64,000 bases of DNA from Octopus vulgaris (lineage: Eukaryota). This document shows, in pieces, positions 1 through 64,000 of the stretch (positions are counted from its first letter, which is position 1; the number at the start of each line of letters is the position of its first letter). Below the pieces are notes generated by a model, which did not search any database, had not been told where the DNA came from, and saw only the letters and a list, made by a program, of their open reading frames with translations. The stretch is taken from the NCBI GenBank assembly GCA_951406725.2, contig OX597814.1, forward strand, positions 90,024,001 through 90,088,000. Reading direction: 5' to 3'. Made by a program: the position numbers and the translations under genes.

Positions 1-289
1 GAAAAAATTTAGCTGAACGGGAAGAATACTCGATAAGGATGCCAATCAGCCTACACCACTGACGTGAAAAATCAACAAACTCGACAGATGGTTCTAACGA
101 ACCGATGACAGAGCATAGATGACGTAGCATTTTCTCTGTAAATTACTCATGATTCTGCATACAAGATCACCCACGACTTTCGTAAAGTATCCACGTGGTG
201 AGTACCAAGAGTGTTTACCGAAGTGCATCACTGCAATCGTGTAGAGATTTTCAACGCTTACTCGACCGATGCAATGATGTAGGCCAAGA

Positions 290-290
<1 letters not shown>
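1..290 (+). pseudogene. Degenerate mariner-type transposase fragment (HTH to WVPR region)
   Basis: Manual translation gives IDDVAFSL*ITHDSAYKITHDFRKVSTW*VPRVFTEVHHCNRVEI(fs)[13 protein letters not shown]. This matches the mariner pattern G.RKV.ARWVPR.LT..HK..R..IC..LL. The fragment is interrupted by (TA)n. Confidence 0.65.
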
Positions 291-365
<75 letters not shown>

Positions 366-436
366 TGCATATATATATGAATATATATGCATGTATATGT
401 ATATGTATATATACATGTATATGTATATGTATACAG

Positions 437-471
<35 letters not shown>

Positions 472-478
472 CACACAC
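291..478. repeat. (TA)n/(CA)n compound microsatellite
   Basis: Direct reading. Confidence 0.95.
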
Positions 479-949
479 GCACGAGCGAGTGGACAAACGA
501 AAGAAACCTCGATACTCAACATGTTTATTAGGAGTTATATGTATTAAGAAAGGTTTGATTCAGTTTCGTGCTACTTCAAGTTGTGCAGGTCCTTAACGGA
601 GCCCGTCTTAACATACATGCGCACACCGGCACACAAATCCATAAAATAACCGGCCTTACTGCTGCCATATACAGAGACACTGACGCCGCCAGTTTCTTGT
701 CCAACCACGTAGTAAAAAAAATCCTTTTTGTGATGGAATTAGTGTCGAGGAAAAGTTGAAATTATTCACTACAACACTATGTGACCCCCCTTAACTAATA
801 GCAGCCTATCTTTCGGTAGCCATTTTGGACTTCCATTTGGCATTCCAGAAACCTGAAGAGGTCGGGTTGCCATTAGCGACTTGCAAAACTTAATGTAACA
901 CGGAAACGAATCAAACGGTTTTGAATAATATATAAATACATACATATAT

Positions 950-1108
950 GGGTGTATGTGTGAGTCTTTGTATTTGTGTTCGTCCACCAAGCACTTGACA
1001 ACCGTTGTTGGTACCAGGTTTTAAGATCTACCGGGATCGAATTGTGCGACTAAAAATTCCAGCATGACTGTAGTCCAATGATTGAAACAAGTTAAAGATA
1101 AAAGATTT
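950..1108 (+). mobile_element. 3' fragment of the SINE family seen at 36882-37288
   Basis: Shares the cttgacaacc, cgactaaa, gtccaatgattgaaacaagt and aaagataaaag blocks with 37080-37288. Confidence 0.6.
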
Positions 1109-3603
1109 ATACGTGTGTGCGTGCATGTGTGTGTGTGTGCATGTGCGTGTCTGTGTGTGTGCCATGTGTGTGTGTATGTACATGCGTGTGAGTGTAGATA
1201 CGTTCCCGATTGTGTGTGTGTGCGTGTATGCAGGTATCTATATTATGTATACACGTACACAAAGACATGTGAGATTGTAAGTATGTTTAATAATTGTATG
1301 TATGTTGTAAACAGACTAAAAATGTGTGGCTTCGAGCGAATGCCATATAATTACCTCTAGTTCAATCCAACTCTTGTAGTTAGTGACCATTTGAGTGGTG
1401 TTTTAATCTTGCAACCCAGTGGTTTACAAATTCCAATATAAATTATATAAATAAATCGTGGTGGAGATCTCTAGAACTAATACCTTCAGGACATTCTTCT
1501 ATAGATTTTTGCTTTTTAGTGCCAGTCTGTATTACTGAATCTACAAGTTGCTATAGTTGCCATGTGTTAGAATTTATCTTACATTTCAGTGGGTGTATCG
1601 GAGGTTTTTGCTCAAGACAGTATTTAGCGTGACATGTTAATAAAATAGCTATCAGCTGCACGCAGAGTTTGTCGCCTACAGCGGTAACCTATTGCTCCTC
1701 CTGGTCCATCTGTATATTAAAGAAGATTAGCCTATTGAAATATGTAAGTTACATACTGACAAAGAATACGGGAGATCTACAGAACACAAAACAGATTTAA
1801 TTCGGTTTGCAGATCGATATCACACATTCGTGGTCAGCTGTGGCTGTCACATTAGCACATCGTTGACACATGATATAATGATACTAATTACTGCTTGGTA
1901 ACATACTTTAGAAGTTTGAGATCAATACCTCAGTAAGAGATTTTTTATGACATTTTGACGGAAGATCTCAGTAATATCCGATACGGAAAATGTAGCTTGA
2001 GATGTTAAACTAAATTAAACACATTTTATCAATTATTTGATGAAACACCTTACTACGCAGCTCCCTCTGGAATCTATTTCGTTTCAATAGAATTCCTTAT
2101 AAAATGTTAAAAATGTACAGGAGGCATTGATTAAGTTGTAAATTGATTTTATTTCCATCAATATGTAACCTTTACGCATTGCTGCTGGAAACAGAATGAT
2201 GTTTAGTTACACAAATTCAACACATGGGCCTTGACAAGTCAGACAACTCTCCAGCTATCGGAGTTGGGAATTAACAAGAAAAAGTCAAATATCACTGGAA
2301 TCAATAGTTTCTTAAAATCAAGTCTAAATCGAAAAGGCTCTTGGGAGAAAAAAAGAAAAGAAATGATTTAAAGAAAATAGTAGAAAACATTGCACACTTC
2401 ATATACATGATCATCAAAGTAATACTATTTCTACTTTTCAATTACTTGCTTGGTAGCATTTTTTCAAGAAAACACCGATATTTAGGCGACAGTTTTACGT
2501 GATTTTGCTTAGGAAAATATCATTAATTCAATGGTAATGACAGGAAGGTCTTCGCTTTATTCATTCTTGTATAAAATGCTTTCAATTTGGAATAGTACTA
2601 GCATCAGAGTAATATACATACATTAAACACCGCTGTATCTTTTTATACGATTTCTGTTTATGAAATACGGAATAGAAATTCTGAAACGTAAGCACTGCTT
2701 GTTACAGGAACTTTGATGTTGCTGTTGTGAAGAGGAGCCAAATATGTTGATGGAAAAGACCGAAAACATTTATAAAATACTATTAATTTTCATTTTACTT
2801 GAGAAATTACTTGGTAAATCAAGTGACCTTCTCCAAGATCGAAATTAACACCTTCTATATATTCCTCTGCTTTACTGTCTGCTACCAGTGCGTCAGAGCT
2901 ATAAATTTAGTTTCCATTGTAGATTTCTCTTTATAGATATAAGAACATGCAAGACTGGCTTTTATCAATAATTCTAAAAGTTCTTATCGAACAAAGGTTA
3001 TCAGATTTTGCCAGTTTTGTTATTGAAGTTATAGATTATTCTTCTAACGACACGAGGAAAAGAACGTTTTGAGAAAAAGCAAGGGTGCAGGTGAATACAT
3101 AAATTAGTTTACTTCAAAGAGAAATTGCTAATAAGAAGCCAGAAATAGAGAATATACGAAGGAAAAATATCTCGTCGGACAAAAGGCACACTTTGAAGGA
3201 GACTTTTCACTGCAAGAAACTTTGAAAAAGCAATTGCTTATTCTGTTGATAATATGCCTGTTTTATGACATGTAGAGAGCAGTATTATATTTGAAATATG
3301 TCAGAAGATACATTCGTCTGCATAATTGGGATTAGTTTCTCATTTCTTTTGATATTACTTCTTTCACTGAAGACTGTCTATGGATGCCATGTCTCAGATT
3401 ATAGCATCTATTATTTCATTTCTGTTGTTTAAAATACGGTTAAACATAGTAAAATATAATCAAAAATAAGCTGGATTATATGGAAGAAGAGAAGTCAAGT
3501 ATTAGATTCTTCAGCTGTCTCAAACAAAACACGTTTAGTCTATAAGGATGGAAAGCATAGTACATTTCATATATTTTATGAATATATTAAGCACATCCAT
3601 CTT

Positions 3604-3686
3604 CCATACATACATTCATACATACATACATACATACATACATACATACATACATACATACATACATACATACATACATACATACA
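3604..3686. repeat. (CATA)n microsatellite
   Basis: Direct reading. Confidence 0.95.
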
Positions 3687-4299
3687 TACTATTATACATA
3701 CGTACGTACGTACTCACATGCACAAGCACAGTCATATCTACACACATAACGCGAGCGCGAATATATGTAAGCTTTGAATATTTATATTCTAATGTTGATA
3801 TCAAGAGACATTGTTCTCTCTCAGCTGGATCATTTATAAAAACTATGAAAACCACACATTTTATTTTGTGAATAGATCTAAAGGTTTTCACAAACGCGTA
3901 CAAAATTGTATTGTATTGTCATCAATGTTTTTATAATGATTATTATTTTTATCCTTTTCATCGTTGTTACTTTTGTATTCATTGTCCTGTTTACTCTCTG
4001 TAGAAGCAACACAAAATACATATTTTCCACATCATGCAAAGAGGCGGAGCATAACCTTTATCTAATGAAGTGTCACTCCGTTATATGCAAACAAGCGTAT
4101 TTCGTAACTTTTCACACGGAAGACTTAACGAGGAATGTTGTGAGAAAAATTGTGGTATGGAAACCATTGTAACAACTAATAAATTGTTGTATTGGTTCTT
4201 CCTCTTTTAGGTTTATACATATATAAACAGATGTAGGCGTTTGTTTACATGGATTTATGTGCAGTACACATACACATATACATACATATATATATATAT

Positions 4300-4507
4300 G
4301 TGACCGCGTGTGTACCGTTGGCGATTTTTTCCCCTCTGTCTTCCTTTCTCTGGACCTTTCCTTCTCCTATGTTTCCGACGAAGAGCTCCGCTCGAAACCT
4401 TAAATCCTCCTTCATTCCTTCATTCCTTCTTTCTTGAGCGTCCAAGAATACTATATTTGTTCCACGTTCTCGCGTTGTTGTGCTTTTTTGTGCTTACTTG
4501 TTTGGAT

Positions 4508-4510
<3 letters not shown>
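4300..4510 (+). mobile_element. Penelope-like terminal-repeat (pLTR) fragment with hammerhead-like core
   Basis: Homologous to the reverse complement of 32705-32900 and 40686-40870. Contains TATGTTTCCGACGAAGAGCTCCGCTCGAAA and is flanked by (TA)n on both sides. Confidence 0.65.
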
Positions 4511-4544
<34 letters not shown>

Positions 4545-4806
4545 GTATAGGTGTGTGTGTTGAATTATATGAGGCAACAATTGTCCTAGAAATTTCACAC
4601 TGCCTTGACTTTGTCGTCATCTTATTCAACATATACACCCCCGATACACGACCTGACTTAGAGTCCTCACTCATATTATTACCGAACCGGAAGTCTAAAA
4701 GCAGTCCTTACGTAGCACTTACATAGCTTTACCTGCCTTTTGGGTCCTCTGGATACTAAAACTTCTCATATATAAATATGTATATATATATATATGTATA
4801 TATGTA

Positions 4807-4877
<71 letters not shown>

Positions 4878-5823
4878 GTATTTATATATACAGAGAGAGA
4901 GGGAGAAAAGGGAGAGAAAGAGAGTGAGAGACCGAGTAGTATAAAGGTTTAATAAACATATATACTACTAAAACTTATTGAGTAATTCTTCAGATCAATG
5001 CTAAACTGTTTTTATGTATAGTTTAACGCACACACACACACGCACACACACACATACACACACATATATTCTTGCACGCATATGTGATAAACGCAGGAAA
5101 TAAGATATTAGCTGCATTTATAAATAATCCCTTTGTTTCAGAATTGAAGATATTGTTGGTTACCCTTGGCTCGCTGGTTTGATATGCCCCGCTCATGTTT
5201 CCCTGCTGTTAATTATTTTCCATAGAATGCGTTATATTTCTAATCGAATTCCAATGTTTTGCGCTGTTTCCTTTTGTAGTATTTTAAACTCTGCTTCAAT
5301 ATACATTAAGCTGTTGCTTTTGTGGCATTTTGTTATTCTTAGTTTTTGATTTAATTACAGTCACAGAACATCGAGATTCAGCAGGAGTTTTTTCGAGTTC
5401 AATTAAAATCTGATACAATCATTCTTTTTTTTAAATAGCGTTAGGTAAAACTTACTCAAATATTAACTATTTGTTGCCGGCCTCTATTTGCACTACGCTT
5501 CACATGTTACTTTTACACACAACAGTTGGATATTAGCTTTCAGACTGTTTGATATATGGACTGTAAGCGTTATCTTGGTTTCGTAGTCAATTATAACTAT
5601 TGTGACTATAATTATTATTTTTATTGATTGATTTTGTCTGCATAACCAAGCGAAGCCTTGTAGTTCTTGTAAATGTAAAACTTTTTGCTTTATTCCAATG
5701 TTTTATGGTTATAACTGAAAGCACACGAATAATGACAGTGATGATGGTGATGATGATAATGATGCTGATGTTGATGATGGTGACTACAACAACAAGAACA
5801 ACAAAAATAATGATTGCAATAAT

Positions 5824-6039
5824 AATGGCTTCCTTTTTTGTCACAAGGGCAGTAATTTTGGGGGAGGGGATGTCGATGACATCGATCTCAGTACTCAACT
5901 GGTACTTAATTTATCGACCCCGAAAGGATGAAATGTAAAGTTAACATCGGCGGAATTTGAACTCAGAATGAAGCGACAGGCGAAATACTGCTAATCATTT
6001 CCCCCGGCATGCTAGCGATTCTGCCAGCTCGCCATCTTA

Positions 6040-6040
<1 letters not shown>
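5824..6040 (-). mobile_element. tRNA-derived SINE (most abundant family in the window)
   Basis: Minus-strand head GGCGAGCTGGCAGAATCG, B-box-like GAGTTCAAATTCC and core TTTCATCCTTTCGGGGTCGATAAATTAAGTACCAGT. At least 8 related copies in the window. Confidence 0.8.
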
Positions 6041-6118
<78 letters not shown>

Positions 6119-6504
6119 TAATAAATTCGGAGCAGTGTCTTATCGCCCCGAAATCTATTAAAAACATCGGGAATAAAGACAACAAATGAAGACTAAAATA
6201 ACTGACAGTGTTGGACTATATCCGAGTAATACTCATTAAAATTTATTCCTATTTTCTGAATGAAACGATGTATTTTAACTATGTGTCACCTCTGTCACTC
6301 GCAAAACACATGTAAACACACTCACCACCTTAATGAAGAGCTGGACTACACGCGAGTAAGTAATACTTATTAAAAATGTTGGACTATATCAGAGTAAGTA
6401 CGTATTTGACTATATCCGATTAAGTACACATCACAAAAACGTAAGTACGTAAACTAATTAATTACGTATACACCCTAGTTTTACATGAACACATTGGAGT
6501 GACA

Positions 6505-8787
6505 ATGAAAAAAACAAAATATTGTGAATAACGGTGGTAATGAAACTGAAGCCCTTGGTAGTGACAGTGTTGTACCAGGTAGGCTCAGAGATATTGGTTT
6601 GACTCCAGCCTGTCGTTATCTAGTATTGGACCAGCACACACGGTGTAGATGGAACACACAAGTCAATTCTGTGGTCATGTTGTGTTACTATTTGACGAAA
6701 CCTGTAGACGAAAATTATGCTCATATTAGGGTATACAGACAATGTATGTATGATCAATGGAGAGAAAGAGGACTATTTCAATTCACGGAACAGAAATTAT
6801 GAGATCAAGTTTGGGCACTAAGAAAAAAATCGGTGGTTCACAGAATAAGGGCTCGAAGCTATCAAAAGACGAGTATTGGAAAACTGCAGCAGAGGAAACG
6901 ATGTAAATACAGTTCTTACACATAAAAGTAATCTCATAGCAGAAAACAGAGGTGAGATCTCTAATAAACCACAGAAAAGGAACAGGGATAGCTTGCACTA
7001 TGAGAGACATGTATATGATCTGGAAGAAGACAATAAAACTAATGGTGACATGACAGTTTGGCAAAGGCAATCTACGACAGAATACAGGAAAGGCTAAAGG
7101 AGAACGATAACGACATTACTTGCAATCTTAAAAAGGTTGATTGATCTGTGGAAATTGAAACAAGAAACGAAAAATGTGAATGAAATTCTGAAAATGTGCG
7201 TGTTGATGTCAAGATAAAGAAATATAATGGGCGTGACAAAAGAAAAGATCCATGGTAGAAAAGAAGAATGCAGTCGTGGTTAGATATGCACTCGAAGGAC
7301 ATTTCTGTGTCAGACAGAAAAGAGAAGGGGGAGCTTAAAATCGAACAAAAATACAGGGCACTGAACGGGAAGTGTGATGTTGAAAGAAAGGGCCTGAAAG
7401 TGGTAATGGCGGAACTGTAACAGCACCTCGTTTTAAAGAAAGCAAAGATTGTAAGATACAATCAAAGAATGAAGGGATGCCAGCAGAATAGGTTATTCAG
7501 AGTAGATGAGAAGAGATTCTACAAAGAAATAAATGGAGGGTATACAGATGAAAAGTTGATACCAGATAACATTGAAAGTCAAAGCTTCTGAAGTGACATC
7601 TGGAGCAAAGACGAGCACAAGAAGGATGATGAATGGTTAATTGCAAAAGCTGAAATAAACACTAATGTGTCAACAACAGGCAGAGCTAGTCATTTCAGCT
7701 ACGGAAGTGAAGGGAATGAGCCCCCCACCAAAAGAAAAAACAAAAGAAAAAATTGGCAACTGGAAGGCCCCGGACCAGATGGGGTTCTAGGCTACTGAAT
7801 CAAAAGATTTGCTGAATGTCATGCACGAATAGCAACACCTTGCAAAATGCCGACCAAGTAACACGAGAGTGGTTGACAATGGGTAAGACAGTGCTGTGAT
7901 TAAAAACATCGAAAAAGGCAATACGGTAGACAATTACAGGCCGATATCGTGCTTGCCACTTATGTGGAAATTATTAACTGGAATAGTCGAAGAGTCAATG
8001 TACAGACATCTGGAAAAAAATGGAGTCATGCCACATGAGCAGAAGCGGTGCAAACGTAAGTGCAGAGGTATCAAGGATGAACTCCTGCTAGACAAAACTG
8101 TTGACAAGAGGAGGAAAACTAACTTAGCTTTGTCATGAATAGATTACCGTAAGGCATACAATATGATCACACATTCTTGGATTATGGAATGTATGAACCT
8201 ACTTGGTATTGCATCGAATGTTGAGCGATTGCTTGGTAAAAGTATGGCGAAGTGGACAACGAAATTGACAGCATATAGAAGAAGTTTAGGAATAATAGAA
8301 ATCAGGAGAGGCATCTTCCAAGTGGACTGCCTGTCCCCACTGATCTTTGTACTGTACAAAATACCACTAACACTGATTTTGAGAAAAGTAAAGGCTGGGT
8401 ATGTATTCAAGAGCAGTCAACAAAAAGTGAACCACTTGTTATTCATGGATGACCTCAAACGTTATGGTAAAAATGAATTCCAAGTCAGTTCTCTCGTTGA
8501 TACGGTGTATACTTTCAGTGCTGATATCAGAATGGAGTTCGGACTGAAAAAGTGTGGTGTGTTAGTCTTGAAGAGAGGCAAAATTAAAAGTATGGACGGG
8601 CTAGCAAAACTGTCGGTGGGAGTTATGAAGCAGATAGAAGAGACGGACTACAAGTACATGGGGATTTTAGGAATGGATAAATTGATGGAGAAAGAAATGA
8701 CAGAAAAATTTGAGTACATGCGCAGACTAAGACTGATTCTTAAGTCGAAATTAAACGGACGGAATAAGATTGAAGCTATCAACATGG
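6505..8787 (+). mobile_element. R4/Dong-type non-LTR retrotransposon A, 5' and RT part, heavily mutated
   Basis: N-terminal RWNTQVNSVVMLCYY...WRERGLFQFTEQKL domain, then WKAPGPD-like, [47 protein letters not shown] and MEFGLKKC. Many stops and frameshifts. Confidence 0.9.
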
Positions 8788-10352
8788 AGAGTACATGGTG
8801 TATCTGTGTCGCCCGTCTGCAGGGATGGTCGGGCGAGGTTTGCTTCCACTGCTACAGCTGTTGGTACCATTATGGGGGTGGGATTCTTCTGTTGAAAATG
8901 TCTTAATGGCCGTTGCTGCATTGATTGTTGTTGCAGTTTTTGGCCTTCTTGTGGTACTTCTTGTGGTAGCAGAGCCACTATGTGGGCGGAGGTCGTTCAA
9001 ATGTATGTTATACCCACAAGTGTGGCACCTTAGCTTACTACCTTCCATCACGACTTGGAGTTGTGCTCCGCTGGGCAGCTGCACAAGGTAGGGGACCTTG
9101 TCCAAGGATTCCGGTTTTACGTAGATCAAAATCTCAAACTCGATTCCGGACCAGTTCTCCTTCCGATATTTTTCAATTTCTAGAAGCGATTCTGGGCCTT
9201 CAACCATAGCACACGCAACCAACCACCAAATGTCTAATTTTGGTGGCACATCTCATATTTTAACTTCCGCCACATTCTGTCTAAGGTAGGAAAGAGAAGA
9301 AGATCCTCGTGTTTGCACTGGACCATTGAGTGTTTCTGTTTCAGTGGCTCTGTGAAGAACCTCAATTCCACAGAACCATATTATCTTCCACGTGTGAGGA
9401 AATCAATATCAATCAAAACACCCTTCAAGCATTTTCCTACTTGAAATTTTTTTCTCGTCTTTAGCGACACACATTTGTGTACGATGGTCCTTCTAGCCGT
9501 CTTCTTCATCAAATCTGAAGGGATAGCAAGCTTGGTTTGCCTAACCCCTCTATGGAGGAACTCAGGTACGTATGCTTTCCTTCCAAGGAGATTTGCTCCT
9601 GCAATTTTGTTACTCCTGCATAGGAGTTGTTTTTATTGTTGATGTTATTGTTGGTGTTGATTATATCGTTTTTGCTGCTGTTGTTGTTTCTGTCGTAGTG
9701 GGTGTTACTCGGAGCCAAAGCGACGCTATTGTTTGTGGTGATGTTCATATCGTTGACTGAAGTATCCCAGCTACTTGCTAACGGGGGCAATCATTTATAT
9801 TGTAGCTGTACTTCTTATTTTTCTCTCCCATCAAAGCTTTACAGTCATTGCTGCTGCTGTTACTGCTTGCGATGCTGTTGTTCTTCGTAGTGGTTGTGGC
9901 CGGGGTAATGGTGGCGGAGTTGTGGTTTGTGATCGGGATGGTCATCTTGTTTTGTCTGCTTGCTTGTCTATTAGTCACGCCAACAGGCGAAGAACTGTCA
10001 TTCTCTCTCATTTTTGTGGCAATACACTCTTATGTCTCGCCGCCTCCCTCATCTACGACTGAAACTCCCCAGAACTATTCGTGGCTGCTATTTAGCAAAT
10101 TTCTAAATTTTTCCACGTGGAATATAAAATATATAAATTTGACAAGTTCTCCAGGAAATAGTGGGACTTTTAACACAAAAGGAGCTCACCAGCAGAAGAA
10201 AGATCCCTTATTCTCCACTCTGGTTGAAAATGACAGGAAAAGACCGCTGTTTTCCGGAGAAAACTGACGATTTTCGAAAACGAAAAATACAATGTCGAGT
10301 TCAAGTGTGGTTTCTTCGGTTGACGGCCTGGGAGTATCAGCACTCAACTACA
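8788..10352 (-). mobile_element. Insertion into element A; ORF1/gag-like 5' portion of another LINE
   Basis: ORF 8779-9249 has QVVMEGSKLRCHTCGYNIHLNDLRP, a degenerate CCHC knuckle in an ORF1-like context. The insert interrupts A at NKIEAIN and is bounded by AACATGG at 8781-8787 and 10353-10359. Confidence 0.5.
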
Positions 10353-10544
10353 AACATGGCTGAAAAGGATCGGCAGGTATGAAGGTAGGACACTTGCAAA
10401 AGTCAACATTGCTTGGAACTGCAAGAATTCTTTGCAGAGTTCTTGAAACATGATCAGTAAACAAGTGTCACCTTAGTCTGCTGGCTGTGGAAAGCTGACA
10501 CTTTTCATCATACCCGACACAATAAGCTGTGAGTTTTCATATAA

Positions 10545-10545
<1 letters not shown>
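10353..10545 (+). mobile_element. 3' end of R4/Dong element A (RLE C-terminus plus 3' UTR)
   Basis: Translates ...KVGHLQKSTLLGTARILCRVLET*, matching the C-termini of elements B (QKIVLMGTAHILRKILSM) and C. Confidence 0.85.
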
Positions 10546-13525
<2,980 letters not shown>

Positions 13526-13594
<69 letters not shown>

Positions 13595-13648
13595 TTAATA
13601 ATAAACATAACAATAATAATGATAATAATAATAATGATGATGATGATG

Positions 13649-13702
<54 letters not shown>
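13526..13702. repeat. (TAA)n tail/target of element B
   Basis: Direct reading. Confidence 0.95.
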
Positions 13703-13704
<2 letters not shown>

Positions 13705-13827
13705 GATTGCATTTATTTCCCACAAGGGCGAAGGATGAGGGGGTAGAATACAAAGACATATAAAATGTGGTGGCTTAAATATAATAAAATAATAAAAATT
13801 AAATGTTATAAAATAATAAAATAATAA

Positions 13828-13939
13828 AATCTCCACAGGTTTCTTGAGGCATGATCAGCAAATATGTGAATTAAATCTGCTGGTTATTGACAGATAACTC
13901 TTTCCATCATACGCAACGAAATGGGCTGATAGGTTTCAT

Positions 13940-14005
<66 letters not shown>

Positions 14006-14050
14006 TTACTACTGCTACTACCGCTGCTGCTGCCGCCGCTTATACTACTA
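13828..14050 (+). mobile_element. Short 3'-end copy of the A-type R4/Dong family with (TAC)n tail
   Basis: Reads ILHRFLEA* followed by a 3' UTR homologous to 10450-10540, then (CTA)n at 13940-14050. Confidence 0.75.
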
Positions 14051-14051
14051 C

Positions 14052-14268
14052 TGGTTTCACATTATGCCATAGGGCCAGCAATTTCAGGGGCAGGAGTAAG
14101 TCGGTTACTTTGACCCCAGAGTTCAAATGTCACTTACTTTATCGACCCCCAAAGGATGAAATGCAAAGTCAACGTGGATGAAATTTGAACCCAGAACTTA
14201 AAAAACAGACGAAATACCACCAATTATTTTGCCCAGCATGCTAACAATTCTATTAGCTCGCCGCCTTA
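14052..14268 (-). mobile_element. tRNA-derived SINE (same family as 5824-6040)
   Basis: Same head and core blocks. Confidence 0.8.
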
Positions 14269-14554
14269 GTAGTAATTGTAATAGTGATAGCGTTTTTTTT
14301 TTATATATAAGTGATAGCAACGATTGTGTTATATAACTAAAAGGCCGGGAATTTTAGAATAAGGAAAACGTGAATTATGCCTGTTTGTTTCGTTATTTCA
14401 TTTGTATTTATTTTATCTAGTACAGAGTATTGAAAGGCAAACATCGCTAATTGAGAGATGCTAATTATATTACGTCATCCGAATGAGCCACGGAAACGTC
14501 ACTCACACATTGAGTGCGATTCACTTATCTTACACACCCACGCACACACACATA

Positions 14555-14828
14555 CGAGGTCTGATCAATAAGTATCCGGATTGGTGCTATAAAAGCAAAG
14601 CTACAACGCGTAGCAATTTGGCATTTAATCTCCTTCAGAGTAGTCCCCTTGGGAAGCCACACTCTTAATCCGGTGCTGTTTCCATTGATGGAGGCATTCA
14701 TGGAACTTGTTTTCCGGGATAATCAATAGCTGCCTCGTTACATTCTTCCTTTCAAGCGGGATTTGATTTTTAGAAAGGGGAAAAAGTCGCAAAGGGCAAG
14801 ATCTGGGGAATGTGGTGGCAGCAGTAGC

Positions 14829-14879
<51 letters not shown>

Positions 14880-16048
14880 TGCAGCAGCAGCAGCAGCTGT
14901 AGTGGTAGTAGTAATAGTAGTGGTAGTAGTTGCAGCAGCATCAGCGGCGGCAGCAGCAGCAGTAGCAGCAGCAGCAGTAATAGTAGTAGTAGTAGTAGTA
15001 GATGAAACCTCTCAGCCTATTTTGTTGGGTATGATGGAAAGTGTTAGCTGTCCACACCTAGCAGATTAAGGTGACATATTTGCAGATTAAAAACTGATGC
15101 ACAAGCTGCACTGAATGGGTAGGTGAGTTGTCATGGTGCAACTGACACTCACCAGACGCATGCAATTGTGGCCTTTTTCGACGAATACCTCCCTCAAATG
15201 TCGCAAAGTCGTCACGGTAGTACTCCTTGTTTACTGTCGGGCCAGGTGGAGCGTACTCATGATGAACAATTCTCTTGTAGTCGAAGAAAACCATCAACAG
15301 TGTATTCACATTCCTTTGATTCATTCGAGCTTTCTTTGGTCTCGGAGAGGTTGGGGTCTTCCACTGCGAAGACTGAGCCCTTGTTTCGGGGTCATAGCCA
15401 TAGACCCACTTTTATGACTGTTTTCATCGTTCTCCATACAATTGAGGAGATCTGGTGCAACTGAAACCTGAGTGTCTTGGTCAGCTGAAAGTAGTTTCGG
15501 CATAAACTTGGCTGACCTGCATTCTTATACCTAAATATTCACTGATAATGGACTGAACTGAAACCGTAACTAATCTGCACATCCACCGACAATACACGGA
15601 TGATGATTCGACGATTTCGCGCCACATCTGCGATGTTTTTTTTCAGTTCTACTGGTAGCGGGTCTCTCAGAACATTCGTTCCTATCAACATGTTTTCGTC
15701 CAACTTGGAAACGTCTGAACCACTTGTACACTCGTGTGCAGCTCATACACTACTCTCCATACACTTTCTGCAACTTTGTGTAAGCCTCTCAGCAGGTATT
15801 ACCAAGCTTATTGCAAAATTTGCTGCAGATTCTCTACTCAACTTTTTCTGTCATGGTCAGTGCGACGCTCACACGCTACACACGTTCCTTCCAAGTACTG
15901 CTGTAAACAGCAAAAGTGAGCTAGAATGTTAAAACTTAGGGTGCATGCACGAAATGTTTCAAGGTCAATGCGTGCCAAGTGACTTTACTCTGCGTGCTTT
16001 AGCTTCGTTACTATGGCAACAGACTGGATACACATTGATCAGATCACG
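14555..16048 (-). mobile_element. Mariner DNA transposon, defective, with TIRs and TA target duplication
   Basis: TA|CGAGGTCTGATCAATAAGTATCCGGA at 14553 and imperfect inverse ...GGATACACATTGATCAGATCACG|TA ending 16050. Transposase motifs PKLLSADQ, FFDYKRIVHHEY..GPTVNKEYY, LHHDNSPTH and PPHSPDLALCDFF. Confidence 0.92.
14819..15088 (-). mobile_element. A-type R4/Dong 3' UTR plus (CTA/CTG)n tail inserted inside the mariner ORF
   Basis: Reverse complement of 15001-15088 (gcaaatatgtcaccttaatctgctaggtgtggacagctaacactttccatcatacccaac...aggtttcatc) matches 10455-10540 and 13855-13940. Confidence 0.8.
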
Positions 16049-16406
16049 TATATAAAATATAAATGAGTAACAGAAAGGTACAAGTGTCAATTCGTCATTC
16101 GGTCAGTACTTATGTACCAAGTTTGATATTTAATTAATATTGTTGTGAATGTATATCATTCACACACACACACACACGCATACATTTATGTGTGTGTGTG
16201 TGTGCGTGTGTGCGTGTGCATGCGAAAACGCACAAGTCACCATGCTAATAGTGTTCGATATGGAAACCACATTTAGCAGGTGCTTGAGTAACGAGTATAA
16301 AATGATTGAAACACAGGGTTGTTTATAACACGGGAAAAAAGGACAGCTTTAGTTGAAAAGAAGACGGAAGACATGTTAATGGAATTTTGACAATTTCATT
16401 ACATAT

Positions 16407-16573
16407 ATTATTTACATTATTTACATTAGACGGATATTTGTCCTCATCTTGTTTGTTGTTAACACAACGTTTCGGCTGATATACCATTCAGCCTTCTTCA
16501 GGTGTCTTGGGGAAATTCCGAACCTGGGTTCTCATGCCTAAGGTATTTTTCGATGTTATCATCATCATCATCA

Positions 16574-16641
<68 letters not shown>

Positions 16642-16790
16642 GTTATTATTATTCATGTTACTGCCTGGAATCGAACTCGGAATCTTGAGGTTAGAAGCCT
16701 GCGCTCTTAATCACTACGCCATATGCCCGTTGTGTTAACAACAAACAAGATGAGGACAAATATCCGTCAAATGTAAATAATGTAAATAAT
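16407..16790 (-). mobile_element. tRNA-headed, hammerhead-bearing non-autonomous retroelement with 63-bp inverted repeats
   Basis: tRNA-like head at 16728-16661 (A box TGGCGTAGTGA, B box GAGTTCGATTCC), (AAT)n spacer, hammerhead at 16506-16461. Inverted repeats 16407-16469 and 16728-16790 differ at one position. Confidence 0.8.
16461..16506 (-). ncRNA. Minimal type-I hammerhead ribozyme
   Basis: GACAC-CUGAAGA-A-GGCUGA(auggUAUA)UCAGCC-GAAA-CG-UU^GUGUU. Stem I is 5 bp, stem II is 6 bp, and stem III is the palindrome ACGU. Confidence 0.75.
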
Positions 16791-19619
16791 GTACATAATT
16801 CCTCATCTCTTAAATATAGAACTGTATTCATTACATATGTTTCAATAGTTACATCTATCGAATGAACATTATCAAAATATTTGGACATTTTTCAAGTGAT
16901 GAAGATAATTCGATAAAGATTATTGAATCATATTTAATGAAAAATAATCTTTATATCCAACTTAATGTAGATGTTTCGTTAGAACAATGAATACTGCTTT
17001 ATTAGCCTTGAGAAATCCTCTCATATTTGCTCTTGGGTCATAAGAGCACACTCGTAGATTGTAGCAGCCGAGAAGCTTTTGTCATGGGCGCCGGAATTCT
17101 CATATTCCGTGATGTCGTCCTACTGGAAACCATCAACTGGAAGCGACTGGTCACCGTATGCCATTGAAATCTCGGTGCTACAATACTTAGAATATTAGGA
17201 TCTCTTCAGATACTGATGCCGCAACTTAAATGCTGAGGATCCTGATCCAAACAGACCGCGACAGAAGCAGTCTGAATACTAATATGTAATCTTTATATCT
17301 AACTTAACATGGATGTCTTGGAATACTGCTTTATTAACCTCGAGAGATCCTTTCCTATAGGCACTTATGCAAAAAGCCTCATAACGTCTAGTCCATGAAA
17401 GTGTTACATTTTGTTGATCGCAGATGATACATTTGCTGACTTAGAGCGCGAAAGACCTGACCATGTTGAACAAGTTCATGATCCCCGAGTTGCCATGATT
17501 GGCATTGAAAACCAAGTGCGATGTATCATGACATTCCTTACATCATACTTCACTCTGTCATCCTGTACTGTCAATACGTTTAATACACATATAAGAGAGT
17601 TAACACTTTGGTACGCTCGGTAGCATCACATTAGATCATCTTCATTTTCTGTTTACTGGAAATATATGGCAAAACTTTCAAAATATATCATTGGTTATGT
17701 CATCCTACCTGGTGATTCCTCCTGCTTCTACTACCGCAATCAGGCTTCATTGCTCACCTAAATCAGACCTTCGTCACCATATAAAGATCATATATTTTCG
17801 CAAATTTACTGACTGCACATATGAAGGCATACATTTTAAATTTGGTAACTGTTATCACACTTATGAATGACCAATGTCTTCTTCTCTCAGTGAAAGAATG
17901 AACAGTCACATCTATTATGACGTATAATTCGGTTGCCTGTCTGCGTAAGTTGTATCGAAGTTAAAGTTATGGACAACAGTGAAAATCGTGTCTTCTTAGT
18001 GTATTAGAAGAAACATGGCACATTTTCTGCAATTTTTTCAATGTAAACCAAGCTAATATCTACTTAAAGCACTGACAATACCAAATGTTATTGTAAAATA
18101 ACAGATATTTCTTCAATGCTTTTATCTAACGTACCCGAATGTAAGATAGTAACAATAGTTTTGTATGAAATAAGTTAAATATTTTGATAAAAGACTATTT
18201 TTGTACATGAATGTTGCTTAGATTTAAAACAACTGATTTCAATTTGGTGATGGAAAGAAACCAATATAAAAATAGGTGTATTGATGATATTCGTCTGATG
18301 CACATATAAGCTGTTTAAGAAATTGGTTATGTAATGCCATATGGTACATTATAACCACGCGATTATAGAAGCCAAATGCCAAACAGAAGACAAAGTCTGT
18401 ACTATCACATTTAGCAAGAAGCTCACGAGTGTAGTTATAATCTCGAAGATATAGTCTTAAATTCTATTTTTCTCTATACGTAACACTACACATTCATATA
18501 AGACAATCACTCGCAATTCCACGTACATGTGATTAAAGTTTTTTTTAACATTTGATTCCCGCGACCGCCTATATTGTATGACATTTGCAATCGAAGCAGT
18601 TTCCTATCATCTCATGATCAATCGATTTCTCAATATCCTCTCTTATTCCCCGAAACCACCACTTCCACGTTTGCATAGTCTTTGTGTCCCTGAAATAAGA
18701 GTTAAGTCTGACATCTTTTACAATACAAGGAATGTAAAACTAAGAATAAAAATAAAAACACATGATAGCATTTGTAATCAACCTATTCCAGCTATTATTT
18801 CGAAACAACATTTCGAGCGAAGTAAGAGACAAGTAAGGATATAATTGATATGGAAGAACATTTCATGAACAAGAAGAAATAGAAAAGAAAAAGGAAAACG
18901 AAAAACCTATTTTCTTTTAAAAGTTTCCCATGTAAATTGAGCGTTAAATAACTGATAACCGGGAAGAAAAGTAAATGTACTTTGAGGACAAATGTGTTCT
19001 GTTGGAATTATCTAGAGAACACATGAGAAAAATCAATAAATGGCTTGTTCTACTTTAGAGATATGAATCCCATCACAGATAGTGACAGACTACTCCTACT
19101 ATTTTGAAATAGCATTTAAAAGACTCCGGTGAATCCATATAAAGCTATGTTTTAATTTTGTTCACTGAATAGCATATTTTATCGTGGGTCTTAACATCCC
19201 TTATGATCTCGTATGGAATCACAACAAAACGATTAATACTATTTTATTGCTGGGAATGCAAAATTAAGGAATTTATAATTTTAAAAATTCTTGTGTGTTG
19301 ATTGAATTATGAGTTAGAAACGATGTTCAGAATCATGCATTTTGAGGTCATGAATATTACACATGGATATTTTTGTGGAGTTAGAACAAGTATTTATGTT
19401 TTAGTTAACACAGATGATATATTCTAGTTTGGCAAGTTTAATAAGAATATGTTTATTTGATTTTTTTAAAAGTGTAAACTCTTCATGAACGAAATTTGAA
19501 TACTATAACTATGTGAAAATTTAAACTCGCGAATGCTTCTGAAATAAAAAGTAATGTCACGGAGAAAGTGTATAGGTGTGGAATCAAGACAAAGGAAGAA
19601 AATAATTGTTTTTAACTTA

Positions 19620-19805
19620 GAAACAAGGCGAGCAATCTTGCGCGAAGAGTGTTCGTCGATATTATCGATCCTAGTACTTAACTGGTACATTATTTTATCG
19701 GCCACGAAAAGATGAAAAAGATTGTGTATCGTCAATGAGATTCGAGCACAGAATGTAAAGAATCTGAAGTAATACCTCAAGGTATTTTTCCCGTCGCTCT
19801 AACAA
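19620..19805 (-). mobile_element. Degenerate SINE (5824 family)
   Basis: Core gtcgatattatcgatcctagtacttaactggtac...ttatcgg...aaaagatgaaa. Confidence 0.6.
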
Positions 19806-20497
19806 TCCATTCAGAACACATCAAACCAATAGAGAAAACCAACAGAGGAGCAAGATTTAGAAAGCTGACGTGAAATTATTGATGTTTTAATGTGTTGCAT
19901 ACAAAAAAAAAACAAACAAACAAACAAAACAAAACAAAAATACGCTTCAATTTTCTCTTAAGTAAACTTTCTCAAAAGTGACACATTCTATTTTCTAAAC
20001 CATTTTGCACTAATTTTTAAATATCTGATTTAGTTCCTAATGGGGAAATACTCAGCAAATATAAATAATACATATCTTTCAACGGAAAGAAAAAAAAAAT
20101 TCCAAATAAGTCGAGGAGTATAACATCTTCAGATATCTGAGACAATTATCTAACAGTTAGATTTTAAAATGACTTAAGAGAGGGTTTTGTTATCATGTTT
20201 ATTTTTCGTTAATTTAAGTTTCACAAATGGTCAATGAAGGAGTACGTTGCAGTTCGTTTGGATCAAGTTTCCAAGAATCGTTTTGGAACTTCTTCATCTC
20301 ATCTTCTGCATGAAGTTATATTAACACTTGTTGCAATCATTTTATAGCAGGGACAACTAATGTGACCTGTGTTGTTCTCACCACAGGGGTTTGAATTTTG
20401 GACCATTAGATTTTATACGTCATCAGTTACAGTTTTATCTTCTGTTATTAAAGTATATTATTTGTGTGTTATTTTAAGTACTATGGGTATGGGTATG

Positions 20498-20830
20498 TGA
20501 AGGCGTATGGCTCAGTGGCTAAAGCGTCGAGCTTGCGATCGTGAGGTTATGAGTTCGATTCGCGGACCGGGCTGCGTATTGTGTTCTTGAGCAAGACACT
20601 TTATTTCACGTTGCTCCAGTTAACTGAGCTGCAGAAATGAGTTGCGACATCACTGGTGCCAAGCTGTATCGACATTAGCTTTTCCCTTGGATAACATCAG
20701 TGGCGTGAAGAGGGGAGGCTGGTATACATGGGCGACTGCTGGCCCTCCATAAACAAACTTGCCCGGACTTGTACCTAGGGGGGTAACTTTCTTGGTGCAA
20801 TCCCATGGTCATTCATGACCGAAGGGGGTA
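20498..20830 (+). mobile_element. tRNA-derived SINE, second family
   Basis: A box TGGCTCAGTGG, B box GAGTTCGATTC and core TTGAGCAAGACACTTTATTTCACGTTGCT shared with 43553. TATGGGTAT on both flanks is a possible TSD. Confidence 0.8.
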
Positions 20831-21334
20831 TCCCCATTATGGGTATCGCTTTGTAGTATGAGTATTGCTATCAATGATAAAGTAAGGTTAGCTAATGTTT
20901 CTTTTTGTAATTTCGCTTTGTGTTGCTTGATAAAATGCATTGCAATTGCCTCTCGTGATAACTAGTACTAAGCTACAGCTAATCATTCAAAGTCTCGTGC
21001 CGACGTGCAAACTAATTCTATTGTCATATAAATAGTACACACATCGCATCACTTTGTCTGAAATATGACACTGATAACGTCAAGTAAGGTTGTCGAGGGA
21101 CTTGGGAATTTTATCATTCAATGGAAAGTGAAAAATGCATATATTATGTTTAAGAAACAAAAGGAATAATATATGAAATAAAATTAGAATACAACGAATG
21201 CATTACATTTGTACGTGTGAAGGAATGCATGTGTACATACACACAAATGCACACACGCACACGCACACACGCACGAACACACACGCACGAACACACACAC
21301 GCGCATACACATTCGTATGTGTGTGTGCACCGTT

Positions 21335-21722
21335 GTTGGTGTCCAAAGCCAGCAATTCGAAGATAGAATAAGTCGATTACATCGACTCTAGTATTCAATG
21401 GGTAATTATTTAATCGACCCCGAAAGGATGAAAGGCAAAGACGGCCTCGGCAGAATTTGAATTGAAGCCCGTAAAGACGCGCGAAATACCAATTTCTTTA
21501 CTACCCGCAAGGAGCTAGACATAGAGGAGACAAACAAGGACAGATAGACGGATTAAGTCGATTATATCGACCCCAGTGCGTAACTGGTACTTAATTTATC
21601 GACCCCGAAAGGATGAAAGGCAAATTCGACCTCGGTGGAATTTGAACTCAGAACGTAATGGCAGACGAAATACCGCTAAGCATTTTGTCTGGCGTTCTAA
21701 CGACTCTGCCTACTCGCCATCT
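21335..21722 (-). mobile_element. SINE (5824 family) with duplicated core
   Basis: Two ATCGACCCCGAAAGGATGAAAGGCAAA cores near 21413 and 21598. Same layout as 45103-45475. Confidence 0.8.
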
Positions 21723-24700
21723 TCGCACCATTATAGATATTAACGAGTGTTTGTTAGTTCACGGTGGAGAAAGATTATTCTATTTCAAACGTTTGGTTTT
21801 TCTGATCTGTGACCTTCTTGTAATATTTGTACTCATTAACAAACGTTTAGACAATGGTGCTTCCGTTGTACAATGGTTTGTCCCTATCAAATTTGACATG
21901 TGTGTATACTTCCGTGGTCTTTTTTCTGTTCCCTGTGAACATGAAAACCTAACGCCTTGGCTTCCTCAAAGAGTTAGAATGCATATTGAGAATCGTGACA
22001 ATGAAATACCAACTTCCGTAATTTCCTCAGTAGTTAAGGGATACAGAAAGTGCCTAACAGTTAGCCGTCTCGAATCTAGAGTGAAACTGTTTTCTTTGTT
22101 AAAGTACAGTTGAGGACCTAAGTCATGTCTTTGTCTTACCATAGTGGCATAAGTCTTCTTTCTTTCGAGTTCTATGAGAGGAAAAGATCTATCATGTTTA
22201 GAGTGCGTGGCCATGTAGATGTTTATGCATAGGTGGTTTGTGTGTGATGATGTTATGTGTGCTTGTTTTAAGTTTCCTGAAAACGCTGTAGCGGCACGTG
22301 CTGTGTTATGAAAAATGGGGTGAAAGTATACACACAGCTTTTATAATTAGAACTGCTTAATGTTTGTGATCCGCACCAACGTAGGAGTTTACTATTCACG
22401 TCTGAACTAAGACATCGGAAAAAAAAAACATGGAATAAAACGATACCGAAACATTGTCGAGATGGTTGATTTGATGAGCAGAATTGGAGAGTAACAAATG
22501 ATCCAATGTTGTGATGTTGTGATGCAGGACAAGTGAGCAGTTGTTATGTAACTCGATAAACCAATCAATTAATCTTTGAACAGTCTTGTTTACATATAGA
22601 TCATCATACGGGAGGTATTTCATAGGTAATAGAAGAGGCCCCTGACTGTGCAGATGAACTGGTCCGACATGTGGAAAGAAAAGGATATGAAAGTTTGTCT
22701 TTTCAGAGGAGATGGATAGGCCCAACAAAAGGGATGCAAATAAAAAAGATGACCCGGAGTGCATGTGTGTTGGAAGAGAACCTACGAAGCAGTAAGTAAC
22801 GTTAAACTAAACTTTTTAGTTTGCAATTCCGTGCTTCTCTTTGTTTTGTTATTCAGACAATTCCTTGAACTTTAAATGTCGTTAGCGGAGACCTAGCCGC
22901 CCCCTCTTTTACAGTTACTTTCATTTAATTAAGTGAGATCAAAGAATATCATGATTATAGATATACTCATGTAGCGTATATGAAATATTCACTAAGATAG
23001 AAAAAAGTGAACCGCCCACTTTTCTTAGGCTGCACTTGTAAATGTTTTATGCTTATATTACCAAAATCTTAACCGTTTACACACACACACACACACACAT
23101 ACACGGGAAGACACACAATCGCGCACGCACACAAACGTGTATATGTGGAGGGTGGGAGAGAGAGACAGAGAAAGATATCTGATATTTTTATGGCTTTACG
23201 TGCAACATCATGAATGTTGTTATTGAATCAATCCCTTTTGTGATTCAAGTGTGAAATGATATTTTATACACATAAATAGTTGTTTTTGTTTCCTTTACGT
23301 TATGCGAAAACGTGATTTTCTGAGAAACTCAGAAGCATAGACATACATTTCTGTCTTTCTATCTACACATTTACCAAATTCCTCTCTTTATCTCTCTCTT
23401 TCTTATCTTTATACATAGATACACGCACAGATACACACAATCGCACATATGCACGCATGCACGGACACACACACACACACTCACATACACACATAAATAC
23501 ATATAAATATAAATGTATACGTCCATATATGTTTGTGTATGTGTCTGTGTATCGATGTGTGTGTGTAATATAACGGGTGCACTTATCTATAGATCATTAC
23601 ACATGCATATGCATATTCTTAAACTTATATATATACATTACGAGCATAAAAAAAAAACATTGCTGCAGCGAAATCAATATTTCTACCCAGCACATATGTC
23701 AAACAAGATATAAATTGACGCCGAAATTCCGATTCATAAAAGCGGATATCGGAATTCGCAATTCATACAAGCTGGAAATGAAGATGAGATGCTATGCAAA
23801 TATAAAAAATAATTCTTAGAATTCCTGGAAATAAAAGCGGCTCAATCTTACTAATCTGAAGCAAAATCACAGGATCAAAGCAAACATCATTATGTTTAAA
23901 AATTTGCCCATAAAAATGCATTCAAATGAAAACAACTAAAGTCTTAGAAGCGGCATGAGCAAATAAATGCTATAATTCAGATGGTCAAGAAGGACATTGC
24001 ACATTCAAGCATAAGAACATCTAAAGGGGAATATACGTGGAAGAAAATGGGTAATGAAGAAATACAAGAAAAATCATAGAAGTGACATAAAATTTGTAAA
24101 ATCAGGAATGATATGGATTATCTGAATAACTAACGAAATATATATTTCAGATGAATTGCTCTGTAAAAAAGGTGAATATAATTTATCATTGAATTAATCA
24201 TCTGATACTGATGCATCTTGACTACCAAAGTGTATAGGATATACATGGACTAGAGCGTAGTTTACTGAATCGAAACCATTGCCTTACAATTACGTATTCT
24301 GAATGATGAACGTACAAATCAAGCGCTATATGTAATATAAGTTATTTGAATCTATCCTCTACAATTTATGTCAATTTTCTGCCCTCTCTTCCCTTAATAG
24401 TCTATCATATCTTTCAAAATACATCGTTCAAAGTCTCTACCACAGTATCAAACCGAATTTACTGGAATTAGGTTAAAGGGCATCAGATATTCAATAGATA
24501 CGTGCATTCAAATATGAACATTCAGCTTAAATTTATTGTGACATTAAAAGAAAACTAGAATATAGAGTATCACATAACGAAGTTTTTGATGATGGGAATA
24601 TAACATCAAAGGTAAATCAAGCGATGACCATTGTATTTTTTTCTTTTCAGCAAAAGTCTACTCTAGGCTGCATTGTCAAGTGTAACACGTAAAGCATAAT

Positions 24701-25704
24701 TTAAGGAAAACTCGGTTTCCATTTCCTGTAGGAAGATCGGCTGCATAGAGGTAGCCTCTTTGAACAAAGTAATTAAGACTGACAGACGAAGTTTATGTCT
24801 TTCATATCATGGAAATAAACAAGAAAAGGATACTTTTACAATTTTACAATGATGCTGATACAATTTTAAAACAAAATATTACCTTACAACGATTGGTGAT
24901 AGTGAAATATAAGTATATCAATTCTGAAGGAAGAGAAGCTAAAATATATTTTGAATTGAAAATACCTTGTTTAAACTTGTTCTAGCTGTTTACCTTTAGG
25001 TTAAGTCTCATTATGCTTATCCGTAGTAAAAAAAAAATTATTTCAGTTGTGACAATTCTATCTTTTGAGGCGAATTGTGTGCAATACAATTGCTAAAGTA
25101 TCTTATAATTTTAAAGGTGGTAGAAGACGCTAAGTAGGTGATTTGGCTAATATTTTTCGGGCTGAATCACTTACCTTAAAATCTAATACATGTAAGTTTG
25201 CTTAACAGGAAGTCAAACAACCATTTTGCGTATCCCTCGGTCGCCGGTCAAACCCACTGATATTACTGATGCTTAGATCCGCTTCTCTTTTTAGTTGACC
25301 TAAGATGAAAGGTTTTCGTATCCGATTATTCTGTGGTTTCTGATACATTATCTTATACTAAATTATTCAATATATGCACCTCTATTTTAAGAACTAAGGA
25401 CTGGGTTCCAGAAATAATTGATTAAGCTACCAGTTTTTGTAAGCAGAGGAAATCTGCCAAAAGAAGGCGGCTGGGCGATCTTCACGATAAACGTGGTTGA
25501 TAACAGGATCCGTCCTACACGTGTCAACAGCTAGTCAACAAACCTCCACAAGTCAGCAATGTCCGGACACTAGACGAGTGCATGCAGAACAGTTTCATCA
25601 CACTGGACACATCGACAGGCAAACTTTTTCGTGAATTTCGTAAGACGCGATATAAACAACAGGAAAATTACAATCTGTTCAATTTTCAATATTGTTCTGT
25701 TACC

Positions 25705-25832
25705 TAGGTCGACTTTGCCTTTCATCCTTTCGGGGTCGATAGATTAAGTACCAACTGCGTACTGGGGCTCGAGCTAATCAACTGACCCCTTCCCCCAAAA
25801 TTTCGGGCCTTGTACCTAGAGGAGAAAAGAAT
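25705..25832 (+). mobile_element. 3' half of a SINE (5824 family)
   Basis: GGTCGACTTTGCCTTTCATCCTTTCGGGGTCGAT core and tail. Confidence 0.75.
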
Positions 25833-26577
25833 ATAGCTGTGTTACTTTAGTAATATAATCGATTTTCTATTTTTGCAAATGTGCAAAAATATTGAAACCT
25901 AACCGAAATTATAAAGGAGTTATTTGTAACAGCTACTTGCAACACGTACCATGTTTACCAGCATACAAAGCGACATCGTAGAGAGTGTAATCATGTGATA
26001 GAAACATTCATTCAAACATTGTCACTATCTGTCCAAATCCTGCCGCATTCCACATGGAATTTTTGGTGCTCCAAAGTTTTCATGGTGCATATGTTGACCT
26101 ACCATTATAAGCTGTAAATGTTGGACTGAAAAGTGTTGGCTTGCATGTCACAAAATACTGTATGTTCATATCTTCTTGCATCTAAATTTTAAGTTATTAA
26201 ACTGTTTTGAAGTTTATATTAATTTTAAGGAAAATCATAAACAAGCTTGCATTTCGTCGGTAATGCCCCTGAGAAAAGAGAGACCGCTACCACAAGTCTT
26301 TTCATGGTGATCTAAAGTTTATTTTCTTTACCATTACATATATAATTACGTAATGAGAAATTACGATCCCCGGCTGTCATGTAGGATTAATTTGCTGTAG
26401 AAATATAACCTACTCCGGGTATAAAATCTAATATTTTGCCGGTATGATTGAGAGACATTTGCATATCAAAATCTATTAATGATATTAAACCTGATGCATC
26501 ACCTGTCCATTATTTTATGGAAATGAAAGAAAGCAAAACACACAACAAACTTTGAAATAAATTTTCTTAACCATAAT

Positions 26578-26678
26578 ATGTGTGTGTGTGTTTGTGTGCG
26601 TGCGTATATGGCTATGTATGTATGTATATATGTATGTATGAATGTATGTATGTATGTATATATATAAATGTATATGTA

Positions 26679-26724
<46 letters not shown>

Positions 26725-26760
26725 TGCATTTATGTATGTATAAATCTATAGATGTACATG

Positions 26761-26825
<65 letters not shown>

Positions 26826-26900
26826 GTGTGTATGTATATATATGCATGTATGTATGTATGTATATATATATATATGTATATATATTTATATATGCATGTA
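26578..26900. repeat. (TA)n/(TATG)n compound microsatellite
   Basis: Direct reading. Confidence 0.9.
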
Positions 26901-27457
26901 TTTATTTTCTCCAGAGTAAAAGGCGATGCTAGCCTGAGTGTGCATTTAGCAAGAATACTGATAATTTTAATGTTTGAAGATTGTATCATTAATCTTCTCA
27001 GGCGTTTTGTAAAGTATGCAACATCATATAGGGCAAAGTTATCACAATCGTGTCAATAACCCTGTTTAGATAATATTTAGATAGCATTGGAATCGAACAA
27101 AATGCAAATAAACATAAAAACCTGTTTTTCTAGACATCACTCTTTCTCTATTACTTCGTTAATGACAAGCTGAATGCAGAAGTAATTTACTGTATACAGA
27201 AGCAATTTACATGATGAATAAATGCATATGAATAATAGGATCTGATAAATCACTGATAAATGAAAATGTCACAATTTATTGATAGTTACTTCGAGTGAAC
27301 TGTTTAGTTAACCGTTATGTTTTTCCTTTATAATTTATTTAGCCTAATGTGCTGCTGGGAAACAAAATGAAAGTTAAAAAAGCATTAAAAACTAATTAAT
27401 AAGTAATATTGTTGAACTAACGCTATTTCTTGTTTAGCTACTGCATTAAAAAGAATA

Positions 27458-27546
<89 letters not shown>

Positions 27547-28884
27547 CATAAGTTATTATGTGCAATTTCAAGTAGCTGCTAAAATATCTTGTATTGGAGT
27601 ATCTCTCTCTTTCTCTATTTCTCTATCTATATATCTGTACATCTATCTATGTATCTATCTGCCTGTTAGTGAATCTCTCTCCCTCTGTGTTTATGTATGT
27701 GTGTGTTTGCGTGTGTGTTTGATTATACGTGTATATGTTAGAGTACATGTGTGGGGTGTTTGATGCTATTTGTGTATTAGAATTCAAACAAAAGTATATA
27801 CAATGTGGGACGTGCATTGTACAAACGGTGTTACACAGCGCATTAAATACTTCTGAAACAGAGTCCAGCCTCAATCACAGATCCGAGTGGAGCAATTAGA
27901 AAATTTCGTCTTAAGATAAAGAGTCAGGCGTACAAACGTTTTATTTTTCTCTCCCTAGGCCAAAACAATAAATGCATTTTACGTTTTTTCTTCAGCAACA
28001 GGAATTAATCCAATAATTTTTGCTATCCATGAATGCAGAGTAGTGTTAATAGCTAGGCTTTAATCGTTGCATAAGAAAAAGAATTCCACCTCTTAGAATA
28101 TACAACGTTAACGACATTTGTTTGTTCAAGATCGTATCTATACCTAAAATAATTAGGAAATAGTTTACAAGCACAGAATTAGCGGTTTGTTTTATATCAC
28201 AAAATTGAATCTCTCCTTTACTTCCTAACCTATTAATCTATTTATGTATCTATCTACCTGTCTGTATATGTCATATACATTTTTAGAAAAAAAAAAATGA
28301 ATTAAACAAAATCTATATCAACAATAATAAGTAATCTTCAAAGTGCTTCTTGCGCGTCATTAAAAGAAAATTTTAAGTAAACCGTGAAGTTAGACCAAGA
28401 CAACGGTGTCCTTCTCTGCTTGTTTCACACTGTGTCGGATAATAAAATGCTAATAATAATTTTACAAATGTTATCAAAACTACAATAGTATAATACTAGA
28501 GTGCAATAGTAGTGTTGTTTTGCTCCAGCAAAAGATAATAAAAATATTTCACACAATAGGATGTATATTTATATCACACCGAAGGAGTAAAGTCTTGCGA
28601 TTTCGTTAGTAATGCGGGATAAAGAATTTGGGATTATTGAGAGAGAAAAGGGTGGAAATGACAAAGAAAGGCACTTCGATATTCGTACAGACAGACAAAC
28701 AGACAAACGTAAAAAACATGTATATACATATACACATACAGACATATGTATATATACATACATAAATGCATATTCACACAGAGGCACGCACAAACAAAGG
28801 CGCTTGCATAATTCTCTCCACTCTGACGATGGATCTTTTATGAAATGTTAGTCTAATCTAGTTTAAAGTTTAAGCATGTTAATG

Positions 28885-29102
28885 TTGGCTTCAAATTTTG
28901 GCACAAGTCCAGCAATTTTGGAGGAGGGAGTAAGTCGATTACATCTACCCGAGCGTTCGACTGGTATTTATTTTATCGACGCCGAAAGGGATAAAAGGCA
29001 AAATCGACCTCGGCAGTATTTGAACTCGGAACGGAATGTCGGACGAGATGACGCTAACCATCTTACCCGGTTTGCTAACGATTTTACCAGCTCGCCGCCT
29101 TA
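28885..29102 (-). mobile_element. tRNA-derived SINE (5824 family)
   Basis: Same head (reverse complement ccagctcgccgcctta) and core. Confidence 0.8.
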
Positions 29103-29300
29103 AAACATTTTAATATTAGATTGTGTTGAATATCTTCAAATATGATGTGACATATTACTTCATAGTTTTTAATCCTATGTTCAGCTCTATAACTGCTTAT
29201 GCATTTGTGTAAGATATGTATTAATATACTATAGCAGACACATGCTTCCTTAGCCTTAAACCTGATAATACTAATCTATATTTTTGAGGTGAAGAATTAT

Positions 29301-29770
29301 GTATATTATTTACAATGGATGGATAGGTGTCCTCGCCTTATTTGTCCAGCCTTCATCATGTGTTCTTGTGGAATTTCGAACCTAACCATTTATTTGATGA
29401 ATGGAGTACTCTGTTCTCATTGCTTAAGTATTTTCTTTTTGATGATGTTATTTTTTCTGCTGATTTTTTCCCAAATCCCTACGGACATATAGTGTAGTGG
29501 ATAAGATTGTGGGCTAGTAACCCTTGGGATCTGAGTTCAATCCCAGGCAGGAATCTGGGAAATAATATCGACCGAAAAAAGATAATATCAGCAAAAAAAA
29601 AAAACAGAATACCTTATGAATGAGAACAGAGTACCACATTAGTCAAATAAAGGGTTCGGTTCGAAATATTTCCAGAACACCTGGTGAAAGCTGGAGAGTA
29701 CATCAGCTGAAACATTGTGGTAACAATAAACAAGGTGAGAACACCTATTCCTCCATTGTAAATAATATAC
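29301..29770 (+). mobile_element. Second, older copy of the tRNA-head + hammerhead element with inverted 3'-end duplication
   Basis: Head at 29483-29550 (TAGTGTAGTGG, GAGTTCAATCC). Hammerhead remnant at 29676-29721, AACAC-CTGGTGA-A-AGCTG..CAGCT-GAAA-CA-TT-GTGGT. 29301-29475 is an inverted copy of the 3' part, with termini GTATATTATTTACAATGGA and TCCATTGTAAATAATATAC. Confidence 0.75.
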
Positions 29771-30909
29771 TTGAACCTGACTGTAGTTACTATGTAAAGT
29801 CAATGTCCTGAGTTGCAAAGAGATCAGAAGCAAAAATAATAAGCAATAAATAATTTAGAACTATATTTGCGGATATTTTACTTGAAATTCAAACATCCCT
29901 ATAGCATTTGAACGAATCAGCAAGACGAAATTGGTTTACTGATTCACATTAACATTAAAAATGAATGCGTAAATTTTAAACTAATCAGAGAAGATTTTAA
30001 TTTAAAATGATGGTGTTAGTGAAATACAAAACAAAACAAAAAGACAATGAAATATTTACACTACATTTAGTACAAGTATTTAGATGAATTGTTATAAGTT
30101 CAAAGGAAATTATCTAATTATTCTTTGTGAATAACGAATATATATATGACAATAAATAACTAAGATAATTACAGAGTTCACAAGGACAATTCGCTTTTTC
30201 TTCAAAAGTAACGAAACGATTGATTAAGAAACTAATTGCTTTGTGATTAAACGCATTATAAGAGTCATCTGCAAATAATTATCTTTGTACTAAGAGTATC
30301 GAGACAACTGATCGGATGTAAGTTAAGCATCGGTAAGAAATGGTTAATTAGACAGTGTCACAAAATCGTTGGTGCAGTTAAAATTGCATAAGAAAGGAAG
30401 CGTTGTTGTAATCATATTTAATACTAGATCAGAAATTATAAAAGGTAGGTACAATCAGTATGGCTGCCTTCACTAAAGAGAATATAATGAAAGGGTTACT
30501 TGGCTGAAGACAAATCATTTTAGGTAGAGATAGACACAAATAGAGATGTGTGAATTGATTTAATGCTTCATTTGCATATGGTACTGAATTACTTACGGAG
30601 CACAGAGTCACAAACGAGCAAGACAATACGTTTTGTATGCACACACGCACACGCACACACAGACGTACACACACATACGCACACACGCACGCACGAATAA
30701 ATATATATATATATATGTACAAACGCATATATACATATAGTTGGTTATATACACATACACGCATGCTTGTATTAGGTGTATACAGCTATTATGACTTGGT
30801 GAAACAAATAGGGAAAATAGACTTCAAAATATGAGTATATATATATACGCTTTTAATTTTTAATCAGTGGGAGTTGCAGAGTAACTCCTAGCACTTGAGT
30901 CACACACTC

Positions 30910-30952
<43 letters not shown>

Positions 30953-31238
30953 TATAATGTTCATTTTTTGTGAATGATTTCAGTGTATAAGAAAAAAAGT
31001 AAGAATCTTTTACAGTGTTCTGTTTCAGAATAAGATATTTAGTAAAAGCGTGTAATATACAGCTTTTTGTGGAAAAGTTCAATGTCAGATTTCAGTGTAG
31101 GATAAAAAAAGTAAGAGTTTACCGGTTGCGCATTTGTTATGCTTATCAAAAGATATTTTGAGTGAGATAGAGTTCCTTTCTGATTGATTTTTTTCTCTTA
31201 TCTGATTTTATGTTGGGTTTGCTGTCTCTTATATGTGA

Positions 31239-31510
31239 AAAAATAGGCTCCAGAGTTGTTTAATATTTGCTTGGTTTCGCGCCTAAAATTTCTTGTGGAC
31301 AATGGTCAATACAATTTTGATTGGTCATTATAAAGGGGTCACGTGAATGTTTGAATGGAAGTTGGTGTTGGGGTAAGAAAATAGGCTCCAGAGATGTTAA
31401 AATTTGGCTGGTATCGCGTCTAAAATTTCTTATTGGTCATAATAAAAAGGTCACGTGAATGTGGTCATAATAGAGAGGTCACGTGAATGTTTAGAATGAA
31501 TGTTGATGTA
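31239..31510. repeat. ~140-bp tandem duplication containing three GGTCACGTGA motifs
   Basis: AAAATAGGCTCCAGAG starts units near 31240 and 31378. Confidence 0.75.
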
Positions 31511-32143
31511 GGTGGTGTATGGAGTTTTCGAAAATAGCGTTGTTGAAAATTCTTATTGTTCAGGCTGGTCAGTAGACGTCATGTGGATATTTTGAATAGC
31601 TTTTAAGCGCGTAGTTAAGGAGTGTATTTTCCGCTTGACTGAATTTGAGCTGGAAAAGTAAGTTCGTTTAGGACAAGAAGAGCTATATGTATGTATGTGT
31701 GCGCGCGCGCGCGCGCGTGTGTGTGTGTTTATATGTATGTTGGGGCGCGCGCGCGTGTATATATGTGTGCGTGTGTGGGTACAATTTTCAATATTTATAG
31801 TTCTGCTGGCCTTGTGCCTGTATCGGGAAGCAACGTGTTTGTGTGAAGTCAATATTTACAGTCATTTCCAAAAAATAGTGTTGGATGTTTTGCACCCGTA
31901 TCAAATTATTTGTATGTGTGGAACCATATGTTTGCGTGTGTCATGGTGTTAATATCTGGGTAAAAGTGTGTGTAGGGTGTGTGCAGGTGTAAGTGTGTTT
32001 GTTGTGGGTTCGTGTTTGGGGGATGTGTTTAGAAGTGGCCTGTATTTATTAATAAGGTGGGATTCCATGGTTATTCGCTGCGTATGAGTGTTTTTTGTTT
32101 AAAAAAAGAACTTTCACCTAATTAAATACACTCTCCCTTACTT

Positions 32144-32190
<47 letters not shown>

Positions 32191-32266
32191 TATGTATGTA
32201 TATCTATCTATCTATCTATCTATCTACACACACATATACATACATACATAGATTCATATACTGATG

Positions 32267-32332
<66 letters not shown>

Positions 32333-32661
32333 ATATGTATATGTATATATATATATAGGATTCGAAATTCAAAGCCCACCGAGACTAACTTTCCATTTCA
32401 GTTTGGACAGGTAAATCGATGGTTATTTTTATTTAGGGTTTCGCAAATGCATCCTACATTCCGATAAACTGGTATTTTCAAGTGTCTGACGTGCATACAT
32501 ACAAACTTTCATGCATTCGCGCACACACATACACACACATACATGCATGCATGCATACATACATACATACATACATGCATATATACATACATATATACAT
32601 TGAACTATATTTGCAGATATTTTATCGATCCAGGTGCTCATAATTATGTTTATATATATAC

Positions 32662-32704
<43 letters not shown>

Positions 32705-32707
<3 letters not shown>

Positions 32708-33560
32708 AATCCAAACGGGAAACAAAAAAACAACAACAAGGGAACAATTACAGTATTATTATTAATAGGCGCTCAGGAAATGGAAGCAGGGAGGTATGAC
32801 GTTTCGAGCGGAGCTCTTCGTCGGAAACATAAAGAAGGAAGAGAGAGAAAGAAAGATCCCGGAGCGGGCAACGGAGATAGAGAAAAAAACGGCTGGTGTT
32901 CGGAGTAGCACATGGTGAAAGGCGGATGTTTACGATAACAAGAGCAAAGTGGGTTTTTAAAGGCAAAAGAGTGGAGACAAGGTTGGTAACGCAACAGATG
33001 TGTGTGTATGTGTGAGTGTGTGCGTGTGCGTGTGTGTATGTGTGTGTGTGAGGCGAGGTAAAAAAACAAAAAATATATGTATGTGTTAGTGTGTGCGTCT
33101 GTGTGTAGGCGTGTGAGGTAGGGCGAGACGGTGGTCAGCATAGCAGCAGCATAGCAGACAAAGGTCAGTAGTGAGAAAAGGGAGGAAGGAGGAAGGGAGG
33201 GAGGGGAAGGGGTGGGGGCGTATGTAGCGTGCCAGCGTGTGTTGAGTAGTAGTGTGTGTGTGTGTCCAGTGTCGTGGTAGTATTAGTGGCGAGTAGATTG
33301 AATGTGTGTAAGAGTGATGTATATGTTTAAGCAATGTGTGTATATGTGTGCGCGTGTGTGTAACGAAAAAAAAAGGGGGGGGGGGTTTAGGAAAAGGACT
33401 CCAGCGGAGGGGAAGATGGAAGAGTGGTCCCGCGGAGACGGGCGTGGGAAAACCCAACGACAAGCGACATCCCAGGAACGGGCGGGAGGTCTCGTCGGGT
33501 CCAAGGGCGAGGTGCATGCGGGGCGCATGCGTGCGCGAACCGGCGCAAACGCGTGTGTGC
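32705..33560 (-). mobile_element. Non-autonomous PLE-like element: GC-rich head, CA-rich body, pLTR with hammerhead-like core
   Basis: Collinear with 40686-41752. Core at 32794-32830. Ends in (TA)n. Confidence 0.6.
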
Positions 33561-34608
33561 GCGAGCCTGCGAGTGTGCGCGTACGTATGTGTGCGTGTGG
33601 ATGTGTGAGTGTGTCTGTGTGTATGTCTGGGTGGCAGTGTGTCCGATGAATGTATGTGAGTATGTGTGTATATATGTGTGTGCATAGATGTATGTCCGTG
33701 TGTGTGTGTGTGTGTGTATGTGTGTATGAGTGTGTATGTATGTACGTGTGGGTGTGGGGAAGTGTGTGTATGTGCATGTGTGTGCGCGAACATACAGGTG
33801 TGTGAGTGAGTGCGTGTGTGTGTATGTATGTGTGAGTGTGTATGTATGTGTGTGTAGGATGCATGTATGGGTATGGGTGTATGTATGCGTGTGTGTATGT
33901 ATGTATGTGTACGTGCGTGTGTGTGTGTGTATGCGTGTAGGTGTGCGCGTGTGCATGCGTGCATGTATGTGCGTATGTGTGTGTGTGTGCATGTGTGTGG
34001 GTATATATGTGTGTGCGTATATGTGTGTGTATGTGCGTACATGTGTGTGTGTGTGCATGTGTGTGTGTAGGTGTGTAGGCGTGTGTGTATAGGTGTATGT
34101 ATGTAAGTATGTATGGGTGTGTCCGTGTATGTGTGTATGTATGTGTGTGTATGTAGCTGTGTGGGCGTGTGTATATGTGTGTGTATGTAGGTGTGTAGGC
34201 GTGTGTATATAGGTGTATGTATGTATGTCTGGGTGTGTCCGTGCATGTTTGTGTGTGTGTGTGTATGCATGTGTATGTAGGTGTGTGTGTACGTGTGTAA
34301 TGTATGTGTGTATGCGTGTGTATGCGTGCGTGTGTGTATGTAGGTGCGTGTGTATGTGTGTGGGAGTGTAGGTGTGTGTGTGCGTGTGCGTGTTTATGTT
34401 GGTGTGTGCGTATGTGAGTGTGAGTGTATGAGTGTTTGTCATGCATGTGTGTGCGCGTGCAGGTGAGTGTGTGTGTAAGTATGTGTGTGTGTATGTTTGT
34501 GTGAGTGTGTATGTGTGTATGTCTGTGTGTATGTATGTGCGTATAGGAGTATGTAGGTATGTGTGTGTGTATGTATATGGGTGTATGTATGTATGTGTGT
34601 GTGTGTGC

Positions 34609-34634
<26 letters not shown>
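33561..34634. repeat. ~1 kb cryptic (GT)-rich simple repeat
   Basis: Direct reading. Explains the long His/Thr ORFs. Confidence 0.95.
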
Positions 34635-35925
<1,291 letters not shown>

Positions 35926-35967
35926 GTATATATAAATAAATATAATATATATATATATATATCAATA

Positions 35968-36045
<78 letters not shown>

Positions 36046-36830
36046 CCTATCTATCTATCTATATATATATATATATATAATTTTAGAGCGGCGTACATAC
36101 ACTTTGGTAAGTATACGTTTTTCTAAATCTTGTACGACTCTATTTCTGTCTGTCTATCAGCCATTTCACGCTTATTTATTCATTCCACACTTCGGTCTTT
36201 CATTCCCCCCTCTCACATTTATTTGCCTTCTCTTCTTGCTCACTTTTCCTCCTCTTTTCACTTCACTGAGTCCCTGTCATTTTTTCTCGCCTCTCCTTAA
36301 TTCTTTTGTCCCTATACTTCTACTTCTTTCTCTTCTCTTCCCACGTGACCGGCGTTCGGCCAAGCCTGTTCTTTCTTTCTTGGTCTGGCCCTTTTCGTGC
36401 AACATCGATATCCCTCCTTGTGTTTGTGAAATCTTGAATCTCTGCGTAAGGGTTCATTTCCACACACGCCAGATTCATTTCCACACACGAAATACATCTG
36501 TTGTTATGTCCTGTTATTATTTTTATTGTATTTGTATTTGTGTAACATTGCCCATTTTTTCCGTCCTCATGTTTGTATCCATTCGCTGCTTTCTTCCAAG
36601 GAATCTAATGCTCTTAGCCTAGTTTTTCCTTGGGGCTGGCCAGATTGGAGCAATCAGCCAAAATGGCGAGGATAATCTGGTGCTTGACTTAGGAAAGAAA
36701 ACTTCGAATGAACCGTCCTTGTTTTCTTTGTATTGTAGATCTGGATGTTTTGTTATCCCATTTTTGTATCACCTAGCTGTCCGGATGTTTCGAGTTCCTG
36801 TCCTATTTTGTACGTGCACTTTGGTCTCTC

Positions 36831-36881
<51 letters not shown>

Positions 36882-36884
<3 letters not shown>

Positions 36885-37286
36885 CCGCAGGAATGGTTGT
36901 GTAGTAAGAAGCTTGCTTCCTAGTCACATGGTTCTGGGCTCTGTCCCATTACGTTGCACCTTGGGCAAGTGTCTTCTACTATAGTTTCGGACCAACCAAA
37001 GCCTTGTGACTGGATTTGGTGAAGGTAACTGAAAGAAGCCAGTCCTATATATATGGATATGTGTGTGTGTGTAAGTGTTTGTATGTCTGTATTTGTCCCC
37101 ACATCCATCATCGCTTGACAACCAATGCTGGTGTTTACGTAGCCGTACCTTAGCCGTACGGTAAAAGAGAGCGATAAAATAAGTACTAGGCTTACAAAGA
37201 ATAAGTTCTAGGGTCGATTTGTTCGACTAAAGACGGTGCTTCAGCGTGGCTGCAGTCAAATGATTGAAGCAAGTAAAAGGATAAAA

Positions 37287-37288
<2 letters not shown>
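36882..37288 (+). mobile_element. tRNA-derived SINE, third family
   Basis: Degenerate tRNA-like head, CCTTGGGCAAGTGTCTTCTACTATAG core and internal (TG)n. Partial copies at 950-1108 and 50185-50360. Confidence 0.75.
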
Positions 37289-37327
<39 letters not shown>

Positions 37328-37618
37328 GAATGTTGCAAAACAAGTTTTTAAATGTGTGTCTATATGTATATACATACATACAGACACATATATCTGTATA
37401 TGTAATTGTATATGCTTACAGATTCGTATATATACGTGCATACACATATACATATACATACATTCGCACTCATACACGCATACATAGAAGCATATAAAGA
37501 GTCAAAAAGTAGAATGTCACGAATCTTTGAGAAATAAGTTTTCGTATTTTATGTCTCTTTTGTGAGAGAACTTTCGATTTCAAATATGTATAGAATAAGC
37601 TTTTTCAAGCAATGGGAC

Positions 37619-38130
37619 TCAGTACTTCCGGTTTAGTTCCGAATTTAGAATTCTTAATAAGAAGTTTTCTTTTAATTCTTGTAGACGATTATTTATTTCA
37701 TTTATTTTGTTGAGAGGAAGTATATAAAAATTTGCATTTGCAGAAATGTCTAGATATTTACAGCATGAAATATTTCTAAGCGATGAAGCTATAATTTGTG
37801 TTTGTGCATATTCACATAGTTTTGATAGTTTTGCTCCTGTTTCTCCGATGTAATTCTCGTTGCATTCTTGTTTTACAGTTCGTATTTGCATTCACTTTCA
37901 GTGCCTGCCCATTCTCGAACCTTTTGGTTGTTCAGGTTGTTCCTTGTTCAAATGTTCACGCTTTCCACGAGTATCTCCAAAGTTCGTTCCCTGAATAATT
38001 TGTTCCTCTGATATGAATCTCGTTCTTATTAGAAGTATTTAGAGAATTGCTGATTGTTTTGGACTGTTGATGAACTTTGAATATTTGTCGGAGATTTGAT
38101 CGATGATTGATGTAGAATTGGGTTATATCG
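37619..38130 (-). pseudogene. Penelope-like GIY-YIG endonuclease remnant
   Basis: CNENYIGETG..L...QI..SLRNISC...LD....NF.I.P...KENF......ELN is a typical PLE C-terminus. Confidence 0.75.
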
Positions 38131-38131
38131 T

Positions 38132-39990
38132 TTGGCCGAAATTCGGATATTGTGGTTTCTTGAATTATTTAGTGATTGCAAATGGAATATTTATATTTGT
38201 GATTTTGTTTACACATTCTGTGTGAGTATTTATCAATATGGAGGATATTGGGATTTCTGTTGCTTCTATTATTGTATAAGTTACTACATATATTCGTATG
38301 ATCAATCTTATCAAAGGCCTTTTCAAAATCGAGATATATCACACCCACTTTTGAGCGATTCATTAGTTACTTGAACACTCAATCATAATGTTACAGAAGC
38401 TATGTAAGACAAGCTTCTTCGTGAGAGGAGGCCATGCTGGGTGTCTTGGTGCAGGTCATTATCTTTTAGGAACGTAATCAGTTTCTTCCTGACAATGCGT
38501 TCCATGGCTTTAGTGACATGTAAAGTTAGAGAGATTGGCCTAAAAGTTTTAGAATCTCCTTTATGGGTGGGACATATTATGCATTCCCTAAACTTTCTGG
38601 GAAGTTTACTATTTATAAGGAAGTTTAGGAAGAATATCTGTAGTGGTCTTGCTAAAGTCCCTTTGCACTTCTTCAGTATGATTGCTGCGAAACTATCAGC
38701 ACCTGTGGTTGAGTTTAAGGTCATTTCATCAATGGCTGATATTACGTTGGTTTCCTGTATTTTGATAGGAACAATAATTGCCATCTCTTTGTGTAGAGCT
38801 GAAGTGCCGAAGAACTCATCAGACATAGCCATTTGCAAGTTTCCCAACGGAGTTGTGAAAACACTTTTGTATTGCACATTCAATATTTCACCTATCTTCT
38901 GGCGATCCGAAGTCAGTGAGCCATTTTCTTCGAACAATGCCTCTATCTTGTACCGTAAAGAAGTAAACTTTTTACAAATCTATAGATGGTTTTAGGGTTT
39001 GTCTTTACGTTGTCTACGGCCCTGGCCTCTTTCCCTGCTTTCTTTACGTGGGAAGGCTGGAGTTCACTTTCAATCTCAAGTAATGCTTCTTTGAGATAGG
39101 ATTCTACGCTATATTTCAGTGGCTCATTTAGACGGTTTAAGATCTTTGCTCGTTGTCTCATTAGGAGCTTCGTAGCCATGGGGATTATGTTTTCTGTCGG
39201 TTTAAAATTATCTCTAGACCAATCTTACTGCATACGTTTTGCATGATTGTCATAAAATGCTGTACCTTTATGTCAGTATCTTGCGTAGAAACAGACTGGT
39301 AAACCACTTTTATTCTATGACATCTACCACAATATCCTTCCAATAAGATTTATGAAAGTTCAATGTTGAAAAGAGTTGGGTGGTTCTAGTAGACTACATA
39401 TCTGGAGTTCTCAGCGGATTATACATTGTTAAACGTATTAAGTTAGGATCTGAGAAAATAGTCAGTGCCACCAAAACATTATGGATGAGCACCGTATTAT
39501 TTGTGAAACATAAGTCCAGAACAATTTTACCTCCTGTTGAGCGGGGCACTAGTTGCAAGTTTGTGAAGTCGAGCAGAGATTCTACTTGCCCTGGTCATAC
39601 AGTACCATAGTTGAGATAAGGCCATTTGAAAATATTGACGCTGAAGTCTCTTAGAAGTATGTCAAGGCTGTCGTCATCTTTTTGAGGCTCTCTTCGAATG
39701 AGTCACATTGATAGGCGATATGTAGTAGATATAACCATTTTGATATGCTTAATGTGTACTACTAGAGTGTCAGAAACTGAATTTCAGTATGCCAGCAAGA
39801 CTACAAGCATGACTTCTTCTCTGATGTACATCTATAAATTCACCATGAGTTCTTTCTCGTCTGTTAGTTCGAAATACAGCATACTTTGGTATGAGTATTC
39901 AGCACCTGACATGTCAGCATTCAGATATGATTCTGTTAATGCCATGCATATTGCTTGACTGCACGTAACTAAAACTTTTAGCTATGGATT
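38132..39990 (-). pseudogene. APE-RT LINE remnant (CR1/L2/Jockey-like)
   Basis: APE-like pieces IALTESYLN and VLDLCFTNN. RT pieces QYKSVFT, FRPISLTLHVTKAMERIVR, QHGLLSRRS and VIYLDFEKAFDKIDH. Confidence 0.85.
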
Positions 39991-40628
39991 TGTGCGCTGA
40001 TGGAACGTTACAAGGCTGGTCCCTGACATTCAGCATGAATACTAATGTGACGTGTAGGGTTTCGGTAGTGGCTTACAATCCTTTGTGTTATTTTCTAAAA
40101 AGACCCGTTGTTCATCAGCTGCTGTCTACCTTGCGTCTCCATATTATTTCCTCTTACGAGCAGTACGTGCACTATCCACATATTTCTAAAGTAAAGTCAT
40201 CGTCTCTTGTGACCTGGTCTTGAGTGTGTATATATATCTGAGTGTTTCTGTACGTGTGTATGAGTGTGTGTGCATGTATGAATTAATGTATATAAATGTC
40301 TTGAATTGCATGTATTACATGTTTATATATGCATGTATTTATAACTACTCACGTACATTTGCACACACACACACGCATTCACATATTTGAATGGACATCT
40401 TACAAGTGTGCATATAAACATTTAAAGTTGGAGTGGCTGAGTAGATGAATGAGCTTGGACATGTGGTCATCCATCTGTATAGTACAATGTTAATATATAC
40501 ATCAATGTAAGTATATGTTACAGGTGCCTGTAAGTATATAAAGTTATGAGTGTATTTCTGTGTGCGTGTGTTTGTGTGTATGTGTGTGTTTGTGTATTTG
40601 TGTGTTTGTGTATGTATGTATGTATACA

Positions 40629-40685
<57 letters not shown>

Positions 40686-40690
<5 letters not shown>

Positions 40691-41750
40691 TAATCCAAAC
40701 AAGAAAACAAAAAAGACAACAACGCAAGGAGGTGGAACAATTAAAGTATTATTAGGCGCTCAGGAAAAAAGGGAAGAAGGAGGGCATGACATTTCGAGCG
40801 GAGCTCTTCGTCGGAAACATAGGAGAAAGAAAGATCCCGAGGTGGGAGGACAGAGGGAAAAAAATGCGAGTGGTCTCACGAGGTTAACATACTGGAAAGG
40901 CGGAAATAGTAAACAAGAGAGTGTGGGTTTTCAAAGACAAGAGAGCGGAAAAAGAAGGAAAGTAAACAAACAGTGTGCGGGAGTGTGTGTGTGAGTGTGT
41001 GCGTGTGTGTGTATGTATATGGTGGGCGAAAGCTGGGGCAACAGCAGTAGCAACAATGTGAGAGATGACAGGGGTGTGTATGTGAGTGTGTGCGTGTGTG
41101 TGTATGTGTGTATAGGTGGGCTAGGGCGAAGGCTAGCAAGTGACAGGGCTAGGGCGAAGGCTAGCAAGTGACAGGTCAGAAACACGAAGGAATGTGTGTG
41201 TGCTTGTATATGTCTCGTGTGTGTGTTTTAGTTGTAGTATGTGTGTGTGCGTGTGCGTTTTTGTGTGTGTAGGTGAGTAACTGTGCTTAACTAAGTGTAT
41301 GTGTGTGTGGGGGGTGCTTATATGTGCGTATATGTATGATTGTGTGCATGTATGTGTACGTGCGTATGTGTGCGCATGTTTTGGTGTGCGTATGTATGTG
41401 TGTGTCTGTGCTTATATGTGTGTACGTAGGTGTATGTGTGCGTGCGCGTGGAGGTATATGTTGTGTGTATGTATGTGTCGGTGTGTATGTGAGTTCGTGT
41501 GTGTTTGTACGTGTGTAAGTGTTTGTGCGTGTATTGTATATATATATGTAAATGTGTGTGTGTGAGTGCGTGGGAGTGAATGTATGTATGTATGTGCGTG
41601 TGTGTACAAAAAGTAGGGGTATTATATGTGTGTTTATATGTTTAGGTGTGTGTATATATATGCATGCAAGGAAACACTTCGCAACTGAAGGAATGATGGA
41701 ATAATACTCCCGTGGTGACAGGCGTAAGAGAAACCCAGAACGCGCCGGCC

Positions 41751-41752
<2 letters not shown>
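40686..41752 (-). mobile_element. Non-autonomous PLE-like element, sister of 32705-33560
   Basis: Same pLTR end (core at 40784-40820). The head at 41665-41752 aligns to 33385-33460. (TA)n on both flanks. Confidence 0.6.
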
Positions 41753-41798
<46 letters not shown>

Positions 41799-42189
41799 GA
41801 GTATATGTATGTATGTAAATATGCATGCATATTTCAAGATTTATATATTTTCAAGTATTTCTATCAATTTAAAGCCTTATATATCATCCAGATTCATTTA
41901 TGTAGATGGAAAAATATGCAGTTACATGCATAAAATTTCTCTACAGTTCTGTAATAGAATTCTAAATTGCCCCGATGAAAAAAGATAAGTAAACTGAAAT
42001 TATTATTTATAGCAATATAAACTCAATCAATAACTTCATCAAATCGTAAATGAAAATATGTCATAATAGAAAGCTAATAACACTACAGATTTATTAATAT
42101 TCTTTCCTTAACAATGTAATAGCACAAAAGCAACTTCATATATAAGAAGATATATCATTACCTAAGTATGACCTACATGTTTACTCCTT

Positions 42190-42446
42190 TAGTGGGTGTC
42201 AGAGAAAGAGAGGAGAGGAGGGGGCAGAGGAAGAGGGGGGCGAGGGGAGTTGAGCCCATATGATGCAAAGGAGCGAAGAGAGAAGATTAATACCTTTTCA
42301 CGGCGAAGGCGGGAGTCCGGATGGCCTCTCTGCAAAGACAATCCAAACACAGACAGGTGTTGTAATGAATGACCGGTTGAGCAGAAATGACGCGAGACCG
42401 GGGTTTCGTTGCCGAGTCTAATGCCTCGGAGGTACTCTGCGAACCA
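42190..42446 (-). pseudogene. Penelope-like GIY-YIG C-terminal fragment
   Basis: FAEYLRGIRLGNETPVSRHFCSTGHSLQHLSVFGL...RLRREKVLIFSLRSFASYGLN. Confidence 0.8.
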
Positions 42447-43552
42447 AGCACATAAATGTGAAACAAGATACGAAAAAATAGTGCTCGAATACCGAGGTAA
42501 ATATTTTTGTGATGTTTTCGAAGCTTTAATATTAATAAAGTGTTGCCAATATGATTTGAAGAAATAGTTGCTGCTCCAGTTCACCATGAAACTTGTGACA
42601 TTTTCATAGAGTAAGTAAAAAAAAAATGTTAGCTGATATGGCCAGTTACAACAGTTTCCAAATCTTCTCGCCATTGTGTCGCAATAATTAAGTAGGATGT
42701 AATCCGACCAAGTATAACATTTACTTATCCTTGGAGATATTGTAGCCAATGAGCTGGAAGCATACAGTACGAAATCAACATTTCTTGAACCGAATCCACT
42801 TAATGTTATCTGAAATCACGTCTTATATGAAAGCTACAACATAGATTTCTAAACAAGATTTTACTCTTCATTCCGACTTTTCTTTTACTTATCTGAAAAT
42901 ATTGAATCAACTTTGATATAGATAGATTGATATACAGTTAATTGTCAGTCGACAGTAAACAATTGGCATTGTGAATTATCAAAAGAATAAGATATTTCCG
43001 GATATTGCTTTTCTGCAAGTGTCTTTGAAAAGGAAATGGATAAATTTCTTTGAAAATGTATACAACGTAAAACAAGAATGAAGAACACAGGATTCAGACG
43101 TGCGCGACATGTATATAATTGTTAGCAAAGCAACGTACACTGAACACATATAAATATGACAATGCTTTCAATAAAATATATTCAAAAAACACATTATGAT
43201 GCATATCATAGATCTGTTTAGATATAATTAAATCTTCAATTTATAATTTTACGCTTGATAAAATGACACCTGAAGCTAAACCGAAATATGTTTTAACAAA
43301 ATTCTCTCCAACGACAAGTAACTGATACAACTCATATATGAATTTAATTGAATACTTCTCTCAATAACTAAACAATGCCCCATGTAAGGACGAATTAATA
43401 ACAGTGCCTCCGTTTTGTCATTCAGCTTGATAGAATTTTGCTCTGAAATATCTCTCAAATCCCATTTTACTTTTTGAGAAAGGAATAACTTAGAGAGGAA
43501 ACTTAGTTACTACATGAAAGGACTGAATTAGTGGAAGTATATTTTCTACATA

Positions 43553-43872
43553 GTGAAGACGCGTGGCTTAGTGATTAGGATACTCGATTTACGAACGTAA
43601 GTTCAATTCCCAGTGACACGTTGTATCCTTGAGCAAGACACTTTATTTCACGTTGCTGCAGTCCACTCAGCTGGCAAAATTGAGTAGTACCTGTATTTCA
43701 AAGGCTCAGCCTCGTCATACTCTCTGTCATGCTGTGACTACCGTAAGAACTACGTTAGGGGTACAGGTATTTGTGGAGTGCTGAGCCACTTGCACGTTAA
43801 AATCACAAGCAGGCTACTCCGTTGATCGGAAAAACTGCAACTCTCGTCGTCATAACTGACGGAGTTCCAGTA
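43553..43872 (+). mobile_element. tRNA-derived SINE sharing head and core with 20498 but with a different tail
   Basis: TGGCTTAGTGA, AAGTTCAATTCC and TTGAGCAAGACACTTTATTTCACGTTGCT. Confidence 0.75.
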
Positions 43873-45102
43873 GTAGTATTTTCTATATATATATATATAT
43901 ATATATATATTCACCAAGAGAGATAATTTTGGTATATTATTATCCACTTTGTTCCAAGATGACTACTGTATTATTTCATAATTGTTTCCTAAATATTGAA
44001 TATTTTCCATATTAGAGTTCAACATTTTCTTTCTAAACAATCTATCTGGTTGTCACATTTGTTTTCTTTTTATTGTAGTAATCCGTCTTAATTTCTTTAG
44101 CATTGAAGTAGAAAATTTGATGGAGACTCAGACAGAATGTTTTCAGATAGTGATTATTATGTTGATAATATCAGTGTGACGCTTCATGCCTTGAATGTTC
44201 TTCATTGTAATTAAGTCTACATAAAGTTGTCACGAGATAGATATAGGAAAACTTCGTGATTCATGTTAAGTAAAGCTTCTTGATGCAAATGAATATACAC
44301 TGGGCTAAATTTAGTATGGCGTCACCAATCGGGTATCAATTGTATTTACATTCTATGATTTATATAGGGAAGGTGCATAGCTGCAATATTTGTCGCTACA
44401 GCAAAAATAAAAATAAAAGTTCGTTCATTATTGAAGATAAAAAAAAATTATCGCATTTATTTTATCCAAATCCTGTATGATGGGTATCTGTAATGGCAAA
44501 ACCCCTGTAGAAGCGAGTAGAAACAATGAATTTTATGGTATAAGATTTGCGATAATGTTATCACTTCGTCCCCAAATTAATTATCAATTACTAATTGACC
44601 CGTAATTTTCTTTTACTACGATATAAAATCGAATCAATTTAATGTTGATCTTAGTGATTAGGTGAGATAATTCGATATTTTTTACTTGGAAACTGAAGGT
44701 CTTGTTTCAGAAGATAATATGATTCGAACAAGTGAGGCAGTGAACAGGAAGAATCATTAACTCACCGGACAAAATGTTCATCGGCATTTCGCCCGTCTTC
44801 ACATTCCGAGCTCGAATTCCGCCGATATCGACTTTGCCTTTATCATTAAATATCACTAAAGCTCTGGGGTCCATGTAATCGACTTACACCATTATCCAAA
44901 ATTGCTGGTCTTGTGACAAAATTTGAAATGAGGATGATTTGAAAAAGTCTCACTGAGGCCATGCAATTATCTTAGTATGAAAAAAACCCACTAAATTTTC
45001 CTAAAACAGGTGATCCAAAATAATTTAGTTCAGTTAATATTACAAATTACAACAGGCAGAATTATATTTCTGAAAATAATTGAGCACGTTCTCTGAAAAT
45101 GA

Positions 45103-45475
45103 TAAGGCGGCGAGCTGGCAGAAACGTTAGCACGCCGGTCGAAATGCGTAGCCGTATTTCGTCTGCCGTTACGTTCTGTGTTAAAATTCCGCCGGGAATC
45201 GATAAATTAAGTACCACTTACGCACTGGGATCGATGTAATCGACTTAATCTGTTTGTCTGTCCTTGTTTGTCCCCTCTATGTTTAGCCCCTTGTCGGTAA
45301 TAAAGAAACAGGTATTCCGTCTGTCTTTACGTTCTGAGTTCAAATTCCAGCGAGGTCGACTTTACCATTTATCTTTTCGGGGTCAATAAATTAAGTATCA
45401 GTTGCGTACTGGGGTCGATCTAATCGACTAGCCCCCTCCTCCAATATTTCGGGCCTTGTGCCTAGAGTAGCAAAG
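45103..45475 (+). mobile_element. SINE (5824 family) with duplicated core
   Basis: TAAGGCGGCGAGCTGGCAGAAACGTTAGC head and two core segments. A further partial copy lies at ~44760-44930. Confidence 0.8.
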
Positions 45476-47849
45476 GTTCTTTGTAAATGACATAGATAAA
45501 GCCTTAATTCATGAAGAGTATGTAGGTAGTGGCGAGAAAAGTGTTAAAATTCTAGATATAAGGTAAATACTACTCTAAAACTGATGGCATTATCAGGCAA
45601 GTTATTCAATCGACTTAAGTGTGTGTTACATACGGAAGAATGATCTTTTATTAATTTTGAGGATGTTACTGGTGGGCATAGAAAGATAAAGGAGTGTATA
45701 CCCATAGATCCTTTAGTTAGGAGAAATGTAGATGCAAACGATCTAAGAATACGAAAGTCTATAGAAGTTATATTGCCCATCATTTATACAACATATCGCC
45801 GCTTCTGTAATGTCATAACAGGGTGTCCCATTTTAAAGATGTGCAATACAAAAAATAATTTGCAGAAATAAATCTGATGTTAATATCAAAACCAGTGGCC
45901 CGATTATGATGTGTCGACGGATATAAGTGCAAAGGTTATATTAAGTATATTTACACAAGGCGGTCACCCAAAATTGTATTTGAGAAGAGCCTGAAAAACA
46001 GCTGAAATAAGAGATTCAGCTACTGAAATTCAAGATTTGGCGATTACAAAATGCACTTATAGAGCAAGATATTTAATGTTTAAATAAATATTGGTCTTGT
46101 AACATTTGCAACAAAAATGCATTTTTAGATAATACTTCGACTTATGAACAGTAGCCTAAGGACTTACTTGGATTTTAACAGTGTTTGTTTTGGAATGTAT
46201 TATGTATAAAGTACTTATAAGACTATATACTACCTGTTCATGTATTGTAAAAAAATTGAATGTAATGATAATATTAATGTGGATAAAAATTATCTTGGTA
46301 ATATTAACTTTTGACATCCATCTTGTAGAAAAGGATAAGGAAACTACAAACAACAATATTGTAGTATTATTTGGTATATTAGCAACATTTTACTGATAAC
46401 TGGAATTACGTTGATAATTCATGATGAACTCTTGTGAAATTAAGAATTTATTCTTCAGTCAACTTGTTTCAGAATATTGATAATAAAAGCTTTTCGTGGT
46501 GAAGTTCACTTGACTCAACCGAAATAAAATACGAGTTGAAGTTAAAAGCATGGTGACTCAGTTAAATGATGATGTAGAATTTTATGTAAGATGCCTGACA
46601 ACTGTTAGAATAAAATCTTGAATTACTTTAAATACTGCATACACAGGCTAAGGGTATTAAAACTTATGTACATGTACATATTGATTTAGAATTGTGGTTA
46701 ATACGTACTGACGCATATTTCGATTGGTCAGAAGTTATGGGAGTTACGAACAAAGAGATACTAAAGTAGGTGTTGAGAAATGCGTTTTCCGGTAATGGCG
46801 TTCTAGAAACATTAATGTCTGAAAATGCTTGTGAATATTATGGCACTGTTTTATGTATGGTGCTTAACAAGATTGCATGTAAATCTGTAAAAACACCTCT
46901 ATATCATTCCGAATCAGTTGAAGTAGCTGAAGGAGTGCTCATGATTGTTAAAATAAAATCAAAATTATATTCACCAAGTAATGGTTCTATTAATGCGTAT
47001 CTCAGTCGCAAGCATTTAGAGATATCGGACAATCATTTATAAAAGACATCTTTGTCCACCTGCTTTGATGGGCAAACAAATACGATCATTATTATCAATG
47101 GCTCACCACGAACTACAGCACGCTAGATTTACATCCAATGACAATGATAGTGAACAACGTTTAGAATCAGCCTGTCAAGTTTAGAATAAAATTTCTAATT
47201 CTATTAACATGTGTTAGCTGAGAAATGAACAAGCATAGCAAGAGATGCTGGATGTGATTCTTAGATGAGAATGCCAATTAAACCAATTCATTTGCGGTAA
47301 TTATGATATTGTCTTCCTACTATTATGGTAGCATTGCACACGGCTGTATGTTGAAAGAATAATTAAAGAGCCGAATAAAATTACTTCCGGTTTTTATTAA
47401 TGCCTCTACATCCTGTGTCCAAGTCTCGCTGATGTCAACTTTGCTTTCATTGTTTTTTTTTTTTGTGGTTGATAAAATAAAGTACCCTTTAATTACTAGT
47501 GTCGATGCACTCCATTGCTCCGTTCCCTAAATATTGTTGGCCTCGTACCTAAATCAGCTATTATTATTGTAGCATTAGAACACATATTTGTCGGAGAGAT
47601 TGCTTGCAGTATTTTTGAGGCCATAACTTTACTCTGGATAAAATTAGTAAGACACAAGAAGCAGATTTAGTTATTTCTAACTTTGGTGCAAAGTTTAAAG
47701 TCTGGCGAAGAGTTGTTGACTATTAAATTCACTTTCGGTATAAGTTAAAACGGCTCCAGTAATATTTGAATGGAATTGGGAAGGGTTTGAAGTCGTAGCC
47801 GAGGAAAGGCTAGCTGAAACTGAGTACTGGAAGCCATCTGATTATTAGA

Positions 47850-48551
47850 AAAGAGTTGACTGTATCATGATGATTAACGCTGGGTATCAAAATGACCACT
47901 GCATGACTGCCGCTCAATTCTCTTTCAACACTGTAAAGGCTCTAAGTTGTGGCATTGACAGTTGCAACGAAAACTACAAAGCCGTGGCTCGCAGGAAATG
48001 ATACATAGGGCGTTCTGATTGTGTCTGCGGTGGAAATTCTTCCAACAATTCCAGTATAAGGTCTTAGGTTGACTTTAGACGGCAATGTGAAACTGATAGA
48101 GACTGTGATCAATCTCTGGCTTGAGAGGGTTACTACTGGAAGGGCATATGTGTGGTAACAAGATTCGGAAGTTTGTCATACCCACGGAAAGTGTCAGAAG
48201 TGGTTGGCGAAGAATTTCTATGGCTTCACTAGTCTCAGGTTTTGGCCTCCTAATTGGCCTGACTATAATCACATAAATAGCTATGTGTGGGGCATAGTTG
48301 GGAACGACACTAACCACTCTACCTACAACACCAGGGGCGAGCTGGTGACCAAGTTGAAGGAAGAATAAACTTCTTAAATCTTGAGGCCGTAGTGGAAGCT
48401 AAGATTGGATATTTTGAGTGAACCGCCATGCCCCAGCCATGCATTATTTCATATTGTTTGATTTTTTCAAAGTACTTTTATTTGTGAATGAGATATTGAG
48501 TTTTCATTTCCTTTTATGCAAACTGTCACATTTAGCCCGAACACCATGCAT
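47850..48551 (+). pseudogene. Tc1/mariner (DD37D/maT-like) transposase remnant
   Basis: WLERVTTGRAYVW*QDSEVCHTHGKCQKWLAKNFYGFTSLRFWPPNWPDYNHINSYVWGIV resembles QQDSAP.H...WPPNSPD.NP.DY.VW. Confidence 0.75.
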
Positions 48552-49472
48552 AACAAAAGCAACAACAATATGTTTTACAAATCAATGATGTCTACTCCAA
48601 TGATAAATCGAACACGACGCATATAGAAGTCGATAACATAGAAAGCTACATGTCGAGTGGTCAGAATTTCTAGTTCTGCCAATTTCCTTTCTGTTATGTC
48701 TACTTCCCTCTTAGTTATATCCCACAACTGTCACTATAACAACACTTTGGAACTGTATGTGATTTCCTAGATTGATTCATAGAGTTGAAATACTTCCGAA
48801 TGGAAACGTAACTGCGAGGGACACGTACAGTGTGAAGAAGATTTGTCTCTCAATCCATTAGCCGTTGTATATGAAGTTTAATGCAGAGGCTTTATGGATG
48901 AATGTGACGCGGAAATGCATTAGCAATAATCACTAATCTCATTTTAAAGCCTTTCTGCTTCTGAAACCTTCTATAATGTATATTGCTGTAGCAATACATT
49001 ACCTATATATCACATAAAATTAACTTTTAATCTAATGCTGTTTCATGTAAAACAAAACAAAACAAGAAAAAAACAAACAAGAACGAAGGAAATCAAAACA
49101 ATCTGCATTATGTAATACTATGATATATATAAACACGCTAAATAGTTACAACATAAGTGTTATTATAGTAATTTGATGGAGCAATTTTTTATATCAGTGA
49201 AAGATACACAGAGAAAACGAACCTCTCCTATATACAAACATACATACATGCATACACGCACACAAATACACACACACACACATACACACACACATATGTC
49301 CAGTCATAGAGTCACAGACTCTAAAGACTGACGAATCTTCGATAAGGCTAAGCTCCTTACGAATGCGCAACCATTGGTCACTCTCTAACCCCATATATAC
49401 TTAGCTGCATATAGATACATTACTGCTCTATGCTTTAGAGTCTGCTTCTTTTCCGAGTATATGATAAATTGA

Positions 49473-49524
<52 letters not shown>

Positions 49525-49960
49525 ATTTGTGTGTAGAACTAGACTACAACAGTACTACGACTACAACAGTTATGTTAAGAGTTCCAGGTATATTATCATG
49601 ATCCAGTCTGCTTCGGGCATAGTTGCTAGTTTACTTCAATACTGAGTAGTACTATTAATTCTGAGCTACAGAGCAGATATAAGAGAAATAAAGTTATAGT
49701 TTTCTGTAACAAAGCTATAAAATATTATCTGATTTTCCTTTGAGGTAATGTTAACCATGCAGTTGGAGCACTTATTGCAGTGCTCCAAACAGACATAGTG
49801 GTGAAACTCAAGCAGGAACTATGATGTATATATATATATACAACTTATAAACAAGGGAAACTGACAAAATATATGGTGGCAACTGATAAAATTTTTTCGA
49901 AAATATTTTCCTATATTAGATATATATATGTATGTATGTATAAATATACATATATGTATG

Positions 49961-50039
<79 letters not shown>

Positions 50040-50114
50040 ATATATATATATATATACATATGTATGTCTATATATATATATGCATGTATACACACGCACG
50101 CACACATATGTCTA

Positions 50115-50184
<70 letters not shown>

Positions 50185-50189
<5 letters not shown>

Positions 50190-50360
50190 TTATTGTTTTA
50201 TTTGTTTCAGTCATTTGACTGCGGCCATATTAGTGCACCGCCTTTTATTCGAAGAAATCGAGACCAGAACTTATTCATTGTAAATTCGGTATTTATTATA
50301 ACAGTCTCTTTTGCCAAATCTGCAAGTTACGTAAACACACCAACAACGGTTGTCAAGCAT
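50185..50360 (-). mobile_element. 3' fragment of the 36882 SINE family
   Basis: The segments tgtttcagtcatttgactgcggcca and ggttgtcaagc are inverse matches. Confidence 0.65.
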
Positions 50361-50512
50361 GTATATATATATATTGCAAGATTCATGATGTGAAAGCGTG
50401 TGTTGAAACATATTGTTATATTTCGGGACGGTAATTTTTTTTTGCCAAATAAACACACGAACTATTCGTTCTTCGCTCGTTCATTACTGTTCTTATTGTA
50501 ATTGATGTCTAT

Positions 50513-50557
50513 TGTCCGGATAATTTTCGTCACACATCTGTGACCTCTTCAGCGACA
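50513..50557 (-). ncRNA. Type-I hammerhead-like motif
   Basis: UGUCG-CUGAAGA-G-GUCACA(gaug)UGUGAC-GAAA-AUUA-UC^CGGACA. The core is intact and stem III is weak. Confidence 0.55.
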
Positions 50558-52317
50558 TTTCCGGTCCTCATGTATACTCCTGCTCCGCTTAGTCCGTTCT
50601 GTCCTCAAAGAATATATACATTTGTATACACACACACACACACATATATATATATTTATATATACGTACATATATATAAAATTTTAATTCAAAATGAAAC
50701 AAACAGGTTTTAATCGGAACATTATAACTGTTACTGTGCATTAGTATCAGCTGGTAATTGCTGAGTACTTTACATATTACATACATTATATCATTAATAC
50801 GATTCGGTAACAGACGTGTGCTAGCGCGTCTTCAGGTGAGTGGTTTCAAGAACTGCCTGATTATCTATTTTTCTAATATATGAAAAACTCAGCTATTACC
50901 AGGTGATACTAACTGTACTGAAACAATTAAAACGACCTGGATTAAAGGCTGTTCCTTTCATTATCTATAACTTAAATTTTTGCATGAATTCCGCAGATAT
51001 TAATCGTTTTTCACATGTATGTCAAATAAAATTGGAAATCCTGTGTATTAAAGCATGTGGCAGTAGATAGCTATAGAGGTGCTTCGGAAATCACGCTGTG
51101 AGGGTATTACCCAGATGATATCAGACCCAAGTCCTTACCCAAGATTCTTACCACACAACCACATACATAGAATGTTTATAGTAACAGTACACTCGAATAG
51201 TCAGCAACTACTCTTGTGATATAGAGTATGATGTAGAAATTGAAAGTGTAAAGGTTTATCCGAAGCAGATATAAATAATACTGTGATACGTTAACCCAAA
51301 TTACGAATATGATAGAAAATGGCAAACTTCAATTTTGTACCCAATTGTCAATTTCGCGTTTACTCTGTCAATCACATAAGTTATCGCGCTGATGCTGAAC
51401 TCAATGTGAGTAGAAATCGAAGTTAAGAGAACGTGAAGAAAACAATACCAGCAACATACAGATAGGAGATTATCAGAAAATAATCAGAGTATCTATTGAT
51501 TGGTGATATCGACTAAAACAATAGTTGACAGATGCAACATTTTAGAGTTCCACGGAACTCTGACATGCGTGAAAATAAGATTGAAAAAAAAAAAAACTGA
51601 TGTAATCGAAATATGAAAATTACTGCTGTCTTTCAACAGGAGTGGTAAAATAACGTAAGATTGCAGTAAATAGACGTCAAAACCTATTATGCTGGTTTTC
51701 CAGCTAAATGGACTCAACATTGTTCTTTTGTGTTCGTTGCATGCATTGCACTATAGAAGCAGTGTAGGCCAAATTACTTTTCGTTTCAGCATCAGATGCC
51801 TGACAGTGTAATATAGAAAACCTATATTACAGTTCCAAACGAAATACTACAACATGCTTATACAAAGAATATCTCGAGATAATTTATGCATTATTTCTGA
51901 AGACTCAGAAAACACAATGGTGCCTACAATATAGAACACAATAGTTTTTTCCATAGAGTTCAATATTGACCTATTTGAATTTAGTTTAGTAACCATATTG
52001 TCTCTGCTTTTTACCTTACAATGATTAACAAAAGGCATTAACTTACCTATAATATTCCTTGTGATATTTGTCCTGTGTTCAGATCTTACAGAGATCTATT
52101 TTAGTTTTCACTTTAACTGTCCAGCAAAAAAAAAAACGCACCGTCAGTTTACAGTTGTCAGTTTAATCGACTGAAGCTGCCTCCTAAATTTTCGACATTC
52201 AGGTTGGATTTCAACATCATCTTCACCCTTTTTTGTACGCCTCGCTGATCTTGACTTTCATTTCTCTGTGTGGAATGTCATCCAGCTCTAAAATTCCTAA
52301 ATATTCCTAAATATCTA

Positions 52318-52330
52318 TATTATTATTATA

Positions 52331-52403
<73 letters not shown>
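52318..52403. repeat. (TTA)n tail/target of element C
   Basis: Direct reading. Confidence 0.95.
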
Positions 52404-52404
<1 letters not shown>

Positions 52405-52580
52405 TTTTTTTTTCTTCTTTCAAATTTTCTTCCATTTCTTGCCGAGTGTCTTCCCGACTCCTAGGGCAAAGAAACTCATAGTGTATATTGGTAGGCCATG
52501 AAACCAAACTCAGTAGTTCGTTCATTTAAAAAAATTTTTTTTTTTAAAGTTAAATTAAAATACATGAGCAGCAACAGTTC

Positions 52581-54263
52581 TCACATCGACAATGCTCTTC
52601 TCAATACGTGTGATGTACCAGTTAAGACAATCTTTTGCACTTCTTGCAGGGATGGTAAGCCAGGGATCATTCTCATATAATTTTCGGTTCCCTTCTTGAT
52701 CATTCCTAGTGCTCCTACGATCACTGGTATTGTAACCGCCTTGAGATGCCACATTTTCTCAATTTCAATGAGTAGGTCTTTATATTTTCTGAGCTTGTCA
52801 AACTCTTTCGCTGAGATATTATGATCACAGGGGATGCTCATGTCGATCAATAAGCAAACTTTATTGTTTTGGTCTTTCACAACAATATCTGGTTTATTGG
52901 CCTTGATGGTTCGGTCTGTATGTACTGGAAAGTCCCACAGAATGGTTACATTTTCTCCTTCAGTTACAGCCTCAGGGTGGTGATTATACCACTTGTCGGC
53001 AGTTTTGATATTGTAATGCCGACTTATTAGCCAGTGGAGATATTGGCCAACTCTGTCATGTCTTAATTTATACTCCACTGGTGCTAAGACTTTACATCCA
53101 GAGATTAGGTGGTCCACTGTTTCAATCATGTCGTTGCAGAATCGGCATTTTGGGTCTGCTCCATTTTCCATCACATTGGCCTGGTAGTTCCGGGTTGATA
53201 GGCTTTGGTCTTGAGCAGCCAGGATGAAACCTTCGCTCTCTGCTTTTAGCCCTGAGCTCCGCAGCCACTGATGGGTTTGCTTCTGGTCAACATCAGCTTG
53301 TTTGCTGCGGGTCACATATTTGCCGTGCAGAGGTTTCTCCTCCCAATTATCAGCCAATTGCTCGTGCGCTTTTTTCATTGCCATCATTTTCACCTTCTTT
53401 GCAACAATAGTTGCCGTACTTCCCTCGGGTTGTTCAGTTTGGGTATCCTGCACGAGATCAATAGCAAATTTTTTGCTTTCCTTGATGATAGAATGAAGCT
53501 TCTTTCGTCTCTCGTGATGTTCCACGAGCTTTAGCATCCAGTCATTCGATATTTCGAGATATTTGGCCAGTCCAATTGTGGTTGTTTTGTAAGCTAGTTC
53601 AAATTGGATCAGGCCTCGACCTCCTTGGGCTCTGGGAAGGTAAAGGCGATCTACGTCTGCCTTTGGGTGGTGCATCCTATTACAACTCAGCAGCTTGCGT
53701 ATTTTTCTATCTATATTCTTTACTTCACTCATATTCCAGTTCAACACATTGTAGCTATAAGTAACAACTGGAACTGCTAGGGAATTTATAGCTAACACCT
53801 TGTTACGTGCATTTAGTTCAGATTTCAGGACTGCACGAACTCTCCTATAACATTCCTTCCTGATTTTCTCTTTCATGCTTGCATGCTGAATACCAGAGCC
53901 TTCATTTATCCCTAAATATTTGTATGTTTGTTCTTGCTCAAGCTCTCTTATGACTGTGTCAACATCTAACACGACTGAATTTGTGGTCTTCACTTTCCCT
54001 TTCTGGAAAGTGGCCTTGGCACACTTCTCAAGTCCAAACTCCATCCCGATGTCATCGCTGAATGATTTCACGGTACGCAATAGGCCTTCAAGTTCATTAT
54101 TGTCTTTACCATAAAGTTTTAAGTCATCCATATAAAATAGATGGCTTATTTTTTTATTGGCAATTTTATACCCATACCCTGTTCTGTTTAATTCACTTGT
54201 AAGGGGTATTAGGGCTATGCAGAATATTAAAGGTGAAAGTGAGTCACCTTGAAAAAATTCCAC
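52581..54263 (-). CDS. Element C polyprotein, RT core, CCHC finger and restriction-like endonuclease
   Basis: FQGDSLSP, FYMDDLK, YKYLG, CRFC..ETVDHLISGC, RHD, KPDI..D and KLRKYKDL. Confidence 0.92.
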   Translation of the reverse strand: MEFFQGDSLSPLIFCIALIPLTSELNRTGYGYKIANKKISHLFYMDDLKLYGKDNNELEGLLRTVKSFSDDIGMEFGLEKCAKATFQKGKVKTTNSVVLDVDTVIRELEQEQTYKYLGINEGSGIQHASMKEKIRKECYRRVRAVLKSELNARNKVLAINSLAVPVVTYSYNVLNWNMSEVKNIDRKIRKLLSCNRMHHPKADVDRLYLPRAQGGRGLIQFELAYKTTTIGLAKYLEISNDWMLKLVEHHERRKKLHSIIKESKKFAIDLVQDTQTEQPEGSTATIVAKKVKMMAMKKAHEQLADNWEEKPLHGKYVTRSKQADVDQKQTHQWLRSSGLKAESEGFILAAQDQSLSTRNYQANVMENGADPKCRFCNDMIETVDHLISGCKVLAPVEYKLRHDRVGQYLHWLISRHYNIKTADKWYNHHPEAVTEGENVTILWDFPVHTDRTIKANKPDIVVKDQNNKVCLLIDMSIPCDHNISAKEFDKLRKYKDLLIEIEKMWHLKAVTIPVIVGALGMIKKGTENYMRMIPGLPSLQEVQKIVLTGTSHVLRRALSM

Positions 54264-56271
54264 AGTTGATGTTTATATTTTCTGAGGCAAGTACTCCATT
54301 AGAGTGGTATAATTGGAGATTCGTATTCCACAACGACATATTGTGCTTCAGGAAGTTTGAAATCACAGGGGAAATTTTGAAGATGTCCAGCGATCTCAAG
54401 ATCCATGGATGCGGTATACTGTCGAAGGCCTTTTTATAGTCAATCCATGCGGTGCTGAGATTTCTGCGCTTGTTGTGACAGTTCTCAAGGATCATACGAT
54501 TGATTAGCAGTTGATCTTTGCATCCGTAAGAGCTTCGGCGGCACCCTTTTTGTTCAATGGGGAAAATATCGTTCTTCTCCATGAATGCATATGTTTTCTC
54601 CGCCAGGATAGATGTTAGGATTTTATACGTGGTGGATAGACAGGTTATAGGCCGATAGTTTTTTGGAAGGTTGGTTTCGTTATTCTTTGGGAGTAGGTAA
54701 GTAATGCCACTTGCTAACCATTCAGGTGTTTTCTTTGGGTCTCTCATAATTCCATTGAGCAGCTGAACTAGCTTACCGTGTGCGCACGGGAGCGATGCGA
54801 GCCAGAAATTTGGCACCCTATCTTTACCGGGGGATTTCCAATTATGGGCCTTCGTGAGTGCCTTTCTTAGGTCTGCTATTGTGATGTCTTCCCATGCTTG
54901 TTGTTGTAAATTTTGGTAGGATCCTTCAGTTTGTATAATCCAGTCTGCATTTATGTTGTACGTCTTCTTGTCACTCCAAATCCTTTTCCAAAAGTTTTGA
55001 ACTTCTTCCATGGGAGGGGGGTCTTTAACGGTTACTTTCTCCTTCCCTATTTCTCTGTAGAATTTTTTGGCATTGGATGTGAACAGCTTATTTTGCTTGT
55101 AAAACTTGTTTCTCTTCTCAAATCTTCGTATTCTTTGGGCTTTTGCTTGGACTTTTTGTTTCAGCGTTTCTTTTATTGATATCAGTTCTTCTCTTGGTGA
55201 GGATCCAAATTTTCTCTTCATCTTTCTTCCTGTTCTGGATCTTACATCATTTCCACATATTAGTTCATTTAATATTGATATTTCCCCTCTCATAAATTCA
55301 ATCTCTTTTTCAATTTTACTTCTCCAGGTTTGATTTCTTCCCAGGTTTTGTTTTCTTTGTTTTTTCGGGGGCATACAGCTGGTTTCAATTGCCCTAGCAG
55401 AAGCGTAAATAATTTCATTTAACTCAGTAAAATCAGGTTTTAATTCTCGTATTATTTCATTTGTTACATAGTTGCCAATTTGGATTTGTTTTTTATTTTG
55501 GTTTGTATTTGAGAGTTTATGAAGCGGTTCTCTATCATTCATACTTGTATGTCTTACAACTTCAAGCGTATTCAGGATTTTCTGCCTCATTTCTGCTATA
55601 GACTCTCTGTGTTCTTCAGCAAATGCGAGATCTTCAGTTACTGTTGTTTTTTCGTTTTCCTGGCTATCTTTAACAGGTACAATAGAATTTCTTGTATCTT
55701 CAGGCCTTTGCGTACTTTGGTCAGATGGCAGTCTTTCAATTAAGCCTCGTGGCGGGCTATACTGTTCATCTGATTCTTCATTTCCTTTGTGTCTTATATT
55801 TATGTCATTTTCCGTTGCGTGCTTGTTCGCGCTTATTTCACTGTCTGTGAGTCTGTTATTTCTAAAGATATCCCTCCTCACATTTGCTAATTTGTTCTCG
55901 TCCAAATAGGGCCTACTGTCTTGATTCCGTGTTCTCCATATACTGTAAGAGTTTGCGGTGTGTCTCTCTTGAGATGGCCTACCTAATGCATAGTAATAAG
56001 CGTATATTACTTCTTTATACTCTTCTCGGGTCCATTTGTTCCGCTTACATTTTTCTTTCTGTGGTGGTTGTGGTGGTGAACTTGGAGGGCTCGAGTTGGG
56101 GGATTTCCCGTTCAAGTGACCATCCATGTCCGTATTCGGAGAAGAGTTTGTGCCAGTTGATGACTTTTCGATCCCAGGCTGGCTCTTCCCTGGGGGACGC
56201 GCTTCCAGATTAACCATAGGACAAGCGATTTGGTATACTGATTTAGTTTTCCTTTTAGTTTCCAAAAACAT
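54244..56271 (-). CDS. Element C polyprotein, N-terminal domain and RT subdomains 0-3
   Basis: KWTREEYKEVIYAYY..., WKSPGKD, NYRPITCL, EQKGC and WIDYKKAFDS. Frameshift at GIF|QGD. Confidence 0.9.
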   Translation of the reverse strand: MFLETKRKTKSVYQIACPMVNLEARPPGKSQPGIEKSSTGTNSSPNTDMDGHLNGKSPNSSPPSSPPQPPQKEKCKRNKWTREEYKEVIYAYYYALGRPSQERHTANSYSIWRTRNQDSRPYLDENKLANVRRDIFRNNRLTDSEISANKHATENDINIRHKGNEESDEQYSPPRGLIERLPSDQSTQRPEDTRNSIVPVKDSQENEKTTVTEDLAFAEEHRESIAEMRQKILNTLEVVRHTSMNDREPLHKLSNTNQNKKQIQIGNYVTNEIIRELKPDFTELNEIIYASARAIETSCMPPKKQRKQNLGRNQTWRSKIEKEIEFMRGEISILNELICGNDVRSRTGRKMKRKFGSSPREELISIKETLKQKVQAKAQRIRRFEKRNKFYKQNKLFTSNAKKFYREIGKEKVTVKDPPPMEEVQNFWKRIWSDKKTYNINADWIIQTEGSYQNLQQQAWEDITIADLRKALTKAHNWKSPGKDRVPNFWLASLPCAHGKLVQLLNGIMRDPKKTPEWLASGITYLLPKNNETNLPKNYRPITCLSTTYKILTSILAEKTYAFMEKNDIFPIEQKGCRRSSYGCKDQLLINRMILENCHNKRRNLSTAWIDYKKAFDSIPHPWILRSLDIFKISPVISNFLKHNMSLWNTNLQLYHSNGVLASENININCGIFSR

Positions 56272-56694
56272 TTTGGTGCTACGATAATGTTATCATTTTT
56301 TAGCTTTGCTTGGCTCGTGGGGAGACGGCCATCATTGCCGTTACAATTATAATCGTACCATTATAGCAGCCGTAGTCGGCTTATTATTGTTATTATCATC
56401 ACCATTACCATCATTATCATCATTATCACCACCATTACCATCATCATCATCACCATCACCATCACCACCATCATCATCAATGATATTGTTTTATGTGTAG
56501 TCACAGCAGTATCTTATTATTGTTATTTTTGTTTTTTTATCATTATCACCATCACAGTAGTGTCTGTCTGTCTCGTTGGCTGGCTTGGTGGTTGGCTGGC
56601 TGACTGTCTTTTTTTTTTTTTTTTTCTTTTTCTTTTGGTGCGGTCCTATCGGTCAAAAAAAAGTTCAGATGTTTACTACTATTAGGCTTAAGAA

Positions 56695-57755
56695 AAATTA
56701 AGGAAGGGCTGTTCTGTATTGTTTGTGAATAGAGAAGTTGTGTTCGACCAGAGAGAATCGTAGCATCATCATTTTTTTTTTTCCACGTGCGTTTGTGTTA
56801 TTGCAATAAAAAGTGTTTGTATATTTCCTGTAAGGTAATATTGTGGAGGTTGAAGTTGACTTTTCTAGAGATGTTTGTATGTCCAGTTAGAAGAACAGGT
56901 GTGTTTTTACAATAAAAAGTATATGTTTACATTTATATTTGAATATTCAGGGAGGAAGCAAAGAAAAGTCAGATTTTCATAGAAAGTTTTAGGGTTTTGT
57001 AAGTCCACAAAAAGAAAAAAAAGAAAAGCGTGATGTTTTTAGAGAGAAGAAAAAAAAAAAGGATGTTTACAGAGGCAATTGTGGGTATCAAAGTTTTTAA
57101 AGCTGGTCGAATGTATGATTGAAAACTGTAGATATGTAAATTTGTAAATTTTCTTAACTTATTTTGAAGGGCTGTTCTGTATCATTTGTGAATAGAGAAG
57201 CTGTGTTCGACCAGAGAGAATCTTAGCATCATTATTTTTTCCATGTGCGTTTGTGCTATTGCAATAAAAAATGTTTGAATATTTCGTGCTTATTTTGAAG
57301 GGCTATTCTGTATTATTTGTGAATAGAGAAGCTGTGTTCGACCAGAGAGAATCTTACCATCATTATTTTTTCCATGTGCGTTTGTGTTATTGCAATAAAA
57401 AGTGTTTGTATATTTCGTGCAAGGTAATATTGTGGAGGTTGAAGTTGACCCCTCTAGAGATGTTTGTATGTCCAGTTAGAGGAACAGGTGTGTTTTGCAA
57501 TAAAGAGTATATGTTTACATTTATATTTGAATATTCTGGGAGGAAGCAAAGAAAAAAGAAAAGTCAGATTTTCATAGAAAGTTTTAGGGTTTTGCAAGTC
57601 CACAAAAAGAAAAGCGTGATGTTTTTAGAGAGAAGAAAAAAAAAAGGGTGCTTACAGAGGCAGTTGTGGGTATTAAAGTTTTTAAAGCCGATCGGATGTA
57701 TGTTTGAAAGCTGCAGATATGTAAATTTGTAAATTTCTTAACCCACTTTGAAGAG
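56695..57755 (-). repeat. Tandem ~460/130/460-bp duplication, probably a decayed PLE 3' end
   Basis: GAAGGGCT(G/A)TTCTGTAT starts units near 56702, 57167 and 57297. The minus strand retains an EYS/YKCKH trace like 59440-59470. Confidence 0.7.
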
Positions 57756-57823
57756 AATTTCAAATACTCACGAGGTATTGTAGATGTTCCAGTCTTTGAG
57801 AGTTATTTTTCCCCGTTGCTAAA

Positions 57824-57913
57824 CTGGCCCATATTAGTGTTTCTATGGCTTTCAGCCACCGAACTGTCAGAGCAGTGAGGAACACGTCCAGCCGCTGTCA
57901 AGGCTGGCGCTCT
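57824..57913 (-). ncRNA. Degenerate HDV-like ribozyme candidate
   Basis: AGAGCG/UGCUCU (P1), CCAGCC..GGCUGG hairpin, GUG-UUCCU-CAC (P3/L3), UGGCU-GAA-AGCCA (P4 part), CUAA, and CUGG/CCAG (P2). L3 is short and P2 is imperfect. Confidence 0.35.
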
Positions 57914-57959
57914 TCTTCTTCTTCTTCTTCTTCTTCTTCTTCTTCTTCTTCTTCTTCTT

Positions 57960-58039
<80 letters not shown>

Positions 58040-58083
58040 CATTATTATTACTATCATCATTATCATTGTCGTTGTTGTTGTTG

Positions 58084-58142
<59 letters not shown>

Positions 58143-58172
58143 GTTATTATTACTATCATTATTATTATTATT
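57912..58172. repeat. (CTT)n(TTA)n compound microsatellite
   Basis: Direct reading. Confidence 0.95.
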
Positions 58173-58443
58173 GAGTGAGAGAACAGTGCATGTCATGAAA
58201 ATAATACCTACCATGACTTCCGTCTGATAAGGATACAACAGACATGCATCAGGGCAGTTCTTCTCCTTTCTCTGAAATTGCTGGCTTTGTACCAAAATTT
58301 GAAACCATTATTATTATCATTATCATTAGTTTCACATTTTGACACAAACCCAGCAATTTCGGAGGAAGGGGTAAGTCTATTACATCGACTTCAGCGCTCA
58401 AATGTAATTATTTTATCGAGACCAAAAAGAAGAAAGGTCAATG

Positions 58444-58526
<83 letters not shown>

Positions 58527-58599
58527 ATATAAATAGGTGAATGAATTATCCTATGTTTATCGTCAGCATGGAAAATTCGTTGAGCCGAAACCAGGGTAG

Positions 58600-59499
58600 C
58601 AAATTCACGTCAGAAACACGCAGTTCCGTGAAGCCGTTGCTAGGAACTTTCCAAGAAATTCTAGATATCATTCTATTATCAATTCCCACATAGTTAGAAT
58701 CGCTTTCTCTAACACTAGAAATCTTTCACAAATTATATCTTCTCACAATACCAAGCTGCTAAACAAAGATTCTTCACCCGGGAGTTCTAACACTAATCTT
58801 GCTAATTCCAACCCCTCATACAATCATAATAATAGGAATAGTATTAATAGTAATAGCATTGGTAGCAGCGATAGTGTTAACAATGATAATATTAATAATA
58901 GTATTAGTCGTGTTAATAACAATGGTAATGTTGATGGTAATAACAATAGCGGTATTATTGTCGGTGGTATTACTGGTTGTATTACCATTAGTAATACTAA
59001 TAATAATACAAATAGTGTAGCTGTTGGCGCTAATAATAATAGTAACAACAATCATAGCAATAAAAACTTCGTTTCAATCTCGGAGGACAACCCCAACAGA
59101 ATTAAATTTTTGTCTAGTAATTCTAAGATTACGAATTCTATTTACCAGTGTAGAATTTCTTCCGGTACCGATGTCTTCTTCTATATAGGAGCGTTCACTT
59201 CCCAGTTATCCAAGAGAATTTCAAACCATTATTCAACATTCAGGGATAGTAAAAAACGACATAGTACAGGGCTAAGTAAATTAGTTTGGCGTCTTAAAGA
59301 CAACAATATTAATTTCAAGTTAGATTGGTTCATACTGTCTGTATCCTTTCCTTTTGATAAGGGCAGGAGATTTTTTTACATTTGCAACACCGAACTCTTC
59401 CATATTCTCTTCTCTAAGGTTCCCCTTGTAAACACACTCATAGAAAAATCATACAAATGTAAACACTGGCAGAAACATACTTTCTACTCATATAAATGA
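58600..59499 (+). pseudogene. 5'-truncated Penelope-like ORF: post-RT linker, Asn-rich insert and GIY-YIG endonuclease
   Basis: One open frame: FREAVARNFPRNSRYHSIINSHIVRIAFSNTRNLSQIISSHNTKLL ... NSIYQC...FYIG...KRISNHYSTF...STGLSK..W.LK...CNTE...YKCKH. Confidence 0.85.
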
Positions 59500-59770
59500 T
59501 AACGATAGTCACTGTAGTTTGAACAATTAACTTAACGTGCACTCCACTTCAATAGCGAAATTCTTTCCTAAGTCTTTGAACATTCTTTCAATCAACGTAC
59601 CCTTCCCTCTCCACTTGTTCCCTACCTATTATTCCTTTAACCCTTCTCTTCCTACTATCTATGTTTGACGTCAATTCTTCTAACGGTTTTTTAAAAACAC
59701 TCATTATCGTTTTGTTTACCATGTAGGCAGTCATCGAAACTTTTGTTTGTCTTGTTGTCGAGAGAGGCTT

Positions 59771-59863
59771 CCTTTCTTTCCTGATGAGAAGATTGCATAA
59801 TGCACCCTTTATTCCTTTGGAATGAAACCATGTTGTCTTCGAAACATATGTCGAGAGTAAAGG
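59771..59863 (+). ncRNA. Intact type-I hammerhead ribozyme in the PLE 3' repeat
   Basis: CUUUC-CUGAUGA-GAAGAUUGCAU...AUGUUGUCUUC-GAAA-CAUAUG-UC^GAGAG. All core nucleotides are canonical. Predicted cut after C59852. Confidence 0.85.
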
Positions 59864-59904
59864 AATTCTGTTAACATCTTCGTTCGACTCCATTCTTTCA
59901 TTTA

Positions 59905-59976
<72 letters not shown>

Positions 59977-61317
59977 CATACATACATTCATAGACACATA
60001 CATGCATACATACATACCTACATACATACATACATACGACCAAAGTCCTGAAAAACTCAGTGACTACTAATTCAGCCCACGACAGAGAGGATGGTCTTGA
60101 ATCCGAGAATTTGAATTCGTGGAGACACTACTTACATATCGCCTGACGAAACACAACTAGATCACATAATGATCACATATAGGTTCTTTACATCTGACTA
60201 AAGCACATACAACAAAAATAAATTTATGGTTATAATAATTATAGGGTCTCAACTAGTGTATTTAAATTTTTTTAAATGTGGAGTATTCCTTAAGTAAAAT
60301 AAATTCACATATTAGATATTGTACTGGTCACATTAATGAGATTGAACGACCCTTGGTACTCATTTCAATAGTTTTATGCCAGCTTACACTTGTACTGGAA
60401 AAGTATAGAATCGTGATAAAATTACAAATGTGGTGTAAAATTTCATGTTTACACCACACAATTTCAAAATTACACCAATAATTTCAAACTTGAAATTATT
60501 GAAATGAGATACATAAAATTTTGCGTGCGTATTTTATTATACCTTCTTTCCTCCTCTCTGATTCCTACCTGTCACACTAACCTATGCAATCACGTAAGTC
60601 TATTTATAGAAAATTGACATCCTTGTATTCTTCCCCCACTTTAAAATTTACTACTGAAATTACCGCTCACTTTGGTACCACCCCACCCATACCTTTTCTC
60701 TACCCATTCCTTAAAGCAGCTGTATCATATCACCCCTACTCACACATCTCATAATTATTCACTCCTTACCTTCCCATGTCTTCCTATTCTACCCCTACTG
60801 CTCTCCCTTCCTCCCCTCATAATTTCTTGACCGCCAACTAACACTCCTTTTTGCACTTCCGCCCTTTCTTCTCTTTTTATCACTGTTCACTTATTTCTCT
60901 CTTTCTCTCTCTTTTTCTTCCTCTCATTTTTCTCTTCCTGTTTTCAATTTGACCTATCTCATTCTAATTATACACATCTCTACCCACCATCTATCCACAA
61001 ATACATTCTCAAATGTTTGTTCACACGACAAGACCCTTTCGAATAAGCAACACAGAATCAACGGGTCCATACTTTGAAATGACTAAACATGAACTACTAT
61101 TGGAACTTACATACCATGTTCAGGAAGCTTTTTTTACCACTTCTATGCACCACTTTCCTCGATTAATGGAACTGCAACTACAATATCTTTATATATTTTA
61201 TATTTTTAATTCTACTTTCATTCTCTTATTTCCGTCTTTATTCCCTAGCTCCCACTTTTCCATAATAATTCTGTATTTCGAACTCAAATATTTACCTCTA
61301 TTTAACCGTCTCATGTC

Positions 61318-61365
61318 GTCTCTCATGAAGGGATTTCCATAATGTCCCAGAAACAGCTGTAAGAC
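61318..61365 (+). ncRNA. Hammerhead remnant (G5C) at the end of a decayed PLE-like segment (~60240-61430)
   Basis: GUCU-CUCAUGA-A-GGGAU..GUCCC-A-GAAA-CAGCUG-UA^AGAC. Stem I is perfect and stem III is palindromic. Confidence 0.6.
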
Positions 61366-61450
61366 TATATCTATATATATTTCCATATAAATGTCCTGAA
61401 AACTCCTGACAGCCTTGACTTTGTTTTCTCATTTTGTGTGTGTGTATATA

Positions 61451-61527
<77 letters not shown>

Positions 61528-62062
61528 TGGTTTTCTGACGAAGTTCAATAATCGGTTAGACAACATATTACTACAGTTTTAAAAATAGTACAAAAATTCT
61601 ACTAATAGTGTGAGGAATCAACTTTATATATATATAACTCCCCAGACAATCATAAACTATATTATGGAACAATGAACAAACGTTACTCTCACAACCACGA
61701 CCATCACAAAACCCGTACTGCCATGGCAACAGACAACAAACAAACGTCATCACCGTCACCGCCATCAGCAGCGTTTCTCTTTAACTATCACCGCTACAAA
61801 GCAATATGACTTTACCACGCCCACCAACACTACCAGTTCCAAGATTATCAGCAACAAAAACGATATTCGCTATAAGCAATACCAGAATACTACTGTTACA
61901 ACAACAAGCATCATCACCGCCACCGCCACCACCATCGTTACCACCAACGCCACAACTCCGACTATCTACAACCACAACTACCACCACCACCATAACCAGC
62001 CATCCACCACCTCCACTAACATCACAACGACTATACACTACCAACACGACAACTATCTTCCC

Positions 62063-62186
62063 TCACCACCACCACCACCACCACCACCACCACCACCACC
62101 ACCACCACCACCACCACCACCACCACCACCACTGCCACCACCACCACCACCACCACCACCACCACCACCACCACCACCGCCGCCAC
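62063..62186. repeat. (CAC)n microsatellite
   Basis: Direct reading. Confidence 0.95.
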
Positions 62187-63019
62187 TAATACCATTACAA
62201 ACAACGACACTACTATGACTACTAGAAACAAAGAAACAATATCAATGCAGTTACTAACTCCATCATTTACCATTATCATTTCTTATGTTCATTGTTTCTT
62301 TATCTCTGAATTTCTCAGTATATATATTAAAAACTTTTTCTCCCTAATGCCTTTCTTCTCTATCTTTTTCTCACTTACTTTCTCCCTTCGATACGTGCTC
62401 TCGCATTCTCTCTCCATCAACCCTTTTCTCTCTGTCAGAATCTCTTTCTCCCTCTCTGTCCTTATTTACCATCATAAAAGCAAATATTGCAACTACCACC
62501 TCCCTTATCATGACACCGACAATCTCTTGTTGTTTGAATTATGTCCCTTAGTGATTTCAAAGTGTCGGATGAAAAGAGCCGGAACAAATACTACAAAGTG
62601 TTTTCTCCAACGCTCTAGCAATTCTGCCGGTCAGCCACCCTTTTACTTTCTAATTTAGGCATAAGGCCAACAATTTTTGAAGGGTGGGTTAGTCAACAAC
62701 ATCGACCAAATACATTATCATATCGTTTCCATAGAGATGAGAAGCAATACTGTTCTCAGTGGGGTTCGAAAATCTAAAAGAATTCATCGGACAGCATCGA
62801 ACAAAAGCCCAATATTTGGCATTGAAAAAATTGTCGAGCGTTATTTCTGATTGTATTGCCTGTACTAATTGCCTGGTCTTGATTGGTAACTAGAGCCCCC
62901 ACCCAGTTCCCTCCTCCAAACTATTTTTCTGTATTGTTACCACTTTCACACGCGCTATATATTCATACATAGCGCTTTCTGTAGAGTATGACACTGCCTG
63001 CTGTTGCCGAACAACTTCA

Positions 63020-63453
63020 GCAACTACTGATAAACTAATACGGAAAACTGGTCCCTGAAACATTTGCGTACTTCTAAAGGGCCATTCATTTTCCAATAAC
63101 CAGGTTGCTGTCTATGGGTTATATTTTAGTTGGGCGAGCAGAACAAAATCTATGGAACACAGTTTGAAATCAGTAATGATCAACAGTATTCTTCTCGCTT
63201 AGTTCAAAGAAAGCTCTATTTCAATAGGACCTGGTTGACTTGGTAGATCATTGCCGAAACCCAGTCGGTAGTTCTCAGACAGTTGGAACCATCGGAGCAA
63301 ATTTGGGTGGCTTTTACCGTAGACCCGGTTGGTGTCGGTCGAAGATTCAACAGGGATTTTCACTGAGGGTCGACTTCGATAAGACATTTTGGATGACTTG
63401 TTTAAAAACTCTTTCACCGCTTCTCTCACAAAAATAATTGGCTGTGAAATTGT

Positions 63454-63456
<3 letters not shown>
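63020..63456 (-). pseudogene. Possible very old mariner 5' fragment
   Basis: Weak resemblance only: TNRVYGK....LLRWFQ...YRLG...DLPSQPGP versus the mariner N-terminal HTH and D.PRSGRP. Confidence 0.3.
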
Positions 63457-63517
<61 letters not shown>

Positions 63518-63661
63518 AACACACATACATACATGTATGCATACATACATGTATGCATACATACATGTATGCATACATACATATCTACATACATACACAC
63601 ATATTTATATTTCTAGATAAGTATATTTATATGTAGAATCTCTCTCTCTCTCTCTGTATAC

Positions 63662-63756
<95 letters not shown>

Positions 63757-64000
63757 TATCTATCTGTCTGTCTATCTCTTTCTCTCTCTATCTGTGTGTG
63801 TATGTGCGTGTGTGTTGCAGAAAATAAAAGTGAATTTCGAACGAAGCATAGCTGTGAATATGTTTTAATCCCACATCAATTAAATGCAGAAACAAAGACG
63901 AAAGCGTTTTCTCATCTCATCTTTTCCATTCACCTCCTTGTCATGTTTGTTGTTAATAAATAGAAATATATTAAAAAGAGAAAAATATTATCAGAAGCCA

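Follow-up and report, generated by a model that had tools for sequence, protein, structure and literature searches.

Head-to-head copies of a tRNA-headed Penelope-like terminal repeat in the Octopus vulgaris genome, probably copied from Pol III-started RNAs

A SINE-sized repeat that is abundant in the genome of Octopus vulgaris belongs to a coding Penelope-like element (PLE). The window, i.e. the whole stretch of 64,000 nucleotides that was analysed, contains one copy at positions 16395-16838, which we read as a head-to-head pLTR insertion of a tRNA-headed coding PLE, copied by the element's own RT/GIY-YIG protein from RNAs started by Pol III; we put the probability of this reading at roughly 0.68. 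The architecture that drew attention to the locus in the initial annotation is that of a standard Penelope, and the tRNA-derived start of the pLTR is the new part.

The initial annotation had described a tRNA-like head with A and B boxes, an (AAT)n spacer, a short body, a hammerhead with an intact core (16506-16461) and a tail, and all of these parts are present in their places on the minus strand. The tRNA-Arg-like head (16657-16730) has its tRNA position 1 at 16728, about 2 nt inside the beginning of the copy, and carries an A box (16711-16721, differing from the family majority at one base) and a B box (16667-16678), both assigned by sequence. There follow an (AAT)n/(GAT)n spacer of variable length that is found in subfamily A only (about 16558-16653), a body (16507-16557), a minimal type I hammerhead with palindromic stem III assigned by motif and fold (16461-16506) and a short tail (16407-16460), which is the 5' coding part of the PLE ORF. 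The frame from an ATG in the body (16535) crosses the hammerhead and the tail and reaches the PLE protein in ORF-bearing copies, with stops present in individual copies. On the plus strand an inverted arm (16728-16827), made up of the hammerhead 3' end and a long tail with an optional extension of about 35 nt, joins the head, and three bases (16728-16730) are assignable to either arm. This inverted tail copy had been recognised at a length of 63 nt; the arm is there, but it measures 100 nt because the extra long tail is included, and 62 of the 63 bases that it shares with the direct arm are identical. The insertion is bounded on the minus strand by a 12-bp target site duplication, with its upstream copy at 16827-16838 and its downstream copy at 16395-16406. 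Within the tail, at window positions 16407-16430 and in homologous tails, a 9-nt unit differs in copy number among insertions and keeps the ORF frame. Elsewhere in the window lie a minus-strand fragment (~15060-15411) with a transposase-like translation, which we take to be mariner, and a pair of 200-nt inverted arms (13854-14053 and 14888-15087).

The identity of the repeat is best seen where it is attached to coding sequence. In 29 of the 30 loci retrieved by an endonuclease-end search, the query locus itself included, the head stands right behind the endonuclease stop codon. Sequence upstream of the head that is common to several head-anchored loci translates as an endonuclease end, longer copies of this end extend upstream into an RT domain with an RVT_1 match, and RT-anchored loci have the same order downstream of the ORF. 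At the opposite side the tail leads into the ORF start (22/30 loci, the hammerhead also being present in 13/30), so that the prediction of a 3' part shared with a PLE held. Among ORF-start loci the head is found in 7/30, and the whole order of endonuclease end, head, hammerhead, tail and ORF in 3/30. The full unit thus reads ORF stop, about 27 nt, tRNA-like head, spacer, hammerhead, tail and ORF start, and partial tandems of the pLTR-ORF-pLTR type, in which the pLTR overlaps the ORF start, occur at L138, L167, L175 and L178. All copies of the family that were seen are decayed, and none of them has an intact full-length ORF. The endonuclease region of the ORF has no Pfam match, and the C-terminal endonuclease was called by motif and by weak similarity (E 0.001) to a PLE that is positive for PF01541. 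According to the accessible text of PMC8557442, a linker zinc finger tells Neptune/Nematis from Penelope/Poseidon; none could be read from the ORF translations, which points to the Penelope/Poseidon clade. On the sequence evidence, an autonomous element of the Penelope/Poseidon type has as its pLTR the whole unit of head, (AAT)n, hammerhead and tail. Metagenome contigs yielded no relatives with DNA context.

The idea of a separate SINE family with a borrowed PLE end is not supported by this result. Head and hammerhead do occur together (27/30 head-anchored loci, the window copy included), and the tRNA-derived 5' head with its A and B boxes is what a SINE should have; a SINE head should, however, be absent from the autonomous partner, and since the autonomous PLE itself carries the whole unit, head included, the separateness of a SINE is lacking. 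Other PLE families found in a GIY-YIG search, mainly Neptune-like with 781 aa, served as control. They were rejected as partner, the pLTR standing behind the ORF in 0/30 loci of the GIY-YIG Pfam genome search, and in 12 larger stretches of these families pLTR copies appeared in L101 only, where they are read as insertions. The Neptune-like PLE (L091-L098), in which the pLTR studied here was not found, has many intact 781-aa RT/EN frames (e.g. L094:1426-3769) and was therefore probably active recently; a frame of ~479 aa in another phase overlaps and precedes the RT/EN frame (L094:68-1505), a two-frame layout that would be unusual for a PLE.

The second diverged copy that had been reported at 29301-29770 was also found, within somewhat wider limits (29259-29780). 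It is a member of an older subfamily (B) without (AAT)n, and both the core and the palindrome of its hammerhead are mutated. An exact 7-bp target duplication on the plus strand (29259-29265 and 29774-29780) encloses an inverted arm of about 210 nt on the minus strand (29270-29480, ends approximate), consisting of long tail, partly deleted hammerhead and body, and a plus-strand direct arm (29481-29770) with head, spacer, body, mutated hammerhead and short tail; the A box lies at 29490-29500, the B box at 29533-29544 and the mutated core at 29681-29687. Subfamily B is ORF-linked as well, the head following the endonuclease stop in loci such as L307, L308, L318, L323 and L329. Just upstream of this copy (~28925-29105) lies another very common interspersed repeat, which recurs in the flanks of many loci.

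The assembly that was searched comprises 2.8 Gb in 227 contigs. A query of body, hammerhead and tail found 1342 candidates; 40 of them were scored, with identities of 94-96% for the best of these. Of 80 stretches of 10 kb, spread over 26 contigs and placed at round coordinates, 11 contained the element, and this sample gives an estimate of ~38,500 insertions (17,500-63,000). Most genomic copies are pLTR-only and begin no more than a few bases from the head; the ORF was reached by 1 of the 11 sampled insertions, and by ~50 nt. Copies are mostly single or head-to-head, not in the direct tandem arrays of the retrozyme or Sm-alpha type. The PLE-type geometry anticipated in the initial annotation is borne out by 51 pairs in head-to-head arrangement, among which one locus figures twice; their arms are inverted and combine one long with one short tail in 48/51. 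Target duplications had been expected to be lacking; they are of at least 7 bp in 29/51 pairs, against 2.7% of shuffled pairs, and of 12 bp at the window copy. Inverted arms, unequal tails and a target duplication are the published signature of PLE insertion, as far as described in the accessible parts of PMC3846280 and PMC8557442, and insertions of the anole PLE bear the same signature (PMC11167929). The two arms of a pair diverge by 9.0%, compared with 10.0% between pairs, and a lineage-marking site differs between the arms in 5/41 pairs; at least some pairs therefore probably stem from two RNAs. In three places (L165:1690-1775, L169, L168) ~230-250 nt of the ORF start are joined directly to the head start by an internal deletion, and one such junction is common to 2-3 places. 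An internally deleted mini-element as main source of the copies was rejected, being rare (2-3/40 scored places).

The hammerhead itself is unremarkable for a PLE. Stem I pairs 16506-16502 with 16465-16461, the core lies at 16501-16495, stem II has 6 bp and stem III is minimal and palindromic, with the cut predicted after 16466. The stem I/II fold is the minimum free energy fold of the window hammerhead (-14.4 kcal/mol, z -2.6), and a pattern search of the 64-kb window gave only two matches, one per copy. The search with hammerhead models that had been proposed as a check produced no Rfam match at the locus, and the putative identity rests on motif and predicted fold. The conserved core, helices I and II and the palindromic minimal helix III are those of a minimal type I PLE hammerhead. 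Minimal PLE hammerheads, in the accessible text of PMC4209133, have a short helix I, a long helix II, a palindromic 15.2-16.2, an unpaired base between 9 and 10.1 and a G10.1-C11.1 pair; the window hammerhead appears to share all of these with the metazoan minimal type I form described there, and nothing notable differs. It would be a pLTR ribozyme of the ordinary kind, for which dependence on a dimer or a protein is predicted.

Whether this ribozyme shapes the copied unit can be judged from the ends of the copies. It has been proposed for schistosome Sm-alpha and for retrozymes that the hammerhead cuts the transcript into the unit that is copied, and the initial annotation had likewise assumed processing of the element by its own ribozyme. 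Such a role would agree with an intact core in 66/104 subfamily A arms and 24/50 subfamily B arms and with the start of the window inverted arm at 1-4 nt from the predicted cut. However, 5' ends at -5 to +2 of the predicted cut amount to only 5/54 truncated ends, where 7.3% are expected (p 0.36), and do not cluster; processing of the template by the ribozyme is therefore not supported. Moreover, copies cross the cut site and have their 3' ends 55-95 nt downstream of it, and the anole element does without cleavage in vitro (PMC11167929). Cutting as the way in which the template is formed is thus largely refuted and very improbable, and the RNA that serves as template is likely uncleaved.

What sets the element apart is its head. 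The head is collinear end to end with tRNA genes of the same genome, and its probable tRNA origin rests on this alignment. Two tRNA-Arg genes align best (z 8.4 and 7.4); as the 25 distinct tRNA genes compared cover no more than 6 isotypes, the Arg isotype is tentative. Arms that reach the head tend to stop at its 5' end. In the two sets assembled without selection for the head, stops at -8 to +5 were found in 16/17 core-anchored and 5/6 genome-sampled arms, and in the others in 27/39 head-anchored and 0/1 incidental arms, where the truncation rate along the ORF predicts ~4%; the rate in the core is similar (54 of ~183 arms over ~109 nt). Single-arm loci also stop at the head (13/15 at -10 to +5), and fold-back is therefore not the explanation. 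In subfamily B, 8/22 arms stop at the head, which is weaker than in A. In L035 and L039, A runs directly precede -6, possibly as untemplated additions at the RNA 5' end. Pol III is expected to start ~13 nt before the A box, and the simplest reading of the pile-up suggests an RNA 5' end at this distance. Along the 2.3-kb ORF no TTTT site occurs in more than 5/32 copies and none at all in L138, compared with 8-9 TTTT runs in the Neptune-like control ORF. Codon shuffling gave 18 TTTT observed versus 46 expected in pooled, non-independent copies; with ~3.6 expected per ORF, the depletion is one effective observation with P about 0.03 by a Poisson estimate. There are exceptions, namely one long copy with 3 runs versus 2.7 expected and one control ORF that is also low (1 in 1002 nt), and the absence of conserved TTTT as a sign of Pol III is suggestive only. 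Together, the pile-up at the head 5' end and the lack of a conserved TTTT suggest a Pol III start, and Pol III transcription of the element is plausible.

The head might instead be a passive remnant of a tRNA or SINE behind the ORF stop, with transcription by Pol II and with the stops due to a Pol II start or to arrest of the RT at a palindrome. A short palindrome does overlap the head start; the accessible parts of PMC3846280 describe pLTRs of PLEs with Pol II-type motifs and 5' palindromes; and a coding unit of 2.7 kb is long for Pol III, an argument made in the accessible text of PMC10886601. The head, too, no longer folds as a tRNA, and it stays below the thresholds of Rfam and ARAGORN, which gave no tRNA match at the locus. 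Against a passive head stand the position of the stop at the expected distance upstream of the A box, the retention of A and B boxes in both subfamilies and a sense strand without conserved TTTT; structure in the head should, in addition, stall the RT at its 3' side and not at its 5' edge. We consider a passive head unlikely. RNA-seq mapped to L040 (three unstranded runs of one study) reflects many diverged copies, with both directions equal and no sharp starts or ends.

Two further readings build on a Pol III start within the pLTR. In the first, the whole ~2.7-kb unit, ORF included, would be transcribed by Pol III from a captured tRNA-Arg promoter in the pLTR, TTTT terminators having been purged from the coding strand, and would shed tens of thousands of SINE-sized copies; this far-reaching version is doubtful. 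In the second, a true SINE would have budded from the pLTR, its ORF-less copies being transcribed by Pol III, recopied in trans by the PLE and forming lineages of their own. ORF-less copies do dominate, as seen in the sampled insertions, subfamily A shows a stronger pile-up at the head than subfamily B, head-start arms cluster beyond chance in the tree (22 label changes versus 34 shuffled), and one hammerhead variant occurs in 16/47 head-start arms versus 2/56 ORF-linked arms. Yet the variant, which also occurs in ORF-linked arms, falls to 4/32 versus 2/56 (p 0.18) once the set that had been picked for resembling the window copy is left out, and it was rejected as a marker of a SINE clade when significance was lost on dropping this biased set. 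In the tree of 103 arms (weak support, biased sampling) head-start and ORF-linked arms are interleaved, and no clade separates them. The anole enzyme, furthermore, needs RNA beyond the RT start sites (PMC11167929), which copies ending at the tail lack, and the one internally deleted form is as rare as stated above. A budded SINE is accordingly improbable.

If the copies are pLTR insertions made from Pol III-started RNAs, their formation may be pictured as follows. Pol III would start ~6 nt upstream of tRNA position 1, in a pLTR with the ORF start behind it. The anole element has two internal RT start sites, and its ORF begins within the hammerhead (PMC11167929). By analogy with that element in vitro, the RT would start internally at one of two tail sites and run to the RNA 5' end, which would yield SINE-sized copies; one long and one short tail per pair fits two internal RT start sites. 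Both DNA strands would presumably be nicked and primed, one per tail site, and a single target duplication would then enclose two arms that meet at their heads, one with the long tail and the other with the short one. The element itself likely supplies the RT and GIY-YIG protein for this copying.

Pol III promoters of retroelements have been described for non-coding passengers such as SINEs and TRIMp3. A coding Penelope with a Pol III promoter in its terminal repeat would, if true, provide SINE-like repeats without the separate birth of a SINE, and the translation of an uncapped RNA would then call for an explanation. Were the whole unit transcribed by Pol III, a SINE and the equivalent of its LINE would be combined in one element. 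The copy set also lends genomic support to the PLE mechanism, with unequal tails in each pair, arms from two RNAs and cleaved RNA that is not used as template. In terms of annotation, the label tRNA SINE would be wrong for ~4x10^4 insertions in this genome.

No description of a tRNA-headed PLE pLTR was found in the openly readable literature. Octopus tRNA-derived SINEs with the names OK/OR1 and a tRNA-Arg origin were reportedly described by Ohshima and Okada in 1994. They may represent the present repeat under a SINE label, given the tRNA-Arg-like head, the similar size and the octopus-like host. OR2 is a CORE-SINE according to the accessible text of PMC4758252 and therefore probably not the octopus pLTR element; the accessible parts of PMC3531059, PMC4758252, PMC6962438 and PMC9223172 do not describe the element.

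The closest known systems are PAc of the anole (PMC11167929) and Pen2a of Adineta (PMC3846280, in its accessible parts). They share with the octopus element an RT and C-terminal GIY-YIG in one frame, a hammerhead in a pLTR that overlaps the ORF start, partial tandems, an inverted 5' arm, a one-sided optional tail of 30-40 nt and a duplication of ~7-14 bp. In contrast, the octopus pLTR begins with a tRNA-Arg-like head with A and B boxes, where Pen2a has TATA/Inr-like motifs (PMC3846280), and most octopus copies begin at this head, unlike those of PAc and Pen2a. Sm-alpha and Sj-alpha of Schistosoma, as far as the accessible text of PMC6765202 goes, resemble the octopus repeat as short abundant repeats in which a Pol III-type promoter is followed by a hammerhead, but they are non-coding tandem SINE-like units cut from multimers, whereas the octopus unit is dispersed, head-to-head, provided with a minimal hammerhead and the end of a coding element. 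The TRIMp3 elements Cassandra, Helenus and Ajax likewise have a small-RNA-derived Pol III promoter inside the terminal repeat; they are non-autonomous LTR elements whose autonomous partners are argued to need Pol II (PMC10886601, accessible parts), whereas here the autonomous PLE itself carries the head. Non-LTR retrozymes, finally, are non-autonomous PLE derivatives and resemble the octopus copies in being pLTR-derived, hammerhead-bearing and non-coding, but they are defined by direct tandem arrays, and the accessible text on them describes no tRNA head (bioRxiv 10.64898/2026.07.22.740005). Set among these systems, the octopus element is by every testable feature a pLTR insertion of an EN+ PLE that is SINE-like in its size and in its head.
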